The notes under the pieces: model-generated | The model's input: only the letters and a program-made list of their open reading frames with translations | Told to the model about the DNA's origin: nothing | The model's database searches: none | Made by a program: the position numbers and the translations under genes | Part shown: positions 1 to 64,000 of the stretch, in pieces | Layout: each line of letters starts with the position of its first letter | How positions within the stretch are numbered: position 1 is the first letter of the stretch | NCBI GenBank assembly: GCA_045606105.1 | Contig: JAZURI010000002.1 | Coordinates: 160,001-224,000 of the forward strand | DNA: 64,000 nt | From: Spirochaetia bacterium | Lineage (GTDB): Bacteria > Spirochaetota > Spirochaetia > CADAEX01 | Reading direction: 5' to 3'

Positions 1-309
1 TTCAGCAACGGTAAAATTATCCATAAGCTGAAAATGCTGGTGAACCATTCCGATGCCGAGTTCGAAAGCATCCTTGGGACTCCTTATGACAACATCCTTC
101 CCTCTTATCCTTATCCTGCCGCTGTCAGGTTTTACCAGACCGAAAAGGATATTCATGAGAGTGGATTTACCGGCTCCGTTTTCCCCCAGAAGTGCGTGAA
201 TCTCCCCTTTTGCCACCTTGATGGTTATATTATCATTAGCTTTTATCCCGGGAAAACTCTTGCAGATTCCTATCATTTCTATTTCATATCCGTTGCTATT
301 CTCTGACAA
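1..309 (-). CDS. Nucleoside/sugar (CUT2-type) ABC transporter ATP-binding protein, N-terminal part; runs off the window start
   Basis: Manual minus-strand translation gives (M)SENSNGYEIEMIGICKSFPGIKANDNITIKVAKGEIHALLGENGAGKSTLMN (Walker A). TTG start at 309 after GGAG, directly downstream of a BMP lipoprotein. Not in the ORF track. Confidence 0.9.
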   Translation of the reverse strand, partial: MSENSNGYEIEMIGICKSFPGIKANDNITIKVAKGEIHALLGENGAGKSTLMNILFGLVKPDSGRIRIRGKDVVIRSPKDAFELGIGMVHQHFQLMDNFTVAE

Positions 310-1318
310 TTAATTCTCCCTCTGATATCTTTCTTATGACCTCTTCCAGGCTCCTTAATGTTTCATCGGAAAGATTCGGATTATTTTCCGGAATACCCAT
401 TCCGCCGTTATTCACCCCATGATATTTTATTTCACCGCCGGGAAAATTTCCGGCAATGTAATCCAGGGCATTCCTATAGGCTACCAGAGAGACATTTTTT
501 ATTGCCGATGTAAGTATACATGATGTCCCGTCTCCCAGCTCTCCCAGACTGTATTGGTCGGAATCGACTCCGATAACCCAGACCTTGTTACCTTTCAACC
601 TTCTGTTCTTTGCCTCGTTTATCACCCCTAAACCGGTGGAGCCTGCAGCGGCAAAGACAGCCTTGACCCCTTTTGAATAAAGAGCATTTCCCAGCTGACT
701 GCCCAGAGCCATATCATTGAAAGAGCCGGCATAAATAAAATTGCTCCTGTCTATGATTATATTTGTTCCCAGATTACGGTTTGCATATTCAATACCCTGA
801 ATAAAACCGTTTTCATAACGGATAACCGGAGGAAGCTTTACTCCGCCGACAAAACCAAGCAGTCCTTCCTTTATTTCCAGTGAGGAAGCCACTCCGACCA
901 GAAATCCTCCCTGCTCTTCCCTGAATATGTTTACGGAAACATTCTTTGAAGGGGCTTCCTGAGGAGTAATATCTACAAGTGAAAGGGAAAGTTCCGGATA
1001 ATATCCTGCAGCTATATCAACTATATCAGAAAAGGCATATCCCGGCAGTACAATAAAGCCGTACCCCCGGTCATAAAGATCTGTAAGGCTTGAAATCCTT
1101 TCGGCTACCGACAGGTCTGCAGGTTTGAGATATGTTACCACTGCCCCGGTTTCAGATCCTGCTTTCAGAAGCCCTTCATGGATACCCTGATTGAAGCAAC
1201 GGTCATCCACACCGCCCATATCCACCAGCATCCCCAGCCGGACTCCCTGTTCCTCCTTGCCGCGGCAGGCTGCAAAAAGGACCAGAATCAAAGCAATCAG
1301 AACCAGAATTCTTTTCAT
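296..1318 (-). CDS. BMP/TmpC family ABC transporter substrate-binding lipoprotein
   Basis: Lipobox LFAAC; GGVDDRCFNQG, FREEQGGFLVG, VIGVDSDQ and ILTSAIK motifs. Start moved to MKRILV (1318). Confidence 0.9.
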   Translation of the reverse strand: MKRILVLIALILVLFAACRGKEEQGVRLGMLVDMGGVDDRCFNQGIHEGLLKAGSETGAVVTYLKPADLSVAERISSLTDLYDRGYGFIVLPGYAFSDIVDIAAGYYPELSLSLVDITPQEAPSKNVSVNIFREEQGGFLVGVASSLEIKEGLLGFVGGVKLPPVIRYENGFIQGIEYANRNLGTNIIIDRSNFIYAGSFNDMALGSQLGNALYSKGVKAVFAAAGSTGLGVINEAKNRRLKGNKVWVIGVDSDQYSLGELGDGTSCILTSAIKNVSLVAYRNALDYIAGNFPGGEIKYHGVNNGGMGIPENNPNLSDETLRSLEEVIRKISEGELIVRE

Positions 1319-1330
1319 GTTCACAGTATA
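1319..1330 (-). promoter_or_regulatory. -10 box (TATACT) 6 nt before the BMP ATG; putative leaderless transcript
   Basis: Minus strand reads TATACT-gtgaac-ATG, with no SD. Confidence 0.5.
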
Positions 1331-1403
1331 TAACAAAATTATTGTAATTGGAAGAAAAAGGTTATATATTATTAATATAATAATAAAAGATCGAGGTTTT
1401 ATC

Positions 1404-1607
1404 ATGCCTACTTATGTATATGAATGCTGCAGCTGCGGAAAGGTTTCCGAGGTTTTTCAGTCCATGTCTGACGAGCCTCTGACAACATGTGAAAAATGCG
1501 GCGGAAAGATAAAAAGAATCATTCCCGGAGGCTCATCCGTAGGAATCGTGTTCAAGGGCAGCGGATTCTATTCCACTGACAATTCCCGTTCCGGAGGTAA
1601 ATCCTGA
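1404..1607 (+). CDS. FmdB family zinc-ribbon regulatory protein
   Basis: MPTYVYECCSCG...CEKCGG...IVFKGSGFYSTD is the typical FmdB pattern. ATG at 1404 after GAGG. Confidence 0.9.
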   Translation: MPTYVYECCSCGKVSEVFQSMSDEPLTTCEKCGGKIKRIIPGGSSVGIVFKGSGFYSTDNSRSGGKS

Positions 1608-1609
1608 AA

Positions 1610-2431
1610 ATGGAATTTCTGAACAATACCCTTTTTACGATAGGTCATCTTGAAATATCAATACTGACCATACTCATGCTTTTCCCTATTTTCATCGTTT
1701 CTGCGGTGATGGGAAAGATATTCGGAAAGATAGTAAAGAGATCTCTGAAAAACCATAAAGGACATTTAAGCGATTCATCCCGCTTCAGGATGGAAAAGAT
1801 AACCCAGTACGGGGTTTCTATAATTGCCGTGTTCACCGGTCTTACCATGATAGGAATCGACCTTTCCGTCATAGCCGTGGTTTTCGGTACACTGGGTATC
1901 GGTATCGGTTTCGGTCTCCAGAACTTCATTGCCAACTTCTCGGCCGGACTTATCATTTTCTTTACCAGCCCCATCAAGGAGGGAGACCGTATCACAGTAG
2001 GAACCCAGGAGGGCTATGTTATCAAGATTAACACCATTTCGACCATAGTAAACACACTTATGGATGAAACCATGGTGGTTCCAAACTCCCTGCTCATATC
2101 TGATGTGATTTTCAATCACACCTTTACAGGAAGCGATGTATGTATCGAGAATACAATTATTATTGATTATGCGGCAGATGTGGACAAGGCCCTTGCAGTA
2201 ATGTCCGACGAGCTGAAAAAATGTCCTTATCTCCTTCCGGGATGTGAACCTGATGTCAGGGTTTCATCATTTGAGGAAATAGGTATAAAGCTGGTTTCTT
2301 ATATTTCTATAAGGGATGTAAAGGATAAGGGACGTGCCAGAGCCTGCAACAACCTGAATATACTTCACGCTTTCCAGGATAAGGACATCCCTCTTCCGAC
2401 AAGAAGAATAAATGTGATGGTTAAGAGTTAA
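1610..2431 (+). CDS. mscS: Small-conductance mechanosensitive channel (MscS family)
   Basis: GIGIGFGLQNFIANFSAGLII...PIKEGDRI and VVPNS motifs; N-terminal TM helices. Confidence 0.9.
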   Translation: MEFLNNTLFTIGHLEISILTILMLFPIFIVSAVMGKIFGKIVKRSLKNHKGHLSDSSRFRMEKITQYGVSIIAVFTGLTMIGIDLSVIAVVFGTLGIGIGFGLQNFIANFSAGLIIFFTSPIKEGDRITVGTQEGYVIKINTISTIVNTLMDETMVVPNSLLISDVIFNHTFTGSDVCIENTIIIDYAADVDKALAVMSDELKKCPYLLPGCEPDVRVSSFEEIGIKLVSYISIRDVKDKGRARACNNLNILHAFQDKDIPLPTRRINVMVKS

Positions 2432-2984
2432 CTCTTTCCTGATATTCCTTTGTCTCTGTATTTACAAGAATCTTCTCTCCTTCCTTGATGAAAAGAGGAA
2501 CTCTTACTGTAAGACCGGTTTCAATCTTAACAGGCTTGGTTGTCTTTGTAACTGTATCGCCCTTGATGCCTTCGCTGGCTTCTGTTACCTTGAATACCAT
2601 CTTTGCAGGAAGCTTGATATCAATAGGTCTGTCTTCCCATCTTACTACTCTGTAATCCTGACCCTCAAGCATGAAATAGATCTTGTCCTCAAGACCTTCT
2701 CTTGGAACAGGGAACTGTTCGAAGGTTTCACCTTCCATGAAGTAGTAGTTTTCATCATCTGCGTACATGTACTGGCAGTTGGTTTCTGTTACAGAGATTT
2801 CTTCAGCTGATTCGTTTGTCTTCATTACAGTTGCAAGACCCTGATTGTTCAGAAGGTTCTTGAGCTTGAGACGAACAAATGCGGAACCCTTTCCAGGGTT
2901 TACGAATTCTCTTTCAACTACAAGATATGGCGCATCCTTAACCAGGAGGAACATTCCTTTGTCAATTGCTCCGGCTTTAATCAT
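2421..2984 (-). CDS. efp: Elongation factor P
   Basis: VNPGKGSAFVRLKLKNL and ETGLTVRVPLFIKEGEKILVNT motifs. Confidence 0.97.
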   Translation of the reverse strand: MIKAGAIDKGMFLLVKDAPYLVVEREFVNPGKGSAFVRLKLKNLLNNQGLATVMKTNESAEEISVTETNCQYMYADDENYYFMEGETFEQFPVPREGLEDKIYFMLEGQDYRVVRWEDRPIDIKLPAKMVFKVTEASEGIKGDTVTKTTKPVKIETGLTVRVPLFIKEGEKILVNTETKEYQERVNS

Positions 2985-3122
2985 TTTTATACCTCAAATT
3001 AATAGATTATATATAGTGATTTTATATTTTTATCATAATTAATAACTTTAAACAACAGTTTTTATTTGCAATTTAATAAAATAGATTGTAAAATTATAAT
3101 ATAAACGAAAAGGAAGGTACTT

Positions 3123-3950
3123 ATGGCAATTATTACAATAGCCAGACAGGAAGGAAGTCTCAGCAACGAAATAGCTCTCGAACTGGCTTCCAGGCTGGGT
3201 TGCCAGTGTGTTGCAAACGACCTTATAGTACAGGAGCTTACAACAAAATACGGCATAGATGAAAAGGCCATCAACAAATACGATGAAAAGAAGCCGGGTC
3301 TCCTTGCAAGTCTTACAAACCAGCATGATAAATACAACAACTATTTCAAGCTTTATTTCCTTGAGAAAGCAATCAGCTCCCCTAAATGTATACTTCTGGG
3401 AAGAGGCGGTGCATTTTTTCTCAGGAATGTTCCGGGGGTCCTCAGGATCAGGGTTGTGGGAAACGAGAATCTCAGGGTCCGGAGAATGATGAAGATCAAG
3501 AACATCGATGAGAAGGCTGCAAGAAAGCATGTGGCACTCAGGGACAACGAAAGAGCCGGCTATACAAGGTTCTTCTACAACATGTCATGGGATGATCCGG
3601 GCTCCTACGATATTGTCATCAATACCGACAATCTCACTCCCGATACCATTGCGGCATTCCTTGAAGGAACCATCAATCATTATGAAACCGAGGAATATAC
3701 CGAAAAGCTGGTAACCAGGTTAAATGAGCTCTATATCGCCCAGAAGCTTACCATCCATCTTCTTTACGAGGAAAAGATTCCTATCCATTTCCTTGAAGTC
3801 GATGTGCAGGGAGATCATGTAATTCTCATGGGAACTGTTGAGGTACAGGGTCTTATCGAGCAGGCCGGGGTTGTGGCATCCCAGTATCCGGGAATCAGGA
3901 GCGTTGACAACAAGATAGTCTTTGTCAGCAGCTACCCTCCTATGGCATAG
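3123..3950 (+). CDS. Cytidylate kinase-like family protein with C-terminal BON domain
   Basis: IITIARQEGS, ILLGRGG, DNERAGY and YDIVINT motifs; C-terminal VILMGTV...GIRSVDNKI (BON). Confidence 0.8.
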   Translation: MAIITIARQEGSLSNEIALELASRLGCQCVANDLIVQELTTKYGIDEKAINKYDEKKPGLLASLTNQHDKYNNYFKLYFLEKAISSPKCILLGRGGAFFLRNVPGVLRIRVVGNENLRVRRMMKIKNIDEKAARKHVALRDNERAGYTRFFYNMSWDDPGSYDIVINTDNLTPDTIAAFLEGTINHYETEEYTEKLVTRLNELYIAQKLTIHLLYEEKIPIHFLEVDVQGDHVILMGTVEVQGLIEQAGVVASQYPGIRSVDNKIVFVSSYPPMA

Positions 3951-4785
3951 GAACAGTAAAGTCCTGAAGCTCCAGGCAATATATGTTTTTTCCGGATTCT
4001 CCGGAGGATATGGTTTCCAGGGCGGTTATGAAGGCTGCCTTGAAATCATAGTACAATATTCTTTTCACCTTTTTCCTTTCCCGATCCGAAAGAAATTCAG
4101 GATATGAGTGATAGTTTATCAGGGTAATCCTGTTATCCTCGCTGATATTTTCATTGGAGAGCGTGGAGAGAACCTTTCCTGCAGTTATCAGGATTTCAGC
4201 TTTTTCCTTTCCGAAAATCTCCTTTGTGCTTCCCTCCTGCTCCAGCCGTTTTCCACGGAGGCCCTCTCCGTATCCCTTTCCGAAGGCATCGAACATGAAG
4301 CTGCACAGAGGGTTGTCGTAGTAGATGAAAAGAGTCTCCCGGCCCTCTTCCTTAATTCCGCTGCCCAGCTTTTCAAGAAAAGCTGCCCCTTTTCCCCTGA
4401 TTTCCAGACTTTCATCTATACCTGCAGCAGGACCTACAACCAGACAGTTCCTGCATATATCCTGCTTTCTTATTTCGGGAGTAAAGTAGATGTAGGGTGT
4501 AACGATAACCGGAAGCGGATTCTTCCCGGTACAGTATTTTTCTGCCGCCTCCACAAAATCCTTCTCATCCGCCACAGGAACAGGTTTAAGCCTGAATCCT
4601 TTCCCGGAGGCTGCACTGCGGAGCTCCTTCATGAAATCCTTTTCCCCGGAGGCTGAAAACAGAGGAACATCAAGAACTGCCGCTTCACTGAAATGCCTGT
4701 CATGGAGAAAGATTATTTCGGGTCTGCCGCAGCTGCCCAGCATAAGGAATGCTGTAAGAATCAGCATGAACCTGAATATTTTCAA
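3940..4785 (-). CDS. Hypothetical lipoprotein
   Basis: Signal peptide with LGSC lipobox; overlaps the upstream gene by 4 nt. Confidence 0.65.
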   Translation of the reverse strand: MKIFRFMLILTAFLMLGSCGRPEIIFLHDRHFSEAAVLDVPLFSASGEKDFMKELRSAASGKGFRLKPVPVADEKDFVEAAEKYCTGKNPLPVIVTPYIYFTPEIRKQDICRNCLVVGPAAGIDESLEIRGKGAAFLEKLGSGIKEEGRETLFIYYDNPLCSFMFDAFGKGYGEGLRGKRLEQEGSTKEIFGKEKAEILITAGKVLSTLSNENISEDNRITLINYHSYPEFLSDRERKKVKRILYYDFKAAFITALETISSGESGKNIYCLELQDFTVPMP

Positions 4786-5432
4786 GCCTTGGACTCCGCT
4801 TTGCGGGCTGCCAGGAAGAATATGGCGGTAAATACGATAATAAGACCGGCCAGCAGCACCAGGGACTGGATCCTGTGAAAGCTGTAATAGAGTGCCGAAA
4901 CTGCGGCTGTCTCAAAAGGTACGGCAAGCATGAGAATCAGAACCGGTATCTTCATGGCAACGGTACCCTTGTAGAAGCAAGCTGTAAACAGTGCCGCAAT
5001 CACACACTGGAGAAGCATTGCTGCCGGAAGCATGAAAATAAGATAGGGATCTGCCCAATGGCCGTGGATACTGTAATAGAACTTTGCCATAACACCGACA
5101 AACATGAAAACAGCCATGAAGACGAATGTCCTGTAAAGAATACCTGAAAAGCTTTCGTTCCTGTATCCGGCTGCCATGATGAAGACCGTAATGATACCGA
5201 TGAAGTAGAAATAGAGGTGGTCATGTACCAGGTAATGATAAAAAAGGACCTTGACCGAATCATTCAGCTGAATGAAGCCTGAAAGGAACTTATATGAAAA
5301 TGCTGCCGCGAAAGCAACAAGAACTGCAATAAGAGACCGGAAAAAAAATACTGAAAAACGGCGTTCTCCGGGTATCATCAGACAACCGCCTGTCACCAGC
5401 GCCGCAAACAGGATTATCGGAAACCATATCAT
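4782..5432 (-). CDS. Hypothetical integral membrane protein
   Basis: About 7 hydrophobic segments; preceded by a sigma70-like promoter. Confidence 0.7.
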   Translation of the reverse strand: MIWFPIILFAALVTGGCLMIPGERRFSVFFFRSLIAVLVAFAAAFSYKFLSGFIQLNDSVKVLFYHYLVHDHLYFYFIGIITVFIMAAGYRNESFSGILYRTFVFMAVFMFVGVMAKFYYSIHGHWADPYLIFMLPAAMLLQCVIAALFTACFYKGTVAMKIPVLILMLAVPFETAAVSALYYSFHRIQSLVLLAGLIIVFTAIFFLAARKAESKA

Positions 5433-5467
5433 ATTTTTATAATATTATTTTATTCCAAATTTTTCAA
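5433..5467 (-). promoter_or_regulatory. sigma70-type promoter TTGAAA-N17-TATTAT, 6 nt before ATG (leaderless)
   Basis: -35 at 5467-5462, -10 at 5444-5439, ATG at 5432; no SD. Confidence 0.55.
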
Positions 5468-5536
5468 TAAAACTATTTTATTTAATCACCTTTTATGATA
5501 AATTTTACTAAAATTTTTATATTAAAGAAGTGAAAT

Positions 5537-6562
5537 ATGGAAAAGAAAAACATTGATTGGGGAAATCTCGGATTTTCCTATATGCCTACTGACAAGAGAT
5601 TTGTTTCGAATTTTAAGGACGGAGCCTGGGATGAGGGTGAAATTACAGCAGATTCAACAGTAAAAATCACTGAATGTGCAGGTGTGTTCCAGTATGCCCA
5701 GACATGCTTTGAGGGTCTTAAAGCTTACACAACAGAAGACGGAAGTATCGTTACATTCCGCCCGGATCTCAACGCACAGAGAATGGAAGACAGTGCAAAA
5801 AGACTTGAAATGCCCCCTTTTCCAAAAGATCGTTTCATTCAGGCTGTAATTGATACAGTCAAAGCAAACGAAGCTTATGTTCCGCCGTACGGTTCAGGAG
5901 CAACTCTTTATATCAGACCTAACATGTTTGCAAGCAGCGCCGTTATCGGTGTAAAGCCGGCAGATGAATACCAGTTCAGAATTTTTGTTACCCCTGTAGG
6001 ACCTTACTTCAAGGGCGGTGTAAAGCCTCTTACACTCAGAGTATGTGATCTTGACAGAGCAGCACCTCACGGAACAGGACACATCAAGGCAGGACTCAAC
6101 TATGCAATGAGCCTCCATGCAATCGTGGATGCACACAACAAGGGTTTTGACGAGAACATGTATCTCGATTCCAAGACAAGATCTTTTGTTGAGGAAACAG
6201 GCGGAGCCAACTTCCTTTTTGTAACCAAGGACAACAAGGTTGTAACACCTAAGTCAAACACAATTCTCCCTTCAATCACAAGAAGATCTCTTATGATCGT
6301 AGCAAAGGATTACCTCGGTCTTGAAGTTGAAGAAAGAGAAATTTCCGTTAACGAACTCAGTGAATTTGCTGAATGCGGACTCTGCGGTACAGCTGCAGTT
6401 ATCTCTCCTGTGGGCAAGATCATTGACCACGGCAAGGAAATCTGCTTCCCAAGCGGAATGAGCGAAATGGGACCTGTAACAAAGAAACTTTACGATACAC
6501 TTACCGGAATCCAGATGGGCAGAATCGAAGCTCCTGAAGGATGGATTGTAAAGATCAAATAA
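5537..6562 (+). CDS. ilvE: Branched-chain amino acid aminotransferase
   Basis: QYAQTCFEGLKAY, LYIRP, KAGLNYA (PLP Lys), EETGGANF and ILPSITRRS motifs. Confidence 0.95.
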   Translation: MEKKNIDWGNLGFSYMPTDKRFVSNFKDGAWDEGEITADSTVKITECAGVFQYAQTCFEGLKAYTTEDGSIVTFRPDLNAQRMEDSAKRLEMPPFPKDRFIQAVIDTVKANEAYVPPYGSGATLYIRPNMFASSAVIGVKPADEYQFRIFVTPVGPYFKGGVKPLTLRVCDLDRAAPHGTGHIKAGLNYAMSLHAIVDAHNKGFDENMYLDSKTRSFVEETGGANFLFVTKDNKVVTPKSNTILPSITRRSLMIVAKDYLGLEVEEREISVNELSEFAECGLCGTAAVISPVGKIIDHGKEICFPSGMSEMGPVTKKLYDTLTGIQMGRIEAPEGWIVKIK

Positions 6563-6565
6563 TTT

Positions 6566-7585
6566 TTAAGGATAATTTTTCCTGAAAGCCATTACCTTGG
6601 ACATGATATTCAAAGAAAGGTCTGAGGTAATGCCTTCTTTCAGATAATGGTAGCCCAGCCCTGCAATCATGGCACCGTTGTCACCGCACAGCTTCATTGA
6701 CGGAATATAGACCTCGTACCCTTTTTCGGAAAGGCTGTTCAGGGATTTTCTGAGATAGGAATTGGCTGCAACCCCTCCCCCCGTAACAATCCTGCTGAGA
6801 CCGGCATCTCCTGCCGCTTTCTTAAGTCTTCTTATAAGCATGTCTATTGCTGTTTTCTGGAATGATGCCGCAATATTCTCAGGGGAATCCTCGTATCCCG
6901 GCCTCCTGAACTGATGAATCTGGTTGATGACCGCTGTTTTGAGACCTGAATAGGAAACATCGTACTTATGCTCCCCCTTATGAAGGGAAGGATCCGGAAA
7001 CGCATAGGCATTGCTGTCACCGGCCTGAGCCATCCTGTCTATTATCAAGCCGCCCGGATATCCCCAGCCGTAGAATTTGGCAATCTTGTCAAAGGCCTCA
7101 CCGCAGGCATCATCTATGGTGGTTCCCATAATTTTCATGGAATCGTAGCTTTCTACCACGGCAATGATGGTATGTCCTCCAGAAACCAGAAGCGCCATGT
7201 GAGGATACGGAATATCGTACTCCAGATGGGCGGCATGGATATGGGCATAGATATGGTCTATTCCCACAAACGGTATACCGGAGGCAAAGGAAAGGGATTT
7301 CGCATAGGAAAGCCCCACCAGCAGGGAGCCTGCCAGCCCCGGTCTTGCTGTTACCGCAATACCGTCTATATCACTGAGCTTCATGCCGGCTTCGTCCAGG
7401 GAGGTCCTGATGACTCCCTTAATCCACTCCACATGGGTACGTGAAGCAATTTCCGGTACCACACCCATGAAAGGCTTATGTATATCAATCTGAGTAGCAA
7501 CTACGTTTGAAAGAATTTTCTTGCCGTCTGCAACAACTGCTGCGGAGCATTCATCACAGGAGGACTCTATTCCGAGAATGTTCAA
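6566..7585 (-). CDS. tsaD: tRNA N6-adenosine threonylcarbamoyltransferase TsaD
   Basis: ILGIESSCDE, GVVPEIASRTH, HIYAH, LLVSGGHT, DDACGEAFDK and DNGAMIA motifs. Confidence 0.97.
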   Translation of the reverse strand: MNILGIESSCDECSAAVVADGKKILSNVVATQIDIHKPFMGVVPEIASRTHVEWIKGVIRTSLDEAGMKLSDIDGIAVTARPGLAGSLLVGLSYAKSLSFASGIPFVGIDHIYAHIHAAHLEYDIPYPHMALLVSGGHTIIAVVESYDSMKIMGTTIDDACGEAFDKIAKFYGWGYPGGLIIDRMAQAGDSNAYAFPDPSLHKGEHKYDVSYSGLKTAVINQIHQFRRPGYEDSPENIAASFQKTAIDMLIRRLKKAAGDAGLSRIVTGGGVAANSYLRKSLNSLSEKGYEVYIPSMKLCGDNGAMIAGLGYHYLKEGITSDLSLNIMSKVMAFRKNYP

Positions 7586-7590
7586 CTGAT

Positions 7591-8469
7591 TTATTCCTTA
7601 TCTTTTAATATAAAAAAATCGGATACGGAGCCGAAGCAATAACCCTCCTCAATGAAGTCAGGATAGATTTCAAGCATTGTTTCTGCCAGCTCGGAAGCCC
7701 ATACATGGCCTATCATTACGGCATAACCCTTCTTGTCTGCTATTTCCTTACCCTGATTTATTGCTTCCATTATTTTTTCCTTGGTATCGATATTATCCAA
7801 AAATACATCCCTTTTTACAATGGCAAGACCCTTTTTTTCAGCTATCTCACCGCATACGGATTTTGAGTGGGTGAAACTGTCCACAAAGAAAATACCCCTC
7901 TCCCCGACTACTTCAAGCACCGCATCCATAACCCGTCTGTCTATGGTTGCCGCAGATCCCATATGATTGTTCACCCCCACAATGTGAGGAACGGAATCCA
8001 GGTTTTTCCTGAAGGTGGACCTGATTTCCTCATCACTCATGGAAACATAGATTGCTCCCGGACCGGGATCGTTCTTTCCTACAGCTTCCATAGGCTGATG
8101 AAGCATTACGGTTTTTCCTGCCTTATGCACCATTTCTGCAGCCTCTTCGGAATGGGCCAGATGAGGCAGAACAGCAACTGTCAGCTTGCCCGGAAACCGG
8201 AGAAAAGGCTCAAGCTGTCCGATATTGTGTCCCCCGTCGTCAAGTATTATGTAAATCATTTTCTTGGGCTCTTCCTGAGGGGCAGGTATTTCAGGCTCAG
8301 GAACAGGTGTCACCGGTGTTTCGGGAACTGCCGGGGGAATGACCGGCAGCTCTCCTGCAGGGGATGAAACCTCGGATTTCGGCGAATACAGTATTACGGC
8401 AACAATAAGTATCAAAGCAACGGCAATCGCAATACCGGCTAAAAGCAAAGGTTTGTTGTTCTTTTCCAA
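7591..8469 (-). CDS. Divergent polysaccharide deacetylase family protein (YibQ-like)
   Basis: N-terminal TM and Pro-rich linker; IILDDGG, MLHQPME, GVNNHMGS, RDVFLDN and IGH motifs. Confidence 0.92.
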   Translation of the reverse strand: MEKNNKPLLLAGIAIAVALILIVAVILYSPKSEVSSPAGELPVIPPAVPETPVTPVPEPEIPAPQEEPKKMIYIILDDGGHNIGQLEPFLRFPGKLTVAVLPHLAHSEEAAEMVHKAGKTVMLHQPMEAVGKNDPGPGAIYVSMSDEEIRSTFRKNLDSVPHIVGVNNHMGSAATIDRRVMDAVLEVVGERGIFFVDSFTHSKSVCGEIAEKKGLAIVKRDVFLDNIDTKEKIMEAINQGKEIADKKGYAVMIGHVWASELAETMLEIYPDFIEEGYCFGSVSDFFILKDKE

Positions 8470-8512
8470 GATTTCTGCTCCCTTATATTATATTATACAA
8501 ACAAAAATTCCA

Positions 8513-9187
8513 TTAAGCAAGGGAATAAAAGAATTCGCGGATTTCACGCCCTTTTGCAACACCCTTGGTTTCAAATTTTGTAACCGGTCTCCAGGGTGCG
8601 GCTCCGGCAGCTTTAACCAGACCCGGCTCCCCTTCCAGTACCTTATGCATCTGCTCTGCATAATCGGCCCAGTCGGTAACTGTATAGACATATCCTCCGG
8701 CCTTCAGCTTCCGTACCATGAAGGAGGCAAAGCTGCTGTTTATGAGTCTTCTCTTGTTATGCTTCTTCTTCTGCCACGGATCGGGAAAAAAAATATGGAA
8801 ACCGGCAAGAGAGCTGTCATCAATCATGTTTTCCAGGATTTCGCAGGCATCGTGATTCATCACCCTGACATTGGAAAGTCCCTTTTCATGAACCATGTTG
8901 AGCAGAGCCCCCACTCCGGGAGGATAGACATCAACAGCTATGATATTGACCGACGGATTCCTTTCTGCCATCTGCCATGTGGCGGTACCGTCACCGAAGC
9001 CTATTTCCATAACCACGGGATTTGAATTTCCGAACACCCGGGTAAAATCAAGCTTTTTCCCCTCTTCAAAGGGAATGCCGTAGAGAGCTGTATAGTTGTC
9101 CATGGCATTGCGCTGAAGATTTGTCATACGACCGCTTCTGACGATAAAGCTTTTTATTGTCTTAATATATTTCTTTTCCTCTTCCAT
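8513..9187 (-). CDS. trmB: tRNA (guanine-N7)-methyltransferase
   Basis: MEIGFGDG, FFPDPWQKKKHNKRRL, TDWADYA and TKFE motifs. Confidence 0.96.
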   Translation of the reverse strand: MEEEKKYIKTIKSFIVRSGRMTNLQRNAMDNYTALYGIPFEEGKKLDFTRVFGNSNPVVMEIGFGDGTATWQMAERNPSVNIIAVDVYPPGVGALLNMVHEKGLSNVRVMNHDACEILENMIDDSSLAGFHIFFPDPWQKKKHNKRRLINSSFASFMVRKLKAGGYVYTVTDWADYAEQMHKVLEGEPGLVKAAGAAPWRPVTKFETKGVAKGREIREFFYSLA

Positions 9188-9200
9188 ATTTCCTCTGAAA

Positions 9201-12200
9201 CTACAGGAGTCTTGTAAGATTGTCCCTGATAAAGGCCGATTTTTCCTTCAGGTCTATAAGATCTGTCTTCATCATAAGATTATTCGGTCTGTCGGGAGCC
9301 AGTTTTATCTTGCCCCCTCCTTCCGTAACAAGCCTGACAACCTTGTCTATTGATATCATCGACATTCTGGCAAAGGTAATCACTATCTCCCCTCTTTTCT
9401 CCCTGAGGGACGAAATCTGAAGCTTTGTACAGAGTATCCTGATTTCTGCCAATGAAACAAGACTCTCTACCTCGTCCGGTATCGGACCGAACCGGTCCTC
9501 CATTTCGGTACAGATTATACCAAGCTCACCATCCGAGGTGACACCTGCGATTTTCTTGTATATTTCCAGCTTTTCCGACTGATCCCTGATATAGGAATCG
9601 GGAATATAGCCGCTGTATTCCAGCTCAAGGTAGACATCGCCTGTCCTTATCTCATCCTTCTTGTGCTCCAGCTCTCCCACAGCCTCGTCGATAAGGCGGA
9701 GATACATGTCAAAGCCTACGGAGCTGATTTCACCGCTCTGGTCACGCCCCAGCAGGTTTCCGGCACCGCGGACCTCCAGGTCCTTCATTGCCACCTTGAA
9801 GCCGGCTCCCAGTCCCGTATTGTCCGAAATGATACGGAGTCTTTTCATGGCAATTTCAGAAATGGCCAGATGATCAGGATAAAGAAGATAGGCATAGGCC
9901 AGCCGGTCAGACCTTCCTACGCGTCCCCTGAGCTGATACAGCTGGGAAATACCGTACATGTCGGCCCTGTCTATGATAATGGTGTTTACATTGGGAATAT
10001 CTATACCGTTTTCAATTATGGTGGTGGAGATAAGGACATGGATTCCCTTGTTTATGAACCTGTCCATTACATCCTCCAGCTCCTGTCCGCTCATCTTTCC
10101 GTGGGCAGTTTCCATGGTAAGCTCAGGGATAAGGCTTTCCAGATACAGGCGTACCTCATCCAGGGTTTCTACCCTGTTGTGAAGATAGAAAACCTGTCCG
10201 CCCCGTTCTATTTCACGGGTAATGGCTTTCCGGACCACATCCTCGCTGTAGGGCTCCACAAAGGTCTCTATAGGTCTTCTGTTTCTCGGCGGTGTCTCCA
10301 GTACGGAAAGGTCGCGGATTTTGAGAAGCGACATGTGGAGTGTTCTCGGAATCGGAGTGGCCGAAAGGGTAAGACAGTCCACCGAGGTCTTCAGTTCCTT
10401 CATTTTTTCCTTGTCCTTAACCCCGAACCGCTGCTCCTCATCTATGACCATAAGGCCCAGATTCCTGAAAGCCACATCCTTCTGGAGGATACGGTGGGTT
10501 CCTATGATTATGTCGGCCCGGCCTGTTTTAAGCTCCTCTATTACAGCCTTCTGCTCCTGTCTCGGTACAAAACGGGAAAGAAGACGGACCGTAACCGGGA
10601 AATTGCCGAAACGCTCCTTGAAATTGTTGTAATGCTGCTCTGCCAGAATGGTTGTAGGACAAAGGAACGCAACCTGCTTGCCGCCGTCCACAGCCTTGAA
10701 AACGGCACGCATGGCTATTTCTGTCTTTCCGTAGCCCACATCGCCGCACACCAGCCTGTCCATAGGGAAGGAGCTTTCCATATCGCTCTTGACCTCATCT
10801 ATGCAACGGAGCTGATCCTCTGTTTCGTCATACGGAAAGGCAGCCTCAAACTGAATCTGCATGTCACTGTCGGCAGGAAATGAATACCCGGTGGCATTCT
10901 TCCTTCTGGAATAGAGCTTAATAAGCCGTTTTGCCAGATCCTCGGCCGCTTTTTTTGCCTTGTTCTTTCTGGCCTCCCAGGATTTTCCCCCTATACGGTC
11001 CAGCCGCGGGGATGCCCCCTCCGAACCGATATAGCGCTGAACCAGGTTAACCTGTTCGATGGGAATGTAGAGGGTTTCCTCTTCGGCATATTCAATCTTT
11101 ATATAATCTCTTTCGGTAGTACTGTTACTGATTCTGTCGATACCGATAAACCGTCCGATTCCGTAGTTTACATGAACTACGAAGTCCCCCTTGTTAAGCT
11201 CCACAAAGGAATCTATAGGACGGCTTTTTGCCCTCTTTACAGAGGCGGGTACCCTTTTCTTCCTGCCGAAAATCTCATTTTCCTGAATAGCCATGATATG
11301 ACTGTCCGGAAGCACGAAGCCGCCCGATATATAGCCGTTGATTACCTCAAGGTCAAGATCCTCAAGGATTTTCCTGATTCTGGAGGCCTGGGTTTCGGAA
11401 TTGGAAAAAATATAGATTCTGTATCCGTTGGAAGCAAGAAGACGGAGCTCATCCTTAAGAAATGCAAAATTACCGAAAAAGGAACGACCCTGCTCATAAC
11501 TGTAACGGATTATGTCCCGTCCCCCCTCCCGGGAATTTGCCAGTACGGGAAAATATATCTTTCTTTCAGATTTTTTTTCCAGAGAGTCGAAATCAATGAG
11601 TATTTTTCTGATTTCAGGGGGATTTTCAAAGGTTTTTCTTCCGAACTGACGGTAAAGGGACTTATATTCCTCCTCCATGGTCCTGCCTCTTCCGGGAAGA
11701 AGCTCGCTGTCAATCATAAGAAGAGTGGAAAATTCAGGAAGATACCCCAGAATGTTATCCGTTTTTTCAAAGGTAAGGGGAAAGATATACTCCTCGCCCG
11801 GTGCCTCTCCATGGGTTTTCAGACCTGAAAGAGCCTCCTTGGTAAAAAAGTCCATGCTTTCAGCTTTATCAATGTTTTCCTTTTTCCAGATAATTTCCCT
11901 GCAGGGAGGAATAAGGATATCGGTAAATTTTCCGGATGATTTCTGGGTTATGGGATCCAGCCCGGTTATTTTCTCAATTTCGTCAAAATCCAGAACAACA
12001 CGGATTGCTTCGTCACTTCCAAAGGGAAAAAAATCAAAGACCTCTCCCCTGAGGGCAAAATCTCCTGCCACAGTAACCTTGGGAACCCTGATATAACCGC
12101 ACTCCTGCATGTTATGCTCAAGCTTTTCAACATTTATGCTGTCCCCTTTTCTCAGCCTGCAGATATGCTTCCGGATAAAATCGGCCGGTACCATGGGGGT

Positions 12201-12587
12201 AAGGAAGGCATCCACAGAGGTTACAACCACCCTTTTCGGATCTGTCAGAATGGAGGCAATGGCTTTCATCCTGTCGCTGAAGTTCCTTGTACCCGGGCTG
12301 TCCCCTTTATAAGGAAGGGTGTTCCAGGCAGGGAGCAGGACCGCCTTTTCCGAAACCAGGGAAATATCGCTGAAAAACAGCTCTGCCTCTCTTTCCGTAG
12401 GGAGAACCGCAAGAAGGGTCCCCTTTGAATAGCGGAGAAGATCGTCAATGACCACAGCCAGAGGCAGCTTCCTGATTCCCGATACGGTAATAGGAAACTT
12501 TCTGTCAATAAAGGCATTCACAAGAGTTTCGTGGGTAATCTGGGAATTATATATCTTTTTCAGTTCAGTTAAAAAATTTTCAGTCAT
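9201..12587 (-). CDS. mfd: Transcription-repair coupling factor
   Basis: UvrB-like module, RID (VVHVNYGIGRF), CGDVGYGKTE, IDEEQRFGV, QLRGRVGRS and TRCF C-terminus. Confidence 0.98.
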   Translation of the reverse strand: MTENFLTELKKIYNSQITHETLVNAFIDRKFPITVSGIRKLPLAVVIDDLLRYSKGTLLAVLPTEREAELFFSDISLVSEKAVLLPAWNTLPYKGDSPGTRNFSDRMKAIASILTDPKRVVVTSVDAFLTPMVPADFIRKHICRLRKGDSINVEKLEHNMQECGYIRVPKVTVAGDFALRGEVFDFFPFGSDEAIRVVLDFDEIEKITGLDPITQKSSGKFTDILIPPCREIIWKKENIDKAESMDFFTKEALSGLKTHGEAPGEEYIFPLTFEKTDNILGYLPEFSTLLMIDSELLPGRGRTMEEEYKSLYRQFGRKTFENPPEIRKILIDFDSLEKKSERKIYFPVLANSREGGRDIIRYSYEQGRSFFGNFAFLKDELRLLASNGYRIYIFSNSETQASRIRKILEDLDLEVINGYISGGFVLPDSHIMAIQENEIFGRKKRVPASVKRAKSRPIDSFVELNKGDFVVHVNYGIGRFIGIDRISNSTTERDYIKIEYAEEETLYIPIEQVNLVQRYIGSEGASPRLDRIGGKSWEARKNKAKKAAEDLAKRLIKLYSRRKNATGYSFPADSDMQIQFEAAFPYDETEDQLRCIDEVKSDMESSFPMDRLVCGDVGYGKTEIAMRAVFKAVDGGKQVAFLCPTTILAEQHYNNFKERFGNFPVTVRLLSRFVPRQEQKAVIEELKTGRADIIIGTHRILQKDVAFRNLGLMVIDEEQRFGVKDKEKMKELKTSVDCLTLSATPIPRTLHMSLLKIRDLSVLETPPRNRRPIETFVEPYSEDVVRKAITREIERGGQVFYLHNRVETLDEVRLYLESLIPELTMETAHGKMSGQELEDVMDRFINKGIHVLISTTIIENGIDIPNVNTIIIDRADMYGISQLYQLRGRVGRSDRLAYAYLLYPDHLAISEIAMKRLRIISDNTGLGAGFKVAMKDLEVRGAGNLLGRDQSGEISSVGFDMYLRLIDEAVGELEHKKDEIRTGDVYLELEYSGYIPDSYIRDQSEKLEIYKKIAGVTSDGELGIICTEMEDRFGPIPDEVESLVSLAEIRILCTKLQISSLREKRGEIVITFARMSMISIDKVVRLVTEGGGKIKLAPDRPNNLMMKTDLIDLKEKSAFIRDNLTRLL

Positions 12588-12703
12588 GTATATTGATGAC
12601 AGTATAAATATTACTTGGTTAATTTACAATAAAGAGCAATAATTTTTTAATTTTAATATGGATATTATGAAAGATATGTGGGATAATCCAATCAGGTGTT
12701 CAG

Positions 12704-13378
12704 ATGAAAATTCTTTGTATAGCTGAAAACAGAAACCTGAGATATGCCATAGAGCAGATACTGGGCAGCAATGAAAACTCACTTGTCTTTGCAGAGGATC
12801 CGCTGGCAGAAACCGAAAGGCTCAGGAGCTGCAGTCCCGATATCATTCTCATGAACTTTGAAGATTATCCCCTTCACTGGAAGCCGTTTCTGATCATGGC
12901 AGACCGGATTCTGGAGGGAGGCTACAGATTCATTCTCCTGACCGGAAGAACATTCCTTATTGAAGAGAGCACTGCGGCAGAGTACCTTGGAGCAGAGCTG
13001 ATTCCGTGGAATACGGAGGTCAGATTTTTCAGAGGAGAGCTGAGAAAGGCTGTAACAGGGACATATCCTGTCAGAAAAAAACAGGGAAGCCTTCCAAAGG
13101 CTGATTTTGCATTCATGCTTCCCGGCAGCTGCGAGATGATTTTTGCAGAGCGGGTATGGCAGCTTTCAGACCGGGATATTGTCTTTACCCTGGAAAAGGA
13201 AAAATCAAGACAGCTTTCCGAAACGGGAGAAATCCACAACTGTATTCTGAGACTGGGCAATGAAATCATCAGACCGGCATGCAGGGTGGAATCCATAGGA
13301 AAAAACATCAGGATGCTCTTCACCTCAATCACGGACTCTGAAAAAGAGAAAATAAACAACAGCTTTACATATATCTGA
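12704..13378 (+). CDS. Receiver-like domain fused to a degenerate PilZ-like domain
   Basis: N-terminal MKILCIAE...PDIILMN (receiver fold, Asp replaced by Asn); C-terminal beta-rich CILRLGNEIIRPACRV...F resembling PilZ. Confidence 0.55.
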   Translation: MKILCIAENRNLRYAIEQILGSNENSLVFAEDPLAETERLRSCSPDIILMNFEDYPLHWKPFLIMADRILEGGYRFILLTGRTFLIEESTAAEYLGAELIPWNTEVRFFRGELRKAVTGTYPVRKKQGSLPKADFAFMLPGSCEMIFAERVWQLSDRDIVFTLEKEKSRQLSETGEIHNCILRLGNEIIRPACRVESIGKNIRMLFTSITDSEKEKINNSFTYI

Positions 13379-14362
13379 TCAGAAAATCATATAGGATTCG
13401 ATGGAATTATCCTTCAGAAGCAATACTGTATTGTTCACATCCATCCCTTCCGTTACGGGAATAATGACCTTGTACATTTTATTTCCGTTGGCAGGAACGG
13501 TATTTATTACAGCCTTCAGATTCAGTTCTGCAATCTTTTTCTTCATGCTGTCGGCATTTTCCATGCTGCTGAAGGAACCGACCTGAATGGCAGACGGTAC
13601 GGCAATGGTCTTCTCCTCCTCGGTGCCGGAAATATCGGCATCGGCAGGAAGCTTTTCTTCGTTTTTAACGCCTGCAGGTACATATCCTGAATCGATGAAA
13701 ATCCTTGACGGGGTAACGGGAAAAGAGCTCTCCCGTGCTGCCAGCTTCCCCTCAAAGCCCGATTTCCTGAGCTTTTTCTCCGCAGCTGTGCGAGTATCCT
13801 CGATTCCGTATACTGTGGCAATATCGTAAACCAGATATACCTCTGAGCTTTCCGATGCTCCGGCCAGTACGGCATCCAGAAGAGCTTTTCCTCCGGCATT
13901 GTCCCCCTTGTAGAAAAGCAGGGCTCCCTTCATGGCAGTCGCCTTCCTGCCGTAGGTATCTGTATCCCCCTCTGCAACAATTCCGAACATTTTTTCAGCC
14001 TGCTCTGTCTTGCCTGTTTCGTGGTATATGACACCTGCCATATAGAGATTGTCATAGGATTTAGGGCTGACTCCGTAGGCCCTCTCATAGTAGCTGCATG
14101 CAGTTTCCAGGTTTCCGGTAACATGGGCCAGATCTGCAGTTGCCCGGTAAATGCGGTATTTGTCGGTAATCCTTGCGGAACAGAAATTAACAGCCTCGAT
14201 TATCCTGGACGGAGACTTTTCCAGAACAAATATACGGTCCAGTGCCTTATCGGGACTGATTTCGGTATTACGGAGCTGCTTGTAACAGTCGCTTAATTCG
14301 TCACCGTAGAGAGGAGATGAGAGTAAAAGAAATATTATGAGAATTTCAGATAGTCTTTTCAT
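13379..14362 (-). CDS. TPR + SPOR domain periplasmic protein
   Basis: Signal peptide from MKRLSEIL (14362); TPR-like helices; C-terminal IQVGSFSSMENA...YKVII (SPOR). Confidence 0.85.
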   Translation of the reverse strand: MKRLSEILIIFLLLSSPLYGDELSDCYKQLRNTEISPDKALDRIFVLEKSPSRIIEAVNFCSARITDKYRIYRATADLAHVTGNLETACSYYERAYGVSPKSYDNLYMAGVIYHETGKTEQAEKMFGIVAEGDTDTYGRKATAMKGALLFYKGDNAGGKALLDAVLAGASESSEVYLVYDIATVYGIEDTRTAAEKKLRKSGFEGKLAARESSFPVTPSRIFIDSGYVPAGVKNEEKLPADADISGTEEEKTIAVPSAIQVGSFSSMENADSMKKKIAELNLKAVINTVPANGNKMYKVIIPVTEGMDVNNTVLLLKDNSIESYMIF

Positions 14363-14615
14363 CCTTGATTTCTTCTTTTTTATCCTTTTTCTTTTCCTTT
14401 TCCTTTTTTTCCTTATTCTTGGTCTTTGAAGTAAAAACAAAAGGGAGCATAAACAGAGCACCCAGAGCAAAGGAAACAGTTACCGAAAGAAAAATCGGAA
14501 CATTGCTTATTTTCCTGAATCCGAAATTGATATCTGTGACATTGGACAGATTCATTGCGGCAAACAGGGCATATATACAGATAAATATTACAAAAACTAT
14601 CATTTTTCCTTTCAT
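14346..14615 (-). CDS. LapA-like small membrane protein
   Basis: Two TM segments; LFAAMN...INFGF...VPIF...FALGAL; Lys-rich tail. Confidence 0.7.
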   Translation of the reverse strand: MKGKMIVFVIFICIYALFAAMNLSNVTDINFGFRKISNVPIFLSVTVSFALGALFMLPFVFTSKTKNKEKKEKEKKKDKKEEIKDEKTI

Positions 14616-15904
14616 ATAACCTCACCTTTAAGAGTATTACCCACAGCGGAAACAATTTTCACATCCATGAATGTTCCTATTTTATCACATTTTTCTGCAA
14701 ATACAACCATATCATCCCCTTCAGTTCTTCCCAGAAGCTCTTTTTCATCCTTTTTGGAGACAGATTCAACAAGAACCCTTCTTACTGAACCGACCTTGCT
14801 TTCCTTCAGCTCTCCGCTTATCCTGTGCTGGAGTGAAATGATCCTGTCCAGACGGGCCAGCTTGATTTCGTGAGGAACGCTGTCAGGCAATGTACAGGCC
14901 TTTGTTCCCTCCCTGGGATTGTAATAATAGGTATATGCATCGGAATACCTGACCTTTTCCATAAGCTCGGCAGTGGCAAGCCAGTCCTCCTCCTTTTCCC
15001 CCGGAAACCCGATGAGAATATCGGTGGTCAGGGATACGCCCCTTATCTTTTCCTTTATTTCGGCAATGATATCGAGATAACGGCCGGAGGTATATTTTCT
15101 GTTCATAAGCTCCAGGATCCTGTCGCTGCCGTGCTGTACCGGAAGATGGATATGGCTGCAGATCTGCGGATATTCCGCTATGGTATCGATAAGGTCGGAG
15201 CCGAAATCCTTAGGGTGGGATGACATGAACCTTATCCAGCCCACGGATGAGATATTCTCGCAGGTAAGCTTCAGCAATGTGGCAAAATCTATCTCCTTTC
15301 CCTTATAAAATCCACGGTAGGAGTTTACATTCTGTCCCAGGAAGGTAATCTCCTTTACCCCCTTGCTGTCCAGAAAGCGGACCTCGTTGATAACAGCCTC
15401 GGCATCCCTTGAAATCTCCCTTCCCCGTACATACGGAACAATACAATAGGAACAGAAATTGTTGCAGCCGTGCATTATCGGCACAAAGGCCTTGAAGCTG
15501 CTGCCGTCGGAATGGTAATCCATGAATACATATTTGTCGGAAGCCTTTTTTTCAGGGATTGAATCCAGATACTCCAGGATATTGTTCTTTTCAAAGGTTC
15601 CCAGTACATAATCCACAGTTCCCTTTCCTTCCCTGAGCAGCTCCTCCTTGATACGCTCTGCCATACATCCTATTATGACAAGCCTGAAATCAGAGCTTTT
15701 TTTCAGTCTCCTGAAATAACCGATACGTCCCCATATCCTGTCCTCTGCAGTCTTGCGTACAGAGCATGTGTTTATGATAACCAGATCGGCATCTGCATCC
15801 TTTGCACAGGGCTCCCAGCCCCTTTTCCTGAGGAGAAGCTCCAGCGAGTCTGATTCTGCCTTGTTCATCTGGCAGCCGTATGTTTCAAGCCAATATTTAT
15901 TCAT
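14612..15904 (-). CDS. miaB: tRNA-2-methylthio-N6-dimethylallyladenosine synthase
   Basis: TYGCQMN, INTCSVR, GCNNFCSYCIVPYVRG and a TRAM domain. Confidence 0.97.
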   Translation of the reverse strand: MNKYWLETYGCQMNKAESDSLELLLRKRGWEPCAKDADADLVIINTCSVRKTAEDRIWGRIGYFRRLKKSSDFRLVIIGCMAERIKEELLREGKGTVDYVLGTFEKNNILEYLDSIPEKKASDKYVFMDYHSDGSSFKAFVPIMHGCNNFCSYCIVPYVRGREISRDAEAVINEVRFLDSKGVKEITFLGQNVNSYRGFYKGKEIDFATLLKLTCENISSVGWIRFMSSHPKDFGSDLIDTIAEYPQICSHIHLPVQHGSDRILELMNRKYTSGRYLDIIAEIKEKIRGVSLTTDILIGFPGEKEEDWLATAELMEKVRYSDAYTYYYNPREGTKACTLPDSVPHEIKLARLDRIISLQHRISGELKESKVGSVRRVLVESVSKKDEKELLGRTEGDDMVVFAEKCDKIGTFMDVKIVSAVGNTLKGEVI

Positions 15905-16709
15905 CTGTTTTCTCTTTTATGAATTTTCTAACAAGTTCCCAGTCATTGTCAATAGGGACAACAATCCAGGCCCCCTTATCAAAATCCTCATCCACATCGG
16001 AAGCCTTTAATCCGTGATGGAGAAGATTTGAATAGGTTTCGTAAAGAACATTACCCGTCCCCAGGGAAATATTCCTGATTTTCTCTATTTTACCCATGGT
16101 CCGGTAAAGTGTGTAGGCCTCTTTAAGGGAAATATCGGTTTTTGTATATCTGAAGCCGATTCTGATTATGCTGCCCAGTTTTCCGATATCTGCAACACCT
16201 ATTTCCCCCAGCTTATCCTTAACTGCCATAAGAATCTTCTGCTGTCGGTAATCCCTGGAAAAAACAGGAGTAAAATGGCGTGCCCTGGCTATTCTCAGAG
16301 CCTCTATTCCGTTTACATGATGAATTCCGGCAGGATAAAACAGTGTGGTCCAGTTGCCGTTTTCATCCCTTACCCTGTAGGTAGGATCCACAAGGGGCTC
16401 CTCCAGCTCAACATCTATTCCTCCGAGAACATTAACCAGTTCCACAAAAGCATACATGTCCACCACCGCATGGCGGTTTATTTCAAGCCCCGTGATTTCC
16501 GAAACAGTTCCGGCCAGGGTTTCTATACCGTAGGTTCCGTAAAGGCTGTTTATTTTCTTTTTTTTGTGGTAAAGGTCTCGCGGAATACTGATAAGATTTG
16601 CATAATTTCTTTCCATATCAAGAGATACAATTATTATGGCATCGGTATTGTTCTGATTTGTCCCGCAGACCAGTATGTTGAACAGGTTATCTGAGTTCAG
16701 TTTTTTTTT
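15897..16709 (-). CDS. LCP (LytR-CpsA-Psr) catalytic domain; 3' part of a frameshifted gene
   Basis: Frame is open from the A9 run: KKLNSDNLFNILVCGTNQNNTDAIIIVSLDMER...LISIPRDLY...KINSLY...LGGIDV...EALRIARARH...SRDYRQQ. The ORF-track start (16616) truncates the domain. Confidence 0.85.
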   Translation of the reverse strand, partial: KKKLNSDNLFNILVCGTNQNNTDAIIIVSLDMERNYANLISIPRDLYHKKKKINSLYGTYGIETLAGTVSEITGLEINRHAVVDMYAFVELVNVLGGIDVELEEPLVDPTYRVRDENGNWTTLFYPAGIHHVNGIEALRIARARHFTPVFSRDYRQQKILMAVKDKLGEIGVADIGKLGSIIRIGFRYTKTDISLKEAYTLYRTMGKIEKIRNISLGTGNVLYETYSNLLHHGLKASDVDEDFDKGAWIVVPIDNDWELVRKFIKEKTDE

Positions 16710-17803
16710 ACCGATGAGATAATCACATTATCCTTGTCAAATATGTATATTTCCCCGGTGCTTTTCTCCATGGAGATCTTGCCGGCCCGGCGACCGGTAC
16801 TGTCGGTAATGACAAAATCGTAGCTGTCCTCAGTTTCGGAAGGTTTTGGGGAGATTACGCAGCCTCGGATGTCAAGAAAGCTTCTGAAGGAGTCATCGTT
16901 TACCATGTATTTAAGCTCCTCCAACTTTGAAACCGCCTTTTTTTCCGCAACTGTACGGATATCGAAATGAGAATCTATGTTGAAAAGCCTTTCCTTTAGC
17001 TCATGAAGCGTACAGACTGTATCACCGAGGGTAAAGGCTCCGTTTCCGAAGCTGAATACAGCAGAACAGAGAGTGGAACCGTCGGAACGGTGAATATCAT
17101 ACCCTTTACTTTGATAATCATCCTGTTTTTCCTTGAGATAAAGCTTTTTTTCTTTGAGATAAGATGAAAGGGCAGGATCTTCCATTATGGCTTCAAAATC
17201 CCCCAGAAGAGGAAAAACCGCACTGAATCTTTTTGCAGTGCCGTCGTAATGCCTTTCCAGGAAGTTTCTGATATCATCGGTTCCGTTCAGAACAGCGGAA
17301 TCTGAACCGTTATGGGTTTCTGCCGTTATTTTATCCGAAACGGAAACAGTAAAGAATGCTGCTCCGCCGGACAGGAGAAATATCCTGTTTCCCCGCAGAA
17401 CAGGTGTCAGGCCGTATTTTTCATACAGCCGGAGAGCATCTTCCCCTTCAGAATAAAGAAGAAGAGCCTCCCTGAGCCTGGCCTCTCCGTACTCGCTGAG
17501 AAGCCTGTCCACCGCATTGTAATAAAGGGCGTAGTCTGAACCGTCATTTTTATCTGATTCTCCGGAAGGCAGGGTGTTACCATAGGAATTTGTCTTCAGA
17601 CCGAGAAATTCCCTGACCTCGTTAAGGTCATCCCCCAGCCCGTCAACCGAAAAGTCCAGCTGATTAAGATTTCCGGCCGTCTCCTTTATTTCGGTATAAA
17701 GCCGGTTTACTGCACGGTAGGTCCGGTAATTGAAAAAAAACAGACTTCCCACACAGATCAGGGCAAGGGTAATGATTACTGCATTACGGAGCCTTCCTCT
17801 CAT
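16697..17803 (-). CDS. Membrane-anchored extracytoplasmic protein; 5' part of the LCP gene, ends ...SSVKKN* on a slippery run
   Basis: Single N-terminal TM, coiled coil and repeated alpha/beta modules; ends GTA AAA AAA AAC TGA. Confidence 0.8.
   Translation of the reverse strand: MRGRLRNAVIITLALICVGSLFFFNYRTYRAVNRLYTEIKETAGNLNQLDFSVDGLGDDLNEVREFLGLKTNSYGNTLPSGESDKNDGSDYALYYNAVDRLLSEYGEARLREALLLYSEGEDALRLYEKYGLTPVLRGNRIFLLSGGAAFFTVSVSDKITAETHNGSDSAVLNGTDDIRNFLERHYDGTAKRFSAVFPLLGDFEAIMEDPALSSYLKEKKLYLKEKQDDYQSKGYDIHRSDGSTLCSAVFSFGNGAFTLGDTVCTLHELKERLFNIDSHFDIRTVAEKKAVSKLEELKYMVNDDSFRSFLDIRGCVISPKPSETEDSYDFVITDSTGRRAGKISMEKSTGEIYIFDKDNVIISSVKKN
16700..16709 (-). other. Candidate -1 recoding site A9C (A_AAA_AAC)
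   Basis: Nine A's followed by C at the junction of the two frames; a -1 shift or one added A fuses them into a 635-aa protein. Confidence 0.6.
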
Positions 17804-19059
17804 TAATGCCTGAAACTCCTCTGGCCGGTATAAACCATGGCGGCATTGAATTCGTTGCAGGCCTCGATGGATTCAAAATCCCTGAGGGATCCGCCCGGCT
17901 GAACCACGGCTGTTACCCCTTCCTTAAGCCCGATATCGATTCCGTCCCTGAACGGGAAGAAGGCATCGGAAACCATGATGCTTCCCTTGAGACCGCCGTT
18001 TTCAGCCTTTACCACATCCTCGATTGCCTTTCTCTTGTCAGGATCTGTAAGGTTATACCAGGATTTTGCATAAAGATCCCAACAGATTCTGTCACACATT
18101 TTCTTGTAGGCCTTGTCTCTTGCAATTTCTGCAACACCTACCCTGTCCTGCTCTCCGGTACCGATTCCCACTGTAACGCCGTCCTTTACATAGATGACGG
18201 AGTTGCTGGTTACACCGCTTTCAACAAGCCAGCCGAAGATGATATCGTCGAATTCCTTGTCTGTAGGAGCTCTGTTTACCCTGTATTCCTGACCCTTGTA
18301 TTCGCATACCGCAGGGAGGAAATCCTCTTTCTTTCTTGCAACCGGAAGATAGGACCACTGGGTAATGATTCCGCCGTCAAGAATGGACTTGAAATCGAGG
18401 AAACGGGTATATGCAAACTCATGGAGCCTGTCGATATTCTTTATGCGCATAACACGGAGATTCTTCTTGGACTGGAAAAGCTCGAATGCCTTAGGTGAGA
18501 ATTCAGGTGCGGCAACAACCTCCACATATCCTTCGCATACCTGCTCTGCAGTTTCGATATCCACCTCGCGGTTAAGGATTACCGCACCGCCGAAGGCTGC
18601 AATCCTGTCTGCCATAAGGGACTTATGGAATGCATCCACAAGAGTTTCTCCCTTGGCTACACCGGACGGGTTGTTGTGCTTGATGATGACACTGCATGGT
18701 GTATCCTGGAAAAAGCGGAGAATGTTAAGACCGTTGTCTACATCTGTGATATTGATCTTTCCGGGATGCTTGCCGGACTGAAGAAGCTCCACATCGGAAG
18801 CAAGGTACTTTCCGTTCAGGACAGTTTCCACACCGCCGATGGAAAGGTTGCCGTTGATAAGCTTGTACATGGCTGCAGGCTGATCAGGGTTTTCCCCGTA
18901 TCTGAGTCCCAGTCTTTCCCCGCCGATGTCCCACTGCACCTTCTCGTAGCACAGGGTCTGCTTTCCGGCCTCTCCCCTGAAGGAAATATCCATGAATTCA
19001 GGAAAGGCGTCCTTGTTGATGTTCTTATACATATCCTTGAGATTTTCTGCCATTTTCAT
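17803..19059 (-). CDS. purH: AICAR transformylase domain of a split PurH
   Basis: LRYGENPDQ, IIKHNNPSGVA, AFGG, SNSV, GIGTGEQDRV, SDAFFPFRDG, QPGGSLRD and RSFRH motifs. Confidence 0.9.
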   Translation of the reverse strand: MKMAENLKDMYKNINKDAFPEFMDISFRGEAGKQTLCYEKVQWDIGGERLGLRYGENPDQPAAMYKLINGNLSIGGVETVLNGKYLASDVELLQSGKHPGKINITDVDNGLNILRFFQDTPCSVIIKHNNPSGVAKGETLVDAFHKSLMADRIAAFGGAVILNREVDIETAEQVCEGYVEVVAAPEFSPKAFELFQSKKNLRVMRIKNIDRLHEFAYTRFLDFKSILDGGIITQWSYLPVARKKEDFLPAVCEYKGQEYRVNRAPTDKEFDDIIFGWLVESGVTSNSVIYVKDGVTVGIGTGEQDRVGVAEIARDKAYKKMCDRICWDLYAKSWYNLTDPDKRKAIEDVVKAENGGLKGSIMVSDAFFPFRDGIDIGLKEGVTAVVQPGGSLRDFESIEACNEFNAAMVYTGQRSFRH

Positions 19060-19063
19060 ATCC

Positions 19064-19741
19064 TTAGTGAAGATTATAGATTCCGGCAGCCTTTTCTGCT
19101 GTTATGCCGGAAAGGTAGTTGATGATAGCTGTATCGTATGCTGATGTCTTTCCGAAAGTAACCTTTGCAAGGCGGAATCTTTCGGCCAGAGCCATTTCAC
19201 CGTTGTTAGCCTCCAGATGGCTGATGATTGCACCGTATTCTGCAGGATCTGCAACAGAAGCAACCCTGAGGTAGTTCTTGGCTGATGCCCTCAGCATGCA
19301 AGGTCCGCCGATATCGATGTTTCCTCTTGCATTTTCAGGAGTTGCATCTGCCTTTGCAACAGTCTTTTCAAAAGGATAGAGATTCACGACAATCATGTCG
19401 AAAACTGTAGCCTCTGTTCTGGCAATATCCTTCTTATGCTCTTCGTTGTAGGTTTCGCTGAGGATTCCCAGATAGATCTTGAAATCAAGGGTCTTAACCA
19501 GACCGCCCTGCATTTCAGGCTGCTTTGTATAATCGGAAACCTGAATAAGTGTTCCCTCTGCCTTATCGCCAAGAACATCCCTGATATAGGTATATGTTCC
19601 GCCGGTGGAGTAGATTCTGATGTCAGGATTGATGCAAACCAGCTTCCTTACAAATTCGTCCAGACCTGTCTTGTCTGAAACACTGATAAGGACATTTCTG
19701 ATTTTTACCTTATCATCGATTTCTGTTACGTTGTTGATCAT
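19064..19741 (-). CDS. IMP cyclohydrolase (MGS-like) domain of a split PurH
   Basis: VLISVSDKTGL, STGGT, GGLVKTL, VVNLYPF and NIDIGGPCMLRASAKN motifs. Start moved to MINNVTE (19741) after GAGG. Confidence 0.9.
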   Translation of the reverse strand: MINNVTEIDDKVKIRNVLISVSDKTGLDEFVRKLVCINPDIRIYSTGGTYTYIRDVLGDKAEGTLIQVSDYTKQPEMQGGLVKTLDFKIYLGILSETYNEEHKKDIARTEATVFDMIVVNLYPFEKTVAKADATPENARGNIDIGGPCMLRASAKNYLRVASVADPAEYGAIISHLEANNGEMALAERFRLAKVTFGKTSAYDTAIINYLSGITAEKAAGIYNLH

Positions 19742-19763
19742 AGTTTTACCTCTGTTTATATGT

Positions 19764-22481
19764 TTATGCACCGTGACAATGCTTGAACTTTTTTCCGCTT
19801 CCGCATGGGCATGGATCATTTCTTCCCACCTTAGGGGTTGATCTTACCACCTGTATCTGTTTTCCGTCAGGCTGCTGAGGTGCCCTTCCCTGAGCCACAT
19901 TCCTGTGTGCCGCAAACTGTGCCGATTCCTGGTGTGTAGCCACGGAGGCACTTCTCTGTCTCGGCTTTTCCTCATATTTTTCAATCCGTACATTGATTAC
20001 CTTTCTGGCAATGATACGCCTTATATCCTCAATCATTTTGTCGAAAATATCGAAGCCTTCCAGCTTGTACTCCAGCAGCGGGTTCTTCTGGCCGTAGGTA
20101 CGGAGATTCACCGCCTCCTTCAGGGCATCAAGAGCCTCCAGATGCTCCTGCCACTTGATATCGATGATCCTGAGATATTCCATCTTGGCAAACATGTTGA
20201 AATCATCCCTTCCTACCTTTTCAGCCTTGCTGTCCAGGTCATCGGAAATATATTTTACTATTGCTTCCTTCAGCTGCTCCGGAGTTTCGTAGGACGAAAC
20301 ATCAAGAACGCTGTCCGCATTGAAGAAAAGCTTTTCCCTGAAGCTCTCCAGCGCTTCCGGAATATCGGACTGCTCCTTGACCTTATCGAAGAACTCATCG
20401 GCAAAATCCTTTATGATGCCTTTGATCCTGTCAAGGAAATTCATGTCTGCAATGACATCCTCCCTCTGGGAATAGATGAACTTTCTGTGTTCGCTGAGAA
20501 CATTGTCGTAATCGAGAAGATGCTTTCTGATTTCGTAGTTTCTTTCCTCAACCTTCTTCTGGGCATTTTCTATGGATTTGCTTATCCATGGGTGACGGAT
20601 TGGCTCGTTGTCCTTCATTCCCACCTTTGCCATCATGGATTTGAGGTTGTCACCGCCGAAAAGTCTCATGAGGGTATCGTCCAGAGAGATATAGAACCTG
20701 GATTTTCCCGGGTCTCCCTGACGTCCTGAACGACCTCTCAGCTGGTTGTCGATTCGTCTTGATTCATGTCTTTCGGTACCGATAACATAAAGACCGCCCA
20801 GGGACTTGATCTCTTCGTAGTCCTTTCTCCATTTGACCATGGCCTTTTCCAGGGCCTTTTCAAATTCCTCCGGAGTTGCCTCTGTACCGGCATTTTTACG
20901 GGCTATGTATTCAGGGTTTCCACCAAGCTTGATGTCTGTACCGCGTCCTGCCATGTTTGTAGCAATGGTTACCGCACCTTTTGCACCGGCTCCTGAGATA
21001 ATCATGGCTTCGCGGGCATGGTTCTTGGCATTGAGCACCTCATGCCTGATTCCCCGTCTGCTGAGCAGCGAGGAAAGGAGCTCCGACTTCTCGATGGAAA
21101 CGGTTCCCACCAGTACCGGCTGTCCCTTTTTGTAGACTGATTCTATCTCATCACAGATAGCCTTGAACTTTATCTCCTCGTTAAGATAGATCTCATCATC
21201 CATGTCCTTTCTGGCCACCGGACGGTTTGTAGGGATTACAACCACATCCAGGTCATATATCTTGGTAAATTCCCTGGCTTCGGTATCGGCTGTACCGGTC
21301 ATACCGGAAAGCTTGTCATACATCTTGAAGTAATTCTGGAAGGTGATGGTGGCGTGGGTCCTGTTCTTTCTGGCTACCTTGATCTTTTCCTTTGCCTCTA
21401 TGGCCTGATGGAGACCGTCGGAATAACGGCGTCCCGAAAGGATACGACCTGTGAATTCGTCAACAATCTGTACCTGCCCCTCCTGAACCACATAATCCAC
21501 ATCAAGATGGAAAAGCTTATGAGCCTTGAGAGCCTGTGTAAAATAATGGATATATTCAAAGTTTTCGTCTGAAAAGAGAGAGCCTTCAATAAAATGATAC
21601 TTGAGGAGGAGGCTCTCGATCTTGTTCATACCCTCATCGGTAAAGGTAACATGCTTTGTCTTTTCCTGAAGCTTGAAATCCCCTTTGAGAAGAGCATCCT
21701 CCTCCGGATAGGTTCCTGTTTCGGGATCCTTTTCGCATTCAACCAGGAACGGAACCAGTTTGTCCACCTGATAGAACTTTTCGGTATCATCCTCGGCCGC
21801 ACCGGAAATGATAAGCGGAGTTCTGGCCTCGTCGATGAGGATGGAGTCGATTTCGTCCACAATGGCAAAGCTGTGACCTCTCTGTACCCGCTGGGAATTG
21901 TTCCAGCGCATGTTGTCACGGAGATAATCGAAACCCAGCTCATTGTTTGTGGCATAGGTGATATCACATTCATAGGCCTTTCTCTTGGCCTCAAAATCCA
22001 TGTTGGAAAGAACGGTACCTACGGTTATGCCGAGAAAGTTGTGGACCCGTCCCATCCACTGGGCATCACGCTCGGCAAGATAGTCGTTGACAGTGACGAT
22101 ATGGACTCCCTTTCCCGAAAGTGCATTGAGGTATGCGGCCGTGATACTGGCCAGAGTCTTTCCTTCACCGGTCTTCATTTCGGTGATCTTTCCCTGATGG
22201 AGAACTATTCCTCCGAGAATCTGTACATCGTACGGTCTCTCTCCCAGAACCCTTCTTGCAGCCTCACGGCAGAGGGCAAAAGCTTCCGGCAGGATATCAT
22301 CCAGGGTCTCTCCCGCAGAAAGACGCTTCCTGAAATCCTCAGTAATGCCTTTAAAGTCTTCATCCCGCAGGGACAGGGCCCAGGCCTCCTTTGCATTGAC
22401 CTGATGCAGCAACGGCAGCAAAGACTTTAGGTCTTTATCATGCTTGGACCCGAAAATGGCCTCAACAACTTTATCCAGCAT
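19764..22481 (-). CDS. secA: Preprotein translocase subunit SecA
   Basis: [49 protein letters not shown] and the C-terminal [14 protein letters not shown]. Confidence 0.99.
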
Positions 22482-22589
22482 ATAATCCTCCGAAAATATA
22501 ATACAGCAAAACTACCTAATACACAAGTAAACTGTAAAATTTTAAAATTTTATTAAACCTTGGAGCAGGAATTCCGATATATATAATGT

Positions 22590-22669
22590 CGAGGAAATAT
22601 AGTTCCCCTCCCAGTTAACTATATTCAAGTCGATTCTTCGGGCTGATTGAAAAATCAGCCTTTTTTTTT
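22590..22669 (+). ncRNA. Candidate small RNA (~75-80 nt) with a C-rich loop and intrinsic terminator
   Basis: TATAAT at 22582-22587; stem AATATAGTT/AACTATATT with loop CCCCTCCCAGTT; then GGCTGATT-GAAA-AATCAGCC-T9. No + strand gene upstream to terminate. Confidence 0.55.
22641..22669 (+). terminator. Intrinsic terminator of the candidate sRNA
   Basis: 8-bp stem, GAAA tetraloop, 9 T. Confidence 0.8.
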
Positions 22670-22681
22670 ATCCCTGAAGAC

Positions 22682-22714
22682 AAAAAAAAACCTTGGTCCG
22701 ACATAGGACCAAGG
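22682..22714 (-). terminator. Intrinsic terminator of fusA2
   Basis: CCTTGGTCC/GGACCAAGG stem followed by T9 on the minus strand, about 30 nt after the stop. Confidence 0.85.
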
Positions 22715-22745
22715 AGTTTGTCAATAGAGTTAAATCAAGGATAAA

Positions 22746-24830
22746 TCAGGCCTGTGCTGCCTCTCTCTTAGCCTTTGCGTCTGCAATTACTGCCTCTGCA
22801 ATCTTTCCTGTTACCGGACTGTAATGATCGAATTCAACTTCGAAGGAACCGGTTCCTGATGTAAGAGAACGGAGATCAATTGCATATCTGAGAAGCTCTG
22901 CCTGTGGTACTTCTGCATTTACCTGCTGGATTCCACCTCCCATGCTGTCCTGACCAAGTACTTTTCCTCTCTTTGAACTGAGATCTGAAAGAACATCTCC
23001 GAGATACTGGTCATCCACAAAAACTGAAAGCTTCATAACAGGCTCCAGGAGAACAGGAGAAGCCTTTTCAATAACTTCGCGCAGACAACCTTTCGCCGCC
23101 AGTTTGAATGCCATTTCCGATGAATCGACAGGATGTTCCTTACCGTCAAAAAGATTTACCTCTATGTCCACAATCGGATATCCTGCAAGAACACCTTCCT
23201 GCATTCCTTCCGCAATACCCTTTTCAATACCAGGAATGTAACCCTTTGATACGGCACCACCCTTGATAGTATTGATGAATCTGAGATATTCGCCTCTTTC
23301 GATAGGCTGGATCTCAAAATGAACCTCACCGAACTGACCGTGACCGCCGGACTGTTTCTTGTGTCTATAGCTTCCGGATGCCTTCTTGGTGATTGTTTCC
23401 CTGTATGCAACCTGAGGAACCTTTGTAACAATCTTGATTTTCTGCTTGTCGCGGATCTTGTCCAGAATCATGTTGATCTGGAGCTCACCCATTCCGGAAA
23501 TGATGGTTTCCTTTGTTTCTGTGTTATAGGAAATACGGAATGTGTTATCTTCCATTGCTGCCTTCTGCATGAACTGGCTGAGCTTGTCCTCATCCTTCTT
23601 GTCAACAGCGGATACTGTTACAGAGAATGTAGGGGTAGGAAGTCTGAGAGGGATGAATCTGTTCTTCAGTTCACCTGTGAACAGTGTGTCATTAGTCAAT
23701 GTAAGAGGCATCTTTGATACGATACCGATATCTCCCGCTGTAAGCTCCTTGACTTCCATGAGCTTCTTACCTACCGCTGTATAGATCTTTGTTACCTTTT
23801 CCTTCTTTCCTTCCCTGAGGTTCATGAGTTCGGTATCCTGAGTAATGGTACCTGATACACATTTCCAGTAGGAAAGCTTTCCGGAGAACTGGTCGATGGT
23901 TGTCTTGATTGTGAAAACCTTGATATCTCCGTCCGGTGTGATAGGGGTAGGAATCTTGTTCATTTCTTCATCGAGAAGAATGTCGTTGAATCCGAGAGGA
24001 CACGGTGAAAGCTCTGCAATGAAGTCGATAAGAGCTGCAATACCTGAGCATACAGCTGCAGAACCGCAGAGAACAGGAGCAATCTTGTTGTCGCGGAGAC
24101 CTGCCTGGATAGCCTTCTTTACATCCTCAATGCTGAGAGTTCCCTCTTCAAGATATCTTTCCATGATTTCATCGTCGCCCTCTGCGGCTCCTTCAATCAT
24201 GATTTCCTTGAATTCATTTACCATATCGGCATATTCTGCAGGAATTTCAGTTGCTGCCTCGATTTTTCCGGAAGCAGGAATCATGTAAGCCTTGTCGTTG
24301 AGAATATCGATGACTCCCTTGAAATCCTTTGCATCGCCGACAGGGATTGTGATAGGAACAAATGTCTTTCCGAATTTCTTCTTGATATCGTCAAGAGCCG
24401 CCTGATATGATGCCCTGTCCTTGTCCATCTTGTTGATGAAAACAAATCTAGGGATATTTCTTGAATCAAGACGCTGCCAGAGTTTCATTGTTTCAATCTG
24501 GGCACCTGTATCGGCACCAACCAGAAGCAGACCTGTCTCACATGCTCTGAGACCGAGAATAACCTCTCCCACGAAATCGGAAGCACCCGGAGTATCTACG
24601 AAGTTAAGCTTTTTATCATCTTTAAAAATATGAGATAATGTTGAATGGAATGAAATTTTCTTTTCAATTTCTTCTTCTGTATAGTCACTTACGGTCTTGC
24701 CGCTTTCTGTAGTTTCTGCCTTTGAAATCATACCACCGGTGAACAGAATCTGCTCAAGCAAAGTTGTTTTACCTGTGCCGACATGTCCGGCCAATGCTGT
24801 GTTTTTAATTTGTTCAGTAGTAAATTCCAT
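22746..24830 (-). CDS. fusA: Elongation factor G, stand-alone EF-G2 paralogue
   Basis: GHVGTGKTT, DTPG, NKMD, GMGELQ, KKQSGGHGQFG and VDSSEMAF motifs; divergent switch I; not in the str operon. Confidence 0.95.
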   Translation of the reverse strand: MEFTTEQIKNTALAGHVGTGKTTLLEQILFTGGMISKAETTESGKTVSDYTEEEIEKKISFHSTLSHIFKDDKKLNFVDTPGASDFVGEVILGLRACETGLLLVGADTGAQIETMKLWQRLDSRNIPRFVFINKMDKDRASYQAALDDIKKKFGKTFVPITIPVGDAKDFKGVIDILNDKAYMIPASGKIEAATEIPAEYADMVNEFKEIMIEGAAEGDDEIMERYLEEGTLSIEDVKKAIQAGLRDNKIAPVLCGSAAVCSGIAALIDFIAELSPCPLGFNDILLDEEMNKIPTPITPDGDIKVFTIKTTIDQFSGKLSYWKCVSGTITQDTELMNLREGKKEKVTKIYTAVGKKLMEVKELTAGDIGIVSKMPLTLTNDTLFTGELKNRFIPLRLPTPTFSVTVSAVDKKDEDKLSQFMQKAAMEDNTFRISYNTETKETIISGMGELQINMILDKIRDKQKIKIVTKVPQVAYRETITKKASGSYRHKKQSGGHGQFGEVHFEIQPIERGEYLRFINTIKGGAVSKGYIPGIEKGIAEGMQEGVLAGYPIVDIEVNLFDGKEHPVDSSEMAFKLAAKGCLREVIEKASPVLLEPVMKLSVFVDDQYLGDVLSDLSSKRGKVLGQDSMGGGIQQVNAEVPQAELLRYAIDLRSLTSGTGSFEVEFDHYSPVTGKIAEAVIADAKAKREAAQA

Positions 24831-24914
24831 AAATAAGACCTCCTCTTTAACTACCTTTATATGATAAAAGGCACTTCAGGGAGTTGTCAACCAAAAAATG
24901 GATTTCGTTGAAAA

Positions 24915-25289
24915 TTAGTTGTTTTTAAGGGAATTTATGAAATTTTTGAGGCAAAAAAAGCTTTTTTCACTGATATCATGCTCGATTTTACATGCATCAG
25001 AGTCAGCAGTTTCTGCATCCACCCCTATTTTTTCCAGAAAGTCTGCAATTACCTTATGTTTTTCATAAATACGGTCTGCAATTTTCTTTCCTTCATCGGT
25101 AAGGGAAATGGATGAGTCACTGTTGATGGTTATGTAACCTGCATCTGCCAGAGAATGTACCGCGGCGCTGACCGAAGGCTTGGAGAATCCCATGGCCCGT
25201 GCTATATCGACGGAGCGTACCTTTTCCTTTTCACCCTGGAGAACCACGATGGTCTCCAGGTACATTTCTGCAGATTCCTGAATTTTCAT
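24915..25289 (-). CDS. DtxR/MntR family metal-dependent transcriptional regulator
   Basis: ESAEMYLETI, VRSVDIA...SKPSVS, YEKH and DACKIEHDIS motifs. Confidence 0.92.
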   Translation of the reverse strand: MKIQESAEMYLETIVVLQGEKEKVRSVDIARAMGFSKPSVSAAVHSLADAGYITINSDSSISLTDEGKKIADRIYEKHKVIADFLEKIGVDAETADSDACKIEHDISEKSFFCLKNFINSLKNN

Positions 25290-26458
25290 TACGGCTTAAG
25301 CTCCGACATGATGTCTTCGTTGGTTGAGATAGGGCTGTTGTTTTCCTTTGCAATATCGTAGGCTGTCTTTCCTTCGCCGGACTTGGCTGTAATGTCAGCC
25401 CCTTCCTCAAGAAGGGTTTCGATCATTCCCACAGATTCGCTGAAAAGGGCTGCAACCATAAGCGGTGTCATACCTCTCGGATCCCTGCCGTTTACATCGG
25501 CACCGGCCTTGATAAGGTTCTTTGCAATCATTGTGTTGCTGTTCTTCATGGCAACATACATGAGTGCTGAAAGTCCGTTCTTGTCGGTCTGCTTCGGATC
25601 TGCTCCCAGCTCCAGAAATGTATCAATTACTTCAGAGTTGAAGTTATAAGAACATGCATAGAGGAACGGTGAGAAACCGGCCGGTGTCATATCAGAAACA
25701 GAAACTCCCAGTCCGTGGAGATATTTTATAACTTCAGGGTTAGGATTGAAGCATGCGGCCATGATCATCGGTGTGAAATCTTTTACACGGCAATTGTAGT
25801 CTGCCCCTTTTTCCACAAGCATCTTAAGGACATCCACATTGTGGTTTGACATTGCAGTCTGCATTATAACCGGATATCCCTTCCTGTTTTCGGCATTCAT
25901 GTCTGCACCCAGGGAGATAAGGGTTTCGGCAACCTTTGGGTTTTCGTTCTTGGTAACCGCGAACATAAGGGCTGTGAATCCGTCGATGTTCCTGTCTTCA
26001 AGATCGGCTCCTGCCTCCACGAGAACCTTGATGACATCGGTCTTGATATTTCCGCCGGCAGCTGCCATAAGAGGGGAAAGTCCGTCCTTGTTCTTGAGGT
26101 TCACATCTGCTCCGGCCTTGATAAGCTCGTTGAAGATTTCGATATTTGTTGTGGTCTGGGCTGCAAAGAGGAGAGCTGAATCGCCGTGGATATCAACCTC
26201 GTTTACCTTTGCTCCGTGCCTGAGAATAATCTTAACTGCCTCCAGGGCATTGTCGTTCTGTGCAGCAATCATGAGAGGAGTTGTATAAAGCTCTCCGCTT
26301 CCGCTGTTGACTCTGGCACCGTCTTTGATGGCCTGTTCAATGGCTTCAGGATTATTCTGTCTTACTATCTCGGCAAAAGCATCAGACTTCTTGTCACAGA
26401 ATGCTGCAACCGGCATAACAAAGGCAATGAACAATACAAATAATTTTTTTAACATCAC
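25289..26458 (-). CDS. Secreted ankyrin-repeat protein
   Basis: Signal peptide; about 10 repeats of G.tpLm.Aa.......v...Li..GAdvn. Confidence 0.9.
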
Positions 26459-27750
26459 ATACTCCTGAAACGACTGATTGAGTTTTTCATTCTTTCTTCA
26501 AGATATGAAACATACTCTTCTTTTGATTTATATGGCGAGCGGGCTACACCGCTTGCTACCGCTGCTTCCGCTACTGCGGAGGAGACAGAAACAAAGACTC
26601 TCGGATCAAACGGCTTCGGAATGATATAGTCCTTTCCGAAACTGAGGCTTTCCTTGTTATAGGCCTTCAGCACCTCTTCCGGTACAGGAAGCTTGGCCAG
26701 GGAAGCCAGTGCCTTTGATGCGGCAATCTTCATCTCTTCGTTTATACATGAGGCCTCAACATCGAGGGCTCCTCTGAAAATAAACGGGAATCCCATTACA
26801 TTGTTTACCTGGTTCGGATAATCGGAACGTCCTGTAGCCATGATAACATCCTCCCTGGCTGCGACAGCTTCGGGATATGTTATTTCAGGGTCGGGATTTG
26901 CAAGGGCAAAGACAACAGGATTGTCATTCATGGTCCTGAGCATTTCGCCTGAAACCAGCCCCTTTCCTGAAAGTCCCAGGAAAATATCGGCTCCCTTCAT
27001 GGCATCTGCCAGTGTTCCCGGCCTGTCACCGGAAGCAAAGTATTCCTTATATCTGTTCATGCCGGCCTGGCGTCCCTTGTAGATGATACCCTTGGTATCG
27101 CACATGGTTATGTTTTCCTTTCTGATTCCCAGGGCAACATAGAATCTGCCGCAGGCAATTCCTGCAGCTCCGGCACCGTTGATGACAACCTTAACCTCAT
27201 CGATTTTCTTACCGGAAATCTCAAGGGCATTGAGCAGGGCCGCACCTGTTATGATGGCTGTTCCGTGCTGGTCGTCATGGAAAACGGGAATATCCATAAG
27301 GGCCTTCAGGGAATCCTCGATCTCAAAGCATTCCGGTGCCTTTATGTCCTCCAGGTTGATACCTCCGAAGGTAGGCCCCATGAGCTTTACGGCATCGATG
27401 AATTTCTGAGGATCGTTACAGTCAAGCTCGATGTCAAAGACATCCACATCGGCAAATCTCTTGAAAAGGACACCCTTTCCTTCCATTACCGGCTTTCCTG
27501 CTTCAGGTCCGATATTTCCCAGACCGAGAACCGCAGTACCGTTGGTGATGACTCCTACGAGATTGCTCCTGTTTGTATATTCGGAAACCAATGCCTTGTT
27601 TTCCTTGATTTCAAGACACGGATATGCTACTCCCGGTGTGTATGCGCAGCTCAGGTCTTCCTGGGTCCTGCAGGGCTTTGAAGGGATAACCTCAATCTTT
27701 CCCTTTACCGGGGAACTGTGATAAATAAGTGATTTCTCTTTCAGATCCAT
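26455..27750 (-). CDS. maeB: NAD(P)-dependent malic enzyme
   Basis: [39 protein letters not shown] and [13 protein letters not shown] motifs. Confidence 0.93.
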
Positions 27751-27751
27751 T

Positions 27752-29047
27752 TTATTCCACCTGATTCAGCTCGCAGGCTGCCTTGAATATGTTTTCAAAC
27801 AGGTCCTGGATATCTCCCCTGTCCACGGAAGAAAAGGCAACCCTGAGATATTTGTCGTTTACGGAGATGGTTCCGATACCGTAGTTGGCAAGAAGATGCT
27901 TCCTGAGCTTTTCCGCACTGAATCTTTCAACCACGAAGGTCATGAAATAGCCGGAATTGAAAGGAATAGGAATAAGCGGACACTCTTCAGGCATCTCGCT
28001 GATGGCCTTTTTTACCTCCCTGTATCTCTTTTCCATCTTGTCGGCAATTATTGCCTTTTCCTGATGATATGTTATGCTCTTGATTCCCTTGAGAATGATA
28101 TTCTGGGAAATGGTGGAGCAGGTTGATACGGTAGCCCTGATGGCACCCATGGTCTTCTTTTCAAGGACTGAAATGGATTCTGCATCCAACGCCTTTCCGC
28201 CGAAGGTAATGAAACCGGTACGGAATCCCCATGCCAGCTCCTCTTTGGTGGCTCCGTCAATCTTTACTGCGGTGATGTTGTCATGGGCTCCGCAGAGACG
28301 GGCAAAGATGGACTCTGTCTCGATTCCGTCCTCGAAGAAAAGACCGAAATATGAGTCATCGCACATTACCAGAATATCCTTTCCCTTTTCAGCCTGGCGG
28401 ACAAGTGCATCCACAGTCGCCTTCTGTTCCTGGGTGGAAAGGGAGTAACCTGTAGGGTTGTTAGGGAAATTGAGAACGAGGATAACCTTGTCTCCCCCGT
28501 TCTCGATTGTTTCCTCAAGCGCCTTGATATTGAATCTGTATTCGCTGTCAAAGAACTGGAAATTGACAACCTCGGCCTGATGCAGTACAGAGAAGATAAG
28601 CTTGTAGTTACCCCAGAACATGTCCGGAATGATAACCTTGTCATGATTATCGATAAAGATATCCGCAACCAGTGAAAGACCGTGGGTCAGACCTGTGGTG
28701 ATTACAGGCATGGAAACATTCTGGTTGATAAGGGAGGGATTCTTCTTGATCATTTCCCTCATCCAGATCTGTCTGAGTTCCGGAAGTCCGGCAGTAGGAG
28801 CATAGGCAAAGATTTCAGATGAACTGAGACCGTTTACAAGACTCCTCATGGACGGAAGATACATCGGCTGGCCCTCTTCCATTGCCATTCCGATAGTAGC
28901 ATTATAGTTATAGGCATCTTTCTTTGCCTCATTAGACTGTGAAACTATCCCCTTCGGAAAATAAAGACGTCTTCCGAGGTCTGATAAAAGAGAATAAACA
29001 GGTTTGCCTTCGAGAATTGAGTTCAATTCTTCAGCCAATCGATCCAA
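27752..29047 (-). CDS. Class I/II PLP-dependent aminotransferase
   Basis: [18 protein letters not shown] and KIDGATKE...WGFRTGF motifs. Confidence 0.88.
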
Positions 29048-29059
29048 AACCCTACCCCC

Positions 29060-29671
29060 TTAAAAGATTAAGTAATAAAAATACATGAGCATCATTCCTA
29101 ATATAACAGAAATGATAAGGGATAAATAGATACTTAATTTAAATTTTTTTATAAAAATTAAATTTATTAGAAAAATCAGTAACGCCGGAATTACCAGCCG
29201 TACCGATTTCCACCCTTCAACCACTCCGGAGAAATCATAGATAAGCCGGTCAAGCCCCAGTTCCCTGTTAAGAACCGAGTTTTCAAGGAAGAAAATCACG
29301 GCATAAGCCACCAGTCCCATTACCCCGGCACGGATTCCGCGGATTCCGGAGGAGACAACCCTGTTTCCTGCCAGATGATGGCTGAGAAGACAGATTGCGG
29401 CCGAAAGAATGATGGCAGGGAAGATAAATCCCAATGTGGCGGCAATTCCTCCCGGAAATCCGGCCACCTCCTTGCCTACATAGGTTGCTGTATTGATTAC
29501 TATAGGCCCCGGTGTGAGCTGGGCTATGGCACATATATCGGCAAATTCCTCGGAGGTACACCAGCTGCGGGACAGAAGCTCCGATTCGATGATTGCCAGG
29601 TTTGCATACCCTCCTCCGAAGGCAAAGAGACCGATCTTGGCAAACACCAGGAAAAGAAGAAGGTAAATCAT
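29060..29671 (-). CDS. chrA: Chromate ion transporter (short-chain CHR), subunit 2
   Basis: KIGLFAFGGGYA and AQLTPGPIVINTATYVG motifs. Confidence 0.9.
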   Translation of the reverse strand: MIYLLLFLVFAKIGLFAFGGGYANLAIIESELLSRSWCTSEEFADICAIAQLTPGPIVINTATYVGKEVAGFPGGIAATLGFIFPAIILSAAICLLSHHLAGNRVVSSGIRGIRAGVMGLVAYAVIFFLENSVLNRELGLDRLIYDFSGVVEGWKSVRLVIPALLIFLINLIFIKKFKLSIYLSLIISVILGMMLMYFYYLIF

Positions 29672-30204
29672 CAGAGTCCCTCCTTCCTGTAGAGAAATAT
29701 TCCCAGTAAACCGCTGAGAATTATGACATATATTGCAGGAATCCCTATGAAGGCCACGGCAACAAAGGCTGTAACGGCAACAACGACATCATTGCGGGAC
29801 CTGAAGCTTTTTTTCATCATGTTGGCCATGGTACAGATGATGAAGGCTGAAACTGCGGCCCTGATGCTGGTAAATGCATATCCTGTCAGCGGGGAATCCT
29901 TGATAAGCTCCACATAGGATGCAACAAAAAGGATTATGCAGACCGGAGGAATTATAACACCGGCCAGTGCCGAGGCAGCTCCCCTTTTTCCCCTGAGCAG
30001 ATTTCCGATATGGATGGCGGCATTTACGCCGATGGCACCGGGCATGGAGTAGATCACGGCAAAGACGGCGTTCATTTCCTTTTCTGAAAGAAGGTTTCTC
30101 TTCTTACGGAATTCCTCGTCCATCACGACAAGCATGACCGGTCCTCCCCCCAATGTAAAAAAGGCAATCTTGAAAAATGTGACAAAGAGAGAAAAACATG
30201 ACAT
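29671..30204 (-). CDS. chrA: Chromate ion transporter (short-chain CHR), subunit 1
   Basis: FFKIAFFTLGGG and SMPGAIGVN motifs. Confidence 0.9.
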   Translation of the reverse strand: MSCFSLFVTFFKIAFFTLGGGPVMLVVMDEEFRKKRNLLSEKEMNAVFAVIYSMPGAIGVNAAIHIGNLLRGKRGAASALAGVIIPPVCIILFVASYVELIKDSPLTGYAFTSIRAAVSAFIICTMANMMKKSFRSRNDVVVAVTAFVAVAFIGIPAIYVIILSGLLGIFLYRKEGL

Positions 30205-30216
30205 CAGGTCATATTC

Positions 30217-31287
30217 CTATTTTTTTTTCGTATTATATCCCGTACTCATCATGATACTGATGAATTTTGTACTTTCGAAGTAACTGAAGGCTACCCTGAA
30301 CATAACAGTTATAGGAACGGCAAGAACTGCTCCCAGCGGACCCCATATCCATGACCAGAAAGCGAGAGTGATAAGGATAAGCACCGGGCTGAGATTAAGG
30401 TTGGATCCCTGAATACGAGGCTCAATGAAGTTACCCATCAGCTGCTGGATTCCCAGGTTAAGGAGGAATATTACCATAGGAAGGATTGGTTCCGGATAGA
30501 ACTGCACTATACCCTGTATGGAAATAAGTACAACGACAATGGTTGAACCGATAGTAGGTACGAAGTTAAGGAAGAATGCTATACAACCCCAGATAAGAGG
30601 GAAATCCACCCCTGTAAGCTCAAGTACAAGCCATACCTCAAGACCTGTGAGGAAGGAGATGATGGACTTGATGAAGAAGTACTTACCTACCAGCTGCAGG
30701 ATTCTGGCACTGATGATGGTAAACTTCTTGGAGGCCTGGAAGTTGAAGGCATCGTTGATTTTAGATGATATATACGGATATTCGAGAAACAGGAAAAACA
30801 TGAAGATGAAGATAAGCACTGTATATCCCATCATCTTGGTAAAGGAGCCCGAAACTCCCATTACATAGTTCTGAACTATTGAATACCAGTCGTAGGCAGC
30901 CAGGAAATCGGGTGCCGTATCCAGCTTGAAGAGAATCATGATACGGGTTGAGAAATCGGCATAGATATCCCTGAACTTGTTAAGATACTTCGGATAATCG
31001 CTGATGAAGACACTGAAGCTGGACTGGACGACAGTGATTAAGAAATACAGGAAAACCGCCAGGATGGTCATGATAAGGATTACGGCCAGTGTTCTCGGTA
31101 TCTTGCATTTATCTTCAAGAAACTGCATGACAGGAAACAGCATGAAGCTGATCATAATGGCAAATACCAATGGAGCCATAACGGATGCGGAAGACTTCAG
31201 GAAAAAGCATCCCACCATTACAAAAATCAGGACAAACAGAATGAGAATAGCCTGATTAAGTTTATTAGTATTGTCATTTTTCAACAT
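30217..31287 (-). CDS. AI-2E family transporter
   Basis: FFLNFVPTIGS and GNFIEPRIQGSNLNLSP...WSWIWGPLGAVLAVP motifs. Confidence 0.9.
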   Translation of the reverse strand: MLKNDNTNKLNQAILILFVLIFVMVGCFFLKSSASVMAPLVFAIMISFMLFPVMQFLEDKCKIPRTLAVILIMTILAVFLYFLITVVQSSFSVFISDYPKYLNKFRDIYADFSTRIMILFKLDTAPDFLAAYDWYSIVQNYVMGVSGSFTKMMGYTVLIFIFMFFLFLEYPYISSKINDAFNFQASKKFTIISARILQLVGKYFFIKSIISFLTGLEVWLVLELTGVDFPLIWGCIAFFLNFVPTIGSTIVVVLISIQGIVQFYPEPILPMVIFLLNLGIQQLMGNFIEPRIQGSNLNLSPVLILITLAFWSWIWGPLGAVLAVPITVMFRVAFSYFESTKFISIMMSTGYNTKKK

Positions 31288-31362
31288 TTAAAATATTATC
31301 CTGAATTACAGATTAACATATTGTTAATTTAATTATAATAAAAAAATTTACAGAGGGAAAGA

Positions 31363-31872
31363 GTGATTGCTAAATTTAAGGAAAAATTTCCAAAAATAGA
31401 AAAACCTGCTTTCATTGCAGACAATGCTGTTATTACCGGAGATGTTGAAATCAAGGAAGATGCCAGCATCTGGTACGGAGCTGTTCTCAGAGGTGATATC
31501 GAACCTATCGTCATCGGAAAAGGGTCAAATGTACAGGACGGCTGCATTCTCCATACCTCTGAGGGAACACCATGTATTCTCGGAGACTATGTATCTGTGG
31601 GACATGCCGCAATACTTCACGGCTGCAGGATCGAAAACTACTGCCTTATCGGTATGGGAGCAACAATCATCGATGATGCGGTTATCGGAGAGGAATCCAT
31701 TGTAGGAGCTTGTGCGCTTGTTACAAAAGGAAAGAAATTCCCTCCTCGCTCCATGATTCTCGGAAATCCGGCAAAGGTTGTAAGATCCCTCACCGACGAG
31801 GAGGTTGCAATGCTTCATTCCCATCCTATGCACTATATTCAGGTTGCAAAGGATACGGAAGAAAGCCGCTGA
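31363..31872 (+). CDS. Gamma carbonic anhydrase family (YrdA-like) protein
   Basis: Hexapeptide repeats; IWYGAVLRGD, SNVQDG.ILH and VGHAAILHGC motifs. Confidence 0.92.
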   Translation: MIAKFKEKFPKIEKPAFIADNAVITGDVEIKEDASIWYGAVLRGDIEPIVIGKGSNVQDGCILHTSEGTPCILGDYVSVGHAAILHGCRIENYCLIGMGATIIDDAVIGEESIVGACALVTKGKKFPPRSMILGNPAKVVRSLTDEEVAMLHSHPMHYIQVAKDTEESR

Positions 31873-31878
31873 TATGAA

Positions 31879-32829
31879 CTATTCAAGGGATGACGGACTT
31901 ACGAAGGACATCTTGTCAATCGGATTGTCTATCATCTCTGACTTGAGTATGAAGCTGATATCATAATCAAGAGCTTCAAGATCTTCAGCTGTCAGCTTGC
32001 TGATGAAGTGACTCCAGCTGTAGAGCCTTTCCGCATCCTCAATGGAAATATCCTGAATCTCAGCACCCAGGCGGATTGCCTCCTTTTCATTTTCATTCAT
32101 CCATTTTACAGCCTTTTCATAAGCGGAAAGGTAGATTTCCAGCATATCCGGATACTCTTCCACGAACTTCTTTCCGGCTGCTGCAACGAGAAGCGGCTTT
32201 ACATACCCTTCACAGGTAACCAGGATTCTGGCACCGTTCTTTTCGGCTGCAATCACGGCTGCTGCCGCGGCAAGAGCACAGTCCACTTTTCCGGCCAGCA
32301 TGGCAGAGGTTGCGTTAGGAATACTCATATTGACGAAATTGATATCCTTGCGGCTCATTCCCTCCTTGGCAAGAACTGCTTCCAGAAGTTCGTCAAGCAC
32401 GGTACCTCTCGGACCTGCCACAGTCTTTCCCCTGAGGTCGGCAGGAGTCTTTACGGAATCATTGGCTGTGATGATGGTGAACATCTGCTCCGGTCTGCTG
32501 AAGCCTGAGAAGATTTCCACAGGGTTTCCGGCAGCATTTGCAAGAATCACCGATGCGGTATTGATAACAGATGCAATATCCAGGGAGCCGGCAGCTATTG
32601 CTTCGGACTGCTTGGCACCGGAATTGATCTCGTAATAATTTACCTTGATACCTTTCTTTCCGAATTCCTCTTCTGCAATCTGCTTTTCCTTCATGATGAT
32701 GAGAGGAAGGTTAAAAGGATCCCTTACATAGGAGATATTGATTTCTTCAAGCTCCTTCTCCCCTTTGCCCGATGCAAATGAAGAGACTGCAAGAAGAACC
32801 ATGAGAGTAAAACAAAGGATTTTTTTCAT
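31879..32829 (-). CDS. SsuA/NrtA/NMT1-type ABC substrate-binding protein (no cognate permease or ATPase nearby)
   Basis: Spirochete-type signal MKKIL...FASGKGE; SGAKQSEAIAAGSLDIA and LRGKTVAGPRGT motifs. Confidence 0.85.
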   Translation of the reverse strand: MKKILCFTLMVLLAVSSFASGKGEKELEEINISYVRDPFNLPLIIMKEKQIAEEEFGKKGIKVNYYEINSGAKQSEAIAAGSLDIASVINTASVILANAAGNPVEIFSGFSRPEQMFTIITANDSVKTPADLRGKTVAGPRGTVLDELLEAVLAKEGMSRKDINFVNMSIPNATSAMLAGKVDCALAAAAAVIAAEKNGARILVTCEGYVKPLLVAAAGKKFVEEYPDMLEIYLSAYEKAVKWMNENEKEAIRLGAEIQDISIEDAERLYSWSHFISKLTAEDLEALDYDISFILKSEMIDNPIDKMSFVSPSSLE

Positions 32830-32941
32830 GATGTTTTTCCTTAGACAGGTCAGTGTCCCGGAGGACCTTTCCATTCAGATTTATTCTTTCATACGAAAGA
32901 TTTCCATGGGGTCAGCACAGGCTTCCCCCTAAGAAGCATTG

Positions 32942-33187
32942 TTATCTGGCAGAGTAAACTGTCTTGGTGCTGATTCCCCGGAGCATTCCCAGCTTTCCCG
33001 AAAGGGCGCTGATGATATCGGTAGGAGCATCCACCGCAATGCTGATGACTGAGATGTTCTTCTCCCTGTAGGGGATTCCCATACGGCCGATGATATAGCT
33101 GCTGTAGTCATGAAGAATGCTGTTCATTCTCTCCACAGCCTCCGGATTTTCGATAATTATACCAATAAGGGCTACTCTTGTTTCCAT
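32942..33187 (-). CDS. TM1266 family iron-only hydrogenase system putative regulator
   Basis: METRVALIGIIIE...NSILHDYSSYIIGRMGIPY...ISALSGKLG; 81 aa ACT-like fold. Confidence 0.9.
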   Translation of the reverse strand: METRVALIGIIIENPEAVERMNSILHDYSSYIIGRMGIPYREKNISVISIAVDAPTDIISALSGKLGMLRGISTKTVYSAR

Positions 33188-33222
33188 ACTTGAATTATAT
33201 AAAAAAAAAGCCCTTTTGACAA
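33188..33222 (-). promoter_or_regulatory. Near-consensus sigma70 promoter TTGTCA-N17-TATAAT, 6 nt before ATG (leaderless)
   Basis: -35 at 33222-33217, -10 at 33199-33194, ATG at 33187. Confidence 0.75.
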
Positions 33223-33226
33223 TAAA

Positions 33227-34243
33227 TCAGAGAATAATCATGCAGTCGCCGTAGGAAAAGAAACGGTATCTTTCGGAAACGGCATGGGAATAGGCCTCTT
33301 TTATGAGCTTTTCTCCTGCAAAGGCTGAAACCAGCATAAGGAGCGTGGATTCAGGGGTATGGAAATTGGTAAAGAGCCTGTCCACGAACCTGAAGCTGTA
33401 GCCCGGATAGATGAATATGGAGGTTGAGCTGCTTCCCGGAGGAATGATACCCTCCCGGCAGGCCGATTCCAGGGTACGCATGGAGGTGGTACCTACGGCG
33501 GTTATCCTCTTTCCGGCTCTCTTTGCTTCATTGAGCTTATCCGAAACATCCTGAGGAATAAAATACTCCTCCGTATGCATTCTGTGGTCCTCGATATTTT
33601 CGCTGCGGATAGGAAAGAAGGTTCCGGCACCCACATGGAGGGTTACCTCAAGAATTTCTGTCCCTTTTCCTTTCAGCTTTTCAAGGATTTCATCGGTAAA
33701 ATGAAGTCCTGCCGTAGGAGCTGCCACCGAGCCTGTCTCCTTGGCATAGATGGTCTGATACCTGCTGCTGTCCATTTCCTCATCACTGCGCTTAATGTAG
33801 GGTGGCAGCGGAACATGGGCATTCCGGTCAAGATACAGGTCATCTATCACACGGGAAAATTCTAGAATCCTGGAATCATCATGAACCTCTGTGATTACCC
33901 CGGTCACATCCTCAGGAAAGCTGAATTCCTTTCCCGGAACCTGTTTCCGGCTCTTTTTGCAGATAACCTCCCAGCTTCTGTCCGAAAGGGGCCGGAGCAG
34001 AAAGAACTCCACCCTTCCTCCCGTCCTGCTGGTTCCGTAGATCCTGGCTTTCCGGACCTTTGTATTGTTTACCACAAGGATATCGTTTTCATCGAAATAA
34101 TCGGTGATGTCGGCTATGTTCCTGTCCAGATAAAGCCCCTTTTCCCGGTCAAGAACCATCATCCTGGATGTTCCCCTGACTTCGGGCGGATACTGGGCTA
34201 TAAGCTCCTGGGGAAGGTCAAAACTGAAGTCGCTGGTTTTCAT
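33227..34243 (-). CDS. queA: S-adenosylmethionine:tRNA ribosyltransferase-isomerase
   Basis: [24 protein letters not shown]...[20 protein letters not shown] and YRFFSYGD motifs. Confidence 0.97.
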
Positions 34244-35252
34244 CGTTTCCTCCCGGTTCCAGTCCCAGATGCTGATATGCGGCCTGTGTCACGATTCTCC
34301 CTCTCGGTGTACGCTGTATGAAGCCTCTCTGGATAAGATAAGGCTCGTAGAAATCCTCCAGTGTTTCGGTGGATTCTCCTACGGATATGGCAAGGGTATC
34401 GGCTCCCACGGGACCGCCGGAATAGTTTTCTATAATTACCCTGAGTATTTCCCGGTCCTGCTTTTCAAGACCGCATTCATCGATACCCAGCTTGGAAAGA
34501 CCGAAACGTACAGTATCCACGGTGATGATATTACTGCCTGAAATCTGGGCAAAATCCCTCATTCTACGGAGAATGCGGTTGGCTACACGGGGAGTTCCCC
34601 TGCAGCAGGAGGCCATGAGATCCAGAGCCCTGTCATCTATTTCTATATTCAGGATAGCTGCGGAACGGGTGAGAATATTTATTATTTCATCCTTTTCGTA
34701 GAGATTCATCCTGATGTTGATACCAAAACGGCTGAAAAGAGGACTTGAAACATTGCCCGACTTGGTGGTGGCCCCCACAAGGGTGAAGGGCGGTATCGGC
34801 AGTCTGATGGAACGGGCGGAAGGACCCTGCCCTATGATCCAGTCCAGCTCGAAATCCTCCATGGCAATATAGAGCATCTCCTCGATGGCCGGCTTGAGAC
34901 GATGGATTTCATCTATGAAGAAAACCGTATTCGGGGAAATGGTGGTAAGAAGACCTGCCAGATCCTTTGGTTTATCCAGTGCCGGAGCAGAGGTAACCTT
35001 GAACTCGCTCCCCATTTCATGTGCAATGATACCGGCAAGGGTGGTTTTTCCCAATCCCGGAGGGCCGCTGAAAAAAACATGATCCAGGCTTTCGCCTCTT
35101 CCCTTGGCTGCCTTGAGAAAAATCCTGAGATTCTCCTTGAGCTGCTTCTGCCCCTGGAAGTCGTCGAGACTCACGGGCCTGAGAGCCGTATCCTTTCTGT
35201 CCTCAGGTATGATGCTACCGGATAAAATGTTATCGTCTTCTGTTTCTATCAT
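34218..35252 (-). CDS. ruvB: Holliday junction branch migration helicase RuvB
   Basis: [28 protein letters not shown] and QRTPRGR motifs. Confidence 0.98.
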
Positions 35253-35848
35253 GTGCTTAACATTACGATGGCCTGCTTGAAGAGATATTTCTCAAGCTCA
35301 TCTTCCTTCATGTTCTTAGTATCGGAATTTTTCAGCACTTCATCAACAGCTTTCTGTGCCTTTCTGCGGTCGAAGCCCATATCCGAAAGTGCATTGACAA
35401 TATCGCCGAACCTGTGCTTTTCCTCCGGAATCTCCTCCTCTGTCCTGACAAGCTTTCCCCTGAGGGCAAGCAGTATCTTCTGGGCAGTTTTCTTTCCGAT
35501 ACCCGGAATACCTGCCAGCAGCTCCACATCATCCCTGTCCAGGGCCTCTGCCAGCTGGTCCACTGTAACCGAGGAGAGCATCTTCATGGCCTGCTTCGGA
35601 CCGATTCCGCTGACCTTGAGAAGCTCCAGGAAAAAAAGTCTTTCATCTGAAGAGCTGAAACCGTAAAGCTTTACTGCATCCTCTCTGTGAAGCAGATAGA
35701 TGTAGAGCCTGCACTCCTCCCCGTTTCCGGGAAGAGCTCCCAGTGTCTTGGTGGATACGGTAATATCCCATTCTATTCCCGACGGGCTGAGAAGAAATAC
35801 ATTTTCCGCCCCCTTGTGGGTCAGCGTGCCGTATAATGAATTAAACAT
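35249..35848 (-). CDS. ruvA: Holliday junction DNA-binding protein RuvA
   Basis: MFNSLYG start (35848); [18 protein letters not shown] and [11 protein letters not shown] motifs. Confidence 0.96.
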
Positions 35849-36323
35849 TGTTAAAGCTCCTGTTGTTGAAATGACAGATAGCGGCAGACAAGGCATCGGC
35901 AGCATGGTCGGGTCTAGGAACCTTTTCAAGGTTAAGTATAAGGCGTACCATTTCCTGCACCTGCTTCTTTTCAGCCCGCCCCTCTCCTACCACGGCCCTT
36001 TTTATGACCTGAGGGGAATATTCCGCCACCGGAAGGTTTCTCATTGCAAATGCAAGCTGAATAACCCCCTTTGCATGGGCTACCGGAATACCGCTGGTTA
36101 TATTCTTTACGAAAAAAAGTCCTTCTACGCCGGCTTCATCAGGCTTATAGGTATCAAGAACCTGATTGATGTCCTTAAAAATGACGAAAAGCCGCTGAGA
36201 CAGCGGCATTTCGGGAAGAGTTTTGATAACTCCGTGACTTATATATCTGATTTTGTTTCCTTCAGACTCAATAATACCGTAGCCTGTGGAGGCGAGTCCC
36301 GGATCTACTCCGATAATTCTCAC
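35841..36323 (-). CDS. ruvC: Crossover junction endodeoxyribonuclease RuvC
   Basis: IIGVDPGLASTGYG, GRAEKKQVQEMV and DHAADAL motifs. Confidence 0.97.
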   Translation of the reverse strand: MRIIGVDPGLASTGYGIIESEGNKIRYISHGVIKTLPEMPLSQRLFVIFKDINQVLDTYKPDEAGVEGLFFVKNITSGIPVAHAKGVIQLAFAMRNLPVAEYSPQVIKRAVVGEGRAEKKQVQEMVRLILNLEKVPRPDHAADALSAAICHFNNRSFNNV

Positions 36324-36331
36324 TTTATTAA

Positions 36332-37075
36332 TCAGTCTTCCATTTCAAAGTCGTCAGGAACTTCCAGGTTTGTTGAAACGTTCTGAACGTCATCAAGATC
36401 CTCAAGTCTTTCGATAAGCTTAAGGGCCTTTGCTGTCTTTTCCTTGTCTACAGAAACCATAAGATCCGCAATTCTGCTTACTTCTGCCTCTGTCTGCTCG
36501 AAACCTGCCTTGTTGAGAGCATCGAGAACAGCCATGAAATCTTCAGGAGCTGTAATAACCTCAATGGTTCCGTCTTCTGTGCTTACATCGTCTGCGCCTG
36601 CTTCAAGAGCTACGGAGAAAATGTCATCTTCGCTGTATTTTGATGCATCAAAAGCAATAACACCCTTTCTCTTGAAAAGATGGGATACGCTTCCTGTGGC
36701 ACCGAGGTTTCCGCCGCCCTTTGTAAGAACACTTCTTACATCAGCTGCAGTTCTGTTCTTGTTGTCTGTAAGTGTTTCAATAAGAAGGGCAACTCCGCCC
36801 GGGCCATAACCTTCGTACATGAGTTCTACATATTCAACACCTTCAAGCTCACCTGTACCTTTCTTAATGGCTTTATCGATATTATCCTTAGGCATGTTTG
36901 CTGCTTTTGCCTTGAGAATGATGGCACGGAGTCTTGGGTTTCCTTCCTCGTCACCGCCGCCCATTTTGGCTGCAACAGTAATTTCCTTGATAATTTTTGT
37001 AAAAATCTGACCGCGCTTTGCGTCAGCAGCACCTTTTTTATGCTTGATACTTGCCCATTTGCTATGACCGGACAT
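36332..37075 (-). CDS. yebC: YebC/PmpR family protein
   Basis: [30 protein letters not shown] and [10 protein letters not shown] motifs. Confidence 0.96.
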
Positions 37076-37158
37076 AAAGTCTCCTTAAACTATATAGATT
37101 GAAAAAAATCTATCATATGAGAAAACCTCGGTCAAGAGGTTGCCCACATGATTTGGTT

Positions 37159-38376
37159 TTACTTTGTTATGACACGGACGAATTTTTTCTTTCCGCCGCG
37201 GATAACCACTTCGCCGTCACTGTCAAGAACTGAGGCATCGATTACTGCCTTCACATCCCTGATATTGCTGTCGGCCACTACTGCACCACCCTGCTCTATG
37301 AGACGGCGTGCATCACTTTTTGTTCCTCCCAGAGCCCTGAAGAAAAGTTCTGTAATAAGGATACCTTTTTCAAAATCCTCTCTCGGAATCTCGATGGAAG
37401 GCATGTTTTCCTTGTTTCCGCTTCCGCTGAAGGCTGCCCTGGCACCTGAAAGGGCCTTGTCGGCCTCCTCCCTGCCGTGGATAAGGGCAGTAACCTCCCA
37501 CGCAAGTCTTTCCTTGGCCTCATTGATGTTGCCCTGACAGATTGCCGCAATTTCATCAAGTGAAAGGAAAGTGAAGAGCTTGAAGAATTTCTCCACATCA
37601 GGATCGTTTACATTTCTCCAGTACTGGAAAAAGTCGTATACAGGTGTAAGCTCAGGATCCAGGAAAATGGCTCCCTTCTCGCTCTTTCCCATTTTCTGAC
37701 CGTCGGCCCTGGTTACAAGCGGGAATGTGAGACCGAAGGCTTCATCTCCGGTAAGACGACGGATAAGGTCGATTCCTGCAACTATGTTACCCCACTGGTC
37801 ATCACCGCCGATCTGGAGACAGGCATTGTATTTCCTGTGGAGGTTGAGATAGTCAAAGCTCTGGAGAAGCTGATAGTTGAACTCGATGAATGAGAGACCT
37901 GTTTCCATTCTTTTCCTGTAGGACTCGAAGGTAAGCATCTTGTTTACGGAAAACTGGGAACCGATTTCCCTGAGGAAGTCGATGTAGTTCAGGTCTGCCA
38001 GCCAGTCCTTGTTGTTTACGGAATAGGCTTCGTTTCCGTCGAAACCGATGAAACGGTCCAGCTGGGCTGTAATTGATTTTGTATTTTCGTCAAGTGTTTC
38101 ATAGGAAAGCATCTTGCGCATTTCTGTCTTTCCGGACGGATCGCCGATTCTTGCGGTTCCCCCTCCCACCAGGGCAATTCCCTTGTGTCCCATGGCCTTC
38201 AGATGGCGGAGTGCGAAGAACGGTACCATATGACCGATATGAAGACTCGGTCCTGTTGGGTCACAGCCCACATAAAAGGTAACAGGTCCCTTGTCCATAA
38301 GGGCGGAAAGCCCTTCGATATCGGTACACTGCTGGAAAAAACCCCTTTCCTTTAAAACTTCAAGTGCCTTGTTCAT
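37159..38376 (-). CDS. tyrS: Tyrosine--tRNA ligase
   Basis: GCDPTGPSLHIGH, QIGGDDQWGNI and KMGKS motifs; S4 tail. Confidence 0.98.
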   Translation of the reverse strand: MNKALEVLKERGFFQQCTDIEGLSALMDKGPVTFYVGCDPTGPSLHIGHMVPFFALRHLKAMGHKGIALVGGGTARIGDPSGKTEMRKMLSYETLDENTKSITAQLDRFIGFDGNEAYSVNNKDWLADLNYIDFLREIGSQFSVNKMLTFESYRKRMETGLSFIEFNYQLLQSFDYLNLHRKYNACLQIGGDDQWGNIVAGIDLIRRLTGDEAFGLTFPLVTRADGQKMGKSEKGAIFLDPELTPVYDFFQYWRNVNDPDVEKFFKLFTFLSLDEIAAICQGNINEAKERLAWEVTALIHGREEADKALSGARAAFSGSGNKENMPSIEIPREDFEKGILITELFFRALGGTKSDARRLIEQGGAVVADSNIRDVKAVIDASVLDSDGEVVIRGGKKKFVRVITK

Positions 38377-38386
38377 CTGTACTTCC

Positions 38387-39721
38387 TTAAACCCTCTTGT
38401 AATCCTTGTCTGCCTGACGGATTACTGCCGGGATATCCTCGATTCTGATTCTCTTCTGTTCCATGGAATCCCTGAATCTGATAGTTACGGTCCCGTTTTC
38501 CTTTGTATCGTAGTCTACTGTGATACAGTAAGGAGTTCCGATTTCATCCTGGCGTCTGTATCTGCGTCCGATAGCACCGCCCTGATCGTAATATGTGGTG
38601 AAATCCTCTCTCAGGTTCTTTTCGATCTCCTGTGCCATTTCAGCCAGTCCGTCCTTCTTTACCAGTGGGAAAACTGCAACCTTGATAGGGGCAACAGCCG
38701 GATGGAAATGGAGAACAACTCTGGAATCCTCTCCTTCAACTGCCTGCTCTTCGTAAGCATCTGAAAGAACTGTAAGAACTGTTCTTGTAAGACCTGCCGA
38801 TGTTTCAATAATATATGGAATGTATTTCCTGTTTGTTCCGTCTTCAAGATAGGACTGATCCTTTCCGGAATATTCGGAATGGCGTGTAAGGTCAAAGTTT
38901 GTTCTGTTGTGAACACCTTCAAGCTCCTGGAAGCCCATCGGGAATTCATATTCGATGTCGTATGCGCATTTTGCATAGTGTGCCAGCTCGTCCGGACCGT
39001 GCTCATGCCATCTGAGCTTGCTTTCCCTGATACCAAGCTTCTTGTAGTAGTTCCAGCGTTCGCCTCTCCAGTAATCAAACCATTTGTCGTCATCCTCAGG
39101 CTGAACGAAGAACTGCATCTCCATCTGCTCGAATTCACAGGTTCTGAAAATGAAGTTCTTGGTTGTGATCTCGTTTCTGAAAGCCTTTCCTACCTGTGCG
39201 ATACCGAAAGGAACCTTCATTCTGCAGTTCTGAACCACATTCTTGAAGTTTACGTAGATACCCTGTGCAGTTTCGGGACGGAGATAGACAATGCTTCCGT
39301 TTTCCTCCACCGGACCGATATGGGTCTTGAACATAAGGTTGAATTTTCTGGTTTCTGTAAGCTCGCCGCCGCATTCCGGACAGATCTTGCTTTTTGCGTT
39401 TTCTTCAGGAATCTTGTCCTCCCTGAATCTCTGCTTGCATTTCTTGCAGTCAACAAGAGGGTCTGTGAAGTTCTCCACATGACCGGAGGCTTCCCATACT
39501 CTCGGATGCATCATGATTGCAGCATCGATACCTACAATATTATCATGAAGTCTGGTCATTTCCTTCCACCAGAATTCCTGGATATTCTTTTTCAGGGCGA
39601 TTCCCAGAGGACCGTAGTCCCATGCTGAAGAAAGACCGCCGTAAATTTCACTTGACTGGAAGATAAAACCTCTTCTTTTACACAAGGAAACCAAGGTTTC
39701 CATACTAAGGTTGTTACTCAT
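38387..39721 (-). CDS. glyQS: Glycine--tRNA ligase (alpha2 type)
   Basis: LCKRRGFIFQSSEIYGG, LRPETAQGI, FRNEIT and EFEQME motifs; anticodon-binding domain. Confidence 0.98.
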   Translation of the reverse strand: MSNNLSMETLVSLCKRRGFIFQSSEIYGGLSSAWDYGPLGIALKKNIQEFWWKEMTRLHDNIVGIDAAIMMHPRVWEASGHVENFTDPLVDCKKCKQRFREDKIPEENAKSKICPECGGELTETRKFNLMFKTHIGPVEENGSIVYLRPETAQGIYVNFKNVVQNCRMKVPFGIAQVGKAFRNEITTKNFIFRTCEFEQMEMQFFVQPEDDDKWFDYWRGERWNYYKKLGIRESKLRWHEHGPDELAHYAKCAYDIEYEFPMGFQELEGVHNRTNFDLTRHSEYSGKDQSYLEDGTNRKYIPYIIETSAGLTRTVLTVLSDAYEEQAVEGEDSRVVLHFHPAVAPIKVAVFPLVKKDGLAEMAQEIEKNLREDFTTYYDQGGAIGRRYRRQDEIGTPYCITVDYDTKENGTVTIRFRDSMEQKRIRIEDIPAVIRQADKDYKRV

Positions 39722-41195
39722 TTTTTACCCCATCACTTAATATTTTTATTGCTTTTTGTATTCTGTTATGTGTTGTTTCCCCACCGAGAAGCTTGATAGA
39801 ACCCACAATCGGAGGAGAAATCTTTGTACCTGTAACCGCCACACGGAGCACCATGAGGAAATCTCCGAGCTTTACACCGATCTCACCGCATTTTTCCCTG
39901 AGAAGAGGCTCTATCTCCTCCTCTGTCATGGAAATGAACTGCTCTGTCATGGAATCGAGAACCCTGAGAATCTCTGCAGATCCCTCAGCACTTCCCTTTT
40001 TTGGAATAAGCTCGTTAGGATCGGCAATTTCAGGCTCTCTGAAAAGGAAACCGATGACTTCCGGAATATCGGAAAGATATTTAAGCCTTTCCTTGGCAAG
40101 AGGAACCGCATTCCTGAGAACTGCCTCCTCTTCCGGCTTTACCGGCTGGCTGACAAGTCCGGCCTGAACAAGATATGGCATCAGAAGGGCTGTAAGCTCG
40201 TCATCGCTTTTCTTCCTGATATACTGACCGTTGAACCAGTCCAGCTTCTTGTAGTCGAAGACTCCCGGTGCCTTGTTCAGCTTGTCAAGGGTGAAAAGCT
40301 CCTCAAGCTCTTCTCTTGAAAAGAATTCCCTGCTGTCGTCATAGGACCATCCGATAAGGGAAACATAGTTGAGGATTGCTTCCGGAAGATATCCCTTTGC
40401 CCTGAAATCCCTGAGAGATGTGGAGCCGTGGCGTTTTGAAAGCTTCTGTCCGTCACTTCCCATTACCATAGGAAGATGGCAGTATACCGGAGGCTTCCAT
40501 CCGAAGGCTTCATAGAGGATGACATGGAGAGGAATGGAAGGTACCCACTCCTGAGCCCTGAGGATATGTGTTATCTTCATGAAATGGTCATCAATGATGT
40601 TTGCAAGATGATATGTTGGGAATCCGTCTGACTTGAGCAGGATAGGATCCGGGTTTACATCGCTGTTTTTCTTCTTCATCTTTCCGAGAAGAAAATCCTC
40701 GTATTCGGTATATCCGTCAAGAGGAATCTTCAGTCTGATTACAGGCTTGATTCCTGCATCCTTGTAAACCTGCTGCTCCTCCTCGGTAAGGTCGCGGCAT
40801 TTTCTGTCATAGCCGAATTCCTTTTTCTCCTGCTGCTGCTTTTCCCTGAGCTTTTCAAGCCTCTCGGAGGTACAGTAGCAGTAATATGCATGTCCGCTTT
40901 CCACAAGCTTTCTGGCATATTCCCGGTAAAGCTCCGTTCTCTGGGACTGCACGTAAGGGCCGTATTCTCCCCCCGCTTCAGGTCCCTCGTCCCAGCTGAC
41001 ACCCAGCCATCTGAGAGTGGAATAAAGATCATCCAGCGCCTCGGTCTGATATCTTTCACGGTCTGTATCCTCTATTCTGAGGAGGAATTTACCGCCGTTG
41101 GCCCTGGCAAAAAAATAGTTGAAAAGTGCTGTCCTTACACCGCCGATGTGCTGAAGACCTGTAGGTGAAGGGGCATATCTTACTCTGACTTCCAT
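39714..41195 (-). CDS. gltX: Glutamate--tRNA ligase
   Basis: RYAPSPTGLQHIGG, LRIEDTD and KLSKRHG motifs. Confidence 0.98.
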   Translation of the reverse strand: MEVRVRYAPSPTGLQHIGGVRTALFNYFFARANGGKFLLRIEDTDRERYQTEALDDLYSTLRWLGVSWDEGPEAGGEYGPYVQSQRTELYREYARKLVESGHAYYCYCTSERLEKLREKQQQEKKEFGYDRKCRDLTEEEQQVYKDAGIKPVIRLKIPLDGYTEYEDFLLGKMKKKNSDVNPDPILLKSDGFPTYHLANIIDDHFMKITHILRAQEWVPSIPLHVILYEAFGWKPPVYCHLPMVMGSDGQKLSKRHGSTSLRDFRAKGYLPEAILNYVSLIGWSYDDSREFFSREELEELFTLDKLNKAPGVFDYKKLDWFNGQYIRKKSDDELTALLMPYLVQAGLVSQPVKPEEEAVLRNAVPLAKERLKYLSDIPEVIGFLFREPEIADPNELIPKKGSAEGSAEILRVLDSMTEQFISMTEEEIEPLLREKCGEIGVKLGDFLMVLRVAVTGTKISPPIVGSIKLLGGETTHNRIQKAIKILSDGVKNE

Positions 41196-41209
41196 AAAAA
41201 CCTCTTAAT

Positions 41210-42379
41210 TTATTCCCTGTTCCAGATTCGTCTATAAGAACTGTTTGCTGTATTCTTCCATACTCCGAAGCCATAGGTCATAGCATACAGGTCGAATGTG
41301 ACACCGTCCGGATACATATCCACGAAGAAATTGTTCACAGGGGCAGTACTGATATCAAATGAAAGGTATTCGTAATAATCGGAAAGTACCTCCACAGATC
41401 TTCTCGGTCTGTCCGGATCGAGATGAGAATCCTTGTCGGTTCTAGGATTATGAACCTCATAATACCCTTTGCACCCCGTAATACCCGATCCTATGACAAG
41501 CATCTTGTGTGTGGTGCTTGCAGAAGTAGGTACGTTAAGCAGAGCCATTCCCTGAAGACCGATACCGCTCGGTGTGTTGTCATCGCTCTGGATCCAGGCT
41601 GTGGAGGCTGCGGAGGCAGGTGTATCCACGGCATAGACATAACCTTCGCTGTCTCCCGAATAGAGCCTGTCGTCAACAGTGTCATAGTAAACACGTCCGA
41701 AGATCTCTTCTTCATCCTTCAGCTCACCTGAGCCTTTCCTTGGTGTAAAATCGGTCCAGCTGTTATACTGACCCCTGTAGATCTTGTACTGTGCATTGAG
41801 ATACCGGGTAGTTCCGTCGGAAACGATGTCGAACACACCTGTGGATGTAACATAAAGCTTAGGAAGGGATGTATCCTGGTTGAAGGTTGCTCCCTTGTCT
41901 GTGGAATAATAGAAATTTCCGCTCTTGTCGGAAAGATAGATGATATCGTCAGCAATACTGAGCTTGCATATCTTCCTGTCCACCGGTGTGGGAACCGGGG
42001 TCCATGTACCGGAACCGTCGCCCTGAAAAAGAAGGGTCTCCACATTGTCCTTGTCGTATGAGAGAATGAATATGGTACCGTCGCTGTGAAGGGCCATTTC
42101 TGTAGTATAGTGGCATCCCTGCGGATTAGGAACCCTGTTCCAGTCCAGTTCCCTTCCCTCTGCCTGCTTCTTGAAGATGGTTCCTGCGGCAACATAGAGA
42201 TAACCGCCGGTCTTTATCATTGTATCGGAGGTTACGGAGTTAGGCATGGAATAGTCCTTAACCTTCTCTTCCACGCTGAGACCGTAGAAGATACCTACAT
42301 CACTGTCGTTGCAGGATACGGAAAACAGAAGAAAAACAGCCACGACTGCATTAAGTAATATCTTTTTCATTTCAGCCAC
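41210..42379 (-). CDS. Hypothetical lipoprotein, beta-rich (propeller-like)
   Basis: Lipobox SVSC; repeated short beta strands with W/Y and an S.D.G..F Asp-box-like motif. Confidence 0.7.
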   Translation of the reverse strand: MAEMKKILLNAVVAVFLLFSVSCNDSDVGIFYGLSVEEKVKDYSMPNSVTSDTMIKTGGYLYVAAGTIFKKQAEGRELDWNRVPNPQGCHYTTEMALHSDGTIFILSYDKDNVETLLFQGDGSGTWTPVPTPVDRKICKLSIADDIIYLSDKSGNFYYSTDKGATFNQDTSLPKLYVTSTGVFDIVSDGTTRYLNAQYKIYRGQYNSWTDFTPRKGSGELKDEEEIFGRVYYDTVDDRLYSGDSEGYVYAVDTPASAASTAWIQSDDNTPSGIGLQGMALLNVPTSASTTHKMLVIGSGITGCKGYYEVHNPRTDKDSHLDPDRPRRSVEVLSDYYEYLSFDISTAPVNNFFVDMYPDGVTFDLYAMTYGFGVWKNTANSSYRRIWNRE

Positions 42380-42380
42380 C

Positions 42381-43007
42381 TCAGAACCTGAACATTACAG
42401 ACAATGATGTCTCAAGGAAATTACCGAACATGGTATGATCCGAAGTAACCTTTCCATTGCCGGAATAGATCTGCGGAATGAACCAGTATACGGCATTTAT
42501 ACCGAAAACCCACTCCTCGGAATAATTCCAGTATGCTCCCACTGAAGGCTTGATTATCATGTCGATATGGGCAGCATCATCCAGGATGGAGAGACAGCCG
42601 CCGACTCCCAGGGATACCGGAAATTCAAAGGGATACATCCTGAACCAGTATGTGGCCTTGGCTGTAAGGGGAACCATATAGAGGATTCTGTCGTTGGGAC
42701 TCATGGCAAAGGTACCGCCGAACTCAGCACCGATGGAAACATGGTTGCTGATGAAGGTCTGCCACGAAAGGGATCCTACGCCTCCCAGGGTAAGGTTTGT
42801 ATCCGTGGTGGAGAAATCCTTGTCCATGAAGAAAAGAGGAATGAACAATCCGGCATTGATGAAGAACATCTGGTCGCCGAGACCGTACATTTCCACAAAG
42901 GTATCTTCATCTTCCTCATCAACATCAGGTGCGGCAAAAACCGGCACTGTGATGAATGCTACAATAATCAAAATCAAGAAAAATTTTTTGCTCAAATTAT
43001 ACATCAT
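42381..43007 (-). CDS. TP0733-family outer-membrane beta-barrel protein
   Basis: Signal peptide; GDQMFFINAGLFIPLF; amphipathic strands; FEFPVSLGVG; C-terminal F. Confidence 0.8.
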   Translation of the reverse strand: MMYNLSKKFFLILIIVAFITVPVFAAPDVDEEDEDTFVEMYGLGDQMFFINAGLFIPLFFMDKDFSTTDTNLTLGGVGSLSWQTFISNHVSIGAEFGGTFAMSPNDRILYMVPLTAKATYWFRMYPFEFPVSLGVGGCLSILDDAAHIDMIIKPSVGAYWNYSEEWVFGINAVYWFIPQIYSGNGKVTSDHTMFGNFLETSLSVMFRF

Positions 43008-43054
43008 CAGAAATATATTATTTTATTATTATTTTATCAAGCATTTGGCAGAGC

Positions 43055-43087
43055 AAAAAAAAACCCGGACTAATTACTTAATCCGGG
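43055..43087 (-). terminator. Intrinsic terminator after tRNA-Phe
   Basis: CCCGGA/TCCGGG stem followed by T9 on the minus strand. Confidence 0.75.
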
Positions 43088-43090
43088 ATC

Positions 43091-43163
43091 TGCCACCGAT
43101 CAGAATCGAACTGATGACACGTAGATTTTCAGTCTACTGCTCTACCGACTGAGCTACAGCGGC
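43091..43163 (-). tRNA. tRNA-Phe (GAA), CCA not encoded
   Basis: GCCGCTGTAGCTCAGTCGGTAGAGCAGTAGACTGAAAATCTACGTGTCATCAGTTCGATTCTGATCGGTGGCA folds as a cloverleaf with anticodon GAA. Confidence 0.97.
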
Positions 43164-43229
43164 TTACCGTTGTCATTTATATTACAGCCGTAAAAAAATG
43201 TCAATATGTATTCCGAAAAAATTAAAATT

Positions 43230-43676
43230 TCATCTCGGAAGATTTCCGTTTACCGTTATGCATATACCCTTTACGGAAGGAAAATTGAAGCTGATGGTCT
43301 TTCTGAGAATCGCTGTGCTCTCCTCAAAGGTAAGCCCCGTATGGGATGAGGAAAGGACCGCTTCTATCGATAAATCGGCATATACGGTATCGTTCCTGTA
43401 CAGGAGCCGGTTAAGTCTTGTCCTTTCGGGAAATATGTTGTCACGGACCAGCAGGGAGGAGCCCAGGAGAGCATCCTTCACAAGCAACTCTATATTCTTT
43501 TCGGTATCATGCTTTTCGGCAATCAGGCGATGCTCCATGACCACGGCCCTGGAAACCGGCTCCACAAAAAAAAGGGAACGGTCGGTGAATCTGTTTTCCT
43601 CGGTAAAGAACCATATCACCGAAAATGAAATGAAAACAAACAATGATATAAAATAAATCAGCCACCCTTTTTTCAT
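43230..43676 (-). CDS. GerMN domain-containing protein
   Basis: N-terminal TM; LLGS...FPERTRL...VYADLS...LRKTI..NFPSVKGICITVNG; follows the amidase gene. Confidence 0.75.
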   Translation of the reverse strand: MKKGWLIYFISLFVFISFSVIWFFTEENRFTDRSLFFVEPVSRAVVMEHRLIAEKHDTEKNIELLVKDALLGSSLLVRDNIFPERTRLNRLLYRNDTVYADLSIEAVLSSSHTGLTFEESTAILRKTISFNFPSVKGICITVNGNLPR

Positions 43677-43682
43677 GCCGTC

Positions 43683-44759
43683 CTACTCCGAATGCTCGAA
43701 ATCATATACAAAATCCTGTATCCCATTATAAATGCCTTCGCTGATTTTCTGCAAGTAGCTGTTGCTGTTAAGCAGCTCCGCCTCCTTCGGATTTGAAACA
43801 AATCCCACCTCTATGAGAACAGAAGGCACCTTGGCGTTGCGGACAACAAACCACGATTCCCTTTTTATACCCCGGTTCGGTATTTCACGGCTGATCTTCT
43901 TGTCCATGCCGTCAAGGATTGAGCCGGCCAGTTGGATGCTTTCCCTGGAGAGCTCCTCCTCCGCAATGGTGTTCAGGGCTGTGATAAGGGTCCTGTTGCC
44001 GGAATCCACGCTGCCGGAATCGACCACGGAACGCCTGTATTCGTCAGGCAGACACCATACCTCGAAGCCGTTGGCCTTCTTGTTGAGGGAGGCATTTGCA
44101 TGAACCGATATGAAAAGGATACTCTCGTTGGGCTTCAGCTTTATACTGTTGGCCATCCGGACCCTGTCGTCCAGGCTCGGGAAGGTATCTCCCGTACGGC
44201 TCATTATTATCTTCTTGTCAGGATATTCCCTGGAGAGCATATCCTTCAGCTTCTTTCCGATATTAAGGACAACGGTCTTTTCCATTACCCTCACATTCCG
44301 GCCTCTGATCCTGTGGGTTCCTATGGCACCCGGATCCTTTCCGCCGTGTCCCGGATCTATGAATATGGCAGCCACCCTGTGACCGCTTTTCGTATATACT
44401 GCCCTCTGAGCCGGAACCACCTTGTCATGCTGCCTGACCGCCTCGGCCAGGGAGCCTGAAACCATGAGCATGCCATCTTTCATATAGACAGAGCCGCTGC
44501 CCACCTTTTCAGATGAATCGGCCACCATGAACGGAACCCCGGGCCTGAAGGAATAGGAATATCTGCCGGTCCTCAGCTCACCGTTCTCGCTTCTCGGATC
44601 CCAGATTATCTCCCCTTTCAGCTCATCCGCCAGTGAAAAGATATCCTCGTCCGCTCTGTCTGCCGCGGCGACAGGCAGGGATAAAAGAAGGAAAAGCAGT
44701 ATGATAATGTACCTGATAAAGGATGCTTTCAAATAATTCACCGTTATTACAATGGTCAA
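43683..44759 (-). CDS. N-acetylmuramoyl-L-alanine amidase (Amidase_3); true start probably a few codons downstream
   Basis: IFIDPGHGGKDPGA, EK...L, FISVHANA and SVLIEVGFVSN motifs. Confidence 0.93.
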   Translation of the reverse strand: MTIVITVNYLKASFIRYIIILLFLLLSLPVAAADRADEDIFSLADELKGEIIWDPRSENGELRTGRYSYSFRPGVPFMVADSSEKVGSGSVYMKDGMLMVSGSLAEAVRQHDKVVPAQRAVYTKSGHRVAAIFIDPGHGGKDPGAIGTHRIRGRNVRVMEKTVVLNIGKKLKDMLSREYPDKKIIMSRTGDTFPSLDDRVRMANSIKLKPNESILFISVHANASLNKKANGFEVWCLPDEYRRSVVDSGSVDSGNRTLITALNTIAEEELSRESIQLAGSILDGMDKKISREIPNRGIKRESWFVVRNAKVPSVLIEVGFVSNPKEAELLNSNSYLQKISEGIYNGIQDFVYDFEHSE

Positions 44760-44843
44760 TTATAGTATTTTGCAAGATATCTTGTCAAATGCGGAGCTTT
44801 ATAAATATTATATATATAAATTTATAATAAGGGCTCTTTCTTA

Positions 44844-44872
44844 TTGACTATTTTTCACCCTTGTGGTAACTT
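44844..44872 (+). promoter_or_regulatory. infC operon promoter TTGACT-N17-TAACTT with extended TG
   Basis: -35 at 44844-44849, -10 at 44867-44872. Confidence 0.55.
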
Positions 44873-44916
44873 TTTTAGGCAAATTATCATTTTTACATTA
44901 TTTTTTAGGAGGACTA

Positions 44917-45435
44917 TTGGCTGAAAAAGAGTTAAGAATCAATGAAAACATCAGAGTTAGAGAAGTTAGACTGTTGGATGAGAACAACCAGATGCAGGGT
45001 GTAGTTTCAATCCAGGAGGCACTTACTTTAGCACAGGAGAGGGGCTACGATCTGGTAGAGGTGGCACCCCAGGCAAGTCCGCCGGTCTGCAAGCTGCTGG
45101 ACTACGGAAAGTTTGTTTTCGATCAGGAAAAGAAACTCAAGGAATCAAAGAAAAAGCAGAAGCAGATTAAATTAAAAGAAGTAAGAATGCAGCCATTAAT
45201 AGAAATTCATGATTTGCAGTTCAAGACAAAACATGTAAAAGAATTTCTCGACGAAGGTAACAAAGTTAAGATCACTGTCAGATTCAAGGGTCGCCAGCTT
45301 GCCCACACCGATTTGGGAAGGGATACGCTGAACAAGATTCTGGAGCTTCTGGACGGTGAGTATATCCTTGACAAGCCGCCTATGATGGAAGGTCGGTTTA
45401 TGTCTATGTTATTAAATCCAAAAGGTAAAAAATAG
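44917..45435 (+). CDS. infC: Translation initiation factor IF-3 (TTG start)
   Basis: [20 protein letters not shown]...[11 protein letters not shown] motifs; AGGAGG SD before TTG at 44917. Confidence 0.96.
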
Positions 45436-45446
45436 GAGGCTTCAAA

Positions 45447-45644
45447 ATGCCAAAAATGAAGACAAGAAAAGCTGCGGCAAAAAGATATTCTCTTACCGCA
45501 ACCGGCAAGGTAAAATACAAGAAGATGGGTCTGCGCCACATTCTCACAAAGAAATCAACAAAGAGAAAGAGAAACCTCAGACATTCCGGAATTCTCAGCA
45601 AAGCTGAAACAGCAAGAGCTAAAGTATTAATGCCTTACAGCTGA
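45447..45644 (+). CDS. rpmI: 50S ribosomal protein L35
   Basis: [14 protein letters not shown]...[15 protein letters not shown]. Confidence 0.97.
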
Positions 45645-45668
45645 ACAAAAAATTAAAGGAGAAGAATT

Positions 45669-46028
45669 ATGCCAAGAGCAGTCGACGGAACAAGACGTCA
45701 TGATAGAAGAAAAAAGATTTTAGAGAGAGCAAAAGGTTACAGAGGTTCCAGAAGCCTTCTTTTCAAGACAGCAAAGGAAACCGTAGCAAGAGCGCTTCAG
45801 AACTCATACGACCACAGAAAGCAGAGAAGAAGAAACTTCAGAGCTCTCTGGATTGCCAGAATTTCAGCTGAATGCAGAAACCAGGGTATCACATACTCAA
45901 GATTCATGAACGGCCTCACAAAGGCAAACATCGTTCTGAACAGAAAAGCCCTTTCCAACATGGCAATCGAGGATAAGGCTGCTTTCACAGCACTTATTGA
46001 AAAAGCAAAGGCTGCACTGGAAGCCTGA
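45669..46028 (+). CDS. rplT: 50S ribosomal protein L20
   Basis: AKGYRG, RRNFRALWIARI and LNRKALS motifs. Confidence 0.97.
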   Translation: MPRAVDGTRRHDRRKKILERAKGYRGSRSLLFKTAKETVARALQNSYDHRKQRRRNFRALWIARISAECRNQGITYSRFMNGLTKANIVLNRKALSNMAIEDKAAFTALIEKAKAALEA

Positions 46029-46048
46029 CATACTGAGGGAGAATCAGC

Positions 46049-46420
46049 ATGAGCACAATCGAACAGATCAGATTACTTGCGGGAAAAATTGAAAAGGCCG
46101 TTGAAACAATCAAGGCATTCAAGGCTGAAAACATCCGGCTCAAGGAAGAGCTGGCAAAGGCTAAAGCAAGGGAAGAGGAGCTGGAAAACCTCGTCGCATC
46201 ATACAAAAGCGGAAGCGAAGATGTGGATGACGGAATTGCATATGCAATCAAGCTTCTTGATGAAATCGAACTGGAAGATTCTGCCGCTGCTCCCGAAATT
46301 ATTCCTGCCGAAGAGCTCAACCGGGCTCAGGCAGAGAATTTTACCCTTTCTGCACAGGAAGAAGAGAGCCTGGATATCGATCTGGATAACAGCGGCAGCG
46401 AGCAGCTTAACATTTTCTGA
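46049..46420 (+). CDS. zapB: ZapB-like coiled-coil cell division protein
   Basis: N-terminal coiled coil (LAGKIEKAVETI...ENIRLKEEL); acidic tail ending QLNIF; precedes zapA. Confidence 0.65.
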   Translation: MSTIEQIRLLAGKIEKAVETIKAFKAENIRLKEELAKAKAREEELENLVASYKSGSEDVDDGIAYAIKLLDEIELEDSAAAPEIIPAEELNRAQAENFTLSAQEEESLDIDLDNSGSEQLNIF

Positions 46421-46431
46421 TTCCTGACTGT

Positions 46432-46716
46432 ATGAAAAATACTGTAAAGATCAATTTATTGGGTTCATCCTTCACCATCAAGGTTGATGATGAACCTGAA
46501 TATGTCAATAAAATCGTCGCTTATGCCGATGAGCGGATAAAAAAGATTCAATCAACAATTACTAACGAAAATCCCTTGAGAATATCTTTATTAGCGTGTA
46601 TATTTATAATAGATGAGCTTTTTAAGGAACGTGATTTTTCCGAAAGGGAAAGAAAGAGGATTGCGGATATCACGGAACAGCTTATCAGCAGTATAGATTC
46701 TGCTATAGAAGAATAA
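46432..46716 (+). CDS. zapA: Cell division protein ZapA
   Basis: INLLGSSFTIK.D.EPEYV.KI..Y.DE.I...LRISLLAC..I.DELFK. Confidence 0.88.
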   Translation: MKNTVKINLLGSSFTIKVDDEPEYVNKIVAYADERIKKIQSTITNENPLRISLLACIFIIDELFKERDFSERERKRIADITEQLISSIDSAIEE

Positions 46717-46721
46717 TATTT

Positions 46722-46885
46722 GCCTGCGGAGTTCGGGCGGAGTGGAAATCTCTTGGGACAAACTATAATATAGGGATTTTTTATACAATAATTGAAGCTC
46801 TTTCGCAGAGTATTCATGATATTGAACTACTAAAAACCCACGTGAACATTAGTTCAAGAGATTATCTCCAAGCGGCTTTGCGGGT
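46722..46885 (+). ncRNA. ssrS: 6S RNA
   Basis: Directly after zapA (conserved synteny). Folds into a long rod: CCTGCGGAGT/GCTTTGCGGG, AATCTCTTG/CAAGAGATT, central A-rich bubble, GGATTTTTTA/TAAAAACCC, apical GCTCT/AGAGT. Confidence 0.85.
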
Positions 46886-46909
46886 TTTTTATAATAAAAC
46901 GGAGAACCG

Positions 46910-47746
46910 ATGACCAGATATCTTGCATTAACGGCTTTTACCTTATGTCTGCTTTTCTCTTCCTGTGCCACATTGTCAGAAACAGGTACAACCGGCTCTT
47001 CCGAAACATCTCAGTCTGAAACAGTTGAAAAATTCCAAAAAAAGCATGTCCCTATAAAGGAAATCAGGAGACAGAACGGTCTTATCATGTCCTACTCTGT
47101 TTTCAAGTACGGAAACGACAGGTATACTCCTGCAGAAATAAACATCTATGACAGGCACAGCATCCTTACCGAAAAGATCCTTACCGAAAAGCTCGGTATC
47201 AGAACCGAAAAAAAGAGTTTTATGGATGCAGACAACAATATCCACAGATACTATGTCATCACCAGGGACGAAAAGGGAAATATCGTGGAGCAGATTCTTT
47301 TCGGAGGCTCCAACCGCCTCATTGCCGTGGAGGAGTTTGTCTACGATGACCTGGGAAACAAAACTGAATGGAGAGCCTACAACAGCAGCGAGGTTCTTCT
47401 TACCTTCAACAGATATCAATATGAAAACGGCCTCAATACAAGAACCGACAGCTATCATGCAGACGGTACACCGGCAGAATATTTCATAAACAGATACGAC
47501 AGGGCCGGAAACCTGACAGTCACCGAACATTATGACAGTTCCGGCCGGCTGCTGGGAATCCACAGGACCACATACAAGAACGGTCTGATTTTCAGGGAGG
47601 AATCCCTGGGAAAGAACAAGGAAACCGAGTGGTACATTACCTACATATACAGCGACCAGTACAGAAAGGTGACAAAAACCACATGGTCGGCCTCAGGTGA
47701 GGAACTGGAACAGGTAGAACAGACCTGTATCCTTCTGGACAGATAA
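46910..47746 (+). CDS. Hypothetical lipoprotein with YD-like beta repeats
   Basis: Lipobox FSSC; ~23-aa repeats YDDLGN / YENGL / YDRAGN / YKNGL. Confidence 0.7.
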   Translation: MTRYLALTAFTLCLLFSSCATLSETGTTGSSETSQSETVEKFQKKHVPIKEIRRQNGLIMSYSVFKYGNDRYTPAEINIYDRHSILTEKILTEKLGIRTEKKSFMDADNNIHRYYVITRDEKGNIVEQILFGGSNRLIAVEEFVYDDLGNKTEWRAYNSSEVLLTFNRYQYENGLNTRTDSYHADGTPAEYFINRYDRAGNLTVTEHYDSSGRLLGIHRTTYKNGLIFREESLGKNKETEWYITYIYSDQYRKVTKTTWSASGEELEQVEQTCILLDR

Positions 47747-47755
47747 GGGGGAATC

Positions 47756-48928
47756 ATGAAAAAGCTTTCAATCATCATGATTTTAATCCTTCTTCATACC
47801 TTCTCCGCCTATGCCGGGGACCATGCAAGAAATGCAGCATGGCTCAGAATAATGAACAGCTCCGAATTCGAATACAGAACCGAAATACTCAATACTGTTT
47901 TCGATGAAAATGACCGCTATGTAAAAAAAGCCCTTCTGAACGACCTTCAGGAAAGCATGCACGGAAACAAGTTTGCCCACGTGGCTCCCGACAAGCTGGA
48001 AAACTATCAGGGAATGATTGTACGGAGACTTGGAATCCTGAATGACAAGGCCTCTGCGGAAAACATATATTATTTAATGGAAAATACCGGTAATTCCGCA
48101 CTGAAACGGGAAGCGGTCACCGCTTTGGGTAAAATCGGAGCAGTCAGATACGGAAATACCATTACCGACATGCTTACCGAGGCAAATTCAAGACAGTATT
48201 TCCTTACGGAATCAGGATATGTAAATGCGGCAGAAGAAAATGCCCTTGATGCGGCAGCTGCGGTTGATGCAATAGAGAACATGTATCTTGAACAGAGCTA
48301 TGAACCGGTTTTCAGGGCATATGCCTGCGGATACCCGAAGGAGAGCAATGTTGCGTCAAAAGCGGAAAAGGTTCTTTTTTCACTTTCCCCCAACCCTACC
48401 TCTGAACTGAAGAAAATAGCATCGAAGGAAAACAATCCTGAAATGCTGGGTCATATACTGGATATCCATGAAGCATCCGAAGCCACATTGCAAGAAAAGG
48501 GAGAAATTGCCTCCGTTATTCTTAACAAGGCTGCTGAAAACGGATTCCTTCCGGGAAATTATATTGAAAGAAGCTGTTACCTGATAGAAAAAGGGGGAAC
48601 CGGCGTATCCGGAGGAGACAAGGCAGTCAAGGCTGTTCTCGAAGGAGACATTGATAGGGATATTACCGAAAGAATAATTGCAATTGCCCCGCTCTGCAAA
48701 AACGGAATCAAGGAGTTGGATTCATATCTCCGGAACCAGATAAAGCTGAATCAGACTGGCAAAGGGGATTTCGGCCAGAGGGAAAAGATTGTGGCTGTAA
48801 TAAATACTTTCGGAAATACCGGCTCCAGAGAACATCTCAACACACTGATCAGAGTCAGAACGGCAGGATGGCCTGAAAACATAGTTTCGGCCACTGAACA
48901 GGCTATTGACAAAATACTGGACAGATAA
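47756..48928 (+). CDS. Secreted HEAT-repeat protein
   Basis: Signal peptide; LKREAVTALGKIG and other helical repeats. Confidence 0.7.
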   Translation: MKKLSIIMILILLHTFSAYAGDHARNAAWLRIMNSSEFEYRTEILNTVFDENDRYVKKALLNDLQESMHGNKFAHVAPDKLENYQGMIVRRLGILNDKASAENIYYLMENTGNSALKREAVTALGKIGAVRYGNTITDMLTEANSRQYFLTESGYVNAAEENALDAAAAVDAIENMYLEQSYEPVFRAYACGYPKESNVASKAEKVLFSLSPNPTSELKKIASKENNPEMLGHILDIHEASEATLQEKGEIASVILNKAAENGFLPGNYIERSCYLIEKGGTGVSGGDKAVKAVLEGDIDRDITERIIAIAPLCKNGIKELDSYLRNQIKLNQTGKGDFGQREKIVAVINTFGNTGSREHLNTLIRVRTAGWPENIVSATEQAIDKILDR

Positions 48929-48929
48929 G

Positions 48930-50888
48930 CTACATCAGATTTACCGGATCCACATCCGATTCCATATATACACCGAAAGGGGTCCTGAACTGACCGGCCA
49001 GTGAGGCAAGTATACTGTGGGAGCAGGAAAAATCCGAAGTGTTTACTATTATCTGATAACGATGATTATCGGACAGAACAGCAATAGGGGCTTCAGCCGG
49101 TCCCATTACATTGAAAAGACCTGACGATGAGGCTTTTAACCGGCCGGCAAACTCAGCAGCTGCATTACAGGCCTTTTCCCTGTCCCTGCTCCTGAAAACA
49201 AACCTGAAAAGCCTGGAAAAAGGGGGAAAACCCATTCCCTGCCTGAAACTCAGCTCTCTGGAATAAAAACCCTCTTCATCATTGCGGGCCGCACAGGTTA
49301 TGGCATAATTATCAGGTCTGTAGGTCTGAATTATAACCTTGCCCCCTTCAAAAAAGCGACCTGCTCTTCCCGAAACCTGGGTAAGAAGGGAATAAGTCCG
49401 TTCCGCCGCCCTGAAATCAGGCATCTGCAGCGTGGTATCAGCCAGGATTATCCCCACCAACGATACCGAAGGAAAGTTGAAGCCCTTGGCTACCATCTGG
49501 GTTCCCAGAAGGATATCGGCCTCCTTACGGGCAAAGGCAGACAGCACCGCTCCTGTCTTTTCCTTGTCTGTGGCCGTATCGCTGTCCAGACGAAGAATTT
49601 TCATGTAAGGAAAAAGATTTCTTATATCCTCCTCTGTCTTTTCCGTTCCGAAGCCGCTGTATCCCACATCAAGACCTCCGCATCCGGGACAGACCCTGGA
49701 TGGAGATACGGAATAGCCGCAGTAATGACAGATAAGAAGATTTCTGCTTCTGTGATAGGTAAGAGGAACCGAGCAATGGGTGCATTTCATTTCAAAACCG
49801 CAGTTCTGACAGGAAAAATTATAGAAAAATCCCCTTCTGTTAAGGAAAAGAATGGTCTGTTTTCCCTGAGAATAGGCATTGTAGATTTCATTTTTCAGAA
49901 CCGCAGAAATGGATGAGGTCTGTCTGTTCATGTCCACTATGCTGATTTCAGGCATGACACCGCCGGAAACCCTGCAGGGAAGCTCCAGATGAGTCAGAAT
50001 TCCCTTTTTCATCAGATAATATGCTTCCACCGACGGGGTTGCACTTCCCATCAGCACCTTTGCATTCTCCCTTTTTGCCCTGTACATTGCCACCTGGCGG
50101 GCATGGTACCGGGGAGAAGAGCCCGATTTATAGGAGTTTTCATGCTCCTCATCTATGATCACAAGCCCCAGATTCCTTACCGGAGCAAAAACCGCACTTC
50201 TGGCACCGATGACAAACCTTGCCTCACCCCGCTGTATAAGCTTCCATTGCTTGAGCCGCATTGAAGGGGTAAGGGCTGAATGAAGCACCGCCACCGCAGA
50301 GCCGAACCTTTTTTTCACCGCATCCAGCATCTGGTGCGACAGGGCTATTTCAGGTACAAGATAAATAATACCTCTCCCCTGAGCCATAAGTCTTTCGGCA
50401 AGGGTGAAAAAGACCTCTGTCTTTCCGCTGCCTGTAACACCGTGAAGGTAAAAAAGGGACTCATTCCCTTCACTGACCCTGAGAACGGCTTTTTCCTGAG
50501 CTTCTGTCAGGGTATGCCCCTCTGAAAAGCCGTAATCTGCGGCCGGCTCATCCTCCAGCTCCTTTTCCTTTTTTCCTCCGGGAAGAATGGCATGAAGCGC
50601 CTCTCCCCAGCCGCACATATACATGTCCCCCATCCAGAGGGCCATCTGCCAGCAGGAAGAATCGAAAAGTGGTTCCGTTTCCATTATCCTGGATATTTTT
50701 TTCAGTTCAAAGGAGGGGTTAGGATTTTCTGACAGGATATCCACCACATAGCCCTGCATTTCCCGCCGGCCGAAAGGGACCTTGACACGCATGCCGATAC
50801 CGCACTCCCCCTTTTCGCAGGGAAGATAGGTAAAGACCTGTCTCAATGGGAGATTCAATGCTACCTGTATGAATTTTCCGTCACTCAT
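48930..50888 (-). CDS. priA: Replication restart helicase PriA
   Basis: GVTGSGKTE, IIDEEHE, LNRRG, four CxxC pairs, GTQMVAKG and QVSGRAGR motifs. Confidence 0.97.
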   Translation of the reverse strand: MSDGKFIQVALNLPLRQVFTYLPCEKGECGIGMRVKVPFGRREMQGYVVDILSENPNPSFELKKISRIMETEPLFDSSCWQMALWMGDMYMCGWGEALHAILPGGKKEKELEDEPAADYGFSEGHTLTEAQEKAVLRVSEGNESLFYLHGVTGSGKTEVFFTLAERLMAQGRGIIYLVPEIALSHQMLDAVKKRFGSAVAVLHSALTPSMRLKQWKLIQRGEARFVIGARSAVFAPVRNLGLVIIDEEHENSYKSGSSPRYHARQVAMYRAKRENAKVLMGSATPSVEAYYLMKKGILTHLELPCRVSGGVMPEISIVDMNRQTSSISAVLKNEIYNAYSQGKQTILFLNRRGFFYNFSCQNCGFEMKCTHCSVPLTYHRSRNLLICHYCGYSVSPSRVCPGCGGLDVGYSGFGTEKTEEDIRNLFPYMKILRLDSDTATDKEKTGAVLSAFARKEADILLGTQMVAKGFNFPSVSLVGIILADTTLQMPDFRAAERTYSLLTQVSGRAGRFFEGGKVIIQTYRPDNYAITCAARNDEEGFYSRELSFRQGMGFPPFSRLFRFVFRSRDREKACNAAAEFAGRLKASSSGLFNVMGPAEAPIAVLSDNHRYQIIVNTSDFSCSHSILASLAGQFRTPFGVYMESDVDPVNLM

Positions 50889-51570
50889 TCTTTAATTTTT
50901 CCAGCTCTTCCTTAAGCCTTTTAAGATCGTCCCAGACTGCTCTCCTGAGAGAGGGATCTCTGAGGACACCGCTGGGATGATAGGTCGGAATCAGCGGAAT
51001 ACCGTTGAACCGGTATGTCCTTCCCCTGAGTCTTCCCAGAGGAGATTCATCTCCTATAAGGGTCTGTGCCGCAATTCTCCCTACCGTCAGTATCATCCTG
51101 GGTCTGAGAATTTCAATCTGTCTTCTGAGGAAAGGGATACAGACCTCTATTTCATCAGGCCGGGGATCCCTGTTTCCCGGAGGACGGCATTTAACCACAT
51201 TTGCAATAAAGCAATCCCTGTGCCGGCTCATTCCTATGGCATCCAGCCACTTGTCCAGATACTGCCCTGCCTTGCCCACAAACGGAATACCGCTGACATC
51301 CTCGTCTGCACCCGGCCCTTCGCCTACCACCAGCAGATCAGGCCGTTCAACACCGAAGCCTGGTACCGCCTTTATTCTCCTTTCACAGAGTCTGCATCCT
51401 GTGCAGGCTGAAACCTCCCCGGCCACCGCATCAAGGGAGTCATTCATTTTCTCCGCACTACTGCACTTCAGCATCACCGGAGAAAGGGGACGGTTCATGC
51501 TCCTTCCGTATTTTACAATATCCTCAAAATCATTTATAAGCTTCCAGTATTCGTTATCAAAATCAGTCAT
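50881..51570 (-). CDS. Uracil-DNA glycosylase family 4
   Basis: CTGCRL, VGEGPGADED..G.PFVG.AG, NVVKCRPPGNR and TYHPS motifs. Confidence 0.94.
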   Translation of the reverse strand: MTDFDNEYWKLINDFEDIVKYGRSMNRPLSPVMLKCSSAEKMNDSLDAVAGEVSACTGCRLCERRIKAVPGFGVERPDLLVVGEGPGADEDVSGIPFVGKAGQYLDKWLDAIGMSRHRDCFIANVVKCRPPGNRDPRPDEIEVCIPFLRRQIEILRPRMILTVGRIAAQTLIGDESPLGRLRGRTYRFNGIPLIPTYHPSGVLRDPSLRRAVWDDLKRLKEELEKLKNE

Positions 51571-52300
51571 ATATCACCCTGTCGAGAAAAAGCCCCCTGG
51601 CTGCGGCACAGGCTCCGGCACAATCCCTGTTACGGGCCTCCAGTATCCGGCTCATGTCATCGGAGGAAAGCCCCTTGTTGTACAGCTCCAGCACGGTTCC
51701 CACTATGGAACGGACCATCCTCCGGAGAAATCCGTCGGCCGATACCTTGAACACGGTATAACCGCGGCTCTGGTAAAAAACTGCCGATTTTATGGTTCTG
51801 GACATGGGATAACCCTCCTCCATCACGGAAGAAAAGGAGGTAAAATCATGATATCCCACCAGAGGTGCCACTATTTCATTAAGACGGTTCAGGTCCGGAT
51901 TTTCCTTTATTCCGAGACAATACCGGGCAAGCCAGGGATAGCACATGGAGTTCGGCAGCATATAGTATTTGTATACACGCTCCACGGCATCGAACCTTGC
52001 ATGAAAGCCTTCATCAACCTGTTCGCTTTTTATTATCCTGATATCGCCGGGGAGAAAGGCATTGATGGCATCCCTGTATTTTTCCTGAGGTATCCTCATG
52101 TCGGTATAAAAATTGGCACACTGACCGGCAGCATGGACACCGGAATCGGTTCTCCCCGCCCCTGTAATCTTCACCGGAAAACCGTGAAGCTTTTCCAATG
52201 CCTTTTCAAGCCGTTCCTGAACAGTATCCTCGGTGTTCTGAATCTGCCAGCCGCAGTAGTTGGTTCCGTCATAGGCTATAGTAAGCTTTATGTTTGACAC
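51563..52300 (-). CDS. truA: tRNA pseudouridine(38-40) synthase
   Basis: YDGTNYCGWQ, GAGRTDSGVHA, FHARF and FLRRMVR motifs. Confidence 0.97.
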   Translation of the reverse strand: MSNIKLTIAYDGTNYCGWQIQNTEDTVQERLEKALEKLHGFPVKITGAGRTDSGVHAAGQCANFYTDMRIPQEKYRDAINAFLPGDIRIIKSEQVDEGFHARFDAVERVYKYYMLPNSMCYPWLARYCLGIKENPDLNRLNEIVAPLVGYHDFTSFSSVMEEGYPMSRTIKSAVFYQSRGYTVFKVSADGFLRRMVRSIVGTVLELYNKGLSSDDMSRILEARNRDCAGACAAARGLFLDRVIYD

Positions 52301-52301
52301 C

Positions 52302-53261
52302 CTACTCCTCCGCCGGTACCGCTTCTACCGCCTCTATGGTCACAGATACGGAATCGGGAGAAAAATCTATGATATCGACATTTTTTGCAGTTATCACCCT
52401 GAGAGGAACACGGTATATACCCGGCTCCTTAATTCCGCTGACATCTGCGGTAAGCTTCAGGTCTCCGGCCTTTATTCTATCGGCATCTCTTCCGCCGGTC
52501 TCAATCTTGACCACACCCTGGGAAATGACTGAATCTGCGCTCAGGTTGTCGCCGCAGCCCTGAATCTCTATATCAACTGCAGGGAAAGTCTTTGCAGTCC
52601 TGATTCTTGCGATATTGACGGAAAGCATTATGTTCCGGTCCTGGATATCAACAAAGGAATCGGAATTGTCAATCTCGACCACTGTAGTGAAGTTTTCGGT
52701 CTTTCCGTTTATTGAAACAGGCTTGGTCTTGAGTACCTTTATCCTCTGCAGCGATTTTTCAGGCCCCATAGCAGTAACGGTTCCCGGAGTCAGGAAGGAA
52801 CCTGCCAGCTCGTAACCTTCGGCAGGAATACCTATGAACACCGGCTCCAGAGCCAGTCTCTTCATCTTCTTTTCCTCATAGAAAACAGAAATCTTCAGAG
52901 GCTCCACATTTATTTCAAGAGGAGACATATAGAGAGCATTACCCTGTCTTTCAACCTTTACAGCCCTTTCGTAGGAGCCCTCCTCTGTTACATCACGGAA
53001 ATCGGCATAGACATTGATATCATCGCTGATGATGGAATATATGTCATCCCTGTTTCCCTTGAGAGAAATCTTTATGTTCTTAGGAATGTTGTCAACTGTA
53101 ACAAAGCCCTCCGGAGAAAGCACCCTGAACGGTACACGGAGATAACGCTCCTCGATTATGCTCTGCTTGTAGAAAAGGGAGAAAATAACTGCAATGGCCA
53201 GGGAAATAAGCTTTGCTGTCCAGTTTTTTACAAAGAAATTTCTTATCTTGTTGATTTTCAT
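52302..53261 (-). CDS. cdaR: YbbR/CdaR family regulator of diadenylate cyclase
   Basis: NWTAKLISLAIA TM; three YbbR-like repeats; follows dacA. Confidence 0.88.
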   Translation of the reverse strand: MKINKIRNFFVKNWTAKLISLAIAVIFSLFYKQSIIEERYLRVPFRVLSPEGFVTVDNIPKNIKISLKGNRDDIYSIISDDINVYADFRDVTEEGSYERAVKVERQGNALYMSPLEINVEPLKISVFYEEKKMKRLALEPVFIGIPAEGYELAGSFLTPGTVTAMGPEKSLQRIKVLKTKPVSINGKTENFTTVVEIDNSDSFVDIQDRNIMLSVNIARIRTAKTFPAVDIEIQGCGDNLSADSVISQGVVKIETGGRDADRIKAGDLKLTADVSGIKEPGIYRVPLRVITAKNVDIIDFSPDSVSVTIEAVEAVPAEE

Positions 53262-54052
53262 TCGTTGTCAGCCTCCTCGTCCGCAAGCTCCGGATTGCCG
53301 AGAACCACAAGACTGTTCAGCCTGCTCTTCAATTCCTCCTCCGGGAGGTTGTAATAGAGATTGGAGTTGTAGGCCAATGAAAGCGCACCTGTCTCCTCCG
53401 AAACCACCAGCACCACGGCATCTGTCTTTTCGGTGATTCCCAGGGCAGCCCTGTGCCTGGTACCGAAGCTTTTCCTGATTCCCTTCTGCTCCGAAAGGGG
53501 AAGAAGACATCCTGCAGAAACGATTTTCTTGCCGGAAATTATGGCTGCACCGTCATGGAGGGCGGTATCCTTTCCGAAAATGGTTATGATGAGACTCGAT
53601 GAGATATCGGCATTGATAACTGTTCCCGAATCGATGAAGTTCCTGAGATTTGCCTGGCGCTCGAAAACTAGGAGACATCCTCTTTTCATGGTGGAAAGAA
53701 TCTGGGCCGCACTGATGATGGTCTCAACCTCGGTACCGATGATCCTGCGCCGTCCGCTGAACATACGGCTCTGTCCCACCTTCAGGAAGAAGCTTTTGAT
53801 TTCCTGCTGGAATACTATGGCCATGATTATGATGAAGCCGTTGGCCAGCTTGTTGAGAAGCCAGAGCATGGTTTCAAGCCGGAGCATGAAGGCAAAGGCA
53901 TAGAGAGTCAGAATGGCAACTATACCCTTTATTACAGGGAGAACCTTGTTCTGAAGAAGTATCTTGTAAATCTGGTAGATTATGAAAGAAAGAAGGAAAA
54001 TATCCAGAACAGGACGGAAATATGTGAGATACATATCATATAAATTTTCCAA
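53258..54052 (-). CDS. dacA: Diadenylate cyclase CdaA/DacA
   Basis: Three TM segments; LHDGA, GTRHRAALG and VVSEETG motifs. Confidence 0.96.
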   Translation of the reverse strand: MENLYDMYLTYFRPVLDIFLLSFIIYQIYKILLQNKVLPVIKGIVAILTLYAFAFMLRLETMLWLLNKLANGFIIIMAIVFQQEIKSFFLKVGQSRMFSGRRRIIGTEVETIISAAQILSTMKRGCLLVFERQANLRNFIDSGTVINADISSSLIITIFGKDTALHDGAAIISGKKIVSAGCLLPLSEQKGIRKSFGTRHRAALGITEKTDAVVLVVSEETGALSLAYNSNLYYNLPEEELKSRLNSLVVLGNPELADEEADNE

Positions 54053-54054
54053 AG

Positions 54055-54870
54055 CTACCTCCCATGAGCCAGGTCTATGGCTTTCAGCACATTGATTACA
54101 TCCAGGGTCTCCTTCACATCATGAACCCTGAGAACATCGGCTCCCAGACGGCAGGAAGCGGCTGTACAGGCCAGGGTTCCGGCCAGCCGGTCTCCCGTAT
54201 CCCGTCCCGTTATCCTTCCGATAAAGGACTTCCGTGAATATCCCATGAGTACCGGACACCCCAGCCGCTTCAGGTCAGGAATACCTCCGAAAAGGGCTGT
54301 ATTTCCATCCTGGTCCTTGCCGAAACCGATACCGGGATCCAAGGTTATCCTGTCCCGTTCTATTCCGAGCCGCTGAAGTACACCGATCCTCTCCCCAAGG
54401 TAGGAAACCACCTCCTTTACGGTATCGCCTCCCGGAGGGATATTCTCCATGTGCATTAATATAATATCACATTTATATTTTTTTACAATTTCAATTATTG
54501 ATAAATCGTAAGTTAGTGCTGAAATATCATTTATGATGCTGACACCGGCATCCAAGGCCCTTTCCGCCACCGAACCCTTCCTGGTATCCAGGGAAACGGG
54601 AATCCTTACCCTTCTGCATATTTCATCCAGGAGAGGAAAAAGTCTGGACATCTCCTCCTCTGCAGAAATTATTTCCGAGCCCGGTCTGGAGGATTCTCCC
54701 CCTATATCAATTATGTCTGCCCCGGCATGCTCCATTTCGAGAGCCATTTCCACAGCCTTTTCCAAGGAACCGGTACGGCTTCCCGGATAAAAGGAATCGG
54801 GCGTTGCATTTAGAATCCCCATAACCAGGGGACGGTCTGTCTTTCCCCGCAGGGAGCTGATTATTCCCAT
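54055..54870 (-). CDS. folP: Dihydropteroate synthase
   Basis: VMGILNATPDSF, IDIGGESSRPG, DPGIGFGK, SRKSFI and RVHDV motifs. Start moved to MGIISS (54870). Confidence 0.96.
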   Translation of the reverse strand: MGIISSLRGKTDRPLVMGILNATPDSFYPGSRTGSLEKAVEMALEMEHAGADIIDIGGESSRPGSEIISAEEEMSRLFPLLDEICRRVRIPVSLDTRKGSVAERALDAGVSIINDISALTYDLSIIEIVKKYKCDIILMHMENIPPGGDTVKEVVSYLGERIGVLQRLGIERDRITLDPGIGFGKDQDGNTALFGGIPDLKRLGCPVLMGYSRKSFIGRITGRDTGDRLAGTLACTAASCRLGADVLRVHDVKETLDVINVLKAIDLAHGR

Positions 54871-54976
54871 ACATCCATTATAGCAGAACATACGAAAAAA
54901 ACAAAACATAAAGCCTTTTTTTTGCCGATAAAGTTTAACTTGTCTTATATAATCTAATAATGTATAATAAAGATGT
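54871..54976. promoter_or_regulatory. Divergent folP/trkA promoter region
   Basis: Minus strand: extended -10 TGCTATAAT, 6 nt before the folP ATG. Plus strand: TATAAT (54963-54968), 8 nt before the trkA ATG. No SD on either side. Confidence 0.6.
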
Positions 54977-56374
54977 ATGACAGTAGTTATTGTTGGAGCC
55001 GACCGTGTTGGAACCCGGCTGGCAAAAATCCTTATTGAAGAAAAGATGGATGTCATTATCTTTGAGCAGGATCCTGAAAAGGCGGCTGCAGCTTCAGGTG
55101 CTCTGGACTGCCTGGTCCTGAACAAGGACGGAATGAATCCCGATCACCTGAGAGAAGCAAATATAGATAAGGCTGACTACTTTATCTGTCTCACCGGCTC
55201 TGATGAAAGAAACATGATTGCCTGCGGTCTGGTAAACAGGGAATTCGATATCCCGAACAAGATTGCCAGAGTCCACAACATCAATTTCACCCACACCTCC
55301 ATTCTTGAAAAATCATTTCTGGGAATAGATTATATCGTAAACCCTGAGCTGGAGGCGGCAAAGGCCATCATCTCAAAGATTGAGCACGGAGCTACCGGCG
55401 ATATCATGCTTTTCGAGAACAGCATTTTCCAGATCAGAAGCCTTTATGTCTCCAAAGAAAGTATTTTTGCAGGAAAACAGGTAAAGGATATCCGCAGCCT
55501 GGTTCCTATGAAAATCCTTCTTGCCCTTATCATGAAGGAGGACGGATATGTGGTTCCTAAGGGAGATACCCTTATAGAGGAGGGAGATCTTCTTTACATC
55601 ATGGGTACGGAGGAGAATCTTTCCGTCCTTCTGGCCAAGGAAGGAAAAACCCGCGTAGAGCTCAACAAGATGATTATTGTGGGAGGAAATGCCATCTCCA
55701 CCTTCATCTGTGATTATTTCTACAAGAAGGGAAAGATAAACAGAAACAAAAACAATTTCTGGAACATGTGGGCAGGCTCCCAGATAAAGAAAAACATTGC
55801 CATAATCGACAGGGATTATAACCTGTGCAAGGAGCTGGCGGCACGGTTCCCGGAAGCCCTGATACTCAACGAAGATATTTCCGACGAAAATGTACTGGAG
55901 GATGAGGGACTTACCGACGGCGACCTGATAGTAGCAGCCACAAACAACCAGGAGCTGAACATTGTTACGGCCGTCTATGCAAAATCCCTTGGTATAAAGA
56001 AATCTCTGGCCCTGGTAAACAAGACCAGTTATCTCCATATTGCTTCAAGCCTTGGCATTGACGTCCCTGTAAGCCTTAACTACAGTACACTCCAAGGTAT
56101 TCTCAGCTTCATCAGAAGAAAGAATATCAAGAGCTCATATACAATTCCCGAAAGCGATATCGAGGTTGTTCAGATCCAGGTATCGGAAACCAGCATGGTT
56201 GCAGGGATGAAGATTATGGATATTTCCCTGCCATCGCAGACTCTGCTTCTGGCTGTAAGAAGCGGAACAGAGGATATTCTCCCGGGCGGAAATTATGAAA
56301 TCAAGAAGGATGACAACATCATTCTCCTTGTCAAAAAGGACAATATAGAAAAAATACAGTCTATTTTTTCGTGA
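54977..56374 (+). CDS. trkA: Trk potassium uptake protein TrkA
   Basis: Tandem RCK_N/RCK_C pairs; VVIVGADRVG, TGSDERNMIAC and LGIDYIVNPE motifs. Confidence 0.93.
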   Translation: MTVVIVGADRVGTRLAKILIEEKMDVIIFEQDPEKAAAASGALDCLVLNKDGMNPDHLREANIDKADYFICLTGSDERNMIACGLVNREFDIPNKIARVHNINFTHTSILEKSFLGIDYIVNPELEAAKAIISKIEHGATGDIMLFENSIFQIRSLYVSKESIFAGKQVKDIRSLVPMKILLALIMKEDGYVVPKGDTLIEEGDLLYIMGTEENLSVLLAKEGKTRVELNKMIIVGGNAISTFICDYFYKKGKINRNKNNFWNMWAGSQIKKNIAIIDRDYNLCKELAARFPEALILNEDISDENVLEDEGLTDGDLIVAATNNQELNIVTAVYAKSLGIKKSLALVNKTSYLHIASSLGIDVPVSLNYSTLQGILSFIRRKNIKSSYTIPESDIEVVQIQVSETSMVAGMKIMDISLPSQTLLLAVRSGTEDILPGGNYEIKKDDNIILLVKKDNIEKIQSIFS

Positions 56375-57831
56375 AGCAAATGAACTTTAAGCTTATTCTG
56401 AAAATCATTTCTATTATTCTCATGGTGGTGGCGGCAGCGCAGATTCCTTCTTTGCTGTGGGCCTTCTATTTTCAGGAACCGGAGATGATTTTCAATTTCC
56501 TGACCACCATCGGTGCCACCACCGCTGTGGCTCTGGTTATTTTCTTTTTCTGCAGAAATCTGAAAACCAATGTACTTTCCATGAAGGACGGATTTTTTAC
56601 CGTAACACTGCTGTGGATAATATCGGCAGCCGCAGGTGCGGCACCGTTCCTCACAGCCGGTGTAACCGATTCCATGGCAACTGCCTTCTTTGAAACCATG
56701 TCGGGGCTTACCACAACCGGAGCCACCGTATTTTCAGATGTGGAATCCTTCCCGAAAAGCCTTCTTTTCTGGCGCAGCACCACCCATTTCCTGGGAGGTA
56801 TGGGAATAGTTGTTCTTACTGTAGCGGTTTTTCCTCTGATCGGAATCAATACCATAAACATGGTAAAGGCTGAAACCACAGGCCCTTCCGTACAGAAAAT
56901 CATGCCTAAGATTGCGGAAACAGCCAGGGTGCTCTGGTACATATACATGATCCTGACCCTGGGCGAGATACTTCTTCTGAAGGCGGCCGGAATGAGCTGG
57001 TTCGACTCAATGACCCACTCCATGGCCACAATTTCCACCGGAGGATTTTCGGTCAGAAACACAAGTCTCTGCTCATATAACTCACTCCCAATAGACCTGA
57101 TTATAACCTTCTTCATGTTTGCCGGCGGAGTAAACTTTGTCCTCTATTTCAGCCTGATTACAGGAAATACAAAGCTTTTCAGAAACAATTCCGAGTTCAA
57201 GGCATACACAGCCATATTCATAATAGCAGCCCTAAGCATTGCATTCTCCCTTTACAGGGCAGACTGCTACTCACTGGTCGACTCCCTGAGGCACGGAAGC
57301 TTCCAGGCCATATCTGTCATGACCACCACAGGTTTTGCCTCTGCAGACTATCTGCAATGGCCTGATTTTGCACAGATGATGCTTCTTGCCCTCATGTTCT
57401 GCGGAGGTTGTGCCGGATCAACTGCCGGCGGTATCAAGGTAATGAGACATGTAATTGTTTTCAAGCAGTCGCTCTTAGACTTGAAAAGAATACTCAGACC
57501 GAAAGCTGTCTATATTCTCAGGGATAACGATATGACCATAAAGAAAGGTACCATACTGGGTGTTTCAAGCTTCATAATCGTTTATCTGATTATAATAGTA
57601 ATCTCATCCCTGGTAATATCCATGGCAGGTTATGATATGGTTACATCGCTTTCTGCGGCACTGGCCACATTGGGTAACATCGGTCCTAGCTTCGGCATGA
57701 TCGGTCCGATGGAATGCTACAGCTTTTTCGGTGACGGAATGAAATGCTTTCTTTCATTCCTTATGCTGGCAGGAAGACTTGAGCTTTATACAGTACTGCT
57801 TCTTTTTACCGGCGTATTCTGGCGCAGATAA
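56371..57831 (+). CDS. trkH: Trk potassium uptake membrane protein TrkH
   Basis: FETMSGLTTTGAT, STGGFS, TTTGF, GGCAGSTAGGIK, LGNIGP and GRLE motifs. Confidence 0.96.
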   Translation: MKQMNFKLILKIISIILMVVAAAQIPSLLWAFYFQEPEMIFNFLTTIGATTAVALVIFFFCRNLKTNVLSMKDGFFTVTLLWIISAAAGAAPFLTAGVTDSMATAFFETMSGLTTTGATVFSDVESFPKSLLFWRSTTHFLGGMGIVVLTVAVFPLIGINTINMVKAETTGPSVQKIMPKIAETARVLWYIYMILTLGEILLLKAAGMSWFDSMTHSMATISTGGFSVRNTSLCSYNSLPIDLIITFFMFAGGVNFVLYFSLITGNTKLFRNNSEFKAYTAIFIIAALSIAFSLYRADCYSLVDSLRHGSFQAISVMTTTGFASADYLQWPDFAQMMLLALMFCGGCAGSTAGGIKVMRHVIVFKQSLLDLKRILRPKAVYILRDNDMTIKKGTILGVSSFIIVYLIIIVISSLVISMAGYDMVTSLSAALATLGNIGPSFGMIGPMECYSFFGDGMKCFLSFLMLAGRLELYTVLLLFTGVFWRR

Positions 57832-57833
57832 AA

Positions 57834-58433
57834 TTATTTCAACTCAAACCTGATCTCTGCGGTAACGGAGCCTGACACCGCCTTCTCCCCTATTTTTCCG
57901 GGGCTGAAACTCCATTTTCCCACAGCCTTCACAGCGGCATTGTCCAGCAGCTTATATCCGGAGGAGCTGATTATTTCACTTCCCGCAAGCCTCCCCTCCT
58001 CATCGATATTCAGAAGAAGGACAACAGTTCCCGCCAGCCCCTTCTTTACAGCGGCCGGAGGATAAACCGGATCGGGTTTATCCAAAAAAACGGGAGGTGT
58101 ATGGATATCAGGGAGTGATGCTGCTTCCGATACGGCAGCTTCCGGGGGCGACAACACAGCCTCGGCCGACCTGCTGTATACAGCTTCCACTTCCGGGACA
58201 GGGGCCGGAGCCGGCTTTGCCGCAGGAACCGGTATCACGGGAACCTGTACCTTTTCAGGGATAATCTCCCGTTCCGTCCGGACATCCGGGGCTGTGATCC
58301 TCCTTTCCGATATCCTGAACGAGACCCGGGAAGATTCTGTTTTCTCATAGCCATCCATTTCAAAAACCATCCCCAGAACAAGGAGATGAACAGAGAGAGA
58401 AAGAAACAGAATGGCCGGAAAACGCAGTTTCAG
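57834..58433 (-). CDS. tonB: Energy transducer TonB (probable CTG start)
   Basis: C-terminal PVYPPAA...GTVVL...I..SSGY.LLD.AA..AV..W.F.P and Pro-rich linker. The in-frame upstream segment LKLRFPAILFLSLSVHLLVLG supplies the TM with SxxxH. Confidence 0.85.
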   Translation of the reverse strand: MKLRFPAILFLSLSVHLLVLGMVFEMDGYEKTESSRVSFRISERRITAPDVRTEREIIPEKVQVPVIPVPAAKPAPAPVPEVEAVYSRSAEAVLSPPEAAVSEAASLPDIHTPPVFLDKPDPVYPPAAVKKGLAGTVVLLLNIDEEGRLAGSEIISSSGYKLLDNAAVKAVGKWSFSPGKIGEKAVSGSVTAEIRFELK

Positions 58434-60409
58434 TAGGATAATGAACCTCCGAAGACAAATTCTCTACCCGGCCCGGAATAGAAGGACTCTGTGGGATTGT
58501 ACATGCTGTCATAGCCCACATAGGCGGCGGTGGCATATTCAACATCGAAAAGGTTGTTTACCCTGGCAAAAAGGGATCCCTTGCATTTCCCCTCATGGCT
58601 GTACTTCACGGTAAGACCGGTAATGATATGGGAATCATTTTCATCCATGCTGTTGTCATAATCCTGTCCTATGTAATATTTTCCGGTGAAGATGATATCG
58701 GAGGAAACTGAAAATCCCCGGGGAAGACTGATTTCAGGCACCAATGAAAACCGGTACTCCGGCACCAGCGGCACCCTGTTTCCGTCATGTTCCCCGGCGG
58801 TAAACTCAGCCACATTCCGGCTGTATCCTGCATCAAGGGTAAAAAAACCGGCAGTCAGGGAGGCCTCTGCATTGATACCGTAATGGATGGTATCGTTCAT
58901 GTTCTCGTTTCTGAAGGTGATACCGTTGTATGCAATCTCATCCTTCATGGCAAGCACATACCCCGATGCCCCCAGGGAAAGCCAGCTGATACCGTTGAAG
59001 TTGAAGCCCAACTCAAAGGAATGGCCGTATTCGGGCTCCAGAGAAGAGTTGAAACCCTCGCCGTACCCCTGATAGCTTACCTGCTCGTCGGTAAACGGAG
59101 TCCTGTATACACGGTCATATCTGAAATAGGCATTGCTGCAGTCCGGAAAAAGATAATTGATACCAGCGGTCATGGAGACAGGGGTAAATATTTCCTCATC
59201 ATCTTCAGCTGTGGAGGCAGAACCGAAATCACTCTCAATCTGTTCCCTTTCACCCCTGATACCGAAAGTAAGGGTAAGGGTTTCATCCAGCAGCTTCAGT
59301 TCATTCAAGGCAAATATACCGCCTGAAAGCTTGGTTACATCGTTATCCCATGTTTCGTTTTCCCTGGCCCTGTCATTGAAGCCCCTGGAACGGAGCCTGT
59401 CGGAGTGGAAATCCCCTCCCAGAGTCAGTATGTTGGTAAAGGAGTCTTGGTTAAATGTAAGAATGACAGAGGGTGATACATACAGCGAATTTGTATCCGT
59501 ATCTGTCCATGAGAACCAGGATTCCATGTCGGTTCCATTCTCCTTGTGTTTGAATCCCCCGGTAAGCTTAAGCTTCAGCATATCGGTGGTCTCATGGGTG
59601 ATATGTGCAGCAGCCGAAAACCCGGTCATCTCCGCTTCATCGAAAAAATAGGCTGCCTGCTTGGGATCTTCATCATATTTTTCCTTCAGAAGAGCTCCCG
59701 GCATCTCATAATCGGTTGTGAAGAATGAAAGATTCATACCGGCATCGCACTTTTCATCACTGTAGGAAAGGGCTGTGGAAAGCTGCCTGAGGCTGAATCC
59801 GCTCCTGTCTCTCCATCCCTCCGAGCTTTCCCCCGTACCTGACAGGTAAAGTGAAAGCTTCTCTCCCCCGCCTGACACATACCATCGCTCCGAATGTCCT
59901 CCGAAGGAGGTGACGGAAGCCTCTGCATCTGCAGCCACGCTCTTGTTCCGGTCTGCCCTGCGGGTAAATATACTTATGACTCCGGCCACCGCATTGTTGC
60001 CGTACAGAACCGAGGCGCCTCCCCTCATTATCTCTATTCTTTCCACTGCCGAGGCAGGCAGGGAGAGCCAGTCGGTTCCCGACATGTCGGGATTGTTCTG
60101 TCTTATTCCGTCCACCAGCACCAGTACCCTTCCGTGGGAATTCTCCCCGAAGCCTCTCATGGAAACAGAGGCCTGTGAGCTGTTGCCGTTGAAGGAGGTG
60201 ACTGTAACACCGCCGAAAGTCTCAAGGGCCTGGACAATAGTCCTGTTTTCCAGCTGCTTACTGCTGATTACCGTAATGTCTGCAGGAACTTCGGTAATCT
60301 TCTTTTCATCCCTGGCGGCTGTAACCACAACCTGAATATCTGCCTTTTCCGATGCAATGCACAGGAAAGAACAGAAGAGAAACAGAGATACCATAATGAT
60401 TCTTTTCAA
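58430..60409 (-). CDS. TonB-dependent receptor, probably for cobalamin (BtuB-like)
   Basis: TonB-box-like VVVTAAR; plug motifs SMRGFG...VLVLVDG and IEIMRGGASVLYGNNAVAGVI; NNLFD; terminal Y; downstream of a B12 riboswitch. Confidence 0.9.
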   Translation of the reverse strand: MKRIIMVSLFLFCSFLCIASEKADIQVVVTAARDEKKITEVPADITVISSKQLENRTIVQALETFGGVTVTSFNGNSSQASVSMRGFGENSHGRVLVLVDGIRQNNPDMSGTDWLSLPASAVERIEIMRGGASVLYGNNAVAGVISIFTRRADRNKSVAADAEASVTSFGGHSERWYVSGGGEKLSLYLSGTGESSEGWRDRSGFSLRQLSTALSYSDEKCDAGMNLSFFTTDYEMPGALLKEKYDEDPKQAAYFFDEAEMTGFSAAAHITHETTDMLKLKLTGGFKHKENGTDMESWFSWTDTDTNSLYVSPSVILTFNQDSFTNILTLGGDFHSDRLRSRGFNDRARENETWDNDVTKLSGGIFALNELKLLDETLTLTFGIRGEREQIESDFGSASTAEDDEEIFTPVSMTAGINYLFPDCSNAYFRYDRVYRTPFTDEQVSYQGYGEGFNSSLEPEYGHSFELGFNFNGISWLSLGASGYVLAMKDEIAYNGITFRNENMNDTIHYGINAEASLTAGFFTLDAGYSRNVAEFTAGEHDGNRVPLVPEYRFSLVPEISLPRGFSVSSDIIFTGKYYIGQDYDNSMDENDSHIITGLTVKYSHEGKCKGSLFARVNNLFDVEYATAAYVGYDSMYNPTESFYSGPGREFVFGGSLSY

Positions 60410-60415
60410 GATAAA

Positions 60416-60440
60416 CTCCTTTTCTGGCTGAGAAAAGAAG
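60416..60440 (-). promoter_or_regulatory. SD-sequestering hairpin (riboswitch expression platform)
   Basis: CTTCTTTTCT-cagcc-AGAAAAGGAG 10-bp stem buries the AGGAG SD of the receptor gene. Confidence 0.7.
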
Positions 60441-60503
60441 CCGAAAGGCAGGAGAAGAGATCCTGTGATTCCGACTCAAATCGCGAAGCCAAATCTTTAA
60501 AAT

Positions 60504-60650
60504 GCATACCAAAGTCTCCCGGCTTGAGGCTTCAGGATTTCTCCTACCGGATATACACCTTCCCAGTTTCCCAGTGGCAAAGTATACCCGTAACCTTTCA
60601 CGGTGGCGCGTCCGCGGGGGAATTACACCCCTCTTCCGTTGAAATATGCT
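60504..60650 (-). ncRNA. Cobalamin riboswitch
   Basis: Minus strand: GGAAgaggGGTGtAATTCCccc...GCCACCGTGA...GCCACTGGGAAACTGGGAAGG...AAGCCGGGAGAC (B12 box); P1 GCATA/TATGC; promoter TTGATT-N17-TAGAAT at 60685-60657. Confidence 0.92.
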
Positions 60651-60743
60651 GTTTTTATTCTATACCCTTGCCGTAAATAAATCAATATTATTATATTAAA
60701 GTAAAAGGTAAATAAATCCGATAATGGATAAAAGGAGTTCATA

Positions 60744-61181
60744 ATGAAAAAAGCGCTTGTTTTAATTACTGTAGTTGCTCTTATGTTCTGTTTTTTCTCT
60801 TGTAAAACAAGTGAGGAAACAGTAATCGTGGAAGAAGAAGTTGTTGTTGCAGAAACACCTGCCGCTCCGGCTGCTCTTGAAGTTTTCCCTGCAGGAAAAT
60901 GGCTTGATGCAAACTGGGATGCTCTCTGGGTTATCTATGATGATCAGAGTGTAAAACTTTTTGATTCCGTAAGCGGTGACCTGATTTATGATTTCAAGGA
61001 CGGAGCAAAGGATATCAAGATTGAAAAAGAGGGTCTCGGACTCAAGCTTTCATTCAGATGTGATGATACACAGAGATTCTATGCTTTTACAAAGGATGTG
61101 GAAGGTACAGATCTTGAACTGGACATCGACCGTGACTGGACAGATGAACCATACGTTATTGTAATGCCGTTACAGCAGTAA
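60744..61181 (+). CDS. Hypothetical lipoprotein
   Basis: AAGGAG SD; lipobox FFSC; own terminator. Confidence 0.8.
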   Translation: MKKALVLITVVALMFCFFSCKTSEETVIVEEEVVVAETPAAPAALEVFPAGKWLDANWDALWVIYDDQSVKLFDSVSGDLIYDFKDGAKDIKIEKEGLGLKLSFRCDDTQRFYAFTKDVEGTDLELDIDRDWTDEPYVIVMPLQQ

Positions 61182-61206
61182 TGCTCTGAAAAGTAACATT
61201 AAGGTT

Positions 61207-61236
61207 GGAGCTGCGGCAACGCAGCTCCTTTTTTTT
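61207..61236 (+). terminator. Intrinsic terminator
   Basis: GGAGCTGCG-GCAA-CGCAGCTCC-T8. Confidence 0.9.
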
Positions 61237-61246
61237 GCCTCCGGGC

Positions 61247-61275
61247 AAAAAAAAGCCGGGTTTTACAAACCCGGC
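61247..61275 (-). terminator. Intrinsic terminator of hydG
   Basis: GCCGGGTTT/AAACCCGGC stem followed by T8 on the minus strand. Confidence 0.85.
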
Positions 61276-61314
61276 CCTTAATCAGTATTCTTTTATATTT
61301 ATAAAGCTCCGGTT

Positions 61315-62730
61315 TCAGAAACGGAAATCTCTTTTACCGTCGTGAAGTGCCTCCAGGTACTGCTTTGCAATGCTGCGTACCCTTTCGGACTTTATGTTTT
61401 CCACCTGGGTTTTAATAACCTTTTCACCCAGCTCCTGAGTTTTAGGGGATGCATAATCCTCCAGATATTCCTTCAGTGTCATGAGGGCATTAGGGAGACA
61501 GCAGTTTGCAATCTGTCCGTTCTTTGCCAATGACATGAAACGGTCCCCGGTTCTTCCTTCGCGGTAGCATGCGGTACAGAAGCTTGGGATATATCCAAGC
61601 TCCAGAAGCCACTGCATCACCTCATCCAGGGTTCTTGTATCGCTGACATCAAACTGGGCTGTCTCGTCATGTCTTTCCTCGGTTGTGTATCCCCCTACGC
61701 TGGTCCTTGAACCGCCGCTGATCTGGGAAACACCCACTGCCAGAACCCTTTCCCTGGCTCTCTTGCTCTCTCTTGTGGAGATGATGATACCTGTATAAGG
61801 AACCGCAATCCTGAGTACGGCGACAAGCTTTTCGAAAATATCGTCGGAAATGGCATCAGGGAAATCCTTTGCATCAATATCGTCTGCAGGGCGGATTCTC
61901 GGTACGCTGATTGTATGAGGGCCTACTCCCTTTGCTGCTTCAAGATGCTCTGCATGCATGAGCTGTCCCACAAAGTCGTAGCGGTAAGTGCTGAGTCCGT
62001 AAAGAACGCCGCAGCCCACATCGTCGATTCCTCCGTCCATGGCTCTGTCCATGGCCTCTGTATGGTATGCATAGTCGCTTTTAGGTCCTGTAGGATGGAG
62101 TCTTTCGTATTCCTTCTTGTTGTAGGTTTCCTGGAAAAGGATATAGGTGCCGATTCCGGCTTCCTTGAGCTTTCTGTAGTTTTCCACTGTGGTGGCCGCA
62201 ATGTTTACATTCACACGGCGGATTGCACCGTTCTTATGCTTGATGGAATATATAGTATCGATACACTCCAGCAGATATTCCATGGTATTGTTCCGCGGAT
62301 CTTCGCCCATTTCCAGGGCAAGTCTCTTGTGGCCCATATCCTGAAGTGCAATAACTTCCCGGCGGATTTCCTCCTGGGTAAGCTTCTTTCTGGGAATAGT
62401 CTTGTTCTTTGCATGGTACGGACAGTAGATACAGCCGTTAATGCAGTAATTGGAAAGGTAGAGAGGGGCAAACATTACGATTCTGTTGCCGTAGATTTCT
62501 TCCTTTATTTTCTTTGCAAGGGTGAAGATACGCTCGTTTTCCTCAGGTATATCGCAGTCAAGGAGAACAAGTGCCTCCCTGTGTGTAAGTCCCTTACAGT
62601 TTTCTGCCTTGTCAATGACAGAGCTTACATAAGCCTTGTCGCTTTTCTTAGCTTCAGCAAAGGCAAGTGTTTCGAGAATTTCCTCATGACTTATGAATTC
62701 CTCGGCCTTGCTTGATTTTGGATCGTACAT
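61315..62730 (-). CDS. hydG: [FeFe]-hydrogenase H-cluster radical SAM maturase HydG
   Basis: FAPLYLSNYCINGCIYC (CxxxCxxC), LFQETY, GPHTISVPR; C-terminal auxiliary-cluster motif FCTACYR...NCC, which distinguishes it from ThiH. Confidence 0.93.
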   Translation of the reverse strand: MYDPKSSKAEEFISHEEILETLAFAEAKKSDKAYVSSVIDKAENCKGLTHREALVLLDCDIPEENERIFTLAKKIKEEIYGNRIVMFAPLYLSNYCINGCIYCPYHAKNKTIPRKKLTQEEIRREVIALQDMGHKRLALEMGEDPRNNTMEYLLECIDTIYSIKHKNGAIRRVNVNIAATTVENYRKLKEAGIGTYILFQETYNKKEYERLHPTGPKSDYAYHTEAMDRAMDGGIDDVGCGVLYGLSTYRYDFVGQLMHAEHLEAAKGVGPHTISVPRIRPADDIDAKDFPDAISDDIFEKLVAVLRIAVPYTGIIISTRESKRARERVLAVGVSQISGGSRTSVGGYTTEERHDETAQFDVSDTRTLDEVMQWLLELGYIPSFCTACYREGRTGDRFMSLAKNGQIANCCLPNALMTLKEYLEDYASPKTQELGEKVIKTQVENIKSERVRSIAKQYLEALHDGKRDFRF

Positions 62731-62881
62731 CTCATTTCTCCGTATATAATATCCGGACAGGAATGGGGTGCAGATAAAGAGAAAATATTCCGGTTATCTG
62801 GGCCTCAGGTGTTGAACCTTCGGGGTAAGAGCCGTTCGCTGTCTGAATCATCTCCGTAGGGAATAACCCGTCGGATCCGAT
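62731..62881 (-). promoter_or_regulatory. Structured 5' leader of hydG; candidate riboswitch or protein-binding cis-regulatory RNA
   Basis: Lies between a promoter and the ATG. P1 GGTTATT/GATAACC encloses internal hairpins; competing helix CAGATAA/TTATCTG; anti-SD TTTCTC against GAGAAA. Confidence 0.6.
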
Positions 62882-62887
62882 GTATAA

Positions 62888-62916
62888 AATATAATGCTTT
62901 TTGTTTTAAAAGTCAA
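62888..62916 (-). promoter_or_regulatory. hydG promoter TTGACT-N17-TATATT
   Basis: -35 at 62916-62911, -10 at 62893-62888. Confidence 0.65.
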
Positions 62917-63330
62917 TTATTGCACCAGGCTGAAGGTTACGGCAAGAATATTCCTGTTTCCGGAATACTCATATTCAATGCCGGAAGCCATCTTCTTCAC
63001 CATGAAGATACCCAGTCCTCCGATCTTTCTTTCCGCCGCGGAAAGGGTTACATCGGGATCCTCCTTTTCCAGGGGATTGTAGGGAATACCGCTGTCGATA
63101 AAGGTCAGTCTGGCGGCAGGAGGATTTTCCAGGATCTCAACCCTGACGGTGGCCTCCCCGGTCCCCTCTCCGTAGGCATAATGGGCAATATTTCCGAAAA
63201 GCTCGTCAACAGCCACATCAATCTGAACCTGCCGCTTCATGGGACAGTCTGCCTCCTCCAGCATGCTGTTCACAAAATCGGTAACAAGCTCTATGTTCTC
63301 TGTCTTTGCCTCTACTGTTATCTCTTTCAT
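62917..63330 (-). CDS. Anti-sigma factor / RsbW-like HATPase_c protein
   Basis: VAVDELFGNIAHYAY, FIDSGIPYNPL and RKIGGLGIFMVKK motifs. Confidence 0.9.
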   Translation of the reverse strand: MKEITVEAKTENIELVTDFVNSMLEEADCPMKRQVQIDVAVDELFGNIAHYAYGEGTGEATVRVEILENPPAARLTFIDSGIPYNPLEKEDPDVTLSAAERKIGGLGIFMVKKMASGIEYEYSGNRNILAVTFSLVQ

Positions 63331-63506
63331 CGGACCGCCCCTTAACCGGTTATACTGAACCTGACTGTAAGCACGTTCTGGTTATCGGTATATTCATATT
63401 CAATGCCGGAAGACATCTTCTTCACCATGAAGATACCCAGCCCTCCGATCTTTCTCTCTGCGGCAGAAAGGGTGATGTCAGGATCATCCTTTTCCAGAGG
63501 ATTGTA
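62969..63506. repeat. Imperfect ~113-bp direct repeat (62969-63081 and 63394-63506) between adjacent HATPase domains
   Basis: Only 2 mismatches over the first 62 aligned nt; offset 425 bp. Confidence 0.85.
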
Positions 63507-64000
63507 CGGCACACCGTTGTCCCGGAATACCAGGGTAAGATCTGTATCATCCATTGTACATGAAACCTGGGCATAATCGGTACCGCTGTAGCGCAGGATG
63601 TTGGAGTAGATTTCATCAACCGCCACCTGTACCCTGCTCCTTACCTTGTGAGGAAGCTCTGCCAGCTTTGTCTTTCTGGCCACATAATCCAGAACCATTT
63701 CGGTGGTTTCCAGATCCGGAGATGTATATACGCAATCCTCTCCCACAAAATATTTCAGCCTTACGGAAAGCATGGTAATATCGTCAAACTGGTCTGCCTC
63801 TCCGGCAAATTCATCAATGGCCTTCTTTATGTTCTTCAGCCTGCTTTCAACCCCTTCGTCGGGATTTGTATTGATGACCTCAAGAAGCCTGTCCTCTCCC
63901 AGAAGCTGATTGTTCACATCTGTAGCCTCGGTAACGCCGTCTGTATAAATGAATATTTCGTCACCCGGACAAAGCCTGAGCTCATGCTTCCTGTATCTGA
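63342..64000 (-). CDS. SpoIIE/RsbU-type PP2C phosphatase with C-terminal RsbW-like HATPase domain (5' end outside the window)
   Basis: Frame is open to the window edge: LCPGDEIFIYTDGVTEA...F...ADQFDDITML, then AVDEIYSNI...DNGVPYNPL...GGLGIFMVKK. Confidence 0.9.
   Translation of the reverse strand, partial: RYRKHELRLCPGDEIFIYTDGVTEATDVNNQLLGEDRLLEVINTNPDEGVESRLKNIKKAIDEFAGEADQFDDITMLSVRLKYFVGEDCVYTSPDLETTEMVLDYVARKTKLAELPHKVRSRVQVAVDEIYSNILRYSGTDYAQVSCTMDDTDLTLVFRDNGVPYNPLEKDDPDITLSAAERKIGGLGIFMVKKMSSGIEYEYTDNQNVLTVRFSITG

Follow-up and report, generated by a model that had tools for sequence, protein, structure and literature searches.

Several bacterial operons are controlled by small ligand-loaded oligomers that act on RNA by attenuation or translational repression, as PyrR does on pyr, TRAP on trp and HutP on hut. 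At the operator of the MS2/R17 coat protein and in ribosomal-protein leaders, a dimeric protein closes around a short hairpin that includes or borders on the SD sequence or start codon, and in THF-II (the folE motif), guanidine-II and domain 1 of NAD+-I, a small hairpin-type element serves as the aptamer of a riboswitch. Proteins of the L7Ae family bind the kink-turn, in which tandem G.A pairs follow a three-nucleotide bulge. Among proteins, the MetN NIL domain is the regulatory C-terminal domain of an ABC ATPase, and stand-alone sensor domains can work through protein partners. To our knowledge, next to nothing has been established about how cells control the building of the [FeFe]-hydrogenase H-cluster, a process that is costly and sensitive to oxygen. 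The TM1266 family, whose genes adjoin hydE, hydF and hydG in many anaerobes, is annotated only as putative iron-only hydrogenase regulators.

Our work indicates that the hydG leader of a spirochaete is a conserved cis-regulatory 5' UTR. The initial annotation of this DNA had also proposed a cis-regulator here, and that part of its claim stands; its multi-stem aptamer, closed by a helix P1, does not, since P1 is broken in a related genome. The functional core, presumably a sensor or an operator, would instead be H1, a hairpin of 35 nt at the 5' end of the transcript, which appears to be a divergent copy of a widespread motif.

The hydG leader and its hairpins

The window (the whole 64,000-nucleotide stretch of DNA that was analysed; its genome is G000) contains a stand-alone hydG; the genome has its hydE, its hydF and two hydA-like genes at other places. 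The lone gene, its promoter and its long leader are present as initially described, with the following features.

61315 to 62730, minus strand: hydG, the [FeFe]-hydrogenase H-cluster radical-SAM maturase, monocistronic, start codon ATG at 62730 (TIGR03955, 908.6 bits; ORF map)
62911 to 62916, minus strand: -35 hexamer TTGACT (promoter scan; identical in G005)
62888 to 62893, minus strand: -10 hexamer TATATT (promoter scan; hexamer kept in G005)
62847 to 62881, minus strand: H1, the 5'-terminal hairpin, 35 nt, AUCG-GA-UCCG-AC-GGG-UUAUU-CCC-UA-CGGA-GA-UGAU (RNAalifold; strict descriptor)
62830 to 62840, minus strand: H2, AGC-GAACG-GCU (RNAalifold; two genomes only)
62803 to 62823, minus strand: H3, CC-GA-AGGU-UCAAC-ACCU-GA-GG (RNAalifold)
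62771 to 62800, minus strand: H4, CAGAUAA-CC-GGAA-UAUU-UUCU-CU-UUAUCUG, which contains the alternative helix of the initial annotation (MFE and RNAalifold)
62737 to 62759, minus strand: H5, a weak hairpin of UCCG (62757-62754) and CGGA (62742-62739) that covers the SD (RNAalifold)

The promoter TTGACT-17-TATATT (62916-62888, minus strand) agrees with the consensus at 10 of 12 positions. Transcription probably starts at about 62881, the first base of H1, which would give a leader of about 150 nt. The sole congener with this hydG and its leader, G005, has kept both hexamers, and the spacer between them has diverged. Identity between the two leaders is 88%. In hydG it is 68% at four-fold sites, and the third positions among the first 50 codons reach 58%; hence, the leader is under constraint. 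The gene itself occurs in 2 of the 9 genomes of the genus (G000 counted), its nearest relatives, at 81% identity, are in Lentisphaeria MAGs, and it seems to be a recent acquisition. Two RNA-library contigs match the leader without mismatch, X1 covering 62509-62853 and X2 covering 62638-62971 and thus crossing the predicted start; both are assembled contigs, from three metatranscriptome runs of one study, in which no start, strand or level is readable and DNA carry-over is possible.

A BLASTN search with the leader against 61 relatives and 90 hydG loci matched G005 alone, and sequence search by itself is therefore insufficient beyond the genus. The earlier view that the leader belongs to no known riboswitch class is borne out by Rfam 15. 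At the gathering score the whole window gave a tRNA and a cobalamin element elsewhere and none on the leader, and at E<=10 the region 62650-62990 gave three rows at chance level (CRISPR, snoRNA). A scan of 62300-63400 called no intrinsic terminator on the minus strand. The idea of a leader peptide fails as well: a 39-codon frame that starts in H1 of G000 ends after 12 codons in G005, and its GGAG abuts its ATG with zero spacer.

H1 corresponds to columns 8-42 of the RNAalifold consensus and shows a compensatory change from G-C to U-A in G005. Its architecture, 4 bp, a 2x2 loop, 4 bp, a 2x2 loop, 3 bp and an apical loop, is that of the hairpin family described below, and its 3' end lies 113 nt from the hydG start codon. 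Further downstream, H2 has a one-sided change from C-G to U-G in G005 and H3 a two-sided change from A-U to U-G. With their flanks, the strands of H3 read CU-UA-CCCC-GA-AG and CU-GA-GGCC-CA-GA, so that H3 is possibly a half-decayed second copy of the motif; it fails the strict descriptor because 2 of the 4 middle pairs form. The outer 7 bp of H4 are invariant in G005 and show no covariation, and its inner stem has grown longer there, from GGAA/UUCU to GGGAAA/UUUUCU, by a 3-nt insertion. The U/C-rich apical part of H4 is complementary to the SD region, a complementarity that G005 has kept, and no U-tract follows H4 in either genome. H5 covers the SD, GGAG at 62741-62738, 7 nt ahead of the ATG; its stem is invariant in G005, and the alignment is neutral on it. 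The downstream platform of H3 to H5, without a terminator, is lineage-specific. As a whole, the leader folds with ordinary stability (z -0.97; 34 of 200 shuffles fold equally well). A long-range helix of the MFE fold, 62848-62832 with 62766-62751, which would compete with H5, was dropped as a mechanism; its register differs in G005, and the long-range helices of the two MFE folds are out of register with each other.

The initial annotation had read the leader as a switch between P1 (GGUUAUU at 62868-62862 with GAUAACC at 62798-62792) and an anti-P1 helix (CAGAUAA at 62800-62794 with UUAUCUG at 62777-62771). All of these helices exist in G000, as do the two small hairpins and the UUUCUC/GAGAAA complementarity that it named, and P1, H1 and H4 are mutually exclusive, which makes a switch possible in principle. 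However, P1 keeps only 5 of its 7 pairs in G005, 4 of them contiguous, and is absent from both the MFE and the RNAalifold structures. The bases of its 5' strand serve H1 as apical stem and loop, and H1 is itself maintained by the compensatory change.

A hairpin family on hydrogenase maturation genes

We built a covariance model, R1, from the G000 and G005 leaders only. Its best foreign match in 527,559 bases was at L065 2039-2180 (21.9 bits), and the next, L063, was in the homologous place; both come from Clostridia MAGs, where a TM1266 ORF and then hydG lie downstream of the match, and it is H1 that carries the alignment. A likeness to clostridial TM1266/hyd operons, suggested initially, was thus recovered from the sequences. 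The hairpins of G000 and L065 have identical element lengths and share 23 of 35 bases. The search for homologues and covariation came out differently for the two candidate cores: H1 recurs beyond the genus, and the P1-closed core has no relative beyond the two genomes. The recurring element had not been singled out before. Within the G000 genome, the whole-leader search with R1 found no second copy.

A later model, R2, found the TM1266-hydG leader of L073 and one strong match per genome in G061-G063; it was too insensitive as a survey tool in the G061 order (4 of 151 genomes) and was abandoned for that use. The strict descriptor matched 23 times in 154 upstream regions, compared with 0 matches on the reverse complements and 0.4 per shuffled set. 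A third model, R3, gave 37 matches at E<0.02 in 96 sources, 36 of which immediately precede TM1266, hydG or hydE on the strand of the gene, and the same holds for 13 of the 14 matches outside its seed. When whole genomes not selected by hyd genes were searched, 18 of 151 were matched, once each, and 14 of these matches, including the top 11, precede hydG or TM1266. Weak R3 matches without hyd context (L142, L158, L157, L161, L189, L190, L193, L194 and L200) were set aside as chance or unexplained; that in L157 is a simple repeat.

The family spans Clostridia, Negativicutes, Erysipelotrichia, Spirochaetes and Lentisphaeria. Across 48 distinct copies, the consensus of either strand is 5'-CU-RA-(C)NN(G)-RA-AG-3', including at positions that the descriptor leaves free. 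The stem is therefore two-fold pseudo-symmetric. Exactly 4 bp separate its two 2x2 purine loops, and the apical loop varies in length. Covariation statistics for the family are circular, the rows having been chosen by a descriptor that demands pairing. Several leaders carry the hairpin in tandem, and many copies are not 5'-terminal and lie within operons, between TM1266 or hydE and hydG. Nothing in Rfam 15 overlaps the hairpins at 20 plus 15 loci that hold them, and searches of the openly accessible literature yielded no paper on this RNA or on the function of TM1266. The element is apparently undescribed so far.

Two kinds of expression platform were found, one in which the hairpin overlaps the ribosome-binding site and one in which it precedes an intrinsic terminator. 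At least 23 SD-proximal copies end 3-12 nt before the start codon, and 21 of the 24 distal copies have an intrinsic terminator between hairpin and start codon, unlike the hydG leaders of G000 and G005, which have none. An antiterminator formed by the 3' half of the hairpin and the 5' arm of the terminator received marginal support as a general device (5.43 versus 5.05 for permuted pairs, p 0.05). By eye, such pairing is convincing in L058, L094, L185, L035/L042 and L116.

TM1266 and the role of the hairpin

The window also encodes a TM1266-family protein, as the initial annotation had noted, next to a second member of the hairpin family.

32942 to 33187, minus strand: TM1266-family gene, 81 aa, candidate trans-acting partner (PF21699, 118 bits; PDB 2nzc, E 2e-14)
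32902 to 32935, minus strand: second family hairpin, CU-UA-GGGG-GA-AG...CU-GA-CCCC-AU-GG, intergenic between TM1266 and the SsuA-type gene
31879 to 32829, minus strand: SsuA-family (NMT1) lipoprotein, the binding protein of an ABC importer (TIGR01728, 144.8 bits; orthology with congeners)

TM1266 has a weak NikR_C match (17.5 bits) and no recognised nucleic-acid-binding domain in Pfam; in 2nzc, the one solved TM1266 entry, the sequence is present as 4 chains. We read conserved GRMG and GKLG loops in the TM1266 ORFs, and a TM1266-like domain occurs fused to the C-terminus of an ABC ATPase. A protein atlas search for TM1266 returned nothing. The second hairpin has a score of 21.4 under our consensus model (rank 7 of 141 in the G000 genome), and the corresponding stem in G005 is CGGG/CCCG, through a compensatory change. 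The SsuA-type gene behind it probably starts at 32829, as its signal peptide and the congeners suggest, and 32874 is the first position of the longest ORF.

Every genome with a context-verified hairpin also encodes TM1266, and at the 3 hairpin loci without a local copy the gene is found elsewhere in all 3 genomes. In the G061 order, 14 of 14 genomes with a verified hairpin are TM1266-positive, and the hairpin occurs in 0 of 18 hydG-positive, TM1266-negative genomes (Fisher p ~0.015, uncorrected for relatedness, so that the counts overstate independence). Among the genomes positive for both TM1266 and hydG, 14 of 58 have a verified hairpin, at a limited sensitivity with 43 candidates scored per genome. 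The TM1266-negative genome G030 has one weak match (24.5 bits). Within the genus, G002, G003, G004, G006, G007 and G008 have a canonical hairpin on the SsuA-type gene. None of the six matches the HydG protein of G000 at E<=1e-60, and in G002, G004, G006 and G008 no TIGR03955 match exceeds the cut-off; each has one canonical hairpin and a single TM1266 gene that stands alone. In G001 both TM1266 and the hairpin are missing. Such co-occurrence also fits a simple co-regulation of TM1266 by a riboswitch.

Binding by TM1266 had been listed initially as a second option, and co-occurrence and symmetry now favour this reading; the binding itself, the OFF logic and a still functional H1 are what we infer. 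Our best reading, to which we give about an even chance, is that the hairpin is the RNA operator of ligand-loaded TM1266 and shuts off maturase synthesis. TM1266 would be a small oligomeric ligand-binding domain of the NikR-C/ACT-like kind, and the loaded protein would clamp the symmetric stem. A clamped SD-proximal hairpin would hide the adjacent ribosome-binding site, and clamping of a 5'-distal copy would favour the downstream terminator; either way, synthesis of the H-cluster maturases would be off. In the window, the TM1266 encoded at 32942-33187 would act on hydG in trans. A wider version of this proposal, somewhat short of an even chance in our view, makes TM1266 (PF21699) a new class of ligand-sensing RNA-binding attenuation proteins, which as symmetric oligomers would turn off either read-through by transcription or translation. 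Its regulon would comprise HydG, HydE, TM1266 itself and, in some lineages, a sulfonate/taurine-type ABC importer, and the hydG leader of the window would be a divergent outpost of it, regulated in trans. Speaking against an operator in G000, H1 ends 113 nt short of the start codon, and no obvious route leads from an occupied H1 to the SD.

The main rival holds that the hairpin itself is a small riboswitch aptamer, with a metabolite or metal in the purine loops, and that TM1266 is regulated and not the regulator. The platforms fit such a device, whether terminator or SD overlap, as do the tandem copies, the covarying stems, the conserved internal-loop bases at their strict 4-bp spacing, and the importer among the regulated genes, a common target of riboswitches. 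We nevertheless consider it unlikely. The element is only about 35 nt long with its conserved bases limited to the two purine loops, it matches no Rfam family, and a dimeric protein explains its two-fold symmetry more readily than one ligand pocket does. Moreover, no verified copy is found in TM1266-less genomes, the 18 hydG-positive ones included, and the hydG-less congeners keep one TM1266 and one hairpin where G001 has neither. If the hairpin did bind a ligand directly, it would represent a new riboswitch class.

Alternatively, the hairpin could be the target of another factor (an RNA-binding protein or an sRNA), a 5' stabiliser or a processing site, with TM1266 acting elsewhere; it might, for instance, sense a ligand as the partner of the maturases or of a different regulator. 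In favour of this, only a few bases separate the predicted transcription start from the first base of H1 and of the hairpins on the SsuA-type gene of the congeners, and TM1266 lacks a recognised nucleic-acid-binding domain. A plain stabiliser, however, needs no invariant purine loops at a fixed spacing, the many intra-operon copies are not at 5' ends, and the co-occurrence with TM1266 is left unexplained. Taken together, these variants are distinctly unlikely.

Within the window, the likeness of H1 to the family may also be fortuitous or a relic. Other causes would then account for the conservation of the leader in G000 and G005, and it would have ceased to respond to the signal of the family. 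In a PWM-plus-pairing consensus model of 45 copies from other genera, H1 scores 11.75, below all training copies (16.5-36.4), and 313 positions of the G000 genome score equal or higher; matches in that scan lie mostly in coding sequence, and the top one, C1:168816, is at a gene junction. In H1 the A is preserved at strand-1 position 4 and at strand-2 positions 4 and 10, strand-1 position 10 is C where 44 of 48 copies have A, and CG/UG replaces the CU/AG, and AC/UA the RA/GA, of the family. The absence of a terminator and of SD overlap, the decayed look of H3 and the seemingly recent arrival of hydG would all suit a relic. In contrast, the strict descriptor passes at 12 places in the genome, one of which is the predicted 5' end of the hydG mRNA, and a chance match would fall no more than 300 nt ahead of any of six hyd genes with a probability of about 0.007. 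The best foreign matches of R1 are TM1266-hydG leaders, and L065, a member by context, has a similar inner-loop variant, GC/UA. Conservation of H1, which a compensatory change has kept paired, exceeds that of synonymous sites, and its context, on the sense strand upstream of hydG with a TM1266 gene in the same genome, is that of the family. We regard a relic as quite improbable. The translational riboswitch of the initial annotation, an aptamer at 62868-62792 closed by P1 with the loop of the anti-P1 helix masking the SD, is very improbable, given its broken P1, a core without relatives outside G000 and G005 and an ordinary fold, even though H4 and its complementarity to the purine-rich SD region are kept.

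Comparison with known systems

A conserved RNA on hydG, hydE and TM1266 turns the control of H-cluster assembly into a concrete, testable regulatory circuit. It provides a candidate function for the orphan TM1266 family, whose structure is already solved (2nzc), and a handle for the engineering of clostridial hydrogen production. In addition, the link to an SsuA/TauC-type importer, together with congeners that have hydrogenases, TM1266 and the hairpin and no hydG, hints at an unrecognised supply route for H-cluster synthesis.

GA and AA dinucleotides face each other within the helix, as in kink-turns and tandem sheared G.A pairs. A kink-turn was rejected: the 3-nt bulge is lacking, 48 of 48 copies have two symmetric 2x2 loops, and the C/D-box snoRNA rows are at chance level. 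Like the NikR C-terminal domain and the MetN NIL domain, TM1266 resembles a ligand-sensing module, with its weak NikR_C match and its fusion to the C-terminus of an ABC ATPase; unlike NikR, the stand-alone protein has no DNA-binding domain. We know of no RNA binder with the NikR-C/ACT-like fold, the candidate fold of TM1266.

The hairpin shares with THF-II, guanidine-II and NAD+-I the short stem-loops, the conserved internal-loop bases ahead of terminators or SDs and the occasional tandem arrangement, and differs from them in its symmetry, its lack of an Rfam 15 match and its strict co-occurrence with one small protein family. As in the MS2/R17 operator and ribosomal-protein leaders, a short hairpin has covarying stems and a few invariant unpaired purines, and a protein clamp is what we propose here. 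Its sequence and symmetry are different from theirs, it spans several phyla on one gene set, and it works with terminators too. The symmetric hairpin with two 2x2 purine loops is also unlike the UAG/GAG repeats or the PyrR binding loop. In their organization, however, the loci resemble those of PyrR, TRAP and HutP: the regulator gene is often the first of the controlled operon, and the RNA site, which may be repeated, lies in the 5' leader or between cistrons and is coupled to an intrinsic terminator or an SD.

HydG and its leader in the window

The product of 61315-62730 is beyond doubt HydG, and the gene stands alone, as the initial annotation held: hydE, hydF and two hydA-like genes are found on other contigs or at a distance. 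Its transcription is predicted to start about 7 nt past the -10 hexamer, near 62881, which gives a leader of about 150 nt. RNA-library contigs span the leader and one crosses the predicted start; this coverage may reflect upstream read-through or DNA carry-over. Searched against Rfam 15 at gathering score and again at E ≤ 10, the leader has no family match.

Features of the hydG locus
62916-62888, - strand: sigma-70-like promoter, TTGACT-17-TATATT (promoter scan)
62881-62847, - strand: hairpin H1 (RNAalifold)
62840-62830, - strand: hairpin H2 (RNAalifold)
62823-62803, - strand: hairpin H3 (RNAalifold)
62800-62771, - strand: hairpin H4, the alternative helix of the initial annotation (RNAalifold)
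62759-62737, - strand: hairpin H5, covering the SD (RNAalifold)
61315-62730, - strand: hydG ORF, 471 codons (TIGR03955, 908.6 bits)

Downstream of hydG lies a cobalamin riboswitch (60514-60637, - strand; 52.2 bits, partial model 47-167), directly 5' of a TonB-dependent receptor gene (58430-60409, - strand) whose model matches include BtuB-type; the pair also occurs in the congener G005 (L033 721-845). A 145-aa ORF convergent with hydG (60744-61181, + strand) has no NCBIfam match. Two ORFs of the RsbW-like anti-sigma/HATPase type lie just 5' of the hydG promoter (62917-63330 and 63342-63998, both - strand); the second carries a PP2C-like part as a fusion. The two nearly repeat each other in their 3' parts, which probably explains the joint in contigs of two RNA-library runs (X3 and X4) that goes back 425, from 63393 to 62969.

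G005 is the sole other genus member with this hydG (96% protein identity) and leader. The -35 and -10 hexamers are identical in the window's genome (G000) and G005, and the intervening spacer has diverged. The leader is 88% identical, compared with 68% at the four-fold sites of hydG and 58% at the third positions of its first 50 codons, and is therefore under selection. As a single sequence, the window leader folds unremarkably (-40.4 kcal/mol, z -0.97). Folded together, the two leaders are predicted to form a chain of hairpins, in which two-sided changes from G000 to G005 keep the pairing in H1 (G-C to U-A) and H3 (A-U to U-G). All the helices named in the initial annotation were found, but the proposed aptamer closed by P1 (GGUUAUU/GAUAACC) is not supported: the common fold has no P1-closed junction, the 5' strand of P1 makes up the apical stem and loop of H1, and G005 keeps 5 of the 7 P1 pairs, 4 of them contiguous. 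Long-range helices in the MFE folds of the two leaders differ in register. A leader peptide can be dismissed, the 39-codon frame that starts within H1 being interrupted in G005.

A hairpin family upstream of TM1266, hydG and hydE

A sequence search with the leader found nothing beyond G005. We ran a whole-leader covariance model (R1, from G000 and G005) over 92 loci, comprising 80 public hydG loci and loci from the window genome and its family. Its best foreign match (L065 2039-2180) and a match at the homologous place in L063 both lie 5' of a small TM1266-like ORF followed by hydG, and the part that aligns is H1. A model of H1 only (R2) gave one match per genome in three genomes and added a spirochaete MAG (L073), whose hairpin stops 3 nt short of the TM1266 start. 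A hand-written descriptor, searched in the 300 nt 5' of TM1266 and hydG starts in 90 loci, matched 23 times in 154 upstream regions, compared with 0 matches on reverse complements and 0.4 per shuffle; in the whole window genome it matched 12 times, H1 included, compared with 6 in shuffled sequence. A covariance model of 23 copies (R3) yielded 37 matches in 600,705 bases at E < 0.02, 36 of them in sense orientation immediately 5' of TM1266, hydG or hydE; 13 of the 14 non-seed matches have this context.

Searches without preselection by hyd genes gave one match each in 18 of 151 genomes from the order that includes G061, and the match lies before hydG or TM1266 in 14 of these 18, the 11 best among them. 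In the window genome, the hydG leader was the sole significant match of the model search. Both searches agree with the hyd-leader context; the reality of the RNA motif family is well supported. Carriers are labelled in public records as Clostridia, Selenomonadales, Erysipelotrichaceae, Spirochaetes, Lentisphaeria/Victivallis and, for some MAGs, Alphaproteobacteria. The family is not a member of any Rfam family, none of which overlaps the motif hairpins in 35 loci, and a literature search turned up no work on this hairpin or on what TM1266 does.

The consensus 5'-CU-RA-(C)NN(G)-RA-AG-3' is common to both strands across 48 distinct copies whose context was verified. Their antiparallel pairing yields CU/AG closing pairs, a 2x2 loop with GA opposite AA or GA, a 4-bp helix that covaries freely and a second 2x2 loop with AA or GA opposite GA, topped by a stem RGN/NCY and an apical loop of 3 to >8 nt. 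The CU, AG and inner RA lie outside what the descriptor imposed. The pair statistics (90.1% paired versus 59.3% in shuffles; covariation 0.886 versus 0.253) look strong but are circular, since the aligned copies had been picked for their pairing; the real support comes from enrichment, strand and position. An RNA element is favored over a DNA operator by the strict sense-strand orientation, by copies lying within operons and by the way the hairpin is coupled with SDs and with terminators.

TM1266 as the candidate partner

The TM1266 gene that the initial annotation placed at 32942-33187 matches PF21699 with 118 bits. TM1266 lies 5' of hydG in 65 of 90 hydG loci. HydG is encoded by 76 and TM1266 by 69 of the 151 G061-order genomes; all 14 with a verified hairpin have both, and none of the 18 HydG-positive, TM1266-negative genomes gave a hairpin match (p ~0.015, uncorrected for relatedness). 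Where a hairpin locus lacks a nearby TM1266 gene, the genome encodes one elsewhere (3 of 3). By profile match TM1266 is a small NikR-C-like domain, and four chains are listed for the sole solved homologue. In genome G216 an ABC ATPase of the iron-chelate/corrinoid type has a TM1266-like domain (65.4 bits) as its C-terminal part (L199 1178-2290, - strand; G216:C119), the position of ligand-sensing regulatory domains, and a NifH/CfbC-like gene adjoins this fusion; the arrangement suggests that the domain senses a ligand or a metal. A protein-RNA operator is favored by three features taken together: the two-fold symmetry of the RNA, a small oligomeric sensor domain whose gene comes first in the operon, and the strict co-occurrence. 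The hairpin would be the site bound by the TM1266 protein; both this partner and the signal are inferred.

The window's genus is a natural experiment on the link between hairpin, TM1266 and hydG. Only 2 of its 9 genomes, G000 and G005, have hydG; with the G000 protein as query, no match at E ≤ 1e-60 was found in G002, G003, G004, G006, G007 or G008. The five congeners tested with family models (G001, G002, G004, G006 and G008) have two [FeFe]-hydrogenase-like genes each, and none has a TIGR03955 match above cut-off. The nearest relatives of the window hydG are in Lentisphaeria MAGs (81% identical; best within its own family, 59%), and the gene may be a recent acquisition. TM1266 is kept in G002-G008 (in G006 as a stand-alone gene without its own hairpin). 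G002, G003, G004, G006, G007 and G008 each have one canonical hairpin, which follows directly on a promoter and is 6-10 nt from the gene of an SsuA-family lipoprotein downstream; G001 has no TM1266 and no hairpin at that gene. In G000 and G005, the TM1266 gene is directly 5' of the SsuA-type gene, and a second family hairpin lies between them:

32935-32902, - strand: second family hairpin, between the TM1266 stop and the SsuA-type gene

This hairpin shows a compensatory GGGG/CCCC to CGGG/CCCG change in G005. In a weaker look-alike nearer the SD (~32835-32885, - strand), the top stem is longer and the middle stem has decayed. Neither this look-alike nor the second hairpin was among the R3 matches. 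In G028, from another family of the same class, a weaker copy (L159 1501-1540, + strand; 26.6 bits) covers the start codon of a TauC/SsuC-like permease gene, with an ABC ATPase gene 3' of the permease and a sulfolactate-dehydrogenase-like gene upstream.

Expression platforms and the window's copy

At least 23 copies end 3-12 nt before a start codon, a spacing at which the purine-rich 3' strand and tail of the hairpin would form the ribosome-binding site. Most precede hydG, often with TM1266 or hydE on the 5' side; one precedes TM1266 and six the SsuA-type gene in the window's genus. In 24 leaders, the 5'-distal class, 60-190 nt separate the hairpin from the start codon, and a simple detector called an intrinsic terminator in between in 21. 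Some leaders show clear complementarity of the hairpin's 3' half to the 5' arm of the terminator, but overall it is only marginal (p 0.05). Several distal leaders have a second copy in tandem between the first hairpin and the terminator, AUCGUnCUGA...AAGGCGGU, which looks like a longer-stemmed variant of the motif (L065 ~2095-2150, L063, L057, L100, L114, L141 1455-1496, L143 1460-1499, L070 and L079). Both platforms would most simply be OFF switches once the hairpin is stabilized.

H1 has the architecture and context of the family and stands closest to the L065/L063 subtype. It is an outlier in having CG/UG for CU/AG and AC/UA for RA/GA, and under a consensus model of 45 copies from other genera it scores 11.75, below every training copy and matched by 313 genome positions. 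We consider it plausible that H1 is a divergent family member; H3 looks like a half-decayed second copy. The best consensus-model match in the genome (G000:C1:168816, - strand; 26.0), at the junction of two small ORFs, the second PIN-domain-toxin-like at its start, we judge a chance match. No terminator was called in the window leader, where H1 ends 113 nt from the ATG. Occupancy of H1 might reach the SD through H5, the anti-SD loop of H4, mRNA stability or Rho at the C-rich tract.

PyrR, TRAP, HutP and the MS2 coat protein are protein-mediated attenuators or translational operators. The hairpin system would work like these attenuators and the MS2 coat protein operator; it is a member of none of them.
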